From Eubacteriales bacterium (GTDB lineage: Bacteria; Bacillota; Clostridia; Oscillospirales; CAG-272): a stretch of DNA of 54,545 nt. The notes under the pieces were generated by a model, which worked only from the letters and a program-made list of their open reading frames with translations, ran no database searches and was not told the DNA's origin. Positions 1 through 54,545 of this stretch are shown piece by piece. Location of the stretch: positions 1 through 54,545 of the forward strand of contig JAZQTA010000088.1 of NCBI GenBank assembly GCA_045630385.1. Reading direction: 5' to 3'. How positions within the stretch are numbered: the stretch's first letter is position 1; the number at the start of each line of letters is the position of its first letter. The position numbers and the translations under genes are program-made.

Positions 1-417
1 AAGATTGATATCACGAAGGCGCGCAAGGTTCCCTGCGGCAGCCTCGAGGATTGCAACAAGAGAGTGATCAACCAGTACATCCATCCCGAAGTAATCAAGT
101 CCTGCCAGCTCGCTATGGGTCTGACCGAGCTTGAGGTTGGCTCGAACTGGAACACCATGCCCTGCCACACCCATGACAGACGTATGGAGGTTTATATGTA
201 CCTCGATATGGGTCCCGATGATGCGGTATTCCACATGATGGGCGAGCCCAGGGAAACCCGCCATATCATCATGCACAACGAGGAAGCCGTGATCTCTCCC
301 TCCTGGTCTATCCACAGCGGCGTAGGCACGAAGAACTATTCGTTCATCTGGGCTATGTGCGGCGAGAACCAGGAATTTACGGATATGGATCATATTGAAA
401 CGAAAGAACTTCGTTAA
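1..417 (+). CDS. kduI: 5-dehydro-4-deoxy-D-glucuronate isomerase (5' end outside the window)
   Basis: Frame is open from base 1. Typical KduI C-terminus [18 protein letters not shown] and [23 protein letters not shown]. Directly upstream of an SDR reductase. Confidence 0.93.
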
Positions 418-420
418 AAA

Positions 421-526
421 CAAAAATTCCGAAATACTGCGTTGTCGGTCGAGTCGCTCGGATCGCCGTAGGCAACTACGGCTTCGCGTCGCTCCCGACC
501 TTACGCCTTGTCTTTCAAAATTTTTG
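421..526. repeat. Palindromic intergenic element, copy 1
   Basis: Long imperfect inverted repeat CAAAAATTCCGAAATAC...GTCTTTCAAAATTTTTG. Core hairpin GCCGTAG-GCAA-CTACGGC at 465-482. Confidence 0.75.
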
Positions 527-540
527 AGTTTTAACGCTGT

Positions 541-622
541 GCACAGACGGAGCAAAGCGCGAGCGACGCTCGACATAGGTAACTATGCCGTCGCGTGGCT
601 CGCTCGGTTTGCCTCGTCTTGC
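541..622. repeat. Palindromic intergenic element, copy 2
   Basis: Imperfect inverted repeat GCACAGACG...CGTCTTGC. Core GACATAG-GTAA-CTATGCC at 572-589. Confidence 0.7.
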
Positions 623-692
623 GAAATTTCTCCTCGCCGAAAAAGGCGAGAGAATAACACAATTTAAAAAACTAAATTAAGGAGTATATAAA

Positions 693-1496
693 ATGAGCAA
701 GATCAGTTTTTGCCTTGAGGGCAAGGTTGCCCTTGTAACCGGCGCATCCTACGGTATCGGCTTTGCAATCGCAAAGGGCCTTGCAGGCGCAGGCGCAAAG
801 ATCGTATTCAACGATCTGAAGCAGGAGTTCGTTGATAGAGGCCTCGCGGCATACGCTGCAGAAGGCATCGACGCGAAGGGCTACGTTTGCGACGTTACCG
901 ATGAGGACGCTGTAAACGAAATGGTAGCAAAGATCGAGAAGGAAGTCGGCGTGATCGACATTCTCGTGAACAACGCAGGTATCATCAAGAGAATTCCTAT
1001 GATCGAAATGAAGGCTGAGGAGTTCCGTCAGGTAATCGACGTTGACCTGAACGCTCCCTTCATCGTTTCCAAGGCAGTTCTCCCCTCTATGATCAAGCAG
1101 AAGTCCGGTAAGATCATTAACATCTGCTCGATGATGAGTGAATTCGGCCGCGAGACCGTATCTGCTTACGCTTCCGCAAAGGGCGGTCTTAAGATGCTGA
1201 CCAGAAACATTGCATCCGAGTACGGACAGTACAACATTCAGTGCAACGGTATCGGCCCCGGCTATATCGCAACGCCTCAGACCGCGCCCCTTCGTGAGAA
1301 GCAGGCAGACGGCTCCAAGCACCCCTTCGATAGCTTTATCACCGACACCAAGACGCCCGCAGGCCGTTGGGGCGATCCCGAGGATCTCGCGGGTCCCGCC
1401 GTGTTCCTTGCATCCGAGGCCTCCAATTTCGTAAACGGACAGATTCTGTACGTTGACGGCGGTATTCAGGCTTATTTCGGTAAGCAGCCTTCGTAA
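693..1496 (+). CDS. kduD: 2-dehydro-3-deoxy-D-gluconate 5-dehydrogenase / gluconate 5-dehydrogenase-like SDR
   Basis: TGASYGIG, NNAG and YASAK SDR motifs; AAGGAG RBS; follows kduI. Confidence 0.82.
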   Translation: MSKISFCLEGKVALVTGASYGIGFAIAKGLAGAGAKIVFNDLKQEFVDRGLAAYAAEGIDAKGYVCDVTDEDAVNEMVAKIEKEVGVIDILVNNAGIIKRIPMIEMKAEEFRQVIDVDLNAPFIVSKAVLPSMIKQKSGKIINICSMMSEFGRETVSAYASAKGGLKMLTRNIASEYGQYNIQCNGIGPGYIATPQTAPLREKQADGSKHPFDSFITDTKTPAGRWGDPEDLAGPAVFLASEASNFVNGQILYVDGGIQAYFGKQPS

Positions 1497-1499
1497 TTG

Positions 1500-1603
1500 G
1501 AGCTTCCGCTTTTTGTCAGTTTTTCCCGTTTTCCTCCTCTCGCGGTAGTTTTCTACCGCTTCGGGATGAAGAACGAAAAAATCTGCTCAAAAATCGTTTG
1601 CTC
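1500..1603. repeat. Palindromic intergenic element, copy 3
   Basis: Imperfect inverted repeat GAGC...TTTTTGTCAG...CTGCTCAAAAA...GCTC. Core GCGGTAG-TTTT-CTACCGC at 1542-1559, flanked by TC and TTCG as in copy 1. Confidence 0.72.
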
Positions 1604-1618
1604 TACGAGCTTCCGCTT

Positions 1619-1655
1619 TTTTCCGCTCGGCATAAAACCTATGCCGAGCGGAAAA
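1619..1655. terminator. Perfect 16-bp hairpin, probable terminator of kduID
   Basis: TTTTCCGCTCGGCATA-AAACC-TATGCCGAGCGGAAAA. The U-tract is weak. Confidence 0.55.
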
Positions 1656-1761
1656 TACTTTCATCTTGATTTTTTCTTCCTCTTATGCTAAAATAGTAAG
1701 GGGAAGATTTTTTTGTCCCCATCGGCCGATCGAAAACGAATTTCAAAGAAGGGAGAATGCT

Positions 1762-3348
1762 ATGATCCAGACCGAGATCCGATTGCCGCTTACCTACGAA
1801 GAAGCGGATATAGAATGCGCCTTGCGCGAAAGCCTCCCTCTTTTTGACGAGCCGATTTTTGAGATCAAAAAACTGCGCCGCGCCTTGAAGGGGGGCGGGG
1901 CAGAGGGGCGATATTTTATGCTTCGCGTGGCGTTTTCGGTTTCCGCAGAGAAGGAAGCAGGGCTTCTTAAAATGAAAAAACGGGTATCTCCCTACGAAAA
2001 GCCGCAGATATCCGTTCCTAAAATAAAAAGCGAAAAATCCCCCGTTGTAGTCGGCATGGGGCCGGCGGGGCTTTTTGCCGCCTTGATCCTTGCCGAAGCG
2101 GGGGCGAAGCCCATTCTGCTGGAGCGCGGACGCCCCGTGGAGCAAAGGCGGAAGGACGTTGCCGCATTTTTTGCGGGCGGCGCGCTTTCCGAAATTTCCA
2201 ATATTCAATTCGGAGAGGGCGGCGCAGGCGCGTTTTCGGACGGAAAGCTGAAGTTTGGCGCGAGAGACGGTGCCATTGAAAGGGTTCTTGAAACGCTGGT
2301 TGCGTGCGGTGCGCCCGAGGACATTCTTTATAAGGAAGGGCCTCACGTGGGCACGGATCTGCTTTGCGATGCGGTGCGCCGCATTCGCGAGAGGCTCTTA
2401 TCCCTCGGCGCGACGGTGCATTACGAGGCGCGGATGTGCGATTTCTCTTTATCGTCGGGGCGGGTTTCCTCCGTTTCATACGAGCAAAACGGAAAGATGC
2501 ACCGCATAGAAACGGATGCCTTGTTTTTGGCGACGGGGCATAGCGCAAGGGACGTATTTCATCTTTTGCACGGGAAGGGCGTGCGCCTTGAACCAAAGGG
2601 CTTTGGTATTGGCGTGCGCGTGGAGCATCCGAGAGAATATATGGATGCTCTCGTTTATCCCAATGCCGCGGAGCGGGAAGCGCTCGGCGCGGCATCCTAT
2701 CATCTCGTTACGCATCTTGAAAGCGGAAGAAGCGTGTATAGCTTCTGTATGTGCCCGGGCGGCACGGTGGTCGCCGCCGCATCCGAGGCGGAGGGCGTTT
2801 GCACCAATGGCATGAGCGAGCACGCGAGAGATGCAGAAAATTCCAACAGCGCGCTTTTGGTTTCGGTAACGCCCGAGGATTTTCCCTCCGACCACCCCTT
2901 GGCAGGGCTTGAGCTTCAGCACAGGCTGGAAAACGCCGCATTTTTGGCGGGTGGCGGTGATTATTCCGCTCCGGCGATACGGATGCAGGATTTTATGGAA
3001 AGAAGCGAGGCGCTTTCGCTTGGCTCTGTGCGCCCCTCATATCCGCGCGGTGTGCGCCTTGTATCGCCCGATGCCTATCTGCCCGCTTATATCACCGAGA
3101 GTCTGCGGTCTGGAATTGCGGATTTTGAAAAATGGATGCCGGGCTTTTATTATTCGGACGCGGTGCTGACGGGGGTGGAGGCAAGAAGCACCTCACCCGT
3201 GCGCGTGCTGCGCGAGGGGAGCGGAGAAGCGCCCGAAATACAAGGTCTGTATCCGTGCGGTGAAGGCGCGGGCTATGCCGGCGGCATCGTTTCCTCCGCG
3301 GCGGACGGCGTACGTATGGCTATGAAATTTCTCGAAAAATGTAAATAA
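1762..3348 (+). CDS. NAD(P)/FAD-dependent dehydrogenase (uncharacterised, COG2509-like)
   Basis: VVGMGPAGLFAA Rossmann motif, FGEGGAGAFSDGKL, FCMCPGG, YPCGEGAGYAGGI. Start moved to ATG 1762 after AAGGGAG. Confidence 0.85.
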   Translation: MIQTEIRLPLTYEEADIECALRESLPLFDEPIFEIKKLRRALKGGGAEGRYFMLRVAFSVSAEKEAGLLKMKKRVSPYEKPQISVPKIKSEKSPVVVGMGPAGLFAALILAEAGAKPILLERGRPVEQRRKDVAAFFAGGALSEISNIQFGEGGAGAFSDGKLKFGARDGAIERVLETLVACGAPEDILYKEGPHVGTDLLCDAVRRIRERLLSLGATVHYEARMCDFSLSSGRVSSVSYEQNGKMHRIETDALFLATGHSARDVFHLLHGKGVRLEPKGFGIGVRVEHPREYMDALVYPNAAEREALGAASYHLVTHLESGRSVYSFCMCPGGTVVAAASEAEGVCTNGMSEHARDAENSNSALLVSVTPEDFPSDHPLAGLELQHRLENAAFLAGGGDYSAPAIRMQDFMERSEALSLGSVRPSYPRGVRLVSPDAYLPAYITESLRSGIADFEKWMPGFYYSDAVLTGVEARSTSPVRVLREGSGEAPEIQGLYPCGEGAGYAGGIVSSAADGVRMAMKFLEKCK

Positions 3349-3389
3349 TTGTAGGGAATAATCTTCATTTTCCTTTGGAACGGAATGAG

Positions 3390-3430
3390 AAAAAAGAGAT
3401 AAACACGGTTTTTGTGTCTATCTCTTTTTT
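3390..3430. terminator. Bidirectional intrinsic terminator
   Basis: AAAAAAGAGATAAACAC...GTGTCTATCTCTTTTTT between convergent genes. Confidence 0.75.
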
Positions 3431-3439
3431 ATTTGGATT

Positions 3440-4708
3440 TTAAAGCTGCATCATGCGCAACAGATAATCCGCCGCTTCGGCGCGCGTCACCTCTGCGGTG
3501 TGCTCGTAAGCGCCGTCGCTTTCAAGAAAGATGCCGCATTGATACATGCCCTGCACAGAGGCTCTCGCCCAAAGGGGAAGTGCCTCTCCGTCTGCCACGG
3601 TGGGGATCTCTGTGCCGCCGCTCTTGCCCGTGATCTTACTCATGATGAGCGCCGCCTCGGAGCGCGTCACGGTATCGTTCGGCCTGAAGCATAAGCCCGT
3701 GCCGTCAAAGCTTCCGCGCACGATGCTGAGCCGCGTGGCCGTTGCCACGTAGCCGCGAAGGGAAAGCGGGATCTCTTCGTTATCGTCAAAATAAGTGGAG
3801 GTCAGCGTGCTGTCGGCGCGCAGGCCGTGTGCCTTCATTGCCATTGCCACAAATTCGGCGCGCGTGACTGCCGTGCCGGGCGAAAAATACATATCATCGC
3901 CCACGCGCGTACCGCTCATGATCCCCTTTGCCTCCATAACGAGAGCCGCATTGGCAGAGGGGTGCGCGTCCATGTCCTTATAGGTGACGGCGGAAAGCCG
4001 CTTTTCCACCTCGATCTCAACGGAGGCGGGGGCGGTGAAATTGCCGTAGCAGTCGCGCACGACGTAAACGAACCGATCCTTTCCGGTAAAGCCGTCCGTC
4101 GGAGTGTAGCAGTAAGCACCGCCTTCCTTATCCGTCAGCAGGAGTGTGCCGTTTTCGGGATAGGCGACCACCATAAATTCCAAGGCATCCCCCTCGGGAT
4201 CGCTCGCCGCAAGGTGGCCGAAAACCGAAACGGATTCCTGCGACCAAAGGGAAACGCTTTCGTCCTCATCGAAATCATGCTCCGGCGCATAGTTCACCTT
4301 TTCGATGAATTTCAAAACGAAATCCATCTCCGCACCGCCCATAAGACCTTCGGAGGTAAATGAAAATTTACATTCCGACACGCTTTTGTCGGCAGGCATG
4401 AAGGAGAGCGCGGAAATATTCTTGCGCTTGACGGTTTGCCCCTCGCTGACGCGTCGGCCTCCGTACATCAGCGCACCGGCAGAGGTGGGCGGTAGAGAGG
4501 TGATCGTGACGGACTTGAAATCCGAGACGTTCATGGCGGTTTTGAAGTCGATGTCCGAGAAGCTCATCTTTTGTCCGCAAAGCCCGGTCTTGATCATTTT
4601 CGTTTCCTTGCTGAGAAGGCTGATGCCCGTGCCGAGCGTAGCCGAGGCGACCACAGGCGGAAGCACGGCGAGCATACAGGCGAGAAGTAGAATTAGGGTT
4701 TTCTTCAT
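3440..4708 (-). CDS. Secreted protein with an Ig/cadherin-like domain and C-terminal S-layer homology repeats
   Basis: Signal peptide MKKTLILLLACMLAV. ASDPEGDALEF...YTPTDGFTGKDRFVYVVRD (Big_9-like). Three SLH motifs: VTRAEF, VTRSEA, VTRAEA. Confidence 0.85.
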   Translation of the reverse strand: MKKTLILLLACMLAVLPPVVASATLGTGISLLSKETKMIKTGLCGQKMSFSDIDFKTAMNVSDFKSVTITSLPPTSAGALMYGGRRVSEGQTVKRKNISALSFMPADKSVSECKFSFTSEGLMGGAEMDFVLKFIEKVNYAPEHDFDEDESVSLWSQESVSVFGHLAASDPEGDALEFMVVAYPENGTLLLTDKEGGAYCYTPTDGFTGKDRFVYVVRDCYGNFTAPASVEIEVEKRLSAVTYKDMDAHPSANAALVMEAKGIMSGTRVGDDMYFSPGTAVTRAEFVAMAMKAHGLRADSTLTSTYFDDNEEIPLSLRGYVATATRLSIVRGSFDGTGLCFRPNDTVTRSEAALIMSKITGKSGGTEIPTVADGEALPLWARASVQGMYQCGIFLESDGAYEHTAEVTRAEAADYLLRMMQL

Positions 4709-4742
4709 TGTTCTTTTCCTTTCACAAAGCGTTTGTATGACC

Positions 4743-4773
4743 TATTTTTCCCCAAAACCGCAGGAAGGTATAC
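4743..4773 (-). promoter_or_regulatory. Possible sigma-F/G-type promoter of the SLH gene
   Basis: Minus strand GTATA-N16-GGGAAAAATA resembles the Bacillus sigma-F consensus GYWTA...GGnrAnAnTw. Confidence 0.35.
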
Positions 4774-4817
4774 ATCAAAAAAGGAAAATCGTACATTTTC
4801 TGTGCGGCATAAAGGGG

Positions 4818-4847
4818 TTGACAAATTTAAGTACTCTATGCTATAAT
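4818..4847 (+). promoter_or_regulatory. Sigma-A promoter of the LRR operon
   Basis: TTGACA-N18-TATAAT with extended TG. Confidence 0.8.
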
Positions 4848-4901
4848 TTAAAATGACCTTTATTTTTTATATTAGATATTTATAGCTAAAGTTAGGAGTA
4901 G

Positions 4902-7874
4902 ATGCTGTTAATGGATAGTAAATCCGTAAACGCGGTGGCTTTCGCAGAGCGCCACCCCCCTTTTTATAAACGAAAATGGTTTTTCATTATGCTGGCCGTC
5001 GTGGCGTTTCTTGCTATGGTGGGCTTCGGTGTGTATATCGGCCTGCGCCCCGAGCCGCCCGCGCCGATTCGCGGAATTTGCGTGTACGGTGATTACGAAT
5101 ATGAAATTTTAGAGGATGACACCATTTCCATTCTCACCTATACGGGTGATGAGGAGGACGTGTTCGTTCCCATCGCCTTGGAGGGAAGGCTCGTTACCCG
5201 CATCGGTGATTTTGCATTTTCGCAAAACGATTCGATCGTGACGGTAACGCTTCATCCCATGATAAAGGAGCTCGGTGAATATGCCTTTTATAAATGCATC
5301 GCTTTGACGAAGGTGGAATTTGCGGATGGGCTTGAGGTTCTCGGCACGGCCGCCTTCCATCAATGCACGCTTCTTGAGGAGGCGATCTTGCCCGATAGCA
5401 TCCGAGAAATGGGAGATATGGTCTTTTCCCAATGCCTTGCGCTGAAAAAGGTAAAGCTTCCCGCCACGCTTGGCTCTCTCGGCATCGCAAGCTTTGCGGT
5501 CTGCCAAAATCTCAAGGAGATCGAGCTTCCCGAGACCTGCGCGTCGATCGGAGAGAAGGCCTTTATGGGATGCGAGTCGCTTGAGGTGCTTGCGCTTCCC
5601 GAGGCGATCCGAGAGATCGGCCCGCATGCATTTCAGGCATGCACCGCATTGAAGACTCTGGATCTTCACATGGTGGAAAGCATCGGTGAGGCCCCGATCT
5701 CGGGCGCTTCCGCAATGGAGAGCATCACCGTGGATGCGCAGAATACCGCCTACCACGTGACGGACGGCGCACTCTATGAAACGAAAACGAAAACGCTGAT
5801 CGCGTTTCCCATGTCCGCTTCGATCACGGAGCTTTCCGTAGAAAGCGGCACGGTTGCCATCGGTGCTTATGCCTTCGCGGAAAATTTGAAGCTTGGAAAG
5901 CTTGTCCTTCCCGAGGGGCTCGTGCGCGTGGGAGATTACGCGTTGCACCAAACGAAAAACCTTTTGGAGCTTTCGCTTCCGTCCTCGCTTTCCGAGGTTG
6001 GCGTGATGTCCTTCGTGGATTGCGGATTCATCAGAGAATATAAGGACGAGTTCCTTATTATCGGAGACGGAATATTGATCCATTATACGCCGCAGATGGA
6101 TGCGCTCGGCGCAAAGCTGAAGCAAACGGAGTATGCCACCCCGGTCGAAACGACCGTGCAGGGAAACAACGGCGCCTCTATCCGTCAAGCGGGCGTGAAG
6201 CTGACGCTTCCTGCCGAGGTGAAAAAGATATCCTGCGCCTTTTACAGAAATACGCAGCTGATCGAGGTGACCGTGCACGGAGGCGTTCGTGAGATCGATC
6301 CCTATTCCTTCAGCCTTTGCAATTTCCTTGAAAAGGTAACGCTTGAAAACGGCGTTTCGAAAATCGGCGCGTACGCCTTCTTTACCTGCGATCTTCTATC
6401 CGCGCTTTCGCTTCCGACCGAGGGACTTTCCTACGTTGGCGAATATGCGTTTTCGGGCTGTGACGGACTCGTCGAGGTGACCGTTCCTTCCTATCTCAAA
6501 ACGATTCCCGAGGCCATGTTCTTTGATTGCGTGCGCCTTGAATCCGTTATTCTCGAGGAGGGCATCACCGAGATCCAAAGCTATGCCTTTTCAGGAACGG
6601 CGCTGAAAAGCGTGAGCATTCCCTCCAGCGTGACCACCATGGGCGATAACGTATTCCAGGCAACCAAGCTGAAAAGCTTCACCCTGCCCGATACCGTCAC
6701 GAGCGTTGGCGAAGGCCTTTTGCTTGACTGTAAGGATCTGACCTCGGTGACCTTCGGTAAGGGAATGACCGAGGTTCCGATCGCCTTTTTGGCAGGATGC
6801 ACGGCGCTTACCGAGGTTTCCGTGCCCGAGGGCTATATAGCTCTCGGAGAGGAGGCGTTTTACGCCTGCAGTGCCTTGAAGGAGATTCGCTTGCCGGATA
6901 GTTTGACTGAGATCGGAAACGTGGCATTCGGCAAGTGCGATTCTCTTGAAAAGGTGGTTGCAAGAAAAATTGTTTCTATTGGAGATAATGCATTCTTTCT
7001 TTGCAAAAAACTGAAGAATTTCAATTTCCCGGCAACGCTTTCTTCTATTGGCAACCAAGCATTCTATTCTTGTTCCGCTTTAAAGGATATTGATCTGACT
7101 TATGTAAATGACCTCGGCGTGGAGGTGTTTGCTTCTTGTACTTCGTTGACCTCGGTGCGTATTCCGAGCACCTTCTATTATCTGCCTGCGGGCACGTTCT
7201 CCGGGTGTGAGAGACTTCGAAGCGTGCGCATTGAAGCGCCACTGGAGCGTATCGGAATGCAAGCGTTTAATAACTGTATCTCGCTTACGAGTGTGACGCT
7301 GCCCGAAACGCTGACGCATATCGACGCGTATGCCTTCGGCGGATGCACCTCGCTGAAGTCGCTTCCCGATATGCCGAGTGTAACTACCTTGGGAGACGGC
7401 GCGTTCTCCTATTGCTCCGCGATTGAGGAAATTATACTGCCCTCGAATATAACCGTGCTTGGCGATCGCGTATTTGCCGAGTGCCTCGGCCTTCGTTCCA
7501 TTGTGCTTGGAGATACGGTAGAAACGATCGGAGAGGCGCTCTTCGATAGCTGTGAGTCGCTTATGTACGTTACGCTTCCGCAGAATCTTGATACGCTTCC
7601 CGCAAGAACCTTCCAGAACTGCGCGTTGCTTGCGATCATCACTCTGCCGGACAGCATTCGGGTGATCGAGGAAAACGTGTTTTACAGCTGCGCAAGGCTC
7701 GGCCGCGTGGATCTCCCGAAATCCCTGATCAAAATCGGCAAGGCGTCGTTTTTCGATTGCCCCTCGCTTTCCAAGGTCGTATATCCGTATAGCGCGGTGC
7801 GCTTTATGGGTGTCACCGTAGAGGAAGGCAACGACGAGCTTTTTGCGGCGCTTCAGTGCGCGGAGGTAGAGTGA
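4902..7874 (+). CDS. Membrane-anchored BspA-like (TpLRR / LRR_5) leucine-rich repeat surface protein
   Basis: N-terminal TM helix WFFIMLAVVAFLAMVGFGVYIGL, then many LxxIxLPxxLxxIgxxAFxxCxx repeats. AGGAG RBS. Confidence 0.92.
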   Translation: MLLMDSKSVNAVAFAERHPPFYKRKWFFIMLAVVAFLAMVGFGVYIGLRPEPPAPIRGICVYGDYEYEILEDDTISILTYTGDEEDVFVPIALEGRLVTRIGDFAFSQNDSIVTVTLHPMIKELGEYAFYKCIALTKVEFADGLEVLGTAAFHQCTLLEEAILPDSIREMGDMVFSQCLALKKVKLPATLGSLGIASFAVCQNLKEIELPETCASIGEKAFMGCESLEVLALPEAIREIGPHAFQACTALKTLDLHMVESIGEAPISGASAMESITVDAQNTAYHVTDGALYETKTKTLIAFPMSASITELSVESGTVAIGAYAFAENLKLGKLVLPEGLVRVGDYALHQTKNLLELSLPSSLSEVGVMSFVDCGFIREYKDEFLIIGDGILIHYTPQMDALGAKLKQTEYATPVETTVQGNNGASIRQAGVKLTLPAEVKKISCAFYRNTQLIEVTVHGGVREIDPYSFSLCNFLEKVTLENGVSKIGAYAFFTCDLLSALSLPTEGLSYVGEYAFSGCDGLVEVTVPSYLKTIPEAMFFDCVRLESVILEEGITEIQSYAFSGTALKSVSIPSSVTTMGDNVFQATKLKSFTLPDTVTSVGEGLLLDCKDLTSVTFGKGMTEVPIAFLAGCTALTEVSVPEGYIALGEEAFYACSALKEIRLPDSLTEIGNVAFGKCDSLEKVVARKIVSIGDNAFFLCKKLKNFNFPATLSSIGNQAFYSCSALKDIDLTYVNDLGVEVFASCTSLTSVRIPSTFYYLPAGTFSGCERLRSVRIEAPLERIGMQAFNNCISLTSVTLPETLTHIDAYAFGGCTSLKSLPDMPSVTTLGDGAFSYCSAIEEIILPSNITVLGDRVFAECLGLRSIVLGDTVETIGEALFDSCESLMYVTLPQNLDTLPARTFQNCALLAIITLPDSIRVIEENVFYSCARLGRVDLPKSLIKIGKASFFDCPSLSKVVYPYSAVRFMGVTVEEGNDELFAALQCAEVE

Positions 7875-8602
7875 TGCTTTGTATCAGTATTGCAGATCTC
7901 ACGGTCGGAATTGCGCATCGGTACGGATATATTCAAAAATTGTGCAAGGATTATCTTGCGCCGCAAGGGGCAGAGCCGATTTTCACGGTTTGTCCCACGC
8001 AAGCGGAGCTGGATGCCGAGGGGGCGCTTTCCGAGCCGCGCCTTCCGGATGCGTATCTTGAAAGCGTGGTCGCCTACCGTCAGATCGCCGAGCGGCTTCC
8101 GATGTATGGCGCTATGGTTTTTCACGGTGCCGTCGTCGTGCTGGACGGTCGCGCTTACGCCTTCACCGCGCGTAGCGGCGTCGGTAAAACCACGCACCTC
8201 TTGCTTTGGCTCAAGGCCTTTTGCGAGCGCGCCTACGTGCTGAACGGAGATAAACCCGTTCTTCTTTGGAAGGATGGCAAGGCGTATATTTGCGCAACCC
8301 CCTGGAAGGGAAAGGAAAATCTCGGAGAGGGCGGTATGCTTCCGCTTTCCGGTATTGGATTTTTAAACCGAAGCGAGCAGAATTTTGCGCATCCGATCGC
8401 GCCCTCCGATGCACTTGCGGCGTTTCTTTTGCAGGTGTATATGCCGAAAAACGGCGAGGCTCTGCTTGAAACGATGTCACTTTGCGATAAGGTGCTTTCG
8501 TCCGTTCCGCTACTTTCCATGCATTGTAATATGGAGCTCTCTGCCGCCACCACCGTGGAGCAGGGATTTCGAGATCTGATAGAAAAGGAGAAAACTTTAT
8601 GA
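7874..8602 (+). CDS. HPr-kinase-related P-loop protein
   Basis: FHGAVVVLDGRAYAFTARSGVGKTTH (Walker A), LNGDKP, TPWKGKE. ATG overlaps the LRR stop (TGATG). Confidence 0.75.
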   Translation: MLCISIADLTVGIAHRYGYIQKLCKDYLAPQGAEPIFTVCPTQAELDAEGALSEPRLPDAYLESVVAYRQIAERLPMYGAMVFHGAVVVLDGRAYAFTARSGVGKTTHLLLWLKAFCERAYVLNGDKPVLLWKDGKAYICATPWKGKENLGEGGMLPLSGIGFLNRSEQNFAHPIAPSDALAAFLLQVYMPKNGEALLETMSLCDKVLSSVPLLSMHCNMELSAATTVEQGFRDLIEKEKTL

Positions 8603-8865
8603 AAATCGTAGACGGATTCGCTGTCAGAGAGGTGGCGGGCAAAAGCGTTGCCATCGCGGTAGGCGGTAAGGCGGCCTCGCTCGGCGGCATGATCGCCTTG
8701 AATGAAACGGGGAAGCTTTTGTTCTCTCTTCTGCAGGAGGGAACGACCGAGGAAAAAATGGCGAATGCGCTTTGTGAGGCGTATGAGATCGACCGTGCGA
8801 CCGCCGAGGCGGACGTTTCTGCCTTTCTTTCGCCCCTTTTCGGCGCAAAGCTGATCGAGGAATAA
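8599..8865 (+). CDS. PqqD family protein (RiPP recognition element-like)
   Basis: 88 aa. FAVREVAG...GMIALNETGKLLFSLL...LCEAYEIDRATAEADVSAFL. AAGGAG RBS. Confidence 0.85.
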   Translation: MKIVDGFAVREVAGKSVAIAVGGKAASLGGMIALNETGKLLFSLLQEGTTEEKMANALCEAYEIDRATAEADVSAFLSPLFGAKLIEE

Positions 8866-8871
8866 AAGAGG

Positions 8872-9363
8872 ATGACGAAAATGAACGCAATTGACAGAGT
8901 CAGAGAATATCTTGCGCCCCACGGTCTTCGCGAGGGTGTCATGGAGTTTACGGTATCGAGCGCAACGGTAGCGCTTGCCGCCATTGCTCTCGGCACGGAG
9001 GAGGCGCGTATTGCCAAAACGATCTCCTTTCACACGAAGGAGGGGATCGCCCTGATTGTCATGGCGGGCGATGCCAAGATCGATAACCATAAATACAAGG
9101 CGTATTTTGAAACGAAGGCAAAAATGCTTTCCTTTGAAGAGGTCGAGCCCATGACGGGATTTCCCGTCGGCGGCGTTTGCCCCTTTGCGCCCGCAGATGG
9201 CGTGAGAGTTTTTCTCGATGCATCGCTGAAGCGCTTTGAAACCGTCTTTCCCGCATGCGGAACGCCTGCCAGCGCCATAGAGATCACGCCTGCGCGCTTA
9301 TCCGAGGTTTGCGCCGGCTGTGAGTGGATCGACGTGACCAAGACGGCCGAGGAGAATGGATAA
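8872..9363 (+). CDS. YbaK/EbsC family aminoacyl-tRNA deacylase
   Basis: SSATVALAA, IAKTI, TGFPVGGVCPF, ACG motifs. Confidence 0.88.
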   Translation: MTKMNAIDRVREYLAPHGLREGVMEFTVSSATVALAAIALGTEEARIAKTISFHTKEGIALIVMAGDAKIDNHKYKAYFETKAKMLSFEEVEPMTGFPVGGVCPFAPADGVRVFLDASLKRFETVFPACGTPASAIEITPARLSEVCAGCEWIDVTKTAEENG

Positions 9364-10096
9364 GGCGGCCTTTCTGCGCGCGCAGAGCACCGTCCTTGGA
9401 GAGGGAATCGAAAGAGAGGGGATCGGCACGCTTTCCGAGCGTGCGCTCCATCGCATTCTGAAGCTTGCCGAGGAGCCGTGTGAGGCCTGCCATGAGATCA
9501 AGGTGAAGGGCTCCGTTGCCGATATAAAAAATGCGGATGGGATCGTGGAGATCCAAACGCGCGCGTTTGAGCGTATGCCGCCGAAGCTGAAGAAATTTCT
9601 TCCCGAATATCCCGTAAAGCTTCTTTATCCGATCGCCAAGAAAAAAACGGTGCATTGGATCGATCCGGAAACCAAGGAGATCGCGCCCGGGCGAAAGAGC
9701 CCGAAGACGGGGAAGCCCTCCGACGCGTTCTACGAGCTTTATAAGATCCGCGCGTTCCTTTCGGATAAAAATCTTTCGGTGCATCTCCTTTTTCTCGATA
9801 TGGCGGAATACCGCTACCGCAACGGCTATGGAAAAGAGAAAAAGCGCGGTGCGGCGCGCATCGAGCGCATACCCACGGCTCTGCATGAGCAGATCGTGCT
9901 TTCCTCGCGAGAGGACTACCGTATTTTCCTTCCCGAAACGCTCGGAGAGGAATTTACGGCAAAGCAGTACGCCAAAGCGATCGGGCAGAAGCCGCGCTAC
10001 GCATATCTCGGTCTTCGTATACTCAAGGACTGCTTCGGCCTGATCTCTCACGTGCGCACCGAGGGAAGAGAATACGTCTATAAAGCGGAACTGTAG
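9356..10096 (+). CDS. Conserved hypothetical protein, possible PD-(D/E)XK nuclease fold
   Basis: IGTLSERALH...HEIKVKGSVADI...IVEIQT. Overlaps the ybaK stop. Confidence 0.65.
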   Translation: MDKAAFLRAQSTVLGEGIEREGIGTLSERALHRILKLAEEPCEACHEIKVKGSVADIKNADGIVEIQTRAFERMPPKLKKFLPEYPVKLLYPIAKKKTVHWIDPETKEIAPGRKSPKTGKPSDAFYELYKIRAFLSDKNLSVHLLFLDMAEYRYRNGYGKEKKRGAARIERIPTALHEQIVLSSREDYRIFLPETLGEEFTAKQYAKAIGQKPRYAYLGLRILKDCFGLISHVRTEGREYVYKAEL

Positions 10097-10137
10097 ATAA
10101 AATGTAAAGTGATGTTTGTTTTTTGCATATTTACAGT

Positions 10138-10176
10138 AAAAGAGAGGAGAAATTCTTTTGAATTTCTCTCCTCTTT
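10138..10176. terminator. Bidirectional intrinsic terminator
   Basis: AAAAGAGAGGAGAAATTC-TTTT-GAATTTCTCTCCTCTTT between convergent genes. Confidence 0.65.
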
Positions 10177-10183
10177 GGTTCTT

Positions 10184-11035
10184 TTAAAAAACTTGATTCT
10201 CTCTGTATTTTTTTGGTGCAACACCGATTTTTTTCTTAAAGACCTTTGAGAAAAAGTGATTGTCACTGTAGCCTACGGCCGCTCCGATCTCCTTTATCGG
10301 CAAATTGGTGGCCCTCAGGAGCGAGCAGGCCTGATCAATACGAAGATTTGTGATATACCCGATCGGCGTCTGCCCGGTGAATGCTTTGAAGAGCGTATTG
10401 TAGCGCGAAACACTCAGCCCATCCATTGCGGCAAGCTCGGGAATGCTGATCTGCTCGGCGTAAAAGCTTTTAATATATGCGATAGAGCGTTCAAGCGGCA
10501 TCGGCGCGGATACGGCGCGTCGTGCGCGCGCCAGCGCGATCAATATTTGCTCGACAGCAACTGCGGCAGAGAGGTCGCGGAACTCGTCATCGCGCGTAAA
10601 GGCCGCGAACATATCCGAAAAGCCTTTCAGCGCTTCCTCGGAATGCCCGGCATGAAAAACGCATGGCAGATCCCCAAAGCCGAGTCGGTCTAAAAGTACC
10701 TCGGCGTGCGAGCCTGTAAAGTGTGTGTAATAATAAGAAATTGAGCCGTTCCCCGAAAGGGTATAACGATATTTATATTTTGGGGGAAAGATCACGGCAT
10801 CTCCTGCTCCCACGCGCACGGTCTCCCCCTTTATATCCATACGCAAATGTCCCTCGTTTATATACATCAGGTAATAATCTGCCCGTCCGTGGGGGTTGTA
10901 GGAGGTGAAGGGGTTCGCAATGCTGATAAAGCCTGCGCAATTGATCATATAAGGGTACGCGTCCGATGCGCGGTTGCCCGTATTAAGGCCGTTCATACCC
11001 TTTTCTTCAAAGGCATAGTAGGAAACGGATCTCAC
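10184..11035 (-). CDS. AraC family transcriptional regulator
   Basis: N-terminal cupin-like domain and C-terminal double HTH (IGAAVGYSDNHFFSKVFKKKIGVAP). GTG start at 11035 after AAAGGAG. Confidence 0.9.
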   Translation of the reverse strand: MRSVSYYAFEEKGMNGLNTGNRASDAYPYMINCAGFISIANPFTSYNPHGRADYYLMYINEGHLRMDIKGETVRVGAGDAVIFPPKYKYRYTLSGNGSISYYYTHFTGSHAEVLLDRLGFGDLPCVFHAGHSEEALKGFSDMFAAFTRDDEFRDLSAAVAVEQILIALARARRAVSAPMPLERSIAYIKSFYAEQISIPELAAMDGLSVSRYNTLFKAFTGQTPIGYITNLRIDQACSLLRATNLPIKEIGAAVGYSDNHFFSKVFKKKIGVAPKKYRENQVF

Positions 11036-11085
11036 GGTGTCTCTCCTTTCGGTGAAAAAATACAACGATTAAACAAAATAATCAA

Positions 11086-11133
11086 TTGACTTTACTTGCG
11101 AAATAGTATAACATATAAGCATGAAAGTGTCAA
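11086..11133. promoter_or_regulatory. Overlapping divergent sigma-A promoters (araC on minus, oxidoreductase on plus)
   Basis: Minus: TTGACA-N17-TATACT (11133-11105). Plus candidate: TTGACT-N17-TAACAT (11086-11114). Confidence 0.6.
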
Positions 11134-11176
11134 TGTTTCAATAAAAAAATACACCTAAAAAGGGAGAATATGCAAC

Positions 11177-12442
11177 ATGGAAAAGAAAAAGCTGATACTG
11201 ATCGGCGGCGGCCATCGCGGCAAGGGATATACGCAAATCGGCAAAGACCTTGAAAAATTTGAGCTGATTGCGGTGGCAGAGCCCATAAAGGATCGCCGCG
11301 AATTTATCGCAAGGACACACGGCATTCCCGAAAATATGTGCTTTGAGAGCTGGGAGCCGCTCTTGAAGCTCGGCAAGATCGCGGATGCGGCCATCATCGC
11401 CACGATGGATCGCGATCATTTTGCTCCCACGATGGCGGCCATCGAGGTTGGGTACGATCTGTTGCTTGAAAAGCCCGTATCCCCTGTGCCGGCAGAGTGC
11501 GAGGCGATCGAGGCGGCGGCACGCGAAAAGGGCGTTCAGATCCTCGTTTGCCACGTTTTGCGATACACGCCCTTCTTCCGTGCCCTGAAGGCGCTGATCG
11601 ATTCGGGCAAGGTGGGAAGGATTATGAATATCGAGCATCTGGAGGGCGTTGGAAACGTTCATCAGAGCCATAGCTTCGTCAGGGGCAATTGGGGCAATTC
11701 CGAGCGCGCCTCCTTTATGCTTTTGCAAAAATCCTGCCACGATCTGGATATTCTCCAATGGCTTGTGGGGAAGGATTGTCTGCGCGTGCAGAGCTTTGGC
11801 CATCGCTCCTTCTTTTGCGAGGAAAACGCGCCCGAGGGTGCCACCGTGCGTTGCTTTGACGGCTGTCCTCATATTGATACCTGCGCCTATAGTGCCAAGA
11901 AGCTTTATATCGAGCGCAGAGACGGAAACTGGTTTCGCGGCGCGGCAACGAAGATGCACAGCGAGCCCACGGATGCGCAGGTAATGGAGGCTCTCGCTAC
12001 CACGAATTACGGAAGATGCGTTTTTAAGTGCGATAATGACGTGGTGGATCACCAGATCGTCAATATGGAGTTTGAGGACGGTATTCTCGTTTCCTTTACG
12101 ATGAGCGCCTTCAATCTCGGCGGCAGAAAGATCAAGATTATGGGAACGAAGGGCGAGCTGATCGCAGAGGCGGATAATCCCGTGATCACCTATAACGATC
12201 TCATCACGCAGAAAACCGAAAGCATCAATATCAGCGATGCCGTTGCAAACGATTCGATCCTCTCCGGCCATGGCGGCGGAGACAGTGGCATTATGTCCTC
12301 GCTGTACGATCTTCTTTGCGGCGATGCATCCGCGGCGGATCTCAGCAATATTTCCATTTCCGTCAAAAACCATAAGATCGTATTCGCGGCAGAGAAATCG
12401 CGCCTTGAAAAGCGCGTGGTCGCGATTAGCGAGCTTGGATGA
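11177..12442 (+). CDS. Gfo/Idh/MocA family oxidoreductase
   Basis: LIGGGHRG, LLEKP, CHVLRY, KSCHDLD, GHGGGD. Confidence 0.9.
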   Translation: MEKKKLILIGGGHRGKGYTQIGKDLEKFELIAVAEPIKDRREFIARTHGIPENMCFESWEPLLKLGKIADAAIIATMDRDHFAPTMAAIEVGYDLLLEKPVSPVPAECEAIEAAAREKGVQILVCHVLRYTPFFRALKALIDSGKVGRIMNIEHLEGVGNVHQSHSFVRGNWGNSERASFMLLQKSCHDLDILQWLVGKDCLRVQSFGHRSFFCEENAPEGATVRCFDGCPHIDTCAYSAKKLYIERRDGNWFRGAATKMHSEPTDAQVMEALATTNYGRCVFKCDNDVVDHQIVNMEFEDGILVSFTMSAFNLGGRKIKIMGTKGELIAEADNPVITYNDLITQKTESINISDAVANDSILSGHGGGDSGIMSSLYDLLCGDASAADLSNISISVKNHKIVFAAEKSRLEKRVVAISELG

Positions 12443-12626
12443 GGAAAATGCCTGCTGCCAATGGCTTGAAAGGCGGCTTCTTATGAATAGGGGCCGGCGC
12501 ATTTCGGCGCAAACGAAAATGACTGAAAAATAATGAAAAAGCTTTAAAAAACAATAAATGAGCTAAAAATATGGTATCAAAGGCAAAAATTCTGCGAATT
12601 TCTCCACAAAATAAAAGTCATTTTCT

Positions 12627-12685
12627 ATTCGCGTTTCCCTCCCTCGGCGTATTTTTATACGCCTCTCGGTCGGGAGAACCCGAAT
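12627..12685. repeat. Palindromic intergenic element, copy 4 (short or degenerate)
   Basis: CGTTTCCCTCCCTC-GGCGTAT-TTTT-ATACGCC-TCTCGGTCGGGAGAAC aligns with copy 3 (CGTTTTCCTCCTCTC-GCGGTAG-TTTT-CTACCGC-TTCGGGATGAAGAAC). Confidence 0.6.
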
Positions 12686-12717
12686 TTCCGCTCGAAATCC
12701 CCCTATCCCCTTAACGC

Positions 12718-12763
12718 AAAAGAGGGTAGCTCAAGTTTTTTGAACTTGAGCTACCCTCTTTTT
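12718..12763. terminator. Bidirectional intrinsic terminator
   Basis: Perfect 20-bp stem AAAAGAGGGTAGCTCAAGTT / AACTTGAGCTACCCTCTTTT between convergent genes. Confidence 0.85.
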
Positions 12764-12792
12764 CTATGATATGAAAGAAAAGATAGCAGTGC

Positions 12793-14196
12793 TCACCAGC
12801 GCGTATCCACCTGATATTTTGCAAATCCGCTTTTTCTGTAGTTTCCGCCCGAGGGGGAAATCTTGCGCAAAAGAGCCGCCGTTGCCGTTATTACAGCGGT
12901 GCGATTGATGCCCGAAATATCCTCAAAGCAGCCCTTTGCCGCAATCGAAACGTAAGGAATACCCGTGGAAAGCGTGTGCCAGGTCGTGTGCAAAAGTCCG
13001 AAAAGCGCTTGATCCTTGGCGGTTGCGGTGCAGGCTTGCATCGGAGGCATTCCCGTGTCCCAAGGGCAGAGCATACAGTCAAATCCCGCGCGGGTAAAAA
13101 CTGCCGCTGTTTCCACGGGCGCTTTTTTCGGCTCGTATTGCCAGTCCGCGATCAGAATGCGCTTGGAAATGCGTGAAAGAAGATCGTCGGCCGCCTCCTT
13201 ATTTGGCGCGAGCGTGTAAAGATGCGGCTGATAGCTTTCGTTGGGGGCAAGAAGCATATCGCCCCACATAATGGCGCGCCGTCCCATCGCGGAAAGCTCG
13301 TCCGAAACCTCGTTCAGATAGGAAACGATCAGATCGCGGTTTTCTTTTTTCGTCAGATCAAAATTGTATGCCTCGTCGCATCCGATATGGAAGTATTCAC
13401 CCTCGCCGAAGAGCTCGCAAAGCTCTTTTCTCGCCGCACGAAGAAGGGAGCGCGTTTTCGGATTTTCGATACTCCAGCACCAGCCGTCTGCATCAAAAAG
13501 CGTTTGCAATGCGGGATTCTGATCCAGAACCACGTGTTTGCCGTGGATTACGCGCGAGGCGGTTGCGTGTCCCCAATGGTTCAGCATCGGAATAAGCGAG
13601 AGCCCAAGCTCCCTTGCCTCCGCAAGGATCGGACGAAGATCATCCTTTGAAAACGCCTGCGGCCAAGCAAGCTCCTTTAAGCAATCGTAGCGGAGCATTC
13701 CCCAAAATTCAATGATAAGATGCGTATATTTCAGTGCCGCCGCAAGCCGCACGAAGCGTGCAAGCTCCCAAAGCTCCGTCTCGGGAAAAACGCAGAAATG
13801 CACCATGCGCGTTCGGATCCTCGCGCTTTCGCGAAGCTCGCCGCAGTCCAAAACGGCGTAGGGGCCGCCTTCTCCGTCCTCTGCGCGAATGCGATCGCAA
13901 AGCGTAAAAAAGGCGTGGATCAGATCCCTTTCGGTTTTGCCGGAAAGCGCAAAGCCCTCCGTCGTGATACGAATGGCATAGTCCTCGCCCTCGAGCGCGG
14001 GCGGCACAACGCCGCCGGCGGAAAGCGTCAGATCCTCGGCGCTTTCAAGGATCAGCTCTGCGTAGTGGAAGGTATATCCGAAAAAGAGTGAGGAAAAAAC
14101 CTCCTTTGCAAGGCAGGGGTGTGCCTTCGCTCGGATCGTTTTCGCAAAGCGAAGCTGTCCCTCGCTTTTTTCGAATGCTTCTGTGCTAAATATCAT
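12793..14196 (-). CDS. Glycoside hydrolase family 20-like (beta-N-acetylhexosaminidase-like)
   Basis: EDYAIRIT GH20 domain 2, FHIGCDEA catalytic DE pair, MWGDML. No signal peptide. Confidence 0.8.
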   Translation of the reverse strand: MIFSTEAFEKSEGQLRFAKTIRAKAHPCLAKEVFSSLFFGYTFHYAELILESAEDLTLSAGGVVPPALEGEDYAIRITTEGFALSGKTERDLIHAFFTLCDRIRAEDGEGGPYAVLDCGELRESARIRTRMVHFCVFPETELWELARFVRLAAALKYTHLIIEFWGMLRYDCLKELAWPQAFSKDDLRPILAEARELGLSLIPMLNHWGHATASRVIHGKHVVLDQNPALQTLFDADGWCWSIENPKTRSLLRAARKELCELFGEGEYFHIGCDEAYNFDLTKKENRDLIVSYLNEVSDELSAMGRRAIMWGDMLLAPNESYQPHLYTLAPNKEAADDLLSRISKRILIADWQYEPKKAPVETAAVFTRAGFDCMLCPWDTGMPPMQACTATAKDQALFGLLHTTWHTLSTGIPYVSIAAKGCFEDISGINRTAVITATAALLRKISPSGGNYRKSGFAKYQVDTRW

Positions 14197-14310
14197 ATCG
14201 GTCTCTCCTCTTGTGGTTATGCTTCTATTTTAACGGCATTTTTCCGAAAATAAAACGGATTTTTTGAGCAAAAGGGTGGACTTTTCGGTCAAGCGCACCT
14301 CTCTTTATAT

Positions 14311-16746
14311 TCAGTTAAAAAAATCCTTGATCGCGCCGTAGAGCGCGTCGGCCATGCGCATCGAGCCGAGATCGTTCGGGTGCGAGCCGTCCACGGAGCA
14401 GGCGTCGCGGTCGCTGTCACCAAAGAGCGCCTCTGCCGGCACGTACGCTATGCGCGTATCCCCGAGCGCAAGCGCGCGCTCGTAGGTTTCCTTGATCGTT
14501 CTCTCGCGCGCCTCGCAGGGAGCGTATTCGCATCCGGGCTTATCGTAGAGCAGGATCACGGCGTCGGGATGTGCCCCTCTTATCCTTTCGTAGATTGAAA
14601 AATGCGGGGGAAGCACGCGATCCGGCAGTTCGGCGTACATATTATAGTCAAAGGCGAAAAGCGAGCCGTCAAAGGTATTCACGTAGTCGATCATCGGCGC
14701 CTCCGCGTTTCCGTTGCCCGAAAAGCCGAGATTGACGTAGTCGGCGTTCAAGCGGCGCGCGAGAATGGAAATAAAATCGTTGCCGGGGCGCGTCACGCAT
14801 CCGCCCTGCGTGATGGAGCTTCCGTAAAAGACGAGCGGCTTCTCCACTCTATAAGGCGGTGCTTTCTCGATTTTTGCATTGGGCTCAATGCCGATGGAAA
14901 GCGCCTTCACGCCGCCGTAAAGCGGGAAATATAGGTCGATCACGCGCATTTTATCGGTGGGGATCAGCTTCTTTTTTTGCATAAAGGTGATCGGGCACTT
15001 CAGAGGATCGGCCGTGTTTTCTTTGTTGAATTCCATCACCTGCGGTGCGTATCTTGCCTGAAAATATCCGTCGGCGTAAACGGAGAAGCCGTGGCTTCCC
15101 GTTAAGGACATATGCGGCATCGGAGAAAATGCGGGAATGGTTGCGCGGATCGTAATGGAATTTGAATCAGTCATGAAGCGAATTCTTCCGCCCGCCGTCA
15201 TTTTTCCAAGCGTGGGGATGCGAGTATTCGTCGCCTCGGCAACCTCGTCGGGCACGCGCACGTAGAGCCCGTGCTTCTCGTCAAAATAAACGCCGTGCAG
15301 AGATACCCGTTCATCCTCCGCGCTGATAAAGAGAGCGTTATCCTCCTTTTCGCCCGCAGAGGAAAGCCTTGCGTCGATTTTTGCAATATCCGTTTCGCCC
15401 TTCTTCTCGGTCGGCGCTTCGGCAATCGATTTTAGGAGGCACACCGTGTTGGGAAGAAGTCGGAGCGTTTCTCCGTTTTTCGCCGTGCCGATGCCTTCGC
15501 AGTCTTTTTCGCTATCCAAAAGAAGAACCTCGTATGCATCCGCGCCGTTTTTTAGGTCGAGCGTCAGCTCGCGCACCTCGGTGCAGGCATCGTCGTCGGT
15601 GAAATAGGCTATCATCACCGCAGAGGTATCGCCGTCCCTTGCCGCGGCGGCGTAGATATTCTCGGCATCCGTCTTGCATCTGTAAGCGCTTCCGAGCTTA
15701 TAAAGCTCGTTGAACATTTTGAAGGGATAATAGCCCTTAAGCGGCTCGTTCGTGTAATAATCGAAAAGACCGTTGTAGGCGCTGGGGCGCGCATCGTAAT
15801 ACATCAGCATATCGATCGAGGTATCGTTCTGTCCGCCGCACATATTGGCCGCAGAGAACGCCGCTCCCTTGATCGAGAGAATATGCTTCATGCTGTATAG
15901 GAATTGATCCCAGCCTCGGATGTAATTCCATTCGTCCAGGATGCTCTCCGTATCCGTATAGCCGTGCGCATCGAGCATCTCGCGGATCCATTTGCTTCTT
16001 GCGGCCGCGATCTCGGGCACGGGGCGGTAGCAATGCCAGGAGAAGAAGTCCATCGGCACTTGTTTTCCATCCCTCGTAAGATACTTAAAAAAGCCTTCAA
16101 TCCATCCTTCTCTGTAAGCAGAGGCAGGGCCGCCGATCTTAAGGTGTGGGAAGCACGCCTTAAGATGGGTTGCCGTGATCTCGTAAAGCTCGAAAAACTG
16201 CTGATTCGTGCCGCCCCAGGTGCGCTTGTTCGCGCTATCCTCGGGATCAAGATCCGGCTCGTTCCAGATCTCCCAGTATTCCATATCGTAGGTAAAGCCG
16301 TCTGCCCAGCCCTCGGTATAGTGGCGGATGATATGCTCGCATATCTCGGCCCACTTTTGGAAATCCCTCGGCGGCAGAGTGTTGTATTTTTTTACCTCGT
16401 GCTCGATCTTGCTTCCGAGGCGGTAAAACACTTTAGAGCCGCAGTCCGTGATCTGCTTCATATAGTGGTCGGTAATGGCGAAATCGTAGGATGCGGGATC
16501 GTTTACGTCGGCATCAAAATTAGGGAACACCGCGTGCACGTCCACGGTATGCTCGCCGCCGTAGCCGGCGAAAAAGGACGAATCATGCGTGCGTACGTAG
16601 GGGATTCCGGCTTCTGCCCAAAGGGTATATCCGTTCGTTTTTTGCCCTCCGAAGCCAACGCCCTTGCGAGGGCCGTTGTTCGTCGCGTGCATCGGCTTCA
16701 CTCTGCCGTAGCTTTCGGTAAAATCAACTTTTAGTGTATATGCCAT
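14311..16746 (-). CDS. GH39-like glycoside hydrolase fused to an SGNH/GDSL esterase
   Basis: N-terminal YVRTHD, WEIWNEPD, DFFSWHCY, ILDEWN. C-terminal DLYFPLY, FYGSSITQG, NLGFSGNG, DGSHPND. Confidence 0.8.
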   Translation of the reverse strand: MAYTLKVDFTESYGRVKPMHATNNGPRKGVGFGGQKTNGYTLWAEAGIPYVRTHDSSFFAGYGGEHTVDVHAVFPNFDADVNDPASYDFAITDHYMKQITDCGSKVFYRLGSKIEHEVKKYNTLPPRDFQKWAEICEHIIRHYTEGWADGFTYDMEYWEIWNEPDLDPEDSANKRTWGGTNQQFFELYEITATHLKACFPHLKIGGPASAYREGWIEGFFKYLTRDGKQVPMDFFSWHCYRPVPEIAAARSKWIREMLDAHGYTDTESILDEWNYIRGWDQFLYSMKHILSIKGAAFSAANMCGGQNDTSIDMLMYYDARPSAYNGLFDYYTNEPLKGYYPFKMFNELYKLGSAYRCKTDAENIYAAAARDGDTSAVMIAYFTDDDACTEVRELTLDLKNGADAYEVLLLDSEKDCEGIGTAKNGETLRLLPNTVCLLKSIAEAPTEKKGETDIAKIDARLSSAGEKEDNALFISAEDERVSLHGVYFDEKHGLYVRVPDEVAEATNTRIPTLGKMTAGGRIRFMTDSNSITIRATIPAFSPMPHMSLTGSHGFSVYADGYFQARYAPQVMEFNKENTADPLKCPITFMQKKKLIPTDKMRVIDLYFPLYGGVKALSIGIEPNAKIEKAPPYRVEKPLVFYGSSITQGGCVTRPGNDFISILARRLNADYVNLGFSGNGNAEAPMIDYVNTFDGSLFAFDYNMYAELPDRVLPPHFSIYERIRGAHPDAVILLYDKPGCEYAPCEARERTIKETYERALALGDTRIAYVPAEALFGDSDRDACSVDGSHPNDLGSMRMADALYGAIKDFFN

Positions 16747-16778
16747 CTCGAAGCTCCTCTCAAAACCTTATATAGCCC

Positions 16779-16808
16779 ATTATACCATAGATAGAGCTTT
16801 ATTTTCAA
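16779..16808 (-). promoter_or_regulatory. Sigma-A promoter of the GH39-SGNH gene
   Basis: Minus strand TTGAAA-N18-TATAAT with extended TG. Confidence 0.6.
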
Positions 16809-16835
16809 TACTTATTATAGGAAAAGAGGAAAATA

Positions 16836-16872
16836 AAAAGGACGAAAATGCAAAAATGCACGTTCGTCCTTT
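16836..16872 (-). terminator. Intrinsic terminator of the deacetylase-to-kinase operon
   Basis: AAAAGGACGAA...TTCGTCCTTT inverted repeat, followed by a T-rich tail on the minus strand. Confidence 0.6.
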
Positions 16873-16890
16873 GAAAACGTAAAGCTTTTA

Positions 16891-17856
16891 TCAGATGCTC
16901 TGAAGCGGCATATCCGCGCAAAGCGCCGAAAGCTCTTCAAGGCTTCTCATACCGCTCACGGCGTCTGCCGCGGAGAGCGCGCCGACGGCGGCTCCGGAAG
17001 CGATCTTGAGGATCTCCTTGTCACTCTTGCCGAGATAGATGGCAAGAAGTGCGCCCGCACAGAAGGCGTCACCCGCACCGGTCGTACCCTTGATAAAGCC
17101 CTCGGGGAGCTTGTAAGAGGGGCTCTCGGTATAGGTTCCGTCCTTGGAAAGGCAAACCGAAAGCGCGGGCATGTGAATGATCACGCGCTCGCTGATGCCG
17201 TAGCTCATGATCTTCTCGGCAATTGCCTTGAGATTTTCCCGCTTGGGCTCGATCTCTGCGATCTTGCCCGCCTCGGACTCGTTGATGATCACGTTGTCCG
17301 TGTATTTCAGGCAAGGGATCACGAGCTTGTAGCGGTCGGAGTTCTCGCTTACGAGGTCGATCGAGGTCTTGTTGCCGAGGCTCTTCGCCTTGGCAAGGAT
17401 CTTCTCGCCGTCGCCGTTATCCACCTTGTCAAGAAGGAGGAAATAGCCGAGGTGAAGCATATCGGCCTTAATGGCACCGAAATCGATGTCCGAAAGCCCG
17501 AAGTCTGCGCTTGCGCCGGGGTAGGTGAAGAAGGTTCTCTGGCCACCCACGATGCTCATAACCTCGGTAAAGCTCGTGCGCTCGTTCTGAGCGACGCGGA
17601 TGCCCGTAAGGTCGATCTTGCGGTCACCGAGCTCGTGCAGAAGAAAGGTCTTTTCGTCGTCCTGTCCCACCTTGCCGATCGCATAGATATCGGTTTCGGG
17701 AGAAAGGGTTTTGAGATCGATCGCCACGTTCGGAACGCAGCCGCCCACCGCGCGTTTTACCGCGCGGATCTGGGTCAGCTCGCCAACGGCGGGATAGGAA
17801 CCGATCTCGTTGATTTTATCTACCAGGATGCTTCCTGCAATTGCAATTCCTGCCAT
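16891..17856 (-). CDS. PfkB family carbohydrate kinase
   Basis: VGGCVPNVA, IINESEA, GTTGAGDAFCAG PfkB signature. Confidence 0.9.
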   Translation of the reverse strand: MAGIAIAGSILVDKINEIGSYPAVGELTQIRAVKRAVGGCVPNVAIDLKTLSPETDIYAIGKVGQDDEKTFLLHELGDRKIDLTGIRVAQNERTSFTEVMSIVGGQRTFFTYPGASADFGLSDIDFGAIKADMLHLGYFLLLDKVDNGDGEKILAKAKSLGNKTSIDLVSENSDRYKLVIPCLKYTDNVIINESEAGKIAEIEPKRENLKAIAEKIMSYGISERVIIHMPALSVCLSKDGTYTESPSYKLPEGFIKGTTGAGDAFCAGALLAIYLGKSDKEILKIASGAAVGALSAADAVSGMRSLEELSALCADMPLQSI

Positions 17857-17857
17857 A

Positions 17858-18802
17858 TTAGTTTACGTCGGGGCAGAGAGGACCTGCCAACTCCTCAAGG
17901 AAGAAGAGCTTGCCGGGGATGGTGGGGATGAAGGAGGAGGTGATGAATCTGGTGGGCTTGTAGCGAAGCGTCATCCAGAAGCTCATGCCCTGCCACTGCA
18001 TACCGCGGTTGAAGCAACCGTCAGCGCCGCCGATGGCGTAGTCAGCCTGGAACATAAGGCCGGGGCCCATGGTGTTGGCACGGCAGGGAACCATGCTCGT
18101 ACGGCTTCTGAAGGAGGTAAGAGCGTTCTGCTCGATGGTCAGAGGATGCAGCTTTGCGGCAATTCTGTAGGGCTGCTTCAGCCATTCCTCGTCGGAGGTG
18201 AATTCAGAGCCGAACTGGGGCTCCCAGAAAGCGATGTGGCACATACGGCCGATACCGTAAACGAGAACGAGCTTTGCGCCATCCTTCTTGAGAGCGGCGA
18301 TCTTCTCGGGGTAGGTGGGAAGGTTTTCCTTGGTAGCGAAGTTTCTGTGATCCTTCGGAACGGTCAGCTCGCCAAGGGGATTGTAGAATGCGTTCTCCAT
18401 TGCGCTCTGGAAGGAAGCCTCGCCGGTGATGGTGTTACCCTCGGCATCTGCCCACTCGTCCATGTTGAAGCACCATACGTTCTTGCAGGAAACGTTCCAC
18501 TCCTTGAGGAAGTAAACGGCCCACTTGTACATACCCATAGGTCCAACGGGAAGGATGAAAGCGATCTTCTCGCCTCTCTCGTTTGCCTTCTTGATCTCGT
18601 TTGCGATCTCGTGGCCCATCTTAACGTTGAATTCGTCAAGGCTCTGGCACATTACGGGAGAGAAATCCTTGTTCCAGAAATCCTGTCTGTCAAGAACCTC
18701 GGAGGGCTTGTGAGAGCAGCACTCGTCGATCTTAACGAAATCCCATCCTTCGGGATAGAAGCCTTCGAGAAGGCTGCCTTTAACGGTAGAATTGAAATCC
18801 AT
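17858..18802 (-). CDS. NagB-like sugar-phosphate isomerase/deaminase (divergent)
   Basis: [26 protein letters not shown] resemble NagB (LPTG, FNLDEY, GIG.NGHIAFNEP). Long N-terminal extension. Confidence 0.7.
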
Positions 18803-18838
18803 GGTAGTTCTCCTTTATGTAAGATTTTAAAATTTATT

Positions 18839-19852
18839 TTAGTTGTTTTCAGCGTACATCTTGTCGCAGAGTGCCTGGATGTGAACGGCTCTCTTTGCGT
18901 ACTTGTAGTTGGGCTTGCCCGCAAGCACGTGCTTGGAGAAATCGGCAAGCTGCTTTGCGTAGATGTTCTTGCCGCTTGCGCGGAACTTCTTGGGCTTAAT
19001 GATGGCGTGCTCCTGCATTGCATCGTAGTCGCCCTGGGGAGCGTAAAGGTAAGCCATCGTTCCAACGTCGTCCTGTGCAAGGGTGTTGTTGCAGATCATA
19101 TAGCCCTTCGTGCCGTAGATCTCGAGCTTTGCAACCGAAACGTCGTCGGGAATGTTGAAGTTAACGTCGATGTGACCGAGCGTGCCGCTCTTGGTCTTGA
19201 AGATGATCACGGCGCTGTCCTCAACCTCGTAATTAAAGGTCTGGGTGTTGACGAAGGACTTGATCTCCACGATATCCTCGTCAAGAATGTACTCCGCAAG
19301 CTCCATGCAGTGAACGCCGAGGTCCATCAGCGCACCGCCGCCGCCGAGAGCCTTAACCTGGCGCCAAGCACCGGGGATCTCGGGATACCAGCAGGAGAAC
19401 TGCAGGCGCACGTTGGTAACCTGACCAACCTTGTCCTTCTTAATGAAGCTGCGAGCCTTCTGGTGGAGGCTGTGGTACTTCATCATGTAGCCGACGCTGA
19501 GCTGCTTGCCGGCCTTCTTGAAGGCGTCAAGGATCTCGGCACTTTCAGCCTCGGTTCTTGCGATGGGCTTCTCGATCAGAACGTTTCTGTCATACTTCAG
19601 AGCGAGCAAAGCCTGCTCACGGTGGCAGAATACGGGCGTTGCGATATAAACGGCATCGCAAGCAACCTCCTTCAGCATCTGCTCCGCATCGGTGTAATAG
19701 GGAACACCGTACTTTTCGCCTACTGCCTTTGCGGCATCCGCAACCTTATCCATAACCGCGCAGAGCTGGTTATTTTCGTCGGCTACGAGAGCGGGGATGG
19801 TTCTTCTGTCGGCAATACCTGCCGCACCGATAACGCACCATTTCATTTTCAT
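18839..19852 (-). CDS. Gfo/Idh/MocA family oxidoreductase
   Basis: VIGAAGIA, YIATP, LIEKP, GGGALMDLGVH. Confidence 0.9.
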   Translation of the reverse strand: MKMKWCVIGAAGIADRRTIPALVADENNQLCAVMDKVADAAKAVGEKYGVPYYTDAEQMLKEVACDAVYIATPVFCHREQALLALKYDRNVLIEKPIARTEAESAEILDAFKKAGKQLSVGYMMKYHSLHQKARSFIKKDKVGQVTNVRLQFSCWYPEIPGAWRQVKALGGGGALMDLGVHCMELAEYILDEDIVEIKSFVNTQTFNYEVEDSAVIIFKTKSGTLGHIDVNFNIPDDVSVAKLEIYGTKGYMICNNTLAQDDVGTMAYLYAPQGDYDAMQEHAIIKPKKFRASGKNIYAKQLADFSKHVLAGKPNYKYAKRAVHIQALCDKMYAENN

Positions 19853-19893
19853 GGTAAAAACCTCACTTTATAATAAATAAAAATCAAACGAAA

Positions 19894-20601
19894 TCAGGGG
19901 AGAAGTCTCTCGGTCGTACCCTTCAGATACGCCTTGCAAACGATGAAGCCCTCTGCATAGTCCGCGCCGCACTGATAGCCGCGGTAGCGGGAGCAGGTTC
20001 TCACCATGTCTGCAAAATCGATGTGATCGTGCTCTCTCATCCACTCAAGCTGGCTCTTGTGGCATTCGAGCATCTCAATCTTCTTATCGATGAATTCGGA
20101 AACGTCTACGTAGAGCTCGGGCTGGAAGTTCACGCCGGCAAGCGTATCCATATAATAAATGGGAGTCAGCTTGGATGCGGGAAGATCCTTTTCGGTCTTG
20201 TAGCCGGGAACGGAAGCGGCAAAGCTTGCGTCGTAAACGAGCTTGGAAACCGCCGTGTGGTCGGGCATATAGTCGTCGGGATTGTGGGTGATGATCAGGT
20301 CGGGCTGTGCGTAGCGGATCACGTCCACGAGCTTATCTCTTGCCGATTTGTCATCCGCATAGATCTTCACGTCGTGGCAGCCGCCCCAAAGCACCTCGAT
20401 GCCTGCAAGTGCGCCTGCGGCTTTAGCCTCACCCTTGCGCATTTCGCCGAGCTCCTCGGGCGGGATGATCACGTGGCCGAGGTCACCGTTGGAAACGTGA
20501 CAAACGAACACCTTGTCGCCGCGAGCGGCACATTTTGCAAGCGTGCCGGAGCAGGCGATCTCGATGTCATCGGGATGCGCGCCGATAGCCAAAATTCTCA
20601 T
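19894..20601 (-). CDS. PIG-L/LmbE family N-deacetylase
   Basis: GAHPDDIE zinc motif, IITH..DYMPDH, CHKSQ. Confidence 0.9.
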   Translation of the reverse strand: MRILAIGAHPDDIEIACSGTLAKCAARGDKVFVCHVSNGDLGHVIIPPEELGEMRKGEAKAAGALAGIEVLWGGCHDVKIYADDKSARDKLVDVIRYAQPDLIITHNPDDYMPDHTAVSKLVYDASFAASVPGYKTEKDLPASKLTPIYYMDTLAGVNFQPELYVDVSEFIDKKIEMLECHKSQLEWMREHDHIDFADMVRTCSRYRGYQCGADYAEGFIVCKAYLKGTTERLLP

Positions 20602-20663
20602 ATCTTGGAATCCTCCGTAAAAAAGTTTTTTGCGAAATATTTTTATATTATTATTCCGATTTT

Positions 20664-20692
20664 ATTATAACATCCGCGCGAATAAAAAACAA
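20664..20692 (-). promoter_or_regulatory. Promoter of the deacetylase operon (weak -35, possibly activator-dependent)
   Basis: Minus strand TTGTTT-N17-TATAAT with extended TG. Confidence 0.5.
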
Positions 20693-20728
20693 TGCCCAAT
20701 CGTACACGAAAAGAGTAAAAAAGTATAC

Positions 20729-20757
20729 TTGACTTTTTGCCTCTCCTATGTTATACT
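20729..20757 (+). promoter_or_regulatory. Sigma-A promoter of araC (probably leaderless)
   Basis: TTGACT-N17-TATACT with extended TG, ending 8 nt before ATG 20766. Confidence 0.7.
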
Positions 20758-20765
20758 CTCCTTGT

Positions 20766-21686
20766 ATGAAAAAATATTTTTATCACAAGATCGAAAATTT
20801 GCTTTTGGTGAATAAGATCGTCACGCTGCACCGTTTTTCCTTTGACAAGGATTTTGCGTCCCCCGGTGAATCGCATAATTTCTGGGAGATCGTTTTTGCC
20901 GCAAGGGAGAGCCTCGTTTGCACGGCGGACGGAAGGGAAATCATTCTGGAGGAGGGAGAGGTCCTCTTTCATAAGCCCAACGAGCATCATATTCTGCGTG
21001 CCAACGGCCGCAGCGCGCCGCAAGTGCCCGTCGTTTCGTTCGAATGCAAATCCGAGGCGATGCGCTTTTTTGAGGAAAAGAAGCTTCGCCCGGACGAGCG
21101 GTGTCTGCGCCTTCTTTATTCCGTATTTGAGGAGGGAGAAAAAACCTTCGATATTGCCGTGAGCGATCCGGATAGAGATCGCATGGAGCTTTTGGCGGCG
21201 CCCACGCTTGGGGGCGAGCAGCTGATCAAAAACTATCTGGAGCTGTTTTTGATCACCCTGATGCGCTCGCTGACCGAAACCGAGCAGGGAAATCCCGTCT
21301 TCGTTGAAAAAAGCGAGCTGCAAAGCCGCCTCGTTCCCAACATTCTCCGCATGATGGAGGAAAGCCTCGGCGGCACTCTGCGCGTAGAGGATATCGCGAG
21401 GCAGACCAATTACAGCCGCGCTTACGTCTTTCGGGAATTCAAGCGTGCCACGGGGAAGAGCCTGATGGCGTATTATAATGAAAGAAGGATTCTGCGCGCC
21501 GCCGAGCTTGTGCGCGAGGGCGCGCTTTCCGTGCGCGAGATCGCGGAAGCACTCGGATATGATACGCCGAATTATTTTTCGAAAAGCTTTAAGCGCATCA
21601 TGGGCGTAACTCCCTCGGTGTATAAAAAGCGCGCGATTCGCACCGGCGCGAAGAAAATGGCGAAGAAAATGGAAAACGGCTATTGA
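20766..21686 (+). CDS. AraC family transcriptional regulator
   Basis: GESHNFWEIV cupin domain; IAEALGYDTPNYFSKSFKRIMGVTPS HTH. Confidence 0.9.
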   Translation: MKKYFYHKIENLLLVNKIVTLHRFSFDKDFASPGESHNFWEIVFAARESLVCTADGREIILEEGEVLFHKPNEHHILRANGRSAPQVPVVSFECKSEAMRFFEEKKLRPDERCLRLLYSVFEEGEKTFDIAVSDPDRDRMELLAAPTLGGEQLIKNYLELFLITLMRSLTETEQGNPVFVEKSELQSRLVPNILRMMEESLGGTLRVEDIARQTNYSRAYVFREFKRATGKSLMAYYNERRILRAAELVREGALSVREIAEALGYDTPNYFSKSFKRIMGVTPSVYKKRAIRTGAKKMAKKMENGY

Positions 21687-21711
21687 CAAGCCGCGAAAAT
21701 TTGTGTATAAT
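21683..21711 (+). promoter_or_regulatory. Consensus sigma-A promoter overlapping the araC stop codon
   Basis: TTGACA-N17-TATAAT. Confidence 0.8.
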
Positions 21712-21745
21712 TAGGGTTGAAGAATTATATGCAGAGGTAAGCTCT

Positions 21746-22366
21746 ATGAAAGAAATCCGTCTTCTCGGTAAAAAAATCGACGTTGAAAATTCTCCCGTTC
21801 TGCTCTCCTATCAGCCGGACGAAGGCTGGGAGAAGGTGTTCCGCCGTCTGCGCGGAAAATGGTCGGTGGAAAACGGATGGCTGATCGGCGAGGAAACCGG
21901 CAATTTCGGAGGCATTCTTCTCACGCACGAATTCTATGAAAAGAACGTTATGATCAGCTTCACGATGGCGTCCGTCCTTCCTGCGACGCGCGATTTGAAT
22001 GCGCTTTTTTGCGCAAGAGTGGACGAGGAAAACTCTTATCTCGGAGATTCCTACGTTTGCGGTCTGAACGGATGGTACGAGCATAAGAGCGGCATCGAGC
22101 GCAATCCTCAGCCCGGTCTGAATGCGACCACGGCGCTCTATCATTACGAGCCCGGCAAGGAGATCCACATGATCGCCGGCGCGATCAACGGGCATTGCTT
22201 CATGGTGGTGGACGGTGAGCTTGTCAGCGAGCTGTTCGATCCGAATCCCTTGATCGGCGGTGCGGTTGGATTTTCTCCGTATTGCACGAAGCTTCGTATC
22301 AAGGATATCGAAGTGCGCGAGATCAAATGGGAAGATTTTCCCCAGGTTTACGAGCCTGAATTCTAA
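21746..22366 (+). CDS. Hypothetical beta-sandwich protein (possibly DUF1080 / concanavalin-like)
   Basis: GKWSVENGWLIG...GGILLT and C-terminal VDGELVSE..D..P..GGAVGF...RIKDIEVRE. GAGG RBS. Confidence 0.55.
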   Translation: MKEIRLLGKKIDVENSPVLLSYQPDEGWEKVFRRLRGKWSVENGWLIGEETGNFGGILLTHEFYEKNVMISFTMASVLPATRDLNALFCARVDEENSYLGDSYVCGLNGWYEHKSGIERNPQPGLNATTALYHYEPGKEIHMIAGAINGHCFMVVDGELVSELFDPNPLIGGAVGFSPYCTKLRIKDIEVREIKWEDFPQVYEPEF

Positions 22367-22432
22367 TTTTTGTTTACATTTTAAGCGTTTGCTATGTAAA
22401 AATATAAATTTTCTATAAGGAGATTTTTCAAA

Positions 22433-23746
22433 ATGGGAAAGAGCACTGATTTCCGGTATAACACCGGCGCGACCAAGGTACCGTGGGCTGCAGTAGGCGA
22501 GAACTACAACGCTGAGGACCTTATGGCTGTTATTCGCTTCCTCATGCAGGGCGAAGGCAAGGAGTATGACGAGGCCATCGAGGCTGTTTGGAAGCAGGTT
22601 CAGAAGCTGGACGCTGTAGCAACCCCTCCCGGCAAGCTTTCTCTTGCTAAGCACGTTGAAGAGGCAGAGGCCGCATCCAACGAGTATCTGAAGACCGATA
22701 GCTCCACCTTCGTAACCAACGCAACCGCAGGCTTCGAGATCGCATATAAGTATGCAAATCTTAAGGCAGGTGACGAGGTTATCGTTCCCGCCATCACCTT
22801 CGTTGCAACGATGGCATATCCCCTTTCTATCGGCTGCAAGCTCGTATTTGCAGACGTAGATCCCTATACGCTGAACATGGATCCCAAGGACGTAGCGAAG
22901 AAGATCACTCCCAAGACCAAGATGATCGTTCCCGTTCACCTTGCAGGCTATCCCGTAGATATGGATCCCATCATGGAGCTTGCTAAGAAGCACGACATCG
23001 TTGTTCTTGAGGACGCTGCTCATGCATTCGGCGCAATGTACAAGGGCAAGATGATCGGTACGATCGGTGATTTCGCTTCCTTCTCCTTCCATGAGGTTAA
23101 GAACATCACCTCCTTCGGTGAGGGCGGTATCGTAACCACCACGATCCCCGGCTATGATGCAGAGCTGAAGCGTGCTCGCTTCCTTGGCCTTGATTTCTCC
23201 TGCCCCATCAAGGATTGGCTCTACAACATCACTCCCATTCAGGGCAAGTACGGTCCCTTCGTAGCTTCCAACAACTCCTCCACCACCGAGATCCAGGGCC
23301 TTGGTCTTGCTCGTCAGATCGCAAGAAACGAGAAGATCATCGCTGAGCGCCGCGCTGCTGCTGAGTACCTCAACAAGAGACTCGCTGTATGCGATGCGAT
23401 CATCCCCTGCAAGCTGGATGACGAGAACGTGAAGCCCACCTATCATATGTACCTCCTTCAGATCGATCCCGCAAAGGCAGGCGGCACGATCCAGACTCTG
23501 AAGAAGAAGCTCGAGGAAAAGGGCGTAACCAGCATTCCTCACTTCGGCCCTCTCTATCGCTTCAACGTTGTTCACACCATCCTGGGCATCGATCCCGATG
23601 AGGTTGCAAAGACCTGCCCCGTTTGCGAAGAAGTATTCTACAAGCGCTTCACGCACCTTCCTCTCTACGGTCTTGATGAAGAGCAGCTGATCTACATGGC
23701 AGATGCAATTCTTGAGGCGGTTGCAGAGATGCAGGCCGGCAAGTAA
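22433..23746 (+). CDS. DegT/DnrJ/EryC1/StrS family PLP-dependent sugar aminotransferase
   Basis: GDEVIVPAITFVAT, VHLAG, EDAAHA, FSFHEVKNIT (PLP lysine), GEGG. AAGGAG RBS. Confidence 0.92.
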   Translation: MGKSTDFRYNTGATKVPWAAVGENYNAEDLMAVIRFLMQGEGKEYDEAIEAVWKQVQKLDAVATPPGKLSLAKHVEEAEAASNEYLKTDSSTFVTNATAGFEIAYKYANLKAGDEVIVPAITFVATMAYPLSIGCKLVFADVDPYTLNMDPKDVAKKITPKTKMIVPVHLAGYPVDMDPIMELAKKHDIVVLEDAAHAFGAMYKGKMIGTIGDFASFSFHEVKNITSFGEGGIVTTTIPGYDAELKRARFLGLDFSCPIKDWLYNITPIQGKYGPFVASNNSSTTEIQGLGLARQIARNEKIIAERRAAAEYLNKRLAVCDAIIPCKLDDENVKPTYHMYLLQIDPAKAGGTIQTLKKKLEEKGVTSIPHFGPLYRFNVVHTILGIDPDEVAKTCPVCEEVFYKRFTHLPLYGLDEEQLIYMADAILEAVAEMQAGK

Positions 23747-23750
23747 TTCT

Positions 23751-23861
23751 TGGCTTAGATATTTTGGTATAAATGATTGTGCGCACCCTCTTGACGTAGG
23801 TAACTACGCCCGGCGGGGTGCGCACTTCCATTTCTCCACAAAATCTCGTCGCCAAAATATC
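23751..23861. repeat. Palindromic intergenic element, copy 5
   Basis: GTGCGCACCC...GACGTAG-GTAA-CTACGCC...GGGTGCGCAC. Outer perfect 10-bp inverted repeat GATATTTTGG / CCAAAATATC. Confidence 0.75.
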
Positions 23862-23879
23862 CACATTTGATTCGGTGAT

Positions 23880-23906
23880 AAAACGGTGCATCGGCATCGT
23901 TTTTTT
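23880..23906 (+). terminator. Intrinsic terminator after degT
   Basis: AAAACGGTGC-ATCG-GCATCGTTTTTTT. Confidence 0.65.
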
Positions 23907-24165
23907 GCTTCTTCTCTCGCTTGTTTGTTAATGCAAATTGTCGCCAAACAATTCAAAATGTAAATATATATATTCAAAACTACACTTATTTTTCGTCTTT
24001 CGCAGGAAAATCTATTAAAAACTCCTTCGCTTTTTCTTTTGTGGCTAAACACTTTTTATCCAAAAACACCCCAAAACACTTTATCTCGATAAAACGGCTG
24101 AAAAGGTCGTTTTTTTGTTTTCTTCCGATGCTCCAAAAAATATTGTAAAAAAATTGAAAAAGGTG

Positions 24166-24194
24166 TTTACAAATACTGATTAATGTAGTAAAAT
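24166..24194 (+). promoter_or_regulatory. Sigma-A promoter of the pyrH operon
   Basis: TTTACA-N17-TAAAAT with an A-rich upstream element. Confidence 0.55.
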
Positions 24195-24226
24195 ATAAGA
24201 GAAAAATATTTATAGGGAGATTTTCT

Positions 24227-24925
24227 ATGAAACGCGTATTGATTAAACTCTCCGGAGAGGCGCTTGCGCAGGATAGCGGCGAGCTTTACAGCCATCCCTT
24301 TGTAGACGGTGTTGCCGAGGCGCTCGGCGCTTGTGTAAAGAGCGGCGTGGAGGTTGCCGTCGTTGTTGGCGCGGGCAATATCTGGCGCGGCCGTTCGGGA
24401 GGCAATATGGATCGCACCACGGCAGACCGTATGGGTATGCTTGCCACGGTGATTAACTCGCTTTGCTTAAAGGATGCGCTGATCCGTGCAGGCTTCACCG
24501 CCACGGTGATGACGGCGATTCCCATGACGCCGTTTGCCGAAACCTACGATGCCGAGCTTGCGAAGCGCTATCTTGCCGTGGGCAAGATCGTGATCTTCGG
24601 TGCGGGCCTCGGAATGCCCTTCGTTTCCACGGATACGGCGGGTGCCGTTCGTGCGGCGGAGATTGGCGCGGATGCCATGCTGATGGCGAAAAATATTGAC
24701 TATATCTATACGGCAGATCCTCGCAAGGATCCCACCGCGCAGAAGCTGCCCGAGGTTTCCTGCTCCTATATTCTGGAGAAGGGGCTTGCGGCGATCGACG
24801 CAACGGCCGCGGCATTTTGCCGCTCGGTTGGCTTGCCCGTCCGCATTTTCGGCATGAACGAGCCGATGGATATTTTCTCTGCCGTGAAGGGTGAAAAGCC
24901 CGGCACGATCGTAACCCCCGATTGA
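24227..24925 (+). CDS. pyrH: UMP kinase
   Basis: KRVLIKLSGEAL, GAGNIWRG, DRMGMLAT, STDT; synteny with frr. Confidence 0.95.
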   Translation: MKRVLIKLSGEALAQDSGELYSHPFVDGVAEALGACVKSGVEVAVVVGAGNIWRGRSGGNMDRTTADRMGMLATVINSLCLKDALIRAGFTATVMTAIPMTPFAETYDAELAKRYLAVGKIVIFGAGLGMPFVSTDTAGAVRAAEIGADAMLMAKNIDYIYTADPRKDPTAQKLPEVSCSYILEKGLAAIDATAAAFCRSVGLPVRIFGMNEPMDIFSAVKGEKPGTIVTPD

Positions 24926-24959
24926 TTAAATTTTTACTACATACAAGGAGAATGAAAAA

Positions 24960-25514
24960 ATGAAATTTGACACTAAGCCCTATGAAGAGAAAATGAAGAA
25001 GAGCATTGCCTCCTATTCCGAAAATCTTTCCACGATTCGTGCAGGCAGAGCCAATCCCGACGTGCTGAAGAAGATCAACGTAGACTATTACGGCTCGCCC
25101 ACGGCGATCTCCGCGATCGCCGAGATCAAGGTGACCGATGCGAGAACCATCACCATCACCGCATGGGATAAGAGCGCGATGAAGGGAATCGAAAAGGCGA
25201 TCCTTACCTCGGATATCGGCATCAATCCGCAGAATGACGGCGGCTGCATCCGTCTGACCTTCCCTCCCACGACCGAGGAGCGCCGCAAGGAGCTTTCCAA
25301 GCAGGTAGCGAAGATGGGCGAGGATGCCAAGGTTGCGCTTCGCAATATCCGCAGAGATGCCAACGATAAGATCAAGGCGATGAAGAAGAATAGCGAGCTG
25401 ACCGAGGACGAGGCAAAGACCGGTGATAAGAGCGTGCAGGATCTGACGGACAAGTTCGTGAAGGAAGTGGACGCTGTGACCGCCGCTAAAACCAAAGAGG
25501 TTATGGAGATCTGA
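24960..25514 (+). CDS. frr: Ribosome recycling factor
   Basis: IRAGRANP, VDYYG, PPTTEERRKEL, RNIRR. Confidence 0.97.
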   Translation: MKFDTKPYEEKMKKSIASYSENLSTIRAGRANPDVLKKINVDYYGSPTAISAIAEIKVTDARTITITAWDKSAMKGIEKAILTSDIGINPQNDGGCIRLTFPPTTEERRKELSKQVAKMGEDAKVALRNIRRDANDKIKAMKKNSELTEDEAKTGDKSVQDLTDKFVKEVDAVTAAKTKEVMEI

Positions 25515-25550
25515 TAGCCTCTCATCTTCTTTATGAAAAGGAGCATTTTT

Positions 25551-26288
25551 ATGCTTTTTAAATCCAGAAAACCCGTGCTCCCCGAGGATACCGCAGGGCG
25601 CATTGATTCCGTGGGCATCATTATGGACGGAAACGGCCGTTGGGCAAAGCGCCGCGGCCTGCCCCGTCTTGCCGGACACGCGGCGGGTGCCGCTCGCGTG
25701 GAGGAGGTGCTGACCGCTCTGCGCGAAATGGGGATCCACCACGTAACGCTTTATGCGTTTTCCACCGAGAATTGGAAGCGCCCGAAGGAAGAGGTGGATG
25801 GGATCATGGATCTTGTCTACAAATATCTTCGCGAGGTCGTCAGAGAAAAAATCGTGAGCGACGGGCATTTTGCCGTTCGCTTTGCGGGTGATATTTCCAT
25901 TCTGCCCGAGAAGCTGCGCGATGAGTGCAGTGAGATCGAGGCGATGGGGGAGAATAAGGAATTTATCTGCTACGTGGCGCTCAATTACGGCGGAAGGGAT
26001 GAGATCGTTCGCTCTGTAAAGCGTGCGCTTGCGCAGGGGGAAGAGATCAGCGAGGCGGCGATCTCGCGCAATCTCTATACGGCGGCCTCCCCCGATCCCG
26101 ATCTGATCATTCGCACGGGCGGAGATATGCGTATTTCCAATTTCCTGCTATGGCAGAGCGCGTACGCCGAGTTTTATTTCACCAAAACGCTCTGGCCGGA
26201 TTTCGATCGCGGCGAGGTGACGCGTGCCATTGAGAGCTTTCTCGGAAGAAAGCGCCGCTTTGGCGGGCTGAATAAGGAAGATAAATAA
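25551..26288 (+). CDS. uppS: Undecaprenyl/polyprenyl diphosphate synthase
   Basis: IMDGNGRWA, YAFSTENWKRP, NYGGR, IRTGGDMRISNFLLWQ. AAGGAG RBS. Confidence 0.96.
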   Translation: MLFKSRKPVLPEDTAGRIDSVGIIMDGNGRWAKRRGLPRLAGHAAGAARVEEVLTALREMGIHHVTLYAFSTENWKRPKEEVDGIMDLVYKYLREVVREKIVSDGHFAVRFAGDISILPEKLRDECSEIEAMGENKEFICYVALNYGGRDEIVRSVKRALAQGEEISEAAISRNLYTAASPDPDLIIRTGGDMRISNFLLWQSAYAEFYFTKTLWPDFDRGEVTRAIESFLGRKRRFGGLNKEDK

Positions 26289-26344
26289 GATTTTCCGTGA
26301 TTTTCACGGTAAGGAAAATTCAAAATGAAAGAAAGAAGTTAACG

Positions 26345-27178
26345 ATGAAGGTTCGAATCATAACGGGTGTCTGCATGGGTGCAGTCATGATTCCCGTTCT
26401 GCTGTTTTCGGAGTATATCATTTATCCGATATTTCTGTCGCTGCTTTGCCTGATGGCCACCTATGAGATGCTCAAGGTGTTTAAAAAGGAGCGCCGTCCG
26501 GAGATCGCCGTGCCATCCTTCCTTTTGGCGGCAGGCTATCCTCTGATTCCGTTTTTTATTAGGAATATCGATTGGCAGCTCGCCTTCGTCATCATGGCGC
26601 TCGGCATCTGTCTTTACATGCTGTATCTCTTTTCTATATGCGTAGCGCACAAGGGAAGAATGCTCCTTGTCGAGGTGTTTTCCACCTTTACGACGGTGAG
26701 CTATATTCTGATCGGATTTTCCGCGCTCAGCATCATTCGCTATCTTCCTTTCGGAGAATATGAATTTTTGCTCGCGTTTTTCACGGCGTGGGGCTGTGAT
26801 ATTTTCGCCTATTTCGTCGGCACCTTTATCGGAAAGCATAAGCTGATCGTAGAGGTCAGCCCGAAGAAAACGGTGGAGGGCGCGATCGGCGGCGTGGTTT
26901 GCACCTTTGCTATTATCATGCTGTACGGATTCTTGATCGAAAGATTTGTGCCGGGCGTGGAGGCGAACTATATCGCGCTTGCGGTCCTCGGACTCGTGCT
27001 TCCCGTTATTTCTCAAATCGGAGATCTGTTTGCGTCTTTGATCAAAAGAGAGGCGGGAATCAAGGATTACAGTAAGCTTTTCCCGGGGCATGGCGGTGTT
27101 ATGGATCGCTTTGACTCGATGATCGCGGTTGCAATCGTAACGCTGATGATCACGATGATCATGCCTCCGTTCCATTAA
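26345..27178 (+). CDS. cdsA: Phosphatidate cytidylyltransferase
   Basis: Multi-TM; SPKKTVEG, GDLFASLIKR...KDYS..FPGHGGVMDRFDS. Confidence 0.95.
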   Translation: MKVRIITGVCMGAVMIPVLLFSEYIIYPIFLSLLCLMATYEMLKVFKKERRPEIAVPSFLLAAGYPLIPFFIRNIDWQLAFVIMALGICLYMLYLFSICVAHKGRMLLVEVFSTFTTVSYILIGFSALSIIRYLPFGEYEFLLAFFTAWGCDIFAYFVGTFIGKHKLIVEVSPKKTVEGAIGGVVCTFAIIMLYGFLIERFVPGVEANYIALAVLGLVLPVISQIGDLFASLIKREAGIKDYSKLFPGHGGVMDRFDSMIAVAIVTLMITMIMPPFH

Positions 27179-27199
27179 AAAAACGAAAGGATTTTCTCT

Positions 27200-28345
27200 A
27201 TGAAGAAAACCGTAGCGGTTCTGGGTGCCACGGGCTCCGTCGGAGAGCAAGCTCTCTCGGTGGCCGAGGCACGCGGATACCGCGTAGATTATATGAGCGC
27301 GGGGAAGAATGCCGGCAGAGCCGAGCAGCTTGCCCGCCGCTTTTGTCCTACCCGCATTGCGATGGCAGACGAGGGGGCGGCGAAGGATCTTCGCGCGCGC
27401 CTTGCGGATACGGATATTCGGGTGCTCTCGGGAGCCGAAGGAATTTTGGAGGGCATAGAGCTCTCCGCGTTTGATACGGCGGTGAACGCTATTTTGGGGC
27501 AGAGCGGCCTTGCGCCCTCGCTTGCGGTGCTGGATAAAGGCAAGCGCCTGGCGCTTGCCAATAAGGAAAGCCTCGTGATCGGCGGCTCGCTCGTGACGGA
27601 GCGCGCGGCGGAAAAGGGTGCAGAGATCCTTCCCGTGGATAGCGAGCATTGCGCGATCTTCCAGTGCATGAAGGCGGGAAGGGCGCGCGAGGTCAAGCGC
27701 ATTTTGCTCACGGCCTCGGGCGGTCCGTTTTACGGTTATACGAAGGATGCGCTTCGCGGCGTAACCTTGGAGCGCGCGCTTGCGCACCCCACTTGGAAAA
27801 TGGGCGCGAAGATCACGGTCGATAGCGCCACCCTCATGAACAAGGGCTTCGAGCTGATCGAGGCGGGGCATCTTTTCGGCGTTTCCGCCGATGCCGTGAA
27901 GGTCGTGGTGCACAGAGAAAGTATAATTCACTCTGCGGTTGAATATATTGATAACACCGTAATTGCCGAGATGAGTGTGCCCGATATGCGCGCCTGCGTG
28001 CAGTACGCGGTGGATTATCCGAACCGCGAGGAAGCGGTTTGCGAGCCCCTGGATCTTTTCTCGGTCGGAACGCTTTCCTTTTTGCCGCCGGATGAAGAAA
28101 CCTTTTCGCTTCTTCCGCTTGCGCGCCGCGCCGTTACCTTGGGCGGCGGCATGGGGGCTGTCCTGAACGCGGCAGACGAGGTGGCCGTTGCCGCCTTCCT
28201 TGCGGGCAAGCTGCCGTTTTACCGAATCGCCGAGGTCGTTTGCGATACCTTTGCAAGGCTGCAAGGCAAAACGGCCTGCCGCGATCTTGCATCGCTAAAC
28301 GAAGCGGATGCTGAGGCAAGAGAGCTTGCATCCTCTTTGATCTGA
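27200..28345 (+). CDS. dxr: 1-deoxy-D-xylulose 5-phosphate reductoisomerase
   Basis: LGATGSVG, LANKE, PVDSEH, LTASGGPF, HPTWKMG, NKGFELIEA. Confidence 0.96.
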   Translation: MKKTVAVLGATGSVGEQALSVAEARGYRVDYMSAGKNAGRAEQLARRFCPTRIAMADEGAAKDLRARLADTDIRVLSGAEGILEGIELSAFDTAVNAILGQSGLAPSLAVLDKGKRLALANKESLVIGGSLVTERAAEKGAEILPVDSEHCAIFQCMKAGRAREVKRILLTASGGPFYGYTKDALRGVTLERALAHPTWKMGAKITVDSATLMNKGFELIEAGHLFGVSADAVKVVVHRESIIHSAVEYIDNTVIAEMSVPDMRACVQYAVDYPNREEAVCEPLDLFSVGTLSFLPPDEETFSLLPLARRAVTLGGGMGAVLNAADEVAVAAFLAGKLPFYRIAEVVCDTFARLQGKTACRDLASLNEADAEARELASSLI

Positions 28346-28391
28346 AACCATAGCTTCGCTTTTTTGTAAACAATAGTTAGGAGAAATTTAG

Positions 28392-29486
28392 TTGAATACC
28401 TTCACCACCATTTTGATTGCCGTTCTCGTTTTCGGCTTTCTTATTCTCATTCATGAGTTCGGTCACTATATCTTTGCTCGTATTTTCGGTGTCACGGTCA
28501 AGGAGTTTTCCATCGGTATGGGGCCGAAGCTTCTTTGGTACGATTCGAAAAAAACGGGCATTCGCTACACGCTCGCGGCGCTTCCGCTCGGCGGCTTCGT
28601 TTCCATGGCGGGAGAGGACGAGGAGAGTGACGATCCGAATTCCTTTGAAAAAAAGCCCGCGTGGCAGCGCTTTATTATCACGGCCGCTGGTGCGGCGATC
28701 AATATCCTCGCGGGGCTTTTGGCGATGACGATCCTTTGCTCGATCGTTCCGAAGGATGGGACGACGCCGCTCGGCGGCACGACGGTCCACAGCTTCGTTG
28801 AAAGCGAGGAGCTTTCGCATTCCTCGGAGGAATACGGGCTTCGCGTCGGCGATAAGATCACGCGGGTGAACGGTAAACGCGTAACCATTTTGGATGAGCT
28901 CAGCTACGAGATCATGCGAAACGGCAACAAGCCGATCGATCTTGTGGTCGAGCGCACCACCGTCGTCAACGAGCAAACGGGAGAAACGAAAACCGAAACC
29001 GTGCCTTTGGAGGACGTGCGCTTTCCCACCGCCGTGGAGCAGGAGCAGACCTTCGGCACGATGGATTTCAGAGTCTGGGGCGAAAAGCAGACCTTCGGCT
29101 CGGTGATCGGGCATTCCTTTAAAAAATCCGTGCTGATCGTCCGTATGTGCTGGGAATCTATTTTCGATCTCATCACCGGCAGATATACCCTTGCGGCGGT
29201 TTCCGGTCCGGTCGGTATTTCCTCTGCGATCGGAGATGCGGCGAGAGCGGGCGTATCCACCTTGCTTTATATGGTTGCCTTGATCAGCATCAATCTCGGT
29301 GTGATGAACCTTCTGCCGCTTCCCGCGTTGGACGGCGGCCGACTGCTTTGCCTTCTGATCGAAATGGTCACGAGGAAAAAGATCCCCGCAAAAATCGAAA
29401 GCGTGATCCACGGCATAGGACTTCTTTTGCTGCTTGGACTTTCGATCCTCATCATGTTTAAGGATATTTTTCAGCTGCTCGGCTGA
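28392..29486 (+). CDS. rseP: RIP metalloprotease (M50, PDZ domain)
   Basis: HEFGH, PDZ-like region, NLLPLPALDGG. TTG start after AGGAG. Confidence 0.93.
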   Translation: MNTFTTILIAVLVFGFLILIHEFGHYIFARIFGVTVKEFSIGMGPKLLWYDSKKTGIRYTLAALPLGGFVSMAGEDEESDDPNSFEKKPAWQRFIITAAGAAINILAGLLAMTILCSIVPKDGTTPLGGTTVHSFVESEELSHSSEEYGLRVGDKITRVNGKRVTILDELSYEIMRNGNKPIDLVVERTTVVNEQTGETKTETVPLEDVRFPTAVEQEQTFGTMDFRVWGEKQTFGSVIGHSFKKSVLIVRMCWESIFDLITGRYTLAAVSGPVGISSAIGDAARAGVSTLLYMVALISINLGVMNLLPLPALDGGRLLCLLIEMVTRKKIPAKIESVIHGIGLLLLLGLSILIMFKDIFQLLG

Positions 29487-29513
29487 TAAAAAGCTTTTCG
29501 GAAAGGAAACGGT

Positions 29514-30590
29514 ATGGAGTATAAGAACGGGCGCAGAGCTTCGCGCGTGATCAAGGTCGGGCATATCCAGATCGGGGGCGATCATCCGATCCCCATTCAG
29601 TCCATGGCGAATACCGATCCGCACGATCTGAAGGCAACGCTTTCGCAGGCGCGCGCCTTGGAGGCGGCGGGATGCGATATTCTGCGGTTGACCGTTCCGG
29701 ATCTGCAAGCCGCCGAAACGCTCGGTGCGCTGAAGGCAGAGGGCATTCGCATGCCGCTGGTTGCGGATATTCATTTTGATTACCGCCTTGCGCTTGCCGC
29801 CATTGCGGCGGGTGTGGATAAGGTGCGTATCAATCCCGGCAATATCGGAGATAAGGAGCGCGTGCGTGCCGTGGTGGATGCTTGCCGCGAGCGCGAGATC
29901 CCGATCCGCATCGGCGTCAATTCCGGCTCCCTTGAAAAGCATATACTTGAAAAATACGGCGCGCCCACGGCAGAGGCACTGGCGGAAAGCGCGCTTTACC
30001 ACGCGGCGCTTCTGGAGGAGCTTTCGTATAGAAATATCGCTATTTCCGTGAAGGCGTCGACCGTGAGAACCATGATCGAAGCCAATCGCATCCTTGCCGA
30101 GAAGACGGATTATCCCCTGCACCTCGGTGTAACGGAGGCGGGCGGCGGCAATCGTGCCTTGGTTAAGAGCGCGGTCGGCATCGGCGCGCTTCTCTCGCAG
30201 GGCATCGGGGATACCGTTCGCGTTTCGCTGACGGACGATCCCGTGGAGGAGATCGGAGCCGCCAAGGCAATTCTTTCCTCTCTCGGGCTGACGGACAAGC
30301 CCATGATGGATATCGTTTCCTGTCCCACCTGTGGGCGCACGCGGATCGACCTGATCGCGCTCTGCCGTGCCTTTGAGGCGCGTGCCGCCGAGGAGGGGCT
30401 TCTTGAAAAGAGCATCAAGGTCGCCTTGATGGGCTGTGTGGTCAACGGGCCGGGCGAGGCCTCGGAGGCGGATATCGGCATTGCGGGCGGCAAGGGCGAG
30501 GCGTTGCTCTTTAAGAAGGGGCAGATCGTCAGAAAGATCCCCGAGGAAAGCGTGATCGATGCGCTGATCGAGGAAATCAAAAAAATGTAA
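29514..30590 (+). CDS. ispG: HMBPP synthase
   Basis: QSM, ADIHF, RINPGNIG, HLGVTEAG, SCPTCGR, MGCVVNGPGE. Confidence 0.97.
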   Translation: MEYKNGRRASRVIKVGHIQIGGDHPIPIQSMANTDPHDLKATLSQARALEAAGCDILRLTVPDLQAAETLGALKAEGIRMPLVADIHFDYRLALAAIAAGVDKVRINPGNIGDKERVRAVVDACREREIPIRIGVNSGSLEKHILEKYGAPTAEALAESALYHAALLEELSYRNIAISVKASTVRTMIEANRILAEKTDYPLHLGVTEAGGGNRALVKSAVGIGALLSQGIGDTVRVSLTDDPVEEIGAAKAILSSLGLTDKPMMDIVSCPTCGRTRIDLIALCRAFEARAAEEGLLEKSIKVALMGCVVNGPGEASEADIGIAGGKGEALLFKKGQIVRKIPEESVIDALIEEIKKM

Positions 30591-30632
30591 AAGGCTTCGC
30601 GCGGCGTGTGCCGCGCGAGAAAAAGGATAGAG

Positions 30633-33600
30633 ATGGAAAAAGGCTTTTTTGAGGTGTTTTCGAGATACCATCCCGCGCCGGAAAAGCTGGATGCGCTTGA
30701 AAATGCCAGGGTAACCACCCTTCGGTATGATAAAGAAAACGGCCGCATTGAGGTAGAGATCGCTTCCGATCGCCTGATCGATGCGGAAACCATATACGAG
30801 GTAGCGGATGAATGCTGCACGCTGTACGGTGCGGCGACCTTCCGCATTTTTCCGCATTTTCCGTCCGCGCTCTTCGATCTTTCGCGCATGTCGGAGATCG
30901 CCACCGAGGCGGCGATGAGCGGTGCGGTTACGCACGGCTTTTTCAATCACGCCACCTATGACGATGACGGCGAGACCGTCGAGATCACGATCCCCTTCTT
31001 CGAGCGCGGCGTGAATTTCGTCAAAAATGCGGACACGGAAGCCATTCTTTCCCGAATTTTGGAGAGCCGATACGGCGTTCGCCGCCGCTTTGTGATCTCA
31101 TCCTCGGACAGCGCGGCGCGCGCCGCCGAGGAGCGCAGAGAGCTGAATCGGCAGAGAATTCTTGACGAGGCGGAGCGGCAGAGCATCGAGCAGGCGAAGG
31201 CACAGCGCATGGCGATCGCAAAGGAGCGAGAGGATGCGGCGCGCGCCGCCGATCCGCACTATGATTTTGAAAAGAAGGCGGGCATATCCGCCGCGCTGAA
31301 CGTTGCCGAAGCGCTGACCGAAACGCGCTTTATGATGGGCGCGACGACCTTTGAGTGCGAGGGCGCGGAGGCTCTGTTCGGAGATGCCTTTGAGATTTTT
31401 GAGCCCACGCCGATCGCCGAGGCGGCAAATGCGAGATCCGGTGCCACGATTCTTCTCGGCCTCGTCTTTGAGGTGACGATCAAGGAAAACCGCACGGGTG
31501 ACCGTGCCAACGTCGCCATCGGTATCTCGGACGGCGCGGGCGGCATCTACATAAAAAAGAACCTTGCCGCAGAGGAGCTTGGATTTGCCAAGGGGCTGGA
31601 AAAGGGGCTGAAGGGCGGGCCGATCCCGGTCGCGGTCATGGGTAAGATCATAGTGGATAAATTTGACGGCGAACTGATCGTGAGCCCGAAGGCCATCATG
31701 AAGGTCAAAACGGTCGGCCGCATGGACAACGCGGAGAAAAAGCGCGTGGAGCTTCATCTGCATTCTAATATGTCGCAGATGGATGCGATCATGACGCCGG
31801 CGCAGATCGTAAATACCGCGATCCGCTGGGGGCATAAGGCCGTCGCGGTGACCGACCACGGAAACGTGCAGGCCTTTCCCGAAATGATGCTGGCGCTTGA
31901 AAAGGCCAAGGCCGAGGATTTCAAGGTGCTTTACGGCATCGAGGGCTATTTTGTAAACGATACCGCGAGATGCGTTTTCGGAAGCAAATATCCCGCGTTT
32001 GACGAGGAGATGGTGGTGTTCGATATAGAAACCACGGGACTTTCCAACCGCACCTGCCGCATCATCGAGATCGGTGCCGTGCGGATCCGCGCGGGCGAGA
32101 TCGTGGACGAGATGGATATCTTCGTCGATCCCGAATGCGAAATTCCCGAGGAGATCACGAAGCTCACCTCGATCACGAATGAAATGGTGGCGGGCGCGCC
32201 GAAGGAGCGGGAGGCCTTGGAGCAGTTCCTTGCCTTTGCGGGAGATCGCCTCCTGATCGCGCATAATGCGAACTTCGATATCGGCTTCATCCGCGTTGCC
32301 GCAGAGCGGCAGGGAATGCCGTTTGAGAATACCTTCCTTGATACCGTTGGCCTTTCAAAATACGTAAACCCCGAGCTGAAAAACCATAAGCTCGATACCA
32401 TTGCCAAATACTATAATCTTGAGGACTTTCATCATCACCGTGCGTCGGACGATGCAAAGATCCTTTCGCACATCTTCTTTGAAATGCAGAGAAGACTTTC
32501 CGAGGAGGGAATCGATACCTTCCCGCGTATGATGGAGGCAATGAGCGAGCGCACCGACCCGAAGAAGCTGCCCACGCACCACATTATCATTTTCGCAAAG
32601 AACAAGGAAGGTCTTAAAAATCTTTATAAGCTCGTTTCCTTCGGCTATCTCGATTATTTCAAGCGCTTCCCGCGCATGCCGAAGTCTGTGATCGAGCAGT
32701 ATAGGGATGGCTTGATCATCGGCTCTGCCTGTGAGGCGGGCGAGCTTTATAAGGCGATCCTTGACGGCAGAAGCTCTGCCGACGTGGAGGAGATCGCATC
32801 CTTTTACGATTATCTTGAAATTCAGCCGCTTTGCAACAACCAATTCCTTGTCGATGAGGGAAAGGTTGCGGGCGTGGAGGCGCTGAAGGATATCAACCGC
32901 CAGATCGTCGCCCTCGGCAAAAAGCTCGGTAAGCCCGTCTGTGCCACCTGTGACGCGCACTTCATGAATAAGGAGGACGAGCTGTACCGAAAGATCCTGC
33001 TCGCGGGGCAGAAGTTTGCGGATGCGGATAAGGATACGGGCATCTATCTTCGTACCACCGATGAGATGCTTGAGGAATTTTCCTATCTCGGCAAGGAGAC
33101 CGCCGAGGAGGTCGTTATCGAAAATCCGAATAAGATCGCGGATATGATCGAAAAGATCCGTCCCATTCCCGAGGGGCGCTATGAGCCCGATCTTCCCGGT
33201 GCAAAAGAGGATCTTGTAAACTCTTGTTGGCAAAGAGCAAAGGATTGGTATGGAGATCCCGTGCCGGAGCTGGTTTCCAAGCGTTTGACGAGAGAGCTGG
33301 ATTCCATTATTAAAAACGGCTTTGCCGTGTTGTATATGATCGCGGTAAAGCTCGTTGCGTATTCCGAGAGCCTCGGCTATCAGGTCGGATCGCGCGGCTC
33401 GGTGGGCTCGTCCTTCGTTGCCACGATGTCGGGCATCTCCGAGGTAAACCCCTTGCCGCCGCACTACCGTTGCCCGAAGTGTAAATACACCGAGTTTTTC
33501 ACGGACGGAACGATCGGCTCGGGCTTTGACCTGCCCGATGCCAAGTGCCCGAAATGCGGCGAGGATCTTATCATGGACGGTCACGATATTCCCTTTGAGA

Positions 33601-35054
33601 CCTTCCTTGGCTTCTACGGCGATAAATCCCCCGATATCGACCTGAACTTCTCGGGTGACGTGCAGGGCCGCGTGCATAAATACACCGAGGAGCTTTTCGG
33701 CTCGGGACAGGTGTTCCGCGCGGGAACGATCGGAACGCTTGCGGATAAAACCGCATGGGGCTATATCAATAAATATCTTGAAGAGCGCCGCATCAAGATC
33801 CCGAAGGCGCAGATCGGCTATATGGTCACGCAGATGGTCGGCATCAAGCGAACCACAGGTCAGCATCCCGGCGGTATCATCGTTGTACCGCAGGAGTACG
33901 ATATTTACGATTTCTCTCCCGTGCAGCACCCGGCAGACGATCCCAATTCCGATATCATCACCACGCACTTCCAGTTCTCCTATCTGCATGATACGATCCT
34001 GAAGCTGGACGAGCTCGGACACGATATGCCTACCAAGTATAAGATGCTTGAGAAGTATACGAACACCAGCGTTCTCGACGTGAAGATGAACGACAAGAGC
34101 GTTTACGAGCTTTTTGCCAGCACCGCGCCTCTTGGCATCACGCCCGAGGATCTCGGCGGCTGTCAGCTCGGCACGTACGGTATCCCCGAGATGGGCACGC
34201 GCTTCATTCAGCAGGTGCTGATCGATGCGAAGCCCAAGACCTTTGCCGACCTTTTGCAGATCTCGGGACTTACGCACGGCACGGACGTATGGCTCGGAAA
34301 CGCGCAGGATCTGATCAAGGCGGGCACCTGCACCATTTCCGAGGTTGTGGGCACGCGTGACGGTATCATGCTGTATCTTCTTCGCCACGATATCGAGGAT
34401 GCGATCTCCTTCAAGATCATGGAGGACGTGCGAAAGGGAAAAGGCCTCAAGCCCGAATACGAGCAGACCATGCGCGAGCATGACGTGCCCGATTGGTATA
34501 TCGCATCCTGCAAAAAAATCAAATACATGTTCCCGAAGGCGCATGCCGCCGCTTACGTTATGTCGGCCATCCGTCTTTGCTGGTATAAGATCTATTATCC
34601 GATGGAATTTTACGCCGCGTTTTTGACCGTTGCACCCGGCGGCTTTGATGCCGAGGTTGTCGGCGGCGGACTTCGCAAGGTGAACGAAACCATCAAGGAG
34701 CTTGAGGAAAAGGGGCAGGAGGCAACGCAGAAGGATAACGAAATGCTCACCACTCTACAGCTCGTGCGCGAGGCGCTTGCGCGCGGTGTGCAATTCTTAA
34801 GCGTCGATCTGCGCCGCTCGGATGCGTCCGCGTTTCTTCCCGAAAACGGCAAGATCCGCATGCCCTTTAATTCGCTTCCCGGCCTTGGCGATACCGCCGC
34901 GGAGAAGATCATTGAGGCGAGGGAAAACTATGAGATCTATTCCGTTGAGGATCTGCGCCGCCGTACGGGAATTTCCAAAACCGTGGTTGAAATCCTTCGA
35001 AGAAATCGCGTTTTGGACGGTCTTTCCGAAACGAATCAGTTCTCGCTCTTCTGA
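30633..35054 (+). CDS. polC: DNA polymerase III PolC-type
   Basis: PHP ELHLHS..S.MD, embedded exonuclease VFDIETTG and AHNANFD, GSRGSVGSS, PDIDLNFSG, KRTTGQHPGG, YMFPKAHA. Confidence 0.97.
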   Translation: MEKGFFEVFSRYHPAPEKLDALENARVTTLRYDKENGRIEVEIASDRLIDAETIYEVADECCTLYGAATFRIFPHFPSALFDLSRMSEIATEAAMSGAVTHGFFNHATYDDDGETVEITIPFFERGVNFVKNADTEAILSRILESRYGVRRRFVISSSDSAARAAEERRELNRQRILDEAERQSIEQAKAQRMAIAKEREDAARAADPHYDFEKKAGISAALNVAEALTETRFMMGATTFECEGAEALFGDAFEIFEPTPIAEAANARSGATILLGLVFEVTIKENRTGDRANVAIGISDGAGGIYIKKNLAAEELGFAKGLEKGLKGGPIPVAVMGKIIVDKFDGELIVSPKAIMKVKTVGRMDNAEKKRVELHLHSNMSQMDAIMTPAQIVNTAIRWGHKAVAVTDHGNVQAFPEMMLALEKAKAEDFKVLYGIEGYFVNDTARCVFGSKYPAFDEEMVVFDIETTGLSNRTCRIIEIGAVRIRAGEIVDEMDIFVDPECEIPEEITKLTSITNEMVAGAPKEREALEQFLAFAGDRLLIAHNANFDIGFIRVAAERQGMPFENTFLDTVGLSKYVNPELKNHKLDTIAKYYNLEDFHHHRASDDAKILSHIFFEMQRRLSEEGIDTFPRMMEAMSERTDPKKLPTHHIIIFAKNKEGLKNLYKLVSFGYLDYFKRFPRMPKSVIEQYRDGLIIGSACEAGELYKAILDGRSSADVEEIASFYDYLEIQPLCNNQFLVDEGKVAGVEALKDINRQIVALGKKLGKPVCATCDAHFMNKEDELYRKILLAGQKFADADKDTGIYLRTTDEMLEEFSYLGKETAEEVVIENPNKIADMIEKIRPIPEGRYEPDLPGAKEDLVNSCWQRAKDWYGDPVPELVSKRLTRELDSIIKNGFAVLYMIAVKLVAYSESLGYQVGSRGSVGSSFVATMSGISEVNPLPPHYRCPKCKYTEFFTDGTIGSGFDLPDAKCPKCGEDLIMDGHDIPFETFLGFYGDKSPDIDLNFSGDVQGRVHKYTEELFGSGQVFRAGTIGTLADKTAWGYINKYLEERRIKIPKAQIGYMVTQMVGIKRTTGQHPGGIIVVPQEYDIYDFSPVQHPADDPNSDIITTHFQFSYLHDTILKLDELGHDMPTKYKMLEKYTNTSVLDVKMNDKSVYELFASTAPLGITPEDLGGCQLGTYGIPEMGTRFIQQVLIDAKPKTFADLLQISGLTHGTDVWLGNAQDLIKAGTCTISEVVGTRDGIMLYLLRHDIEDAISFKIMEDVRKGKGLKPEYEQTMREHDVPDWYIASCKKIKYMFPKAHAAAYVMSAIRLCWYKIYYPMEFYAAFLTVAPGGFDAEVVGGGLRKVNETIKELEEKGQEATQKDNEMLTTLQLVREALARGVQFLSVDLRRSDASAFLPENGKIRMPFNSLPGLGDTAAEKIIEARENYEIYSVEDLRRRTGISKTVVEILRRNRVLDGLSETNQFSLF

Positions 35055-35091
35055 TAAATTTGGAAGAATGTAATTAACTGTTTACTTTATG

Positions 35092-35460
35092 TCATGCTTT
35101 TCCGGAAATGAGAAGCAATAGCACCGCGACGGCGCAGAGCGGATCTCCTTCCTTGGAGAAGAGCAAGAGAAGAAAGATGCCGAGCAGAAGAATATCCTCC
35201 GCATCCGAAAAGAGCGAGCCAAAAAAGCCGCCCTTTTCGCTTGGAAAAAGCCTCTTCAGCGGAAGGAGCTTTTCTAAAAACGCGAGTGGCCCCGCGCCCT
35301 CGCCGCTTGCGCCGAGCAGGGATGCGGGAATGCTTTCCTCCGCCGCGGGCGCGGTCGCCTCTTCGCATGGCTCTTGCTCGAAGGCCGTGCCCCGATAGCC
35401 GCTTGGCAAGGGGGGCGCCGCCTCCTCGTAACCGTTTTTTTCATAGCTTCGTGCGTACAT
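35092..35460 (-). CDS. Hypothetical small membrane protein
   Basis: Pro-rich N-terminus and hydrophobic C-terminal hairpin EDILLLGIFLLLL...LLLLI. Last gene of a coupled trio. Confidence 0.7.
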   Translation of the reverse strand: MYARSYEKNGYEEAAPPLPSGYRGTAFEQEPCEEATAPAAEESIPASLLGASGEGAGPLAFLEKLLPLKRLFPSEKGGFFGSLFSDAEDILLLGIFLLLLFSKEGDPLCAVAVLLLLISGKA

Positions 35461-35462
35461 GC

Positions 35463-35795
35463 TTACCCCCTTCCGATCAGATCGAAGATATCCATGGCTC
35501 CGATCAGCGTATCCAAGGTTTTGGAGCGCTTTTCGGATACGTAAGGGCGCAGGGCAGAGAGTAAGCGCGTGCGCTTCTCCCGCGATCCCGTGCTTTGCGC
35601 GGCGACCGCCGCCGCTTGCGTGCTTTCCGCCGCCCCCGGGATCGGCGGCTCGGCTTTCGTTTCAACCGCGTTCTCTTCCTTCGTATTGGCATCCTGTTTT
35701 GCGAGATTTTCGATTTGGTGAATGAGGTCGGGATTTTGCATGATCAGGCTTACGATTCTTGAAAGATCGGGGCTTTGCCCGCTTGCCGCACTCAT
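35463..35795 (-). CDS. Hypothetical protein
   Basis: LMQNPDLI and RLLSALRPYVSEKR. Coupled to both neighbours. Confidence 0.72.
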   Translation of the reverse strand: MSAASGQSPDLSRIVSLIMQNPDLIHQIENLAKQDANTKEENAVETKAEPPIPGAAESTQAAAVAAQSTGSREKRTRLLSALRPYVSEKRSKTLDTLIGAMDIFDLIGRG

Positions 35796-36019
35796 TTTCC
35801 GTATTTTTTCTTGTACTCGTTGTAATAGCGCATTGCGCCCATCATGCCGAAGCCGCCTTCGCTTGTGAGAAGCGCGCGAAGCTTCTCAAGATCCTCGTGT
35901 GAGGGCGAGGCGTCGGGGAGCTTCAGTCCCTTTCCCTCTGCCATGCGGCGAATCTCCTTTTCCAGCTCGGCATCCGAAAGGGCGGAAAGCCGTTTCAGCT
36001 GTTCTTGATTTAGCTTCAT
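35792..36019 (-). CDS. Hypothetical protein
   Basis: Strong GGAGG RBS; ATGA overlap with the next gene. Confidence 0.7.
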   Translation of the reverse strand: MKLNQEQLKRLSALSDAELEKEIRRMAEGKGLKLPDASPSHEDLEKLRALLTSEGGFGMMGAMRYYNEYKKKYGK

Positions 36020-36054
36020 TTTTTAAAACCTCCGTTTTTTTGTATTCTACCCTC

Positions 36055-36082
36055 ATTTTATGAGCCGCACGATGCTTGTGTG
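36055..36082 (-). promoter_or_regulatory. Possible sigma-K/sigma-E mother-cell promoter
   Basis: Minus strand CACA-N16-CATAAAAT matches the Bacillus sigma-K consensus mACm-N16-CATAnnnT. Confidence 0.45.
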
Positions 36083-36094
36083 AAAGGATTTTTT

Positions 36095-36598
36095 ATGCTG
36101 AAATGTCTGATTTTTTCGGATAGCCACGGATGCGGACTTTTGCGCATGCGGCGCGTAATCGAGTCGCATGGGGATGCTGAAGTCGTATTTTTTCTTGGGG
36201 ACGGGCTTTCGGAGGCCGAGTCGCTCCCCGCGCTTTTTCCGAATAAGAGCTTTCTTTTCGTGCGCGGCAACTGCGATTTTTCTCCGCTCTCTGCCGTGGA
36301 GGAAACGGATAGCATCACCTTGGAGGGCGTGAAGATCGTTTTCACGCACGGTCATAAATACGATGCAAAATATTCCTATCACGCGCTTTCGGCGCTCGCC
36401 GCATCGCGCGGCGCAAAAATATGCCTCTTCGGGCACACGCACGTGCCGACGGAGGAGTATCACGGAGAAGGGGATACGCCCTTCACGCTCTTTAATCCCG
36501 GCAGTATCGGCCGCCCCCACCTTACCCGCCCCACCTACGGCGTTTTGACGCTGGCGGACGGGCAGTACCTTCTCTCTCACGGAGAGACGAATTTTTAA
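36095..36598 (+). CDS. YfcE/MJ0936 family metallophosphoesterase
   Basis: SDSHG, LGDG, VRGNCD, THGH, GHTH, NPGS. Confidence 0.92.
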   Translation: MLKCLIFSDSHGCGLLRMRRVIESHGDAEVVFFLGDGLSEAESLPALFPNKSFLFVRGNCDFSPLSAVEETDSITLEGVKIVFTHGHKYDAKYSYHALSALAASRGAKICLFGHTHVPTEEYHGEGDTPFTLFNPGSIGRPHLTRPTYGVLTLADGQYLLSHGETNF

Positions 36599-36632
36599 AT
36601 CTGTATACAATAATTCAAAAGGAGATACTCCT

Positions 36633-37676
36633 ATGCGCATTGAAGACATAGACAAGAATTTTTTGCCGGCCACCGTTCCCGAGGGTGTGGAGCTCGAATA
36701 CTTTTCCGTAAGAGAAGCGCCCTTCAAGGTGTGGGGACTCATCTATGAGGGCGGCACCTTCCGCCGTCTGCCCGGCGCGGTTGCAAAGGCAACCAACAGC
36801 GGCGTGGAATTTCTGCACGAGCACTCTGCGGGCGGCCGCGTTTCCTTCCGCACGAATTCCCGCTATATCGCCATCAGTGTAAAAACGCACAATGTGGCAC
36901 GCTTTTCGCATTTTCCGACCTGCGGTGCATCGGGCTTCGATCTTTTTGTGGAGAACACGTTCGCGGGTGCATATCTGCCGCCTTATATGGTGGAGGATGG
37001 CTACGGCGGTCTGCGCAGCTTCCCCACGGCAGAGGCACGCAACCTTATTTTGAATATGCCTCTCTATACGGCCGTGAGCGAGCTTTATATCGGTCTTGAA
37101 AAGGGCGCAAGCCTTGAAGGCTATGACCCTTACCTGGATATTCCTCCCATTGTGTATTACGGCTCGTCCATCACGCAGGGCGGATGCGCCTCCCGTCCCG
37201 GAAACGCCTATCAGGCGAAGATCACGCGCGAACTTGCGGTGGATCATATCAACCTCGGCTTCTCGGGAAGTGCCAGGGGCGAGGTTGCGATGGCAGAGCA
37301 TATCGCATCGCTTCCCATGAGCGTATTCGTTATGGATTACGATCATAACGCGCCGAACGTACAGCACCTGATCGAAACGCATGAGCGCTTCTATCGCATC
37401 GTTCGAGAAAAGAATCCCGAGCTTCCGATCGTTTTCATCACTGCGCCGAACGTGTACCACCGTCCGACCATGGCGCCTCGCCGCACGGTCATTATGGAAA
37501 ATTACACGCGCCTGCGCGAGGAGGATAAGAACCTTTACTTTATCGACGGCACGTCCTTCTTCCAAGGCACGGATGCGGATTATTGCACCGTTGACGGATG
37601 CCATCCCACGGATTACGGCTTCTACCGTATGGCAATGGGCATTCTTCCCACACTCAAAAGGGCTTTGAAGCTGTAA
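36633..37676 (+). CDS. SGNH/GDSL hydrolase with N-terminal accessory domain (paralog 1)
   Basis: SGFDLF, YYGSSITQG, NLGFSG, DYDHN, DGCHP. AAGGAG RBS. Confidence 0.88.
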   Translation: MRIEDIDKNFLPATVPEGVELEYFSVREAPFKVWGLIYEGGTFRRLPGAVAKATNSGVEFLHEHSAGGRVSFRTNSRYIAISVKTHNVARFSHFPTCGASGFDLFVENTFAGAYLPPYMVEDGYGGLRSFPTAEARNLILNMPLYTAVSELYIGLEKGASLEGYDPYLDIPPIVYYGSSITQGGCASRPGNAYQAKITRELAVDHINLGFSGSARGEVAMAEHIASLPMSVFVMDYDHNAPNVQHLIETHERFYRIVREKNPELPIVFITAPNVYHRPTMAPRRTVIMENYTRLREEDKNLYFIDGTSFFQGTDADYCTVDGCHPTDYGFYRMAMGILPTLKRALKL

Positions 37677-37688
37677 AGGAGAGAGAGC

Positions 37689-38735
37689 ATGAGAATCGAA
37701 GACATTGATAAGAACTTTAAGCTTCAGGGACTGCCCGAGGGCGTGGAGCTTTCCTATTTTGACGTAAAGGAAGCCCCCATGAAGGTCTGGGGACTGATGT
37801 ATGAGGAGGACTCCTTCTGCCGCTTGCCTGATGCGGTTGCAAAGGCAACGAGCGCAGGGGTATACGGCCTGCATGAGCACTGTGCGGGCGGTCGCGTGAC
37901 CTTCGCCACCAATTCAAGATACGTTGCCATCGCCTGCCACGTGCGCTCTATCGGCAAGATGCCGCATTTCACCACGATTGGCAGCGCAGGCTTCGATCTT
38001 TACGAGGAAAACGATTTTGTTTGCAGCTTTTTCCCGCCCTATAATTATACCGAGGGCTACAGCGCAAGCTACAGCTTCGGCGGCGAGATGAAGGAAAGAA
38101 GGCTTCTGATCAATTTCCCGCTCTACACGGCGGTGGAAAGCCTCTTTATCGGAATCGAAAAGGGCGCAACACTCACGGCGTACGATCCTTACCGCGATAT
38201 TCCCCCGATCGTGTATTACGGCTCGTCCATCACGCAGGGCGGCTGTGCCTCCCGTCCCGGAAACGCCTATCAGGCAAAGATCTCGCGCGAGCTTGCGGTG
38301 GATCATATCAACCTCGGCTTTTCCGGCAGTGCCAAGGGCGAGACGGTGATGGCAGAATATATCGCATCGCTTCCCATGAGCGCCTTCGTGATGGATTACG
38401 ATCATAACGCGCTCTCCGCGCAGTATCTTGCCGACACGCACGGTCGCTTTTACGAGATCGTCCGCGAGAAGAATCCCACGCTTCCGATCGTATTCGTCAC
38501 CGCGCCGGACGTCAATTATCAGCAGGGAAGCTTTGTGGATCGCCGCGCTGTGATTATGAAAAACTTCGTGCGCTACTCGGCAGAGGATAAGAATCTCTAT
38601 TTCGTAGACGGCGCATCCTTCTATCAGAATACCGATGCGGATTTTTGCTCGGTGGACGGATGCCACCCCAACGATATGGGCTTCCATTACATGGCAGAGG
38701 GAATGCTTCCCACGCTGCGAAGCATTCTGAAATAA
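37689..38735 (+). CDS. SGNH/GDSL hydrolase with N-terminal accessory domain (paralog 2)
   Basis: AGFDLY, YYGSSITQG, DGCHPND. Same N-terminus (MRIEDIDKNF) as paralog 1. Confidence 0.88.
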   Translation: MRIEDIDKNFKLQGLPEGVELSYFDVKEAPMKVWGLMYEEDSFCRLPDAVAKATSAGVYGLHEHCAGGRVTFATNSRYVAIACHVRSIGKMPHFTTIGSAGFDLYEENDFVCSFFPPYNYTEGYSASYSFGGEMKERRLLINFPLYTAVESLFIGIEKGATLTAYDPYRDIPPIVYYGSSITQGGCASRPGNAYQAKISRELAVDHINLGFSGSAKGETVMAEYIASLPMSAFVMDYDHNALSAQYLADTHGRFYEIVREKNPTLPIVFVTAPDVNYQQGSFVDRRAVIMKNFVRYSAEDKNLYFVDGASFYQNTDADFCSVDGCHPNDMGFHYMAEGMLPTLRSILK

Positions 38736-38741
38736 AGAGCT

Positions 38742-39536
38742 ATGGGCAAAGAAAAAGAGTGCTTGAGGATCTCGTATTCCACGCTCCCGGATCTGCCGAT
38801 CCCGTGGAACACCGCAGAGCTTTACGAGGAGGCCGCAAGGCTCGGCTTTGACGGCATCAAGGGTGACGTCACGCCCACGAGGGATGGCAGGCTCATCATG
38901 TGCCACGATTCCTTTTTCTCCATGACCGAGGAGGGATATGCGCTTGAGCCGGGTGACGTTGGCGCATACAAAAAAAGAATATACCTTATGCGTGCCGAGG
39001 AGTGCAAGGCGCTCGAATATGCAAACGAGGCGGCAATGGCGCACCTCGGCTATCGCGCCAAGGTAGCGGAGCTTGAGGATCTGATCCGCATCTGCAAGAA
39101 ATACGGCAAGATCGCTTATATCACCGTGCGCGATCGGCGCATCGAGTCCTGTGTGGACGAGGTGTACCGCCTGCTCGAAAAATACGAAATGAAGGACCAA
39201 TGTATCATCAATTCCTTTAGCTTTGAAACGCTCAGCGCGATGCGAAAAAGGAATGCGAGCATCCGTCTATCTCTCGTTTTTGGGCCGCATAAGTGCTTAA
39301 CGAGGCTTCACGTGAACCGCGCGCTTGCGCTCGGCAATTGCGCCGTTTGCGTATTTTGGACGAGAGATGAGCTGATGGCAGGCGGCCTTCTGAAAAAATC
39401 CAAGGCGGCAATGGCTTATGCAAGTGAAAAGGGCGTGCCTCTGCATCTTGCGCATGCCTGGGACGAGGAAAGCTATCGCTTTGCGCTCGCGCAGGGCTTC
39501 TGCGGCTTTCAGTGCACCTGCACGGAAATTCTTTAA
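38742..39536 (+). CDS. Glycerophosphodiester phosphodiesterase-like protein (atypical active site)
   Basis: NT...A..LGFDGIKGDVTPTRDGRLIMCHD and INSF match GDPD, but HRG is absent and ExD reads KGD. Confidence 0.7.
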   Translation: MGKEKECLRISYSTLPDLPIPWNTAELYEEAARLGFDGIKGDVTPTRDGRLIMCHDSFFSMTEEGYALEPGDVGAYKKRIYLMRAEECKALEYANEAAMAHLGYRAKVAELEDLIRICKKYGKIAYITVRDRRIESCVDEVYRLLEKYEMKDQCIINSFSFETLSAMRKRNASIRLSLVFGPHKCLTRLHVNRALALGNCAVCVFWTRDELMAGGLLKKSKAAMAYASEKGVPLHLAHAWDEESYRFALAQGFCGFQCTCTEIL

Positions 39537-39551
39537 AACGCTTGTAAACAC

Positions 39552-39599
39552 AAAAAGCAATAGCGAGACAGTGCATAACTGCCTCGCTATTGCTTTTTT
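39552..39599. terminator. Bidirectional intrinsic terminator
   Basis: AAAAAGCAATAGCGAG...CTCGCTATTGCTTTTT between convergent genes. Confidence 0.85.
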
Positions 39600-39618
39600 A
39601 TAATATTTTTTATAGTAT

Positions 39619-39837
39619 TTAATAAACCTCGATCATCACGGGTGGTGGGCAATTTTCACAGAGGTGGCCGCTTACCAACGCTTTTTTGCAACGACTGCAG
39701 CGGTAGAGCGGCTTTATGATAAATTTCCCGTCATCCTCCGTCACCGTCAGCGGAACGCCCGCAGTCAATCCGTATTTTTCGCAGATCGATTTTGGAAAGG
39801 TGATCTGTCCGTGCCCATTGACCTTCACTTCAAACAT
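39619..39837 (-). CDS. AbrB/MazE/SpoVT family DNA-binding protein with C-terminal CxxC...CxxC
   Basis: VKVNGHGQITFPKSICEKYGL..G...FIIKP swapped-hairpin motif; CSRC and CENC; GAGGAG RBS. Confidence 0.85.
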   Translation of the reverse strand: MFEVKVNGHGQITFPKSICEKYGLTAGVPLTVTEDDGKFIIKPLYRCSRCKKALVSGHLCENCPPPVMIEVY

Positions 39838-39854
39838 AACCGTATCTCCTCATC

Positions 39855-39884
39855 AAAAAAGTGCGCAAGCCGAAACTCACGCAC
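39855..39884 (-). terminator. Intrinsic terminator or attenuator directly 5' of the abrB-like RBS
   Basis: Minus strand GTGCGTGAG-TTTCGG-CTTGCGCAC-TTTTTT. Confidence 0.8.
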
Positions 39885-40070
39885 CGAAAAACGCAAATCC
39901 CGATTGCTGCGAAACAAACCGAACAGAATTGACATTGCTATCATCATCTAAACCGGTGGAACCTGCGCTTTTACCAAATTCACATGGTTTAAATGATTGA
40001 CAGCTAAAAAAGGGTATAATACCCCCTTTGAAAAAAGTATGGCAATTTTATATATTCAGTTTGTTTCGCA
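39855..40070 (-). ncRNA. Candidate ~215-nt structured RNA (leader or sRNA), family not recognised
   Basis: Bounded by a consensus promoter and a terminator. Two nested 18-bp helices whose non-Watson-Crick pairs are G.U on the minus strand. Confidence 0.7.
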
Positions 40071-40075
40071 AAATT

Positions 40076-40104
40076 ATTATATCATGCTTTTAAGGATTTG
40101 TCAA
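40076..40104 (-). promoter_or_regulatory. Consensus sigma-A promoter of the structured RNA / abrB-like unit
   Basis: Minus strand TTGACA-N17-TATAAT with extended TG. Confidence 0.85.
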
Positions 40105-40134
40105 TCCGAAATCGGAATTGATAAAAAATTTAAA

Positions 40135-40662
40135 TCACAGCCCTGCCATCATTTCCTTTGCTCTTTTCAGGATCGGGAGCTCTCTTGCCGCGATCAGGCG
40201 GCCGAGTGCCGAGGCGGCGCAACGCTCGTATTCCGTGACGGCGTCCTCAAAGGAGAGCGTCAGCGGTCTTAAATGATAGCGGTTTTTCTCGTCGTCCGTC
40301 AGATCGTTTTCCCCGATGTCGATCAGGCGGCAAAGAAAGTAGTGATTGATATTATGGCGGCGGATGAGGTTATAGTAGTCGCTCACAACGCCGATCTTGC
40401 CTATGATCTCCACCTTCGCGCCAAGCTCCTCGTGCAGCTCTCGTTTTATGGCTTCGGTAAGGCTTTCGTCGCCTTCCTCCACGCCGCCGCCCGAGGTCTC
40501 GATGATCGTGACGTTGCCAAAACCGTCATCCCTTACCGCGCGAATAAAATGAAAAGCCCCCTCGTCATCGAAAAGGATCGCGCGCACGATCGGTCGGTCG
40601 TGATCAATATAGGTTTTAGGCCATTCGTTATCCTCAAGCTCTAAATAAAGTTCGTTTTCCAT
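40135..40662 (-). CDS. NUDIX hydrolase
   Basis: Nudix box GGGVEEGDESLTEAIKRELHEELG. Confidence 0.9.
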   Translation of the reverse strand: MENELYLELEDNEWPKTYIDHDRPIVRAILFDDEGAFHFIRAVRDDGFGNVTIIETSGGGVEEGDESLTEAIKRELHEELGAKVEIIGKIGVVSDYYNLIRRHNINHYFLCRLIDIGENDLTDDEKNRYHLRPLTLSFEDAVTEYERCAASALGRLIAARELPILKRAKEMMAGL

Positions 40663-40678
40663 TTGGTTGCCTCTTTTT

Positions 40679-42178
40679 TTAAGAGTGGTAGATCGGCTCG
40701 CTCGGTCCTTTGACGATCATGGGCGTGTAGCAACGGAAGCGGATCACGTACTTATGCCCGGGCTTGAAATACTTTTCGATCGCACCGCCGCGCGCCTCGG
40801 GCTCGTAGCCCTCCTCATCCGTCAGCGTAAAGGTCTTATAGCAGCTCTTCGGTAAGGTCAGCTCCTTGAAGTCGTGAACGCTCACCTCGCCTGCGGCGGA
40901 AACGATGTCGATGCGGAGGGTGGCAGGTCCCCAGGAGGTGTTGACCACCGTGAAGGTGCAGTCCTCGGGCGTGATATCTGCAAAGAACCAATCCTTCGCG
41001 CCGATGCTCTTGTCACCGCGCGCAAGGTCGGCGAGCAAAAGCTCTTTTCCGTTCATTCGCGGCGCGTGCGGAAGCGGCAAAACGATATTGCCTCTTGCGC
41101 CCGTGTAGCAGTCCTTGACGTTCATATCACGAAGCAGGAAAAGGTTTGGCTCTTTGGAACCGCTCTGGCGCGTGGAAAATACCGAGAAAACGTATTCGTC
41201 CTCGCAGGGAATGAGGATCGTTTCGGGATCGATCAGGCGATAGCAGTCGATGCAGCCGCCGTCAAACATATGGTGCGGCACCTGCAAAATGTCGGATTTG
41301 AGATACGTGCCGAAGCGCGTGGAAAGATGCGAGGCGGGAAGCATTGCATCTCCCGTCATGAGAATCGTCTGTCCCATATAGTGGATCTTGAAAACCACGG
41401 AAAGCGTGTTGATATTCGTCACGACGTTTTTCATCACGTCGTCGGGAGAGGAGAGCACCTCAAAGCGCGCGCTGCCGATCTCAAAGATCTCGCCCGTATG
41501 CACGCGATACACGGGAGCGCCGCTTTTTTCCACCGCCTCGAAGAAGCGCGCCATGTGCGGTCCTTCGGTTTCTGCTCCTGCCACCGTCCCGTTTTTTGTA
41601 TCCGCATCAAAGAAATTGTAAATAAATCTTTGCACCGTGTATTGGTTTTCAAACTTTTTCGAGAATGAAATATAGCAGCGGTAATGATCAATGTGCGGAT
41701 GCGTCATGATCCAAGCGGCAATGGTGATTTTTTCGGTCACGCATTGTTTTTTCAGAACGGCCATGAGCCTCTCGGCGTAATCGCGCGTTTCCCAGCCGCC
41801 GTCAAAAACGATAAATCTTCCGTCCTCCAGACGCAAAACGAAGGAAAGCCCGAAATCGAAGGTATCCACCATGGTGAGCTCGGGCGTGCATATTGCTTTG
41901 CCCGTGCGATCGGAAAGACCGTGCAAAAGAGCGCCCTCTTCGGTGACGATCTTGACCTCCCTCGCGTTGGGATAGCTTGCGAATATTTTCTTTTCGTCCC
42001 CTTTTTTATAAAAGATGAACGTGTTGTCACCGAGCGAATGCGTATCCGTGACCGCATAGCCCTCGGCCGAGATCTCGGCGGCCAGCGCCTTTGCTTCTTC
42101 GGCGCTTACGTCCTCATATCCCTTGACGAATGCGCCCTTTCCCTCGCAGCTGTCATATACAAGCTTCATGTCTTGCAC
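40679..42178 (-). CDS. Metallo-beta-lactamase-fold hydrolase (ComEC/Pce-like) with an extra C-terminal beta domain
   Basis: FDGG, THPHIDHY, MTGDA, LQVPHH. GTG start. Confidence 0.8.
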   Translation of the reverse strand: MQDMKLVYDSCEGKGAFVKGYEDVSAEEAKALAAEISAEGYAVTDTHSLGDNTFIFYKKGDEKKIFASYPNAREVKIVTEEGALLHGLSDRTGKAICTPELTMVDTFDFGLSFVLRLEDGRFIVFDGGWETRDYAERLMAVLKKQCVTEKITIAAWIMTHPHIDHYRCYISFSKKFENQYTVQRFIYNFFDADTKNGTVAGAETEGPHMARFFEAVEKSGAPVYRVHTGEIFEIGSARFEVLSSPDDVMKNVVTNINTLSVVFKIHYMGQTILMTGDAMLPASHLSTRFGTYLKSDILQVPHHMFDGGCIDCYRLIDPETILIPCEDEYVFSVFSTRQSGSKEPNLFLLRDMNVKDCYTGARGNIVLPLPHAPRMNGKELLLADLARGDKSIGAKDWFFADITPEDCTFTVVNTSWGPATLRIDIVSAAGEVSVHDFKELTLPKSCYKTFTLTDEEGYEPEARGGAIEKYFKPGHKYVIRFRCYTPMIVKGPSEPIYHS

Positions 42179-42201
42179 CTCGTTTCTTTTTTTGTATTCC
42201 T

Positions 42202-42230
42202 ATTGTAGCACACACGCACGCGCTTGTCAA
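42202..42230 (-). promoter_or_regulatory. Sigma-A promoter of the MBL-NUDIX unit
   Basis: Minus strand TTGACA-N17-TACAAT with extended TG. Confidence 0.75.
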
Positions 42231-42356
42231 ACCCTTTGAGGGAAAAAGATTTTTGAACGAAATCCTTTTTTAGAAAAAAATCCTTTATTTTTGAAAAATT
42301 GTGGAAAAAGTCTTTTTTCTGTGCTACAATAAAAGAAAAAACGAGAGGTGTCTTTT

Positions 42357-43496
42357 ATGAAAAAGCTTCGTATCGGCGTGGTGGGTCTTGGCCACCGCGG
42401 CCGCGGTATGTTCCGCCTGGCGTGCGATAAATTTGATTTCGCTGTTGCCGCCGCGGCGTGTGATAAATTTCCGCATAACTTTTATGAGCAGCAATGGAGA
42501 TGTGACGAGGCCATTGCAAAAACCTATCCCGATTGCGTATTTTACGAAAGCTATGACGAGATGCTTGAAAAGGCGGCGCTTGATGCCGTGATCGTGGAGA
42601 CCGGGGCAGACGTGCATGCCGATTTTTGCATCAAGGCGTTGGAAAAAAATATCAGCGTGCTGACGGATATTCCCGTGGTCGCAAATCTTTCCGAGGCAGA
42701 GCGCCTTTGGAAGGCGGCAGAGAAGTCGAAGGCTATGATCTCCGTGGGCGCAAATCCCAACGAGCAGAAGTTCACGGTGATGCTAAAGAAGTTCTATGAG
42801 AACGGTTATCTCGGCGAGCCCTACTGCATGGAGGCAGAGTATATCCATTGGTCGCTTCCGAACAGCGAGGAGAAGGTGAAGCTCAATGAGAACGGCGATT
42901 GGCGCAAGCTTCTTTGCCCCATTCGCTACTGCACGCATTCGCTCGGCCCGCTTCTCACGGTGCTGAAGGAGGATCTGCGCTACGTTTCCTGCATGGGCAC
43001 GGGCCAGCACGGTCCGGGAGAGGAATATACGCCCGGTGTGATCAAGGACGATATGTCCTGTGCGCAGTTTCAGACGGAGAGCGGCGTTGTCGTTCGCCTG
43101 ATGCGTAACGGCCGTTGCCGCGCGAAGATCGGTCATCATAACTACCGCGTATTCGGAACGGAGGGCTATATGGAGCGCATTGAGCGCTTTGAAAAGCCCG
43201 TGATCCGCTATAATTCCATGAAGGATAATCCCGAGCTGCAGGAGATCGGCGGCGAGTTTATGCCCCCCGCCTATGCGGGTAATCCCGATGCCGTCGGTCA
43301 TGGCGGTATGGACTATGCGATGATGGATAAATTCCTTCGCGCCCTGCGTGACGGAACGGCCGCGCCTATCTCTCTGCGAGAGGGCCTTGCCATGACCTTG
43401 CCGGGCATCTATGCCGAGGAGTCCTCGAAGCGCGGCGGCGCTTTGATGAAGATGTATTATCCTTGGGATAAGGAGTGGAAAACCACCTTTGATTGA
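42357..43496 (+). CDS. Gfo/Idh/MocA family oxidoreductase
   Basis: GVVGLGHRG, EAEYIH, YCTHSLGP, GHGGMDY. GAGG RBS. Confidence 0.88.
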   Translation: MKKLRIGVVGLGHRGRGMFRLACDKFDFAVAAAACDKFPHNFYEQQWRCDEAIAKTYPDCVFYESYDEMLEKAALDAVIVETGADVHADFCIKALEKNISVLTDIPVVANLSEAERLWKAAEKSKAMISVGANPNEQKFTVMLKKFYENGYLGEPYCMEAEYIHWSLPNSEEKVKLNENGDWRKLLCPIRYCTHSLGPLLTVLKEDLRYVSCMGTGQHGPGEEYTPGVIKDDMSCAQFQTESGVVVRLMRNGRCRAKIGHHNYRVFGTEGYMERIERFEKPVIRYNSMKDNPELQEIGGEFMPPAYAGNPDAVGHGGMDYAMMDKFLRALRDGTAAPISLREGLAMTLPGIYAEESSKRGGALMKMYYPWDKEWKTTFD

Positions 43497-43541
43497 CGAG
43501 CGGAGATGGCGCGATTTTGCCATGGTTTCGCATGCTCTCCC

Positions 43542-43595
43542 AAAATAAGGAGCGGAGATACCGAGAAAATCAGTATCTCCGCTTTGCTTTATTTT
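43542..43595. terminator. Bidirectional intrinsic terminator
   Basis: AGCGGAGATAC / GTATCTCCGCT stem with A/T flanks between convergent genes. Confidence 0.7.
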
Positions 43596-44448
43596 ACAGG
43601 GAAAAATTCTTTCTTGCGTATTCGGCCGCCTTTTTGATATCGGCGGAGGGGGCTGCGCCCGTTTCGCGCTCGATCGTGAGAAAGCCGTCGTAGCCGATCT
43701 CCTTCAGCGCGGCGATATAGGCGGTGAAGTCCACGTCGCCCTCGCCCACGGGAGTTTCAATGAAGTAATCCGCTACGTTCAGCGCCTCGATGCCGCCGTC
43801 CGCGAAGTGGTTATAGATCTCCAAGGGATCGGATTTCTTGAGCATTTTTCCGTCCTTTAAGTGCGTGTGAACGATCTTCTTACCGATCAGGCGCACCGCC
43901 TCTGCGGGATCCTGTCCCGTCACCATCACGAAGTTCGCGGGATCGAGGTTAACGCCCACGCCCTCGCCCGCCGCGAGGACGAAGCCGTAAAGCACGGGTG
44001 CGGTCTCGGGACCCGTTTCGATCGCAAGCGTCACGCCCTTGGCGGCGGCGTAAGCACCGCATTCCTTCAGCGCCGCAAGCATCGTTTGGTATTTTTCGGA
44101 GCTTGCGTCCTCGGGAATCACGCCGATATGCGTGGTAACCACCCTTGTGCCGAAGGCAACGGCGAGATCCACGATGCGCTTCGTTTTTTCGATCCTCTCG
44201 GGATTTTCGTTCTTTCTTTCAAAGCCGTGGCCGCCGAGATCGCCGCAAAGGGCGCTGACGGTAAGGCCGTGCTTTTTGAGAAGTGCTTTATATTCGTTGA
44301 GCTTTTCCTCGTTTCCGAGAAGCGCGTCGGGGCAGATGTCACCGCCCACGGCGTACATCTGGATGCCGTCAAGGCCGAGTGCGCCCGCCAATGCGATGCT
44401 TTCCGCCATCGGGCGCTTGAAGCAATCGCTGATAACACCAAGCTTCAT
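43594..44448 (-). CDS. Sugar phosphate isomerase/epimerase (xylose-isomerase-like TIM barrel)
   Basis: LAIETGPE, NLDPAN, HTHLKD, GEGDVDF, LTIERE metal-binding motifs. Confidence 0.88.
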   Translation of the reverse strand: MKLGVISDCFKRPMAESIALAGALGLDGIQMYAVGGDICPDALLGNEEKLNEYKALLKKHGLTVSALCGDLGGHGFERKNENPERIEKTKRIVDLAVAFGTRVVTTHIGVIPEDASSEKYQTMLAALKECGAYAAAKGVTLAIETGPETAPVLYGFVLAAGEGVGVNLDPANFVMVTGQDPAEAVRLIGKKIVHTHLKDGKMLKKSDPLEIYNHFADGGIEALNVADYFIETPVGEGDVDFTAYIAALKEIGYDGFLTIERETGAAPSADIKKAAEYARKNFSL

Positions 44449-44466
44449 GTTCCTTTTTCCTTTCTC

Positions 44467-45321
44467 TTACGCAAGATCGGCAAGCAGGATCGTCTTGCCG
44501 GGATTTTCGGCCGCCAGCAATGCGCCCTCGCGCACCTTCATAGCCTCCAGCGTTTCCTCCTTCGGGAAGGGGAGTGCTTCGCTTTCAAAGAAGCGGAGAA
44601 TGTCCTCGATCAGAGCGGGGAAAAATTCGGAGGCGATCGGTCTGTATGCCTCGATTGCATCTCCCTTTGCGTAGATCGTGAAGGGAAGCGCGGGCGCATA
44701 GGTCATGGATGCCGCGCGGCCGTCCGCATAGGAAACGAACACGTGCGTCTGCGAGCCGATCTTTTCAGCGCGTGTGCTCACAGCACCCGTGCCGAGGGTT
44801 TTCACGAGCATTTCGATCATGTGGATCGAGTATTCGGGGAAGTTCGAGCCGCCGCCCGTCAAAAATACGTCCTTCGCGCCCGAAAGTCCTTCAAGCTCTG
44901 CCGCATAGCGAAGCGCGGAGGAGGAGAAGAAGGGCGTGTCGTATTTTTCGCCGATTGCATAGATCTCTCTTGCGGTTTTGTAATCGGGAGCAAAGGTTTT
45001 GTCAATATAAGTTGGCTTTTTGTGCTTTAAAACCGCTTCTGCAAGGTGGAGATGCACCTCGGGGTTGGAGGGCGCAAGAATGATGATCACGTCGCTTTTT
45101 TCGCAAAGCTCATCGATCGTTTTGCATTGCTCCGCAGAGAAGTCACGGCACCACTGCGCGGTGTTTCTTCCGTCAAAGGGAGAATCGTCCTGCTCCGCGT
45201 ATGCATAAGCAACGTCATAGGAAAGAGAAAGCTTCTTTGCCGCGTCCTTGATCCATGCGGGATAATTGTTTGCGTGCCATTCGCTGATATAGAGGTCAAC
45301 GAAGCCGATCTTCTTTTTCAT
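44467..45321 (-). CDS. Gfo/Idh/MocA-like NAD(P)-binding oxidoreductase (short, divergent)
   Basis: IGFVD...WHA, YIDKTFA, FSSSALRY, YSIHMIE. Coupled to the upstream gene (TAATG). Confidence 0.7.
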   Translation of the reverse strand: MKKKIGFVDLYISEWHANNYPAWIKDAAKKLSLSYDVAYAYAEQDDSPFDGRNTAQWCRDFSAEQCKTIDELCEKSDVIIILAPSNPEVHLHLAEAVLKHKKPTYIDKTFAPDYKTAREIYAIGEKYDTPFFSSSALRYAAELEGLSGAKDVFLTGGGSNFPEYSIHMIEMLVKTLGTGAVSTRAEKIGSQTHVFVSYADGRAASMTYAPALPFTIYAKGDAIEAYRPIASEFFPALIEDILRFFESEALPFPKEETLEAMKVREGALLAAENPGKTILLADLA

Positions 45322-46382
45322 TACAGCGTGACCTCCTTCTTGACCTCGGCGGATGCGTAGAGTGCATCCAGAAGCTTCATGCTTTCAAGAATGTTGTCGA
45401 TGTAGTTGCGGTTCTTCTCTCCGGTCTTGACGGCATCGATAAAGGCGCGATCCTCTGCGCCGTGCTGCTGGGGAATTTCGTGCGAGGTCGTGGTCTTTTC
45501 AAGCGTTTGTCCGTCAAACACGGTGAACTGGCCGCCGTAGGAAAGGCGCGCGCCCTTCTTATCGCCGAGGAAGTCAATGAACATCTGATTGCCCTCGTCA
45601 ATGTTTTCCGCCCATGCGCCGTTGAAGGAAATGCTTGCCTTGTCGGTGCGGATGTAGCCGCTGATGAAATCGTCCACGTCGTTGACGCCGTTTTCAATGT
45701 CCATGGTATCCTCTGCCCACATGGACTTATATTTGTAGCTCTTCATATCCTTTGCCATCTCGCAGTAAGCATCGCAGGTCACGTTCTTGAGCTTTGCGCC
45801 GCCGAGGATGTAGAGGATGAGGTCGAAGAAATGAATACCCCAGTCGATCAGAACGCCGCCGCCGCTCTGCGCCTTGTTCGTGAAGTCGCCGCCGAGGCCG
45901 GGAATGGAGCGGCAAGCGCGGAAGGAGCAGTAAACGTGATAAATATTTCCGAATTCGCCCTTGCGGTTCATTTCCTCAAGCAGCTCAACCGAGCGGTTGT
46001 AGCGGTTGCAAACGCCGATGTTCAGAAGTCTGTCCTGCTTCTTTGCTTCCTCTGCCATTTCCACGGAGAGCGCGTAGTTGACGGTGATGGGCTTTTCGCA
46101 CATCACGTGCTTCTTTGCGCGAAGCGCGTCCATCGTGATCGTGTAGTGCGAGTAGTTGGGGGTAAGCACGAAAACGGCATCCACCTCGGGGTCTGCAAGT
46201 GCCACCTTGTAGTCGGTGATCGCAAGCTCCACGTTTTCGTATGTATCCACCACGGCCTGTGCCTTTTCGGGGATGACGTCGCAGGCGTACTTGATGCGCA
46301 CGTCCTCCATTTTTGTAAGAGCGGGCAGATGCGCGTTCTGCGCGATTCTTCCGCATCCGATAATAGCGATACAAACCTTCAT
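45321..46382 (-). CDS. Gfo/Idh/MocA family oxidoreductase
   Basis: IIGCGRIA, MCEKP, SGGGVLIDWGIH. AAGGAG RBS. Confidence 0.9.
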   Translation of the reverse strand: MKVCIAIIGCGRIAQNAHLPALTKMEDVRIKYACDVIPEKAQAVVDTYENVELAITDYKVALADPEVDAVFVLTPNYSHYTITMDALRAKKHVMCEKPITVNYALSVEMAEEAKKQDRLLNIGVCNRYNRSVELLEEMNRKGEFGNIYHVYCSFRACRSIPGLGGDFTNKAQSGGGVLIDWGIHFFDLILYILGGAKLKNVTCDAYCEMAKDMKSYKYKSMWAEDTMDIENGVNDVDDFISGYIRTDKASISFNGAWAENIDEGNQMFIDFLGDKKGARLSYGGQFTVFDGQTLEKTTTSHEIPQQHGAEDRAFIDAVKTGEKNRNYIDNILESMKLLDALYASAEVKKEVTL

Positions 46383-46431
46383 AAAAAAAGCTCCTTTTTC
46401 TCGCGGCGATGCCGCAGTATTTTCTGATTTT

Positions 46432-46460
46432 ATTATACGACTGTTTCTTTCTTCTGTAAA
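46432..46460 (-). promoter_or_regulatory. Promoter of the oxidoreductase-isomerase operon
   Basis: Minus strand TTTACA-N17-TATAAT. Confidence 0.65.
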
Positions 46461-46543
46461 TACCTTGGCTTTTGGCTTTGTTTAGCATTTTTTTGGTTTT
46501 TATAAAAAAATCGCACTTTTTTTATAAAAACTCTTATTATTTC

Positions 46544-46572
46544 TTGACGGCGCGTGTATTTTTTAGTATAAT
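46544..46572 (+). promoter_or_regulatory. Sigma-A promoter of araC
   Basis: TTGACG-N17-TATAAT. Confidence 0.7.
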
Positions 46573-46597
46573 GAAGAAAAAAACGAAGGAGCGCCGT

Positions 46598-47527
46598 ATG
46601 CAAAAATTTCCGCCCGTCCCTTCGGGGCAAAGCCGAACCAAGGGGTGCTATCATCTAAATAGAGGTTTTTTCACCTCGCCGCGCATTTGCGGAAATATCC
46701 GCCTCGTCCAGATCGGCCATCTGTATTGCAAGGCAGACAGCGTGGTCGCGGAGCACGCGCATATCCATTGGTTTGAATTGACGGTGGCCACGGCCGGTAA
46801 GGGCTTCGTGTATACGGACGGTGTGCCGATAGCGATCACGCGCGGCGATATCTATCTTTCCTTTCCGTGGGACCATCATGCCATTTTGCCCGATCCCGAA
46901 GATCCCTTGAAGTATGATTTCCTTGCCTTTTCGGTAGAGGAGAGCGAGCTTGCGGCCGACCTTCTTCGTATTACCGAAACAAATGCCGCCGCCGATCGGC
47001 GCGTCATCCGCGACGAGGCGATCGCCCCGCTCGTGTCCTCTGCCATTGCCGAGCTGGATTCGGAGCGCAGCTATGCAAAGGAGATGCTTTCATCGCTTCT
47101 TATGCAAACCGTCATCCGCGTGGTGCGTGCCTTCCTCAGACAAACCGAGACCGAGGCACCGCGTACGGGCGCGGAATCCGCGGATATGCTTTGCTACCAT
47201 CTGATGCATTATATTGATACGCACATCTATTCGATGGATAGCCTTTCGGAGCTTGCCGAGGATACGGGGTATAATTACAGCTATCTTTCCGCGCTCTTTA
47301 AAAGCACCACCTCGGAAAGCCTGTCCTCCTATTACCGCAAGCGCCGCCTTGAAACCGCAAGGCTTCATATCGCGGAAAATCTGCTTTCCGTCACCGCGAT
47401 TGCCGAGCTTTTAAGGTATAGCTCGATCTATACCTTCAGCCGCGCCTTCAAGGATGCCTATGGGATCTCGCCCGAGCAGTACCGCCGCCGCTTGCTTTCG
47501 GGAGAGGGAGAGGCGATCAAGCCTTAA
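46598..47527 (+). CDS. AraC family transcriptional regulator
   Basis: HAHIHWFELT cupin; IAELLRYSSIYTFSRAFKDAYGISP. AAGGAG RBS before ATG 46598. Confidence 0.9.
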   Translation: MQKFPPVPSGQSRTKGCYHLNRGFFTSPRICGNIRLVQIGHLYCKADSVVAEHAHIHWFELTVATAGKGFVYTDGVPIAITRGDIYLSFPWDHHAILPDPEDPLKYDFLAFSVEESELAADLLRITETNAAADRRVIRDEAIAPLVSSAIAELDSERSYAKEMLSSLLMQTVIRVVRAFLRQTETEAPRTGAESADMLCYHLMHYIDTHIYSMDSLSELAEDTGYNYSYLSALFKSTTSESLSSYYRKRRLETARLHIAENLLSVTAIAELLRYSSIYTFSRAFKDAYGISPEQYRRRLLSGEGEAIKP

Positions 47528-48320
47528 ATCGCTTGGGAGACGCGCCGTATTTTTCTCTGAACAGCTTAATAAAATAGCTTGCATCCTCAAAGCCCGCCTC
47601 GTACGCCACCTCGGTGACCGAAAGATCGGTGCTTTGCAGAAGAAGTCTTGCATCCGCAAGCTTCAGTCCGTTGCAATAAGCGCGCAAGGAAATACCGGAC
47701 TTCGTCTTAAAAAGATGGCTGATATGCGAGCGGCTGCGGCCAAAATGCGAGGCAAGCGAATCCAGCGTGACGTGGGTGTGATTTTCGGCAAGAAAACCGA
47801 GAATATGCTTGAATTCGCTGTCGGTCTCATCCGCCGTGCTTTCCACCAACCTCTCGATCATCATGCAGAGCGGCGGGATCAGCGTATCGGTCAGTGCCTT
47901 GGGCGGCGCAGAGTCGCGCAAGGTGGCGTAAAGCGCCGCATCGTAGATGCGCGCATCCTTGCCGTCCTCGGCCGCACGGTAACCGCTGACGGCAACGAAG
48001 CCGTACACCTGCTTTGCCTCGCAACGGACGGGATAGATCAGCTCGTGCACGCCGCCGTGGCAGGTATTGTAAAGAAAGTCCTTGCCCAAAAGCGCCTCGT
48101 GAATGCCTTTTTGATTTTTAATGCAGAGCGGATGATAGCCGCAGGATTTGACGAAATTGCAATAAGGATGCGTGTGATTTGCGTGAACGGAAAGCACCGA
48201 TAGCATACGCGTGCTGATCCTCGCGTGCGATTCGGAGGAAAAATGCACGGTGCAAGAGAGATGGCACTCGTTTTGCAGATATTCAAAATAGGAGCATACG
48301 TTTTTAAAAAGTTTTTCCAT
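47517..48320 (-). CDS. AraC family regulator with a PocR-like sensor domain
   Basis: HTHPYCNFVK...C...TCHGGVHELIYPV; VAYEAGFEDASYFIKLFREKYGASP. Start set at ATG 48320. Confidence 0.85.
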   Translation of the reverse strand: MEKLFKNVCSYFEYLQNECHLSCTVHFSSESHARISTRMLSVLSVHANHTHPYCNFVKSCGYHPLCIKNQKGIHEALLGKDFLYNTCHGGVHELIYPVRCEAKQVYGFVAVSGYRAAEDGKDARIYDAALYATLRDSAPPKALTDTLIPPLCMMIERLVESTADETDSEFKHILGFLAENHTHVTLDSLASHFGRSRSHISHLFKTKSGISLRAYCNGLKLADARLLLQSTDLSVTEVAYEAGFEDASYFIKLFREKYGASPKRFKA

Positions 48321-48384
48321 GCTTTGCACTTTCTTTATATAAATTGCTTGTTTTTCATAGAAAATAAAAGAATAATGTAATACA

Positions 48385-48413
48385 ATTATAATAGATAAAA
48401 AAATCCTTGTCAA
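48385..48413 (-). promoter_or_regulatory. Consensus sigma-A promoter of the PocR-AraC gene
   Basis: Minus strand TTGACA-N17-TATAAT, ending 16 nt upstream of the divergent gene's ATG. Confidence 0.75.
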
Positions 48414-48429
48414 TATAGGGAGAGAAAAA

Positions 48430-50220
48430 ATGTTAAGCACGAAAAAAATATTCTGTGATTTTTGCGTGGTCGGCGGCGGCATCTCCGGTATGTGCGCGGC
48501 GATCGCGGCGGCCAGAGAGGGCGCATCGGTCGTTCTGATGCAGGAGCGCCCCGTTCTTGGCGGAAATGCATCCTCGGAAATGCGCATGTGGATCTGCGGC
48601 TCGTTCGGAGAAAATAACCGTGAGACGGGTATCCTTGAGGAGCTCGCACTCGAAAATATGTACCGCAACCCCTCGAAGAGCTATCCAATCTGGGATACGG
48701 TGCTTTTTGATTTTGTCAAGCGCGAAAAGAATATCACCCTGCTTCTGAACTGCACCTGCATGGATGCCGCGGTGGAGAAGGGAAGCTTTGCCGACGGGCG
48801 TGATACGCGCATCAAGAGCGTGAAGGGCTATCAGATGACAACGCAGACCTTCTTCGAGATCGAGGCAAAGAATTTTGCCGATTGCTCGGGCGATAGCATC
48901 CTTGCGCCTCTCACGGGCGCGGCCTTCCGCATGGGGCGAGAGGGAAGCGGAGAATTCGGGGAGAATACCAAAACCGAGAAGGGGGACAGCATGACGATGG
49001 GTATGTCCTGTCTCATCGGCGCAAGAGAAACCGAGCGCGCGGTGAAATTTACGCCGCCCGCCTTTGCAAAGAAGCTGACCGATGCGGATTTTTACGGTCG
49101 CAATCCCGATCCGTACAGTGAAGGGCAGAACTTTTGGTATCTTGAGCTTGGCGGTGACCGCGATTCGATCCACGATACCGAAGAGGTGCGCGACGAGCTG
49201 ATAAGCCTCGCCCTCGGTACGTGGGATTACGTCAAGAACAGCGGCGCATTTCCCACCGATACGTGGGACGTGGATTTCCTCGGCTTTTTACCGGGAAAAC
49301 GCGAATCCCGCCGCATGGTTGGCGAATATATCATCAAGGAGCAGGATATCACGGGAAACGTCGTGTTTGAGGATGAGGTGGCGTATGGCGGCTGGCCGAT
49401 CGATGACCATTATCCGGGTGGCTTCTATCACAGAGGCTATCCGAATACCTATTATCATTTAGAGCCTCCTTATTCCATTCCGTACCGTGCGCTCTATTCC
49501 TCGCACGTGGAGAACCTTTTCTTCGCGGGCAGAAATATCAGCATGACGCACGTGGCCATGAGCTCCGTGCGCGTGATGGCAACCTGCGGTCTTCTTGGAG
49601 AAGCCGTCGGCCGCGCCGCCGCCGTTTGCGCAAAATACGGACTCACGCCGCACGGCGTATATAAAGATAGGGAAATGCTTTCCGAGCTGCAAGCGCGCCT
49701 GATGGCGGGAGACTGCTTCCTTCCCTCGAAGCGCAGAGAAATTTCGCCGCTGTGCCTCGGCGCAACGCTTTCCGCAGAGGCCGAGCAGCTTCGAAACGGT
49801 GAGGATAGAGGACATAAAAATTACGGCACCACCGAGCAGAGCGCACGCTACGAGGCGAAAAAGAGCGAGCGCATCACCTATACCTTTGAAAGAAGCGCCG
49901 TATCGAGCGTGCATATCGTCTTTGACAGCGATCTGAACCGTGTCACGCAGGATGGCGGCGTGGTAGACAGAACGCATAACACCCGCATTCTCAAAAAGCT
50001 TGACAGCCCCGATCTGCATATGCCGAAAACGCTTTGCCGAGAGTTTAAGCTGATCGGCACGAGGGACGGGGAGGAGATCGAGCTTCTCTCGGTTACCGAT
50101 AACCGCAAGCGTGCGTACGATATTTCTCTTTCGGGCGAATACGATAGCCTCACGCTGATCCCGATCTCTCTTTGGGGAGAGGGAGATCGTATTCCCGTCG
50201 TTTCCTTTGATTTTTCGTGA
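48430..50220 (+). CDS. FAD-dependent oxidoreductase (FAD_oxidored-like)
   Basis: VVGGGISGMCAAIAAAREG, LGGNASSE, DCSGD, GKRESRR, SIPYRALYS, AGRNIS. Confidence 0.88.
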   Translation: MLSTKKIFCDFCVVGGGISGMCAAIAAAREGASVVLMQERPVLGGNASSEMRMWICGSFGENNRETGILEELALENMYRNPSKSYPIWDTVLFDFVKREKNITLLLNCTCMDAAVEKGSFADGRDTRIKSVKGYQMTTQTFFEIEAKNFADCSGDSILAPLTGAAFRMGREGSGEFGENTKTEKGDSMTMGMSCLIGARETERAVKFTPPAFAKKLTDADFYGRNPDPYSEGQNFWYLELGGDRDSIHDTEEVRDELISLALGTWDYVKNSGAFPTDTWDVDFLGFLPGKRESRRMVGEYIIKEQDITGNVVFEDEVAYGGWPIDDHYPGGFYHRGYPNTYYHLEPPYSIPYRALYSSHVENLFFAGRNISMTHVAMSSVRVMATCGLLGEAVGRAAAVCAKYGLTPHGVYKDREMLSELQARLMAGDCFLPSKRREISPLCLGATLSAEAEQLRNGEDRGHKNYGTTEQSARYEAKKSERITYTFERSAVSSVHIVFDSDLNRVTQDGGVVDRTHNTRILKKLDSPDLHMPKTLCREFKLIGTRDGEEIELLSVTDNRKRAYDISLSGEYDSLTLIPISLWGEGDRIPVVSFDFS

Positions 50221-50234
50221 AAAGGAGATCCGTT

Positions 50235-52193
50235 ATGTTAAAGATTTATAAGGTGTCGTCGGCATCCGCCGTCGATTTTGCCGCCGAGGAGCTGAAGCGG
50301 TATCTTCGCATGATGATGCCCGAGGCGGGAAGTATCTCCGTGCAATACGCTCCGTGCGCGTGTGATGGCTTTCGCGTAGGCCTTCTCTCGGACTTTTGCT
50401 TACCCGATACGGACGTGGAGGATCCTTATATGGACGAGATCCTTTATGCCGATTGCAAGGAAAACGGCGGTATCATCGCGGGCAACAATCCCCGCGCCGC
50501 GCTTCTTTCGGTCTATGAATATCTTCGTGCCGAGGGGTGCCGCTGGCTTTTCCCCGGGGTGGATGGGGAATACATCCCCGATCGCACGGCGCTTGCCCCC
50601 GTATCCTTCCGAAAAAAGCCCTCCTGCCGCTATCGCGGCTTTGCCAATGCAACCGCCGCCTCCCAGCAAACGAATATGGAGCTGATCGATTTTCTTCCGA
50701 AGATCGGTATGAATACCTTTATGTTTGAGTTCCGTATTCCCACCTACTATACGGATCGCTATTATAATCATGTTTTCAACGAAAAGAACCGCCCCGCCGA
50801 GCCGGTCACGCCGCGCCAGATCCTTTCTTGGAAGCGCAGCTGTGAGAGCGAGATCGCCCGCCGCGGTCTGCTCTTCCATGACGTGGGGCACGGCTTCTGC
50901 ATCGATGCCTTCGGAATCGATTCCTCTCTTGCTTGGTATAAGAGTGACGAAAGCCATATTCCCGAGGGGATGCGGCAGTATCTTGCCGAGGTAAAGGGCA
51001 AGCGCGGCTTTTTCGAGGGCGTTCCGATCAACACGAACTTCTGTATGTCAAATCCCGAGGCGCGCGCCTTGGTTGCTAAAAACGTAGCGGATTATGCCGA
51101 GAGTCATGGAAACGTAGACCTCCTTCACGTATGGCTGGCGGATGGCATCAATAACCATTGCGAGTGTGAAAAATGTAAACAAAAGATCCCATCCGATTGG
51201 TATATTGATATGCTGAACGCCATCGATCGGGAAATGACGGCAAGAAATATTTCCACAAGGATCGTATTTCTTGCTTACGTGGATATCTCTTGGGCACCCG
51301 AGAAAACGCGCCTTGAAAATCCCGATCGCTTCGTCTTTATGCTTGCGCCCTTCACGAGAAAATACTTTGACAGTATCCCGAAAAACGGAATTCACGCAAA
51401 GAATCCGCCCTATGAAAGAAACAACATCTTTCTTGCCGAAACGCTGGAGGAATACCTCGCCTTTTATAACGATTGGCGAAAGGATTTTAAAGGTCCTGCC
51501 TTTGCCTTTGAATATCACTTCTGCTGGGGAGAGTATTACGATTTTTCGCGGCTCGGTATGGCAAAGCTGATCTCGGACGAGGTGCGCCTTTATAAATCCC
51601 TCGGTATTGACGGCGTGGTGGAGGACGGAGATCTTCGCGCCTTTATGCCGAACGGACTTTTGCTTTACACCCTGGCCCGTACCCTCTTTGACGTGGATAC
51701 GCCGCACGATGAGATCGTTTCGGATTATTTCTCCCACGCGTACGGCGAGGGCTTTGAAAAATTCCATGCCTATTTCGAAAGAGTGCAGTCCTCCTTTGAT
51801 TGGAAATATTTCATAGGGCTTGGCTCGGAGAACGAGCGTGTCGGAAAATATTACAGCCCCATGGCGGCAAAAAAGCTTTCCGAGGTCGCGCCCCTGATCG
51901 AAGAGGGAAGAGCACTCGCCGCCCAATATGTGAACAGTGACGTGCGCGTGCGGACCGTCGCGGTGCGCCTCTTCTTGCACTATCTTGATATTTTGGAAAA
52001 TACGGCTCGGATCATGGCGAAAAAGGCCGTCGGTGAAGACGGTGCGGCAGCGCGTCTTCTCGAGGATTTCGAGGCGGATTTCGGTAAGCGCGAATGCGAG
52101 ATAGAGCGCTATTTCAACCATTGCTTCTATTTCAGCGTCCTCCGCTATATCGTTATCTCCAATGCATCCAAGATCGATTTTGTCTTGGGGTAA
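50235..52193 (+). CDS. DUF4838-like protein (GH-like N-terminal domain plus TIM barrel)
   Basis: VDFAAEELKRYL, LLSVYEYL...GCRWLFPG, FCMSNP, LADG.NN.CECEKC, FLAY. AAGGAG RBS. Confidence 0.7.
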   Translation: MLKIYKVSSASAVDFAAEELKRYLRMMMPEAGSISVQYAPCACDGFRVGLLSDFCLPDTDVEDPYMDEILYADCKENGGIIAGNNPRAALLSVYEYLRAEGCRWLFPGVDGEYIPDRTALAPVSFRKKPSCRYRGFANATAASQQTNMELIDFLPKIGMNTFMFEFRIPTYYTDRYYNHVFNEKNRPAEPVTPRQILSWKRSCESEIARRGLLFHDVGHGFCIDAFGIDSSLAWYKSDESHIPEGMRQYLAEVKGKRGFFEGVPINTNFCMSNPEARALVAKNVADYAESHGNVDLLHVWLADGINNHCECEKCKQKIPSDWYIDMLNAIDREMTARNISTRIVFLAYVDISWAPEKTRLENPDRFVFMLAPFTRKYFDSIPKNGIHAKNPPYERNNIFLAETLEEYLAFYNDWRKDFKGPAFAFEYHFCWGEYYDFSRLGMAKLISDEVRLYKSLGIDGVVEDGDLRAFMPNGLLLYTLARTLFDVDTPHDEIVSDYFSHAYGEGFEKFHAYFERVQSSFDWKYFIGLGSENERVGKYYSPMAAKKLSEVAPLIEEGRALAAQYVNSDVRVRTVAVRLFLHYLDILENTARIMAKKAVGEDGAAARLLEDFEADFGKRECEIERYFNHCFYFSVLRYIVISNASKIDFVLG

Positions 52194-52214
52194 GAATATT
52201 TTTTCAGCATAGCG

Positions 52215-52256
52215 AAAGGGGTCGCCGAATTTGGATTCGGCGAGCCCTCTTTTTTT
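52215..52256. terminator. Intrinsic terminator between convergent genes
   Basis: GGGGTCGCCGAAT-TTGG-ATTCGGCGAGCCC followed by TCTTTTTTT. Confidence 0.75.
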
Positions 52257-52257
52257 A

Positions 52258-54543
52258 TTACTTATTCAGTTTTTCCAAATCGTTTTTGCGGATCTCCACG
52301 CGTCTTACCTTGCCGCTGATGGTCTTGGGAAGCTCGTCAACGAATTCAACGATTCTGGGATACTTATAGGGCGCGGTATGCGTCTTTACGTATTCCTGAA
52401 TTTCCTTTTTCAGCGCGTCGGTCTTTTCCGTGCCCTTCACGAGAACGACGGTTGCCTTAACGATCTGACCGCGCACCTCGTCGGGAACGGGCGTCACGGC
52501 ACATTCAAGCACGTAGGGAAGCTCCATGATAACGCTTTCGATCTCGAACGGACCGATGCGGTAGCCGGAGGATTTGATCACGTCGTCGATACGGCCGACG
52601 TACCAAAGGTATCCGTCCTCGTCCATGGTCGCCTGGTCACCGGTATGATAATAGCCGTCGTGCCAAACCTCCTTCGTCTTTTCCTCGTCCAGATAGTAGC
52701 CGATGAAGAGACCGCAGGGGGATTCGCCGTCCTTGACGCGGATGCAGATCTCGCCGGTGTCACCGGTCTTGCATTCGTTGCCGTCGGGATCGAGAACCAC
52801 AACGTCGTAAAGGGGGCTGGGCTTACCCATAGAGCCGAGCTTGGGAGTCGAGCCCGCGAAGTTGGCGATGGAAAGCGTGGTTTCGGTCTGGCCGAAGCCC
52901 TCCATGATGGTGAGTCCCGTCGCCTTCTTGAACTGATTGAATACCTCGGGGTTCAGCGCCTCGCCTGCCGTGGTTGCGTATTCGATGGAGGAGAGATCGT
53001 ACTTGGAGAGATCCTCCTTGATGAAGAAGCGGTACATGGTGGGCGGTGCGCAGAAGGTGGTGATGTGATATTTTGCGAACATCGGAAGGATGTCCTCGGA
53101 ATGGAAGCGGTCGAAGTCATAGGTGAACTGTGCCGCCTCGCAGAGCCACTGTCCGTAAAGCTTGCCCCAAAGCGCCTTGCCCCAGCCGGTGTCGGAGATC
53201 GTGAAGTGCAGGCCGTTCGGGTTCACGTTGTGCCAGTGCTTTGCCGTGGGATAGTGACCGAGCGCGTATTTATAGGAATGCGTTGCGATGCGGGGATAGC
53301 CGGTCGTACCGGAGGTAAAGAGCATCAGCATCGGATCGTTGCCGCAGGGGGTCTTTTCCGTTCTGTAAAAGTGCGTGCTAAAGCGCTCCATTTCCACGTT
53401 GAAGTCGTGCCAGCCTTCCTTTTCGCCGCCGACGAGAACCTTCACCATGCCGGGATAATTAGCCGCCGCCTTTTCTGCCTCGTTGGAAACCTCGCCGTCC
53501 GCGGTGCAAACGATGGCCTTCACCTTTGCCGCCTTGTATCTGTAATCGAAATCATGCTCCACGAGCTGATTCGTTGCGGGGATCGCGATCGCGCCGATCT
53601 TATGAAGCGCAAGCATGCAGAACCAGAACTGATAATGGCGCTTGAGCACGAGCATGACGGTGTCGCCCTTTTTGATGCCGAGCGATTCGAAGTAGTTTGC
53701 GGTCTTCGCGGAATACTTCTTCATATCGCTGAAGGTGAATCTTCTGTCGCTCTTATCGTTTGCGACCCACATCATGGCGAGCTTATCGGGCGTCTTATCC
53801 GCGATGGCATCCACACAGTCAAAAGCGAAGTTGAAGCTGTCCTCATTCTTGAACTTGATGCCGTTGAATACGCCGTTTTCGTCGTAGAAGGATTCGATGA
53901 AGTTATCGGCAACGGTGGTTGCATCCGGCGCCTTTTCAACTGCCTTGGGGGCGGTGAAGGGCATCTCGGGATATTCCTCGCTGACGCTGCCGTCCTGGGG
54001 GTTGAGAACCACCGCGTGGAACTCGCATCCGCCCTCGCTGACGGCGATCATGCCATGGGGGATCAGGCTGTTATAGAAGATCGAGTCGCCCTCGTGAAGA
54101 ACGTCCACGTGGTTGCCGACCTGCACCTTAAGAGCACCCTTCACGATCACGTCGAATTCCTGGCCGTTATGGGAGTTAAGCTTCATGGGAGCGTTCTGCT
54201 CCTCGGGAAGGTAGGGAAATTTAACGAGGAAGGGCTCTGCGAGCTTTTCCTTGAACTTGGGAGCAAGGTTGTTGTATTCAACGCCGTGCTGCTTTAAGAT
54301 CTTAAGGCCCTCGCCCTTTCTTGTGATCGCAAAGGAGGTAAGCGTGGAGCTTCGTCCCTCCAGAAGGCCACCGACCACAACGCCGCAGGCCTTCGCCCAC
54401 TTATAAATAAAAGTAAAGCTGAAATCCGTTACGCCCTTTTCAAGGAGCATATAGTCCTCAGCCGATACGCCCGTAAGCTTTGCAAGCTCCTCCGGGGTAT
54501 AGCCCTTTGCCTCGCGCAGGTCCTTGATTCTTCCTGCGACTTC
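52258..54543 (-). CDS. Acyl-CoA synthetase (AMP-forming) fused to an N-terminal XRE HTH-cupin (5' end outside the window)
   Basis: Frame is open to the window edge (EVAGRIKDLREAKGYTPEELAKLTGVS). Cupin HNGQEF...EGDSIFYNSLIPHGM; FTSGTTGYP, GFGQTE, TGD, GRIDDVIKSSGYRI, LPKTISGK. Confidence 0.9.
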   Translation of the reverse strand, partial: EVAGRIKDLREAKGYTPEELAKLTGVSAEDYMLLEKGVTDFSFTFIYKWAKACGVVVGGLLEGRSSTLTSFAITRKGEGLKILKQHGVEYNNLAPKFKEKLAEPFLVKFPYLPEEQNAPMKLNSHNGQEFDVIVKGALKVQVGNHVDVLHEGDSIFYNSLIPHGMIAVSEGGCEFHAVVLNPQDGSVSEEYPEMPFTAPKAVEKAPDATTVADNFIESFYDENGVFNGIKFKNEDSFNFAFDCVDAIADKTPDKLAMMWVANDKSDRRFTFSDMKKYSAKTANYFESLGIKKGDTVMLVLKRHYQFWFCMLALHKIGAIAIPATNQLVEHDFDYRYKAAKVKAIVCTADGEVSNEAEKAAANYPGMVKVLVGGEKEGWHDFNVEMERFSTHFYRTEKTPCGNDPMLMLFTSGTTGYPRIATHSYKYALGHYPTAKHWHNVNPNGLHFTISDTGWGKALWGKLYGQWLCEAAQFTYDFDRFHSEDILPMFAKYHITTFCAPPTMYRFFIKEDLSKYDLSSIEYATTAGEALNPEVFNQFKKATGLTIMEGFGQTETTLSIANFAGSTPKLGSMGKPSPLYDVVVLDPDGNECKTGDTGEICIRVKDGESPCGLFIGYYLDEEKTKEVWHDGYYHTGDQATMDEDGYLWYVGRIDDVIKSSGYRIGPFEIESVIMELPYVLECAVTPVPDEVRGQIVKATVVLVKGTEKTDALKKEIQEYVKTHTAPYKYPRIVEFVDELPKTISGKVRRVEIRKNDLEKLNK

Positions 54544-54545
54544 CT

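Follow-up and report, generated by a model that had tools for sequence, protein, structure and literature searches.

The RNA encoded on the minus strand between positions 40075 and 39855 of the window (the whole stretch of 54,545 nt of DNA that was analysed) is, in our judgment, a member of a widespread, multi-copy family of transcription-attenuation leaders that act in cis and may answer to an effector; we set the probability of this reading at roughly 70%. The members are 5' leaders of ~150-250 nt, the family is absent from Rfam, and the window element is one of hundreds of copies in related genomes. Three features of an attenuator were found in the family, namely a terminator located between promoter and RBS, an antiterminator that excludes this terminator, and an upstream helix that competes with the antiterminator.

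A promoter scan of the minus strand located a -35 hexamer, TTGACA, at 40099..40104 and a -10 hexamer, TATAAT, with a TG just before it, at 40076..40081. With its 17-nt spacer this promoter (40104-40076) matches the consensus at 12 of 12 positions, and the transcript probably starts near 40070 +/- 3. A NUDIX gene (40662-40135, minus strand; ORF list and Pfam) precedes the promoter. The first 18 nt from the putative start, 40070-40053, pair with 39925-39908 to form the 18-bp closing helix of a long rod, which we call P1 and which was seen both in the MFE structure of 40075-39855 and in the family alignment described below (alignment A2). Within P1 lie a side hairpin, AAAGGGGGUA-UUA-UACCCUUUUU, followed by a U-run (40007..40029; MFE and A2 consensus), and an inner long helix that bears the apical stem-loop (39937..40004; MFE and per-sequence folds). 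In the window copy the latter joins 40004-39986 to 39954-39937 over 18 bp and has one bulge. The sequence AAAAGCGCAGGUUCC (39958..39972), which comprises the apical loop and the 3' side of its stem, is complementary to a linker, L, GGGAUUUGCGUUUUU (39887..39901), which follows the rod and is the candidate switching strand. An intrinsic terminator comes next, with a stem from 39885 to ~39860 and a U-tract to 39855 (terminator scan), and behind it on the same strand are an RBS, AGGAGA (39850-39845), and an ORF of 72 aa (39837-39619; ORF list), whose product has an AbrB/SpoVT-MazE-type N-terminal domain (Pfam MazE_antitoxin, E 2.2e-05) and a C-terminal CxxC...CxxC motif. A strong terminator with a 20-bp stem (39553..39597, minus strand; terminator scan) closes the leader-AbrB unit. 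An earlier, sequence-only reading of this DNA had listed the promoter, the closing helix, the side hairpin, the second helix, the apical stem and the terminator of this RNA, and our MFE calculations and scans recovered every one of them where that reading had placed it. Its proposal that the RNA is complete, with a consensus promoter at one end and a terminator at the other, agrees likewise with the promoter matches and with the positive terminator scan.

The window RNA, which is 221 nt long, folds with an MFE of -84.3 kcal/mol (z = -8.8). Its 200 dinucleotide shuffles averaged -48.6 +/- 4.1 kcal/mol, and 0 of them folded as well. The opposite strand folds far worse (-56.4 kcal/mol, z = -4.5). 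The earlier claim of a real RNA-level structure on the minus strand is upheld. We observed, in addition, that the MFE structure contains in place of the terminator a hairpin from 39907 to 39865, in which L pairs with the 5' arm and loop of the terminator; by taking the 5' arm this putative antiterminator excludes the terminator. The terminator of 9 bp plus U6 that had been proposed for this site thus stands as far as its stem and T-run, both of which were found, but the MFE does not keep it. The alternative hairpin indicates that the 3' end of the RNA is a two-state region and no plain terminator.

The family appears to have escaped cataloguing. A search of the whole window against Rfam 15 at gathering score gave 0 matches, and relaxing the search of 39700-40250 to E <= 10 gave matches at chance level only (E >= 1.3), the best of them to rli48, which scored 18.6 bits where the threshold is 100 (E 1.3). 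At 20 other loci that bear copies, tRNAs alone scored in Rfam. This comparison, which had been recommended when the RNA was first noticed, leaves the RNA uncatalogued in Rfam 15. A full-text literature search returned no description of the leader family. Term look-up in the main text of Narunsky et al. 2024 (PMC11109978) did not find it there, and a 16-mer of L had 0 matches in 7 supplementary files of Fremin & Bhatt 2021 (PMC8040213), the rest of whose catalogue may hold the family.

The element had been put forward as a single stand-alone RNA unit, a view that did not survive examination of the source genome (2.63 Mb in 155 contigs, 78% complete), which carries at least 9 paralogous copies, each directly ahead of an ORF. 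BLAST with the window element gave partial matches on five other contigs, and an nhmmer profile of the 3' part gave three further, divergent copies. All nine possess a -10 box, an inner stem-loop, the conserved linker, a terminator and a long closing helix whose sequence differs between copies. An RBS-preceded ORF follows 8 of the 9 by a rule-based criterion, and behind the ninth, on contig C8, a lipoprotein-type ORF was recognized by eye. Within a genome, the apex and L are near-identical among paralogues while the rods drift.

Copies are also common outside the source genome. A covariance model of the leader 3' part, R1, matched 40 of 61 genomes in a sample of relatives, with up to 14 matches per genome; it matched 30 of the 36 genomes in that sample that belong to the same genus, and 9 of 24 taken singly from other families of the order. 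Among 151 genomes drawn from the class, 37 had R1 matches (E <= 1e-4), as many as 16 in one genome. An exact 22-nt linker pattern, applied to one genome per species, matched at least 121 stretches. Nearly all carriers among the pattern matches listed were uncultured MAGs from gut or faeces, and their labels were Clostridia, Eubacteriales, Oscillospiraceae, Acutalibacteraceae, Ruminococcus sp., Faecousia or Candidatus Scatosoma, and one listed match (L138) was a false positive. At several loci leaders occur in tandem, 210-320 nt apart, an arrangement that is known for riboswitches.

The position of the copies relative to promoters and genes is highly regular. A -10 box (at least 5 of 6 matches) was found in 119 of 127 copies, ending a median of 5 nt before P1, and 84 of these 119 have a -35 box (at least 4 of 6) as well. 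At 133 copies an RBS-preceded ORF was in view; it begins a median of 20 nt past the U-tract, and the gap is 40 nt or less in 104 of the 133. We sorted the downstream ORFs by their N-terminal features, with ~200 nt in view behind each copy. The products were lipoprotein-like (31), otherwise signal- or TM-like (16), members of a Cys-rich 'ITG..ELTPG..CLGNG' family (15; one member gave no match in Pfam), Zn-ribbon-like (8), AbrB-like (7), short 'IIxFxxxDLI' peptides (2) or other (51), and at 19 of about 150 copies no ORF began within that distance. Ten downstream examples compared with Pfam yielded BspA-type LRR, SHOCT and MazE/AbrB domains, and five had no match. The downstream genes have no obvious common function or pathway, and the regulon, being so mixed, gives no clue to a signal or ligand.

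The association of leader and gene is conserved across genomes for the AbrB-like gene of the window. A search for homologues at AbrB genes had been suggested at the outset, and a leader match was observed directly upstream of each of the four best AbrB-like homologues (E <= 1.9e-5; G023:C61, G012:C40, G007:C18 and G027:C49). We considered the AbrB-like/Zn-ribbon protein as a universal regulator of the family and rejected it, since with this query homologues were found in 9 of the 61 genomes of the relatives sample as against leaders in 40 of 61.

Assembled contigs of two metatranscriptome runs supplied one sequence from the locus, a contig of 354 nt (3 differences, 1 gap) that covers 39615-39920. 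It takes in L, the terminator and the ORF in full, and so hints weakly at read-through, but DNA carry-over could account for it. The rod, 39921-40070, was without cover among these contigs, which speaks neither for nor against its transcription. A pile-up of depth at the conserved L/terminator stretch arises because that repeat is common to paralogues and other organisms.

We aligned 124 distinct full-length copies with MAFFT (alignment A2), of which BLAST and model searches contributed 22 and the pattern scan 102. The consensus of L is GGAGUUUGCGUUUUU, and two competing partners for it can be recognized. The first, with the consensus AAAAAYGCAAAUUCC, combines the apical loop and the 3' side of its stem. 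L forms 15 of 15 ungapped pairs with it in the window copy, and among 148 copies the score was 15 of 15 in 89, 14 of 15 in 34 and 13 of 15 in 19. Over the 15 pairs 97.1% of cells in A2 were paired, and both sides had changed in 5 of the 15; this covariation rests on few changes because the apex and L are nearly invariant. The second partner is the 5' arm and loop of the terminator, with which L forms two helices that were paired in 94.9% and 95.0% of cells in A2, both sides having changed in 6 of 11 pairs of the main helix. It should be noted that the pattern scan fixes most of L in 102 of the 124 rows; in the 22 rows that are free of pattern selection, L:apex was paired in 97.6% of cells, L:terminator-arm in 93.2% and the terminator itself in 99.1%.

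Calculated energies place the alternative states close to each other. When the 3' part was folded with the terminator only, the mean was -17.2 kcal/mol, and with the antiterminator only it was -14.3 kcal/mol; in 60 of 124 copies the two lay no more than 3 kcal/mol apart. The best duplex between L and rod had a mean of -16.9 kcal/mol, compared with -10.0 kcal/mol for reversed L, and the local hairpin at this best site had a mean of just -3.6 kcal/mol. In roughly a quarter of copies the best site lay near the 5' end of the rod and not at the apex. If the rod stays intact, the pairing of L with the apex would constitute a long-range pseudoknot, and a rough geometric estimate suggests that the reach of the 4-7-nt connector to the apex is borderline. 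Should the intact rod keep L away from the apex, the two could pair only once the rod had opened in part, or else between separate molecules, in trans.

These observations suggest the following scheme for an attenuator. Each leader would be transcribed from its own sigma-70-type promoter as a rod (P1, inner helices and three-way junction), then L, then the terminator, and finally the RBS and gene. With L paired to the 5' arm and loop of the terminator, the antiterminator would allow RNA polymerase to read through and the gene would be expressed. With L captured instead at the apex, by the loop and the 3' side of its stem, an anti-antiterminator would result, the terminator would form, and an RNA of ~215 nt would be released. 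Five consecutive segments (apex 5' strand, apex loop plus 3' strand, linker, terminator 5' arm and terminator 3' arm) can thus pair as 1:2 plus 3:4 or as 2:3 plus 4:5, just as in a classical attenuator. The balance between the states could be tipped by a metabolite, an ion, a protein or another RNA. We infer that termination is conditional, that the ON state is the one with the antiterminator, and that an effector exists.

A different reading of the same units, which we regard as rather improbable, is that they are free-standing 'sibling' sRNAs of ~215 nt that act in trans with the apical loop as seed, the gene behind each being incidental or fed by leaky read-through. A consensus promoter and a strong terminator do frame each unit, the apical-loop sequence is kept across paralogues while the rod varies, units occur in tandem, and some copies show no ORF start. 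Against this stands the short distance from U-tract to same-orientation ORF described above, a space too small for a second promoter, together with the conserved antiterminator pairing, which would have no role in a plain sRNA, and the fact that the leader stays with AbrB-like homologues across genomes. In the 78%-complete source genome we found no separate trans RNA complementary to the apex and no extra apex-like or L-like decoys beyond the leaders themselves. Hfq was likewise not found in that genome, and in the class sample it was present in 10 of 36 other leader-positive genomes compared with 66 of 114 leader-negative ones, for which reason we also rejected it as a required partner.

The units might, as a still less probable alternative, be constitutive processing or stability elements, with P1 as an RNase III-type site or 5' stabiliser in front of a leaky terminator and no regulated switch. 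The closing helix, 13-25 bp long across copies, does join the 5' and 3' ends of the rod, and stalks of this kind are classic RNase III substrates. Such a function, however, leaves unexplained the complementarity of L to both the apex (97%) and the terminator arm (95%), as well as the conservation of loop and stem sequence in the terminator.

The structure of the attenuator leader itself was examined through A2 and through folding of each sequence. In A2 the rod and terminator were paired in 78.3% of cells, compared with 70.5% when partners were shuffled, and 0 of 500 shuffles reached the observed scores; sliding the partner by 1-3 columns reduced pairing from 78% to 34-48%. P1 was paired in 91.4% of cells and had both sides changed in 11 of 15 pairs. 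One of these pairs, for example, was CG in 77 copies, UA in 21, GC in 19 and AU in 2, and a second was CG in 45, UA in 44 and AU in 14. The terminator was paired in 98.1% of cells (both sides changed in 4 of 10 pairs), the apical stem in 84.5% and the GGG/CCC pairs of the side hairpin in 87.5%. The inner rod helices were paired in 50-68% of cells in the MAFFT columns, a low figure that arises because length varies there and MAFFT misaligns; these predicted helices are supported by per-sequence folding and not by aligned covariation. All 124 family rods folded with z < -3 (mean -9.0; 20 shuffles each), P1 closed the rod in the MFE structure of 117 of 124 copies, and exactly two hairpin loops, those of side hairpin and apex in a three-way junction, were present in the MFE structure of 110 of 124. 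Conserved unpaired nucleotides in the A2 consensus are AAUA after P1, the loop of the side hairpin, and the apical loop, whose consensus, UUUGGUAAAAAYGC, is kept across copies. The side-hairpin sequence is also kept in the family, as GGG..UA.UAUACCCUUUUUU. An AUG before the side hairpin is present in some copies and is not conserved in the A2 consensus, and we rejected a leader peptide on this ground.

The sequence-only reading had argued from the occurrence of G.U rather than A.C pairs in the window copy that selection acts on RNA, and the argument holds family-wide. G.U exceeded A.C by 71 to 24 in P1, 453 to 209 in the inner helices, 230 to 7 in the terminator and 277 to 19 in the linker-apex helix; an excess in every helix indicates selection on RNA and not on a DNA repeat. 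An origin of the structure in a DNA-level inverted repeat (a miniature transposable element or invertible promoter segment), to which the 18-bp inverted repeats flanking ~130 bp behind a promoter, and one DNA contig that joins 39919 to 40053 with 133 nt skipped, might point, is thus scarcely credible, for a DNA repeat should show no strand bias, the copies in one genome are highly diverged yet share the same fold where young copies of a transposon would hardly differ, the contigs showed no strand-switch joints, and no recombinase gene adjoins the window copy. The leaders do resemble transcribed MITEs such as Correia elements in being multi-copy units upstream of genes, those elements being ~100-200 bp long with terminal inverted repeats and able to carry promoters and to fold into mRNA hairpins. 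They differ from such MITEs in the compensatory changes among their diverged copies, in the strand-specific excess of G.U, and in a conserved 3' platform with three states.

The closest known kind of element is a terminator/antiterminator leader equipped with an anti-antiterminator. Like riboswitch expression platforms, T-box leaders and classical attenuators, the members appear as structured, promoter-proximal leaders with a terminator just ahead of the RBS, an exclusive antiterminator and a third pairing that sequesters the antiterminator strand, and they occur in multiple copies and in tandem. The architecture is nevertheless unusual. In riboswitch platforms the sequestering helix is the basal P1 of the aptamer, whereas here the sequestering strand lies at the opposite tip of a rod of ~45 bp, in the apical loop and the 3' side of its stem. 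Unlike T-box leaders and classical attenuators, the family has no specifier, T-box sequence or leader peptide; the Rfam T-box model had no match in the window or at the 20 other loci, and we rejected a T-box leader on this basis and on that of the downstream genes, which encode lipoproteins, Zn-ribbon, AbrB-like and other proteins. Known attenuator leaders differ, too, in that the genes controlled here share no common pathway and the RNA has no Rfam match. With the c-di-GMP-I (GEMM) riboswitches of Clostridia the family shares many copies per genome, positions ahead of surface, secreted and unrelated genes, and frequent terminators, but its fold and sequence are unrelated to theirs. A c-di-GMP-I riboswitch (70.8 bits, contig C99) and 3 GGDEF genes are already present in the source genome, so that c-di-GMP has a sensor there, and we found no support for c-di-GMP as the signal.

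Behaviour like that of 6S RNA had also been suggested for the window element, with which 6S RNA has in common a mostly double-stranded rod of ~200 nt, paired ends, and a promoter and terminator of its own. We saw no sign of such behaviour. 6S RNA is present in one or two copies per genome; the leaders, by contrast, have at least 9 copies in the source genome, lie directly before ORFs, carry a conserved antiterminator pairing and match no 6S model in Rfam, and 6S RNA was rejected accordingly. A further parallel is the countertranscript attenuation of rep genes in pT181 and pIP501, in which an RNA-RNA pairing initiated at a loop decides the fate of a downstream terminator in the nascent leader. 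The partner in those plasmids is an antisense RNA from the opposite strand, whereas the partner in our leaders, the apex, is on the same transcript, and the leaders are not located at plasmid replication genes.

If the family consists of attenuators, one RNA device governs as many as 16 transcription units in a genome (the top count in the class sample) and is present in about a quarter of that sample (37/151), and it would rank with the more abundant classes of cis-regulatory RNA that Rfam so far lacks. Most carriers named among the listed pattern matches are uncultured gut and rumen Clostridia, and the controlled genes would be mostly those for surface, secreted and small accessory proteins. 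The effector, once found, would bring to light a global signal, or else an RNA-RNA circuit, by which abundant gut anaerobes control their cell surface.

We consider it possible, if on the whole doubtful, that the attenuators form a self-contained RNA-RNA regulatory network, or that they are a riboswitch class for a global signal not yet recognized. As a riboswitch, the three-way junction and side hairpin would serve as an aptamer for a small molecule, the binding of which would bend the rod and bring the apex to the linker. In a network, released leaders of ~215 nt would pair in trans, apical loop to linker, with nascent sibling leaders and force their termination, and a dozen unrelated surface and accessory genes would be coupled to the pool of leader RNA. 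Pairing in trans is conceivable because apex and linker hardly differ among paralogues whose rods drift, and because a second, orthogonal class is present. This second class, found in the source genome on contigs C8, C52 and C95, differs in apex, L and terminator yet keeps the three matched to each other, which counts in favour of the attenuator reading as such; in 2 of its 3 copies the cognate L-apex duplex ranks best or second-best (0-1) against 37 non-cognate partners. Among 38 distinct linkers, cognate L-apex duplexes had a mean of -17.5 kcal/mol, compared with -14.6 kcal/mol for non-cognate ones.

Three leader copies in the genome from which the window derives, at C8:6777-6927, C52:1826-1980 and C95:27287-27445 (loci L009-L011; C-numbers denote contigs of this genome), belong to the same leader but make up its second class. 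Their inner hairpin (GGGUGUACUAUGCCAUUUUAGUAC...) is unlike that of the main class, and their linker and terminator (GCGCUCGCUUUGCGGGCGC) also differ from those of the main class. The second-class copies look like an orthogonal set inside one genome. A 5' region that looks like the apex motif (TGCAAAAACGCATATTCC) was observed immediately 3' of a -10-like box near C135:5796 (minus strand); neither a rod nor a linker could be recognized there, and the likeness is possibly due to chance.

The commonest single gene family behind the leaders, which accounts for 15 of about 130 cases (L013:1058-1429 plus 14 further loci), encodes a Cys-rich protein with the motif ..ITG.ELTPG.P..CLGNGEQGFECCCDECDYYLLCF..; the example that was compared with Pfam had no match. 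Small ORFs of 38-53 aa downstream of the leaders at L002 (C66), L005 (C34) and L010 (C52) share the N-terminal motif ..P.A.II.F...D.I..SG, and 2 of the 3 have a C-terminal GEWD motif in common; the one member that was compared with Pfam had no match. These ORFs may represent a peptide family under leader control.

For the window copy of the leader, one contig assembled from DNA sequencing run X1 (depth 5) joined 39919 to 40053, and the 133 nt absent from it are exactly the interior between the two arms of closing helix P1. Either the assembler slipped at the inverted repeat, or the contig may represent a rare variant that carries the deletion.

The window also carries tandem paralogous SGNH/GDSL esterase genes on the plus strand (36633-37676 and 37689-38735; 347 and 348 aa), the second with Pfam domains Lipase_GDSL_3 and GxDLY. 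Elsewhere in the genome (G000), a c-di-GMP-I riboswitch was detected at C99:16747-16834 (minus strand, 70.8 bits), and the same contig holds two GGDEF genes (C99:2377-2844 and 7825-8268).
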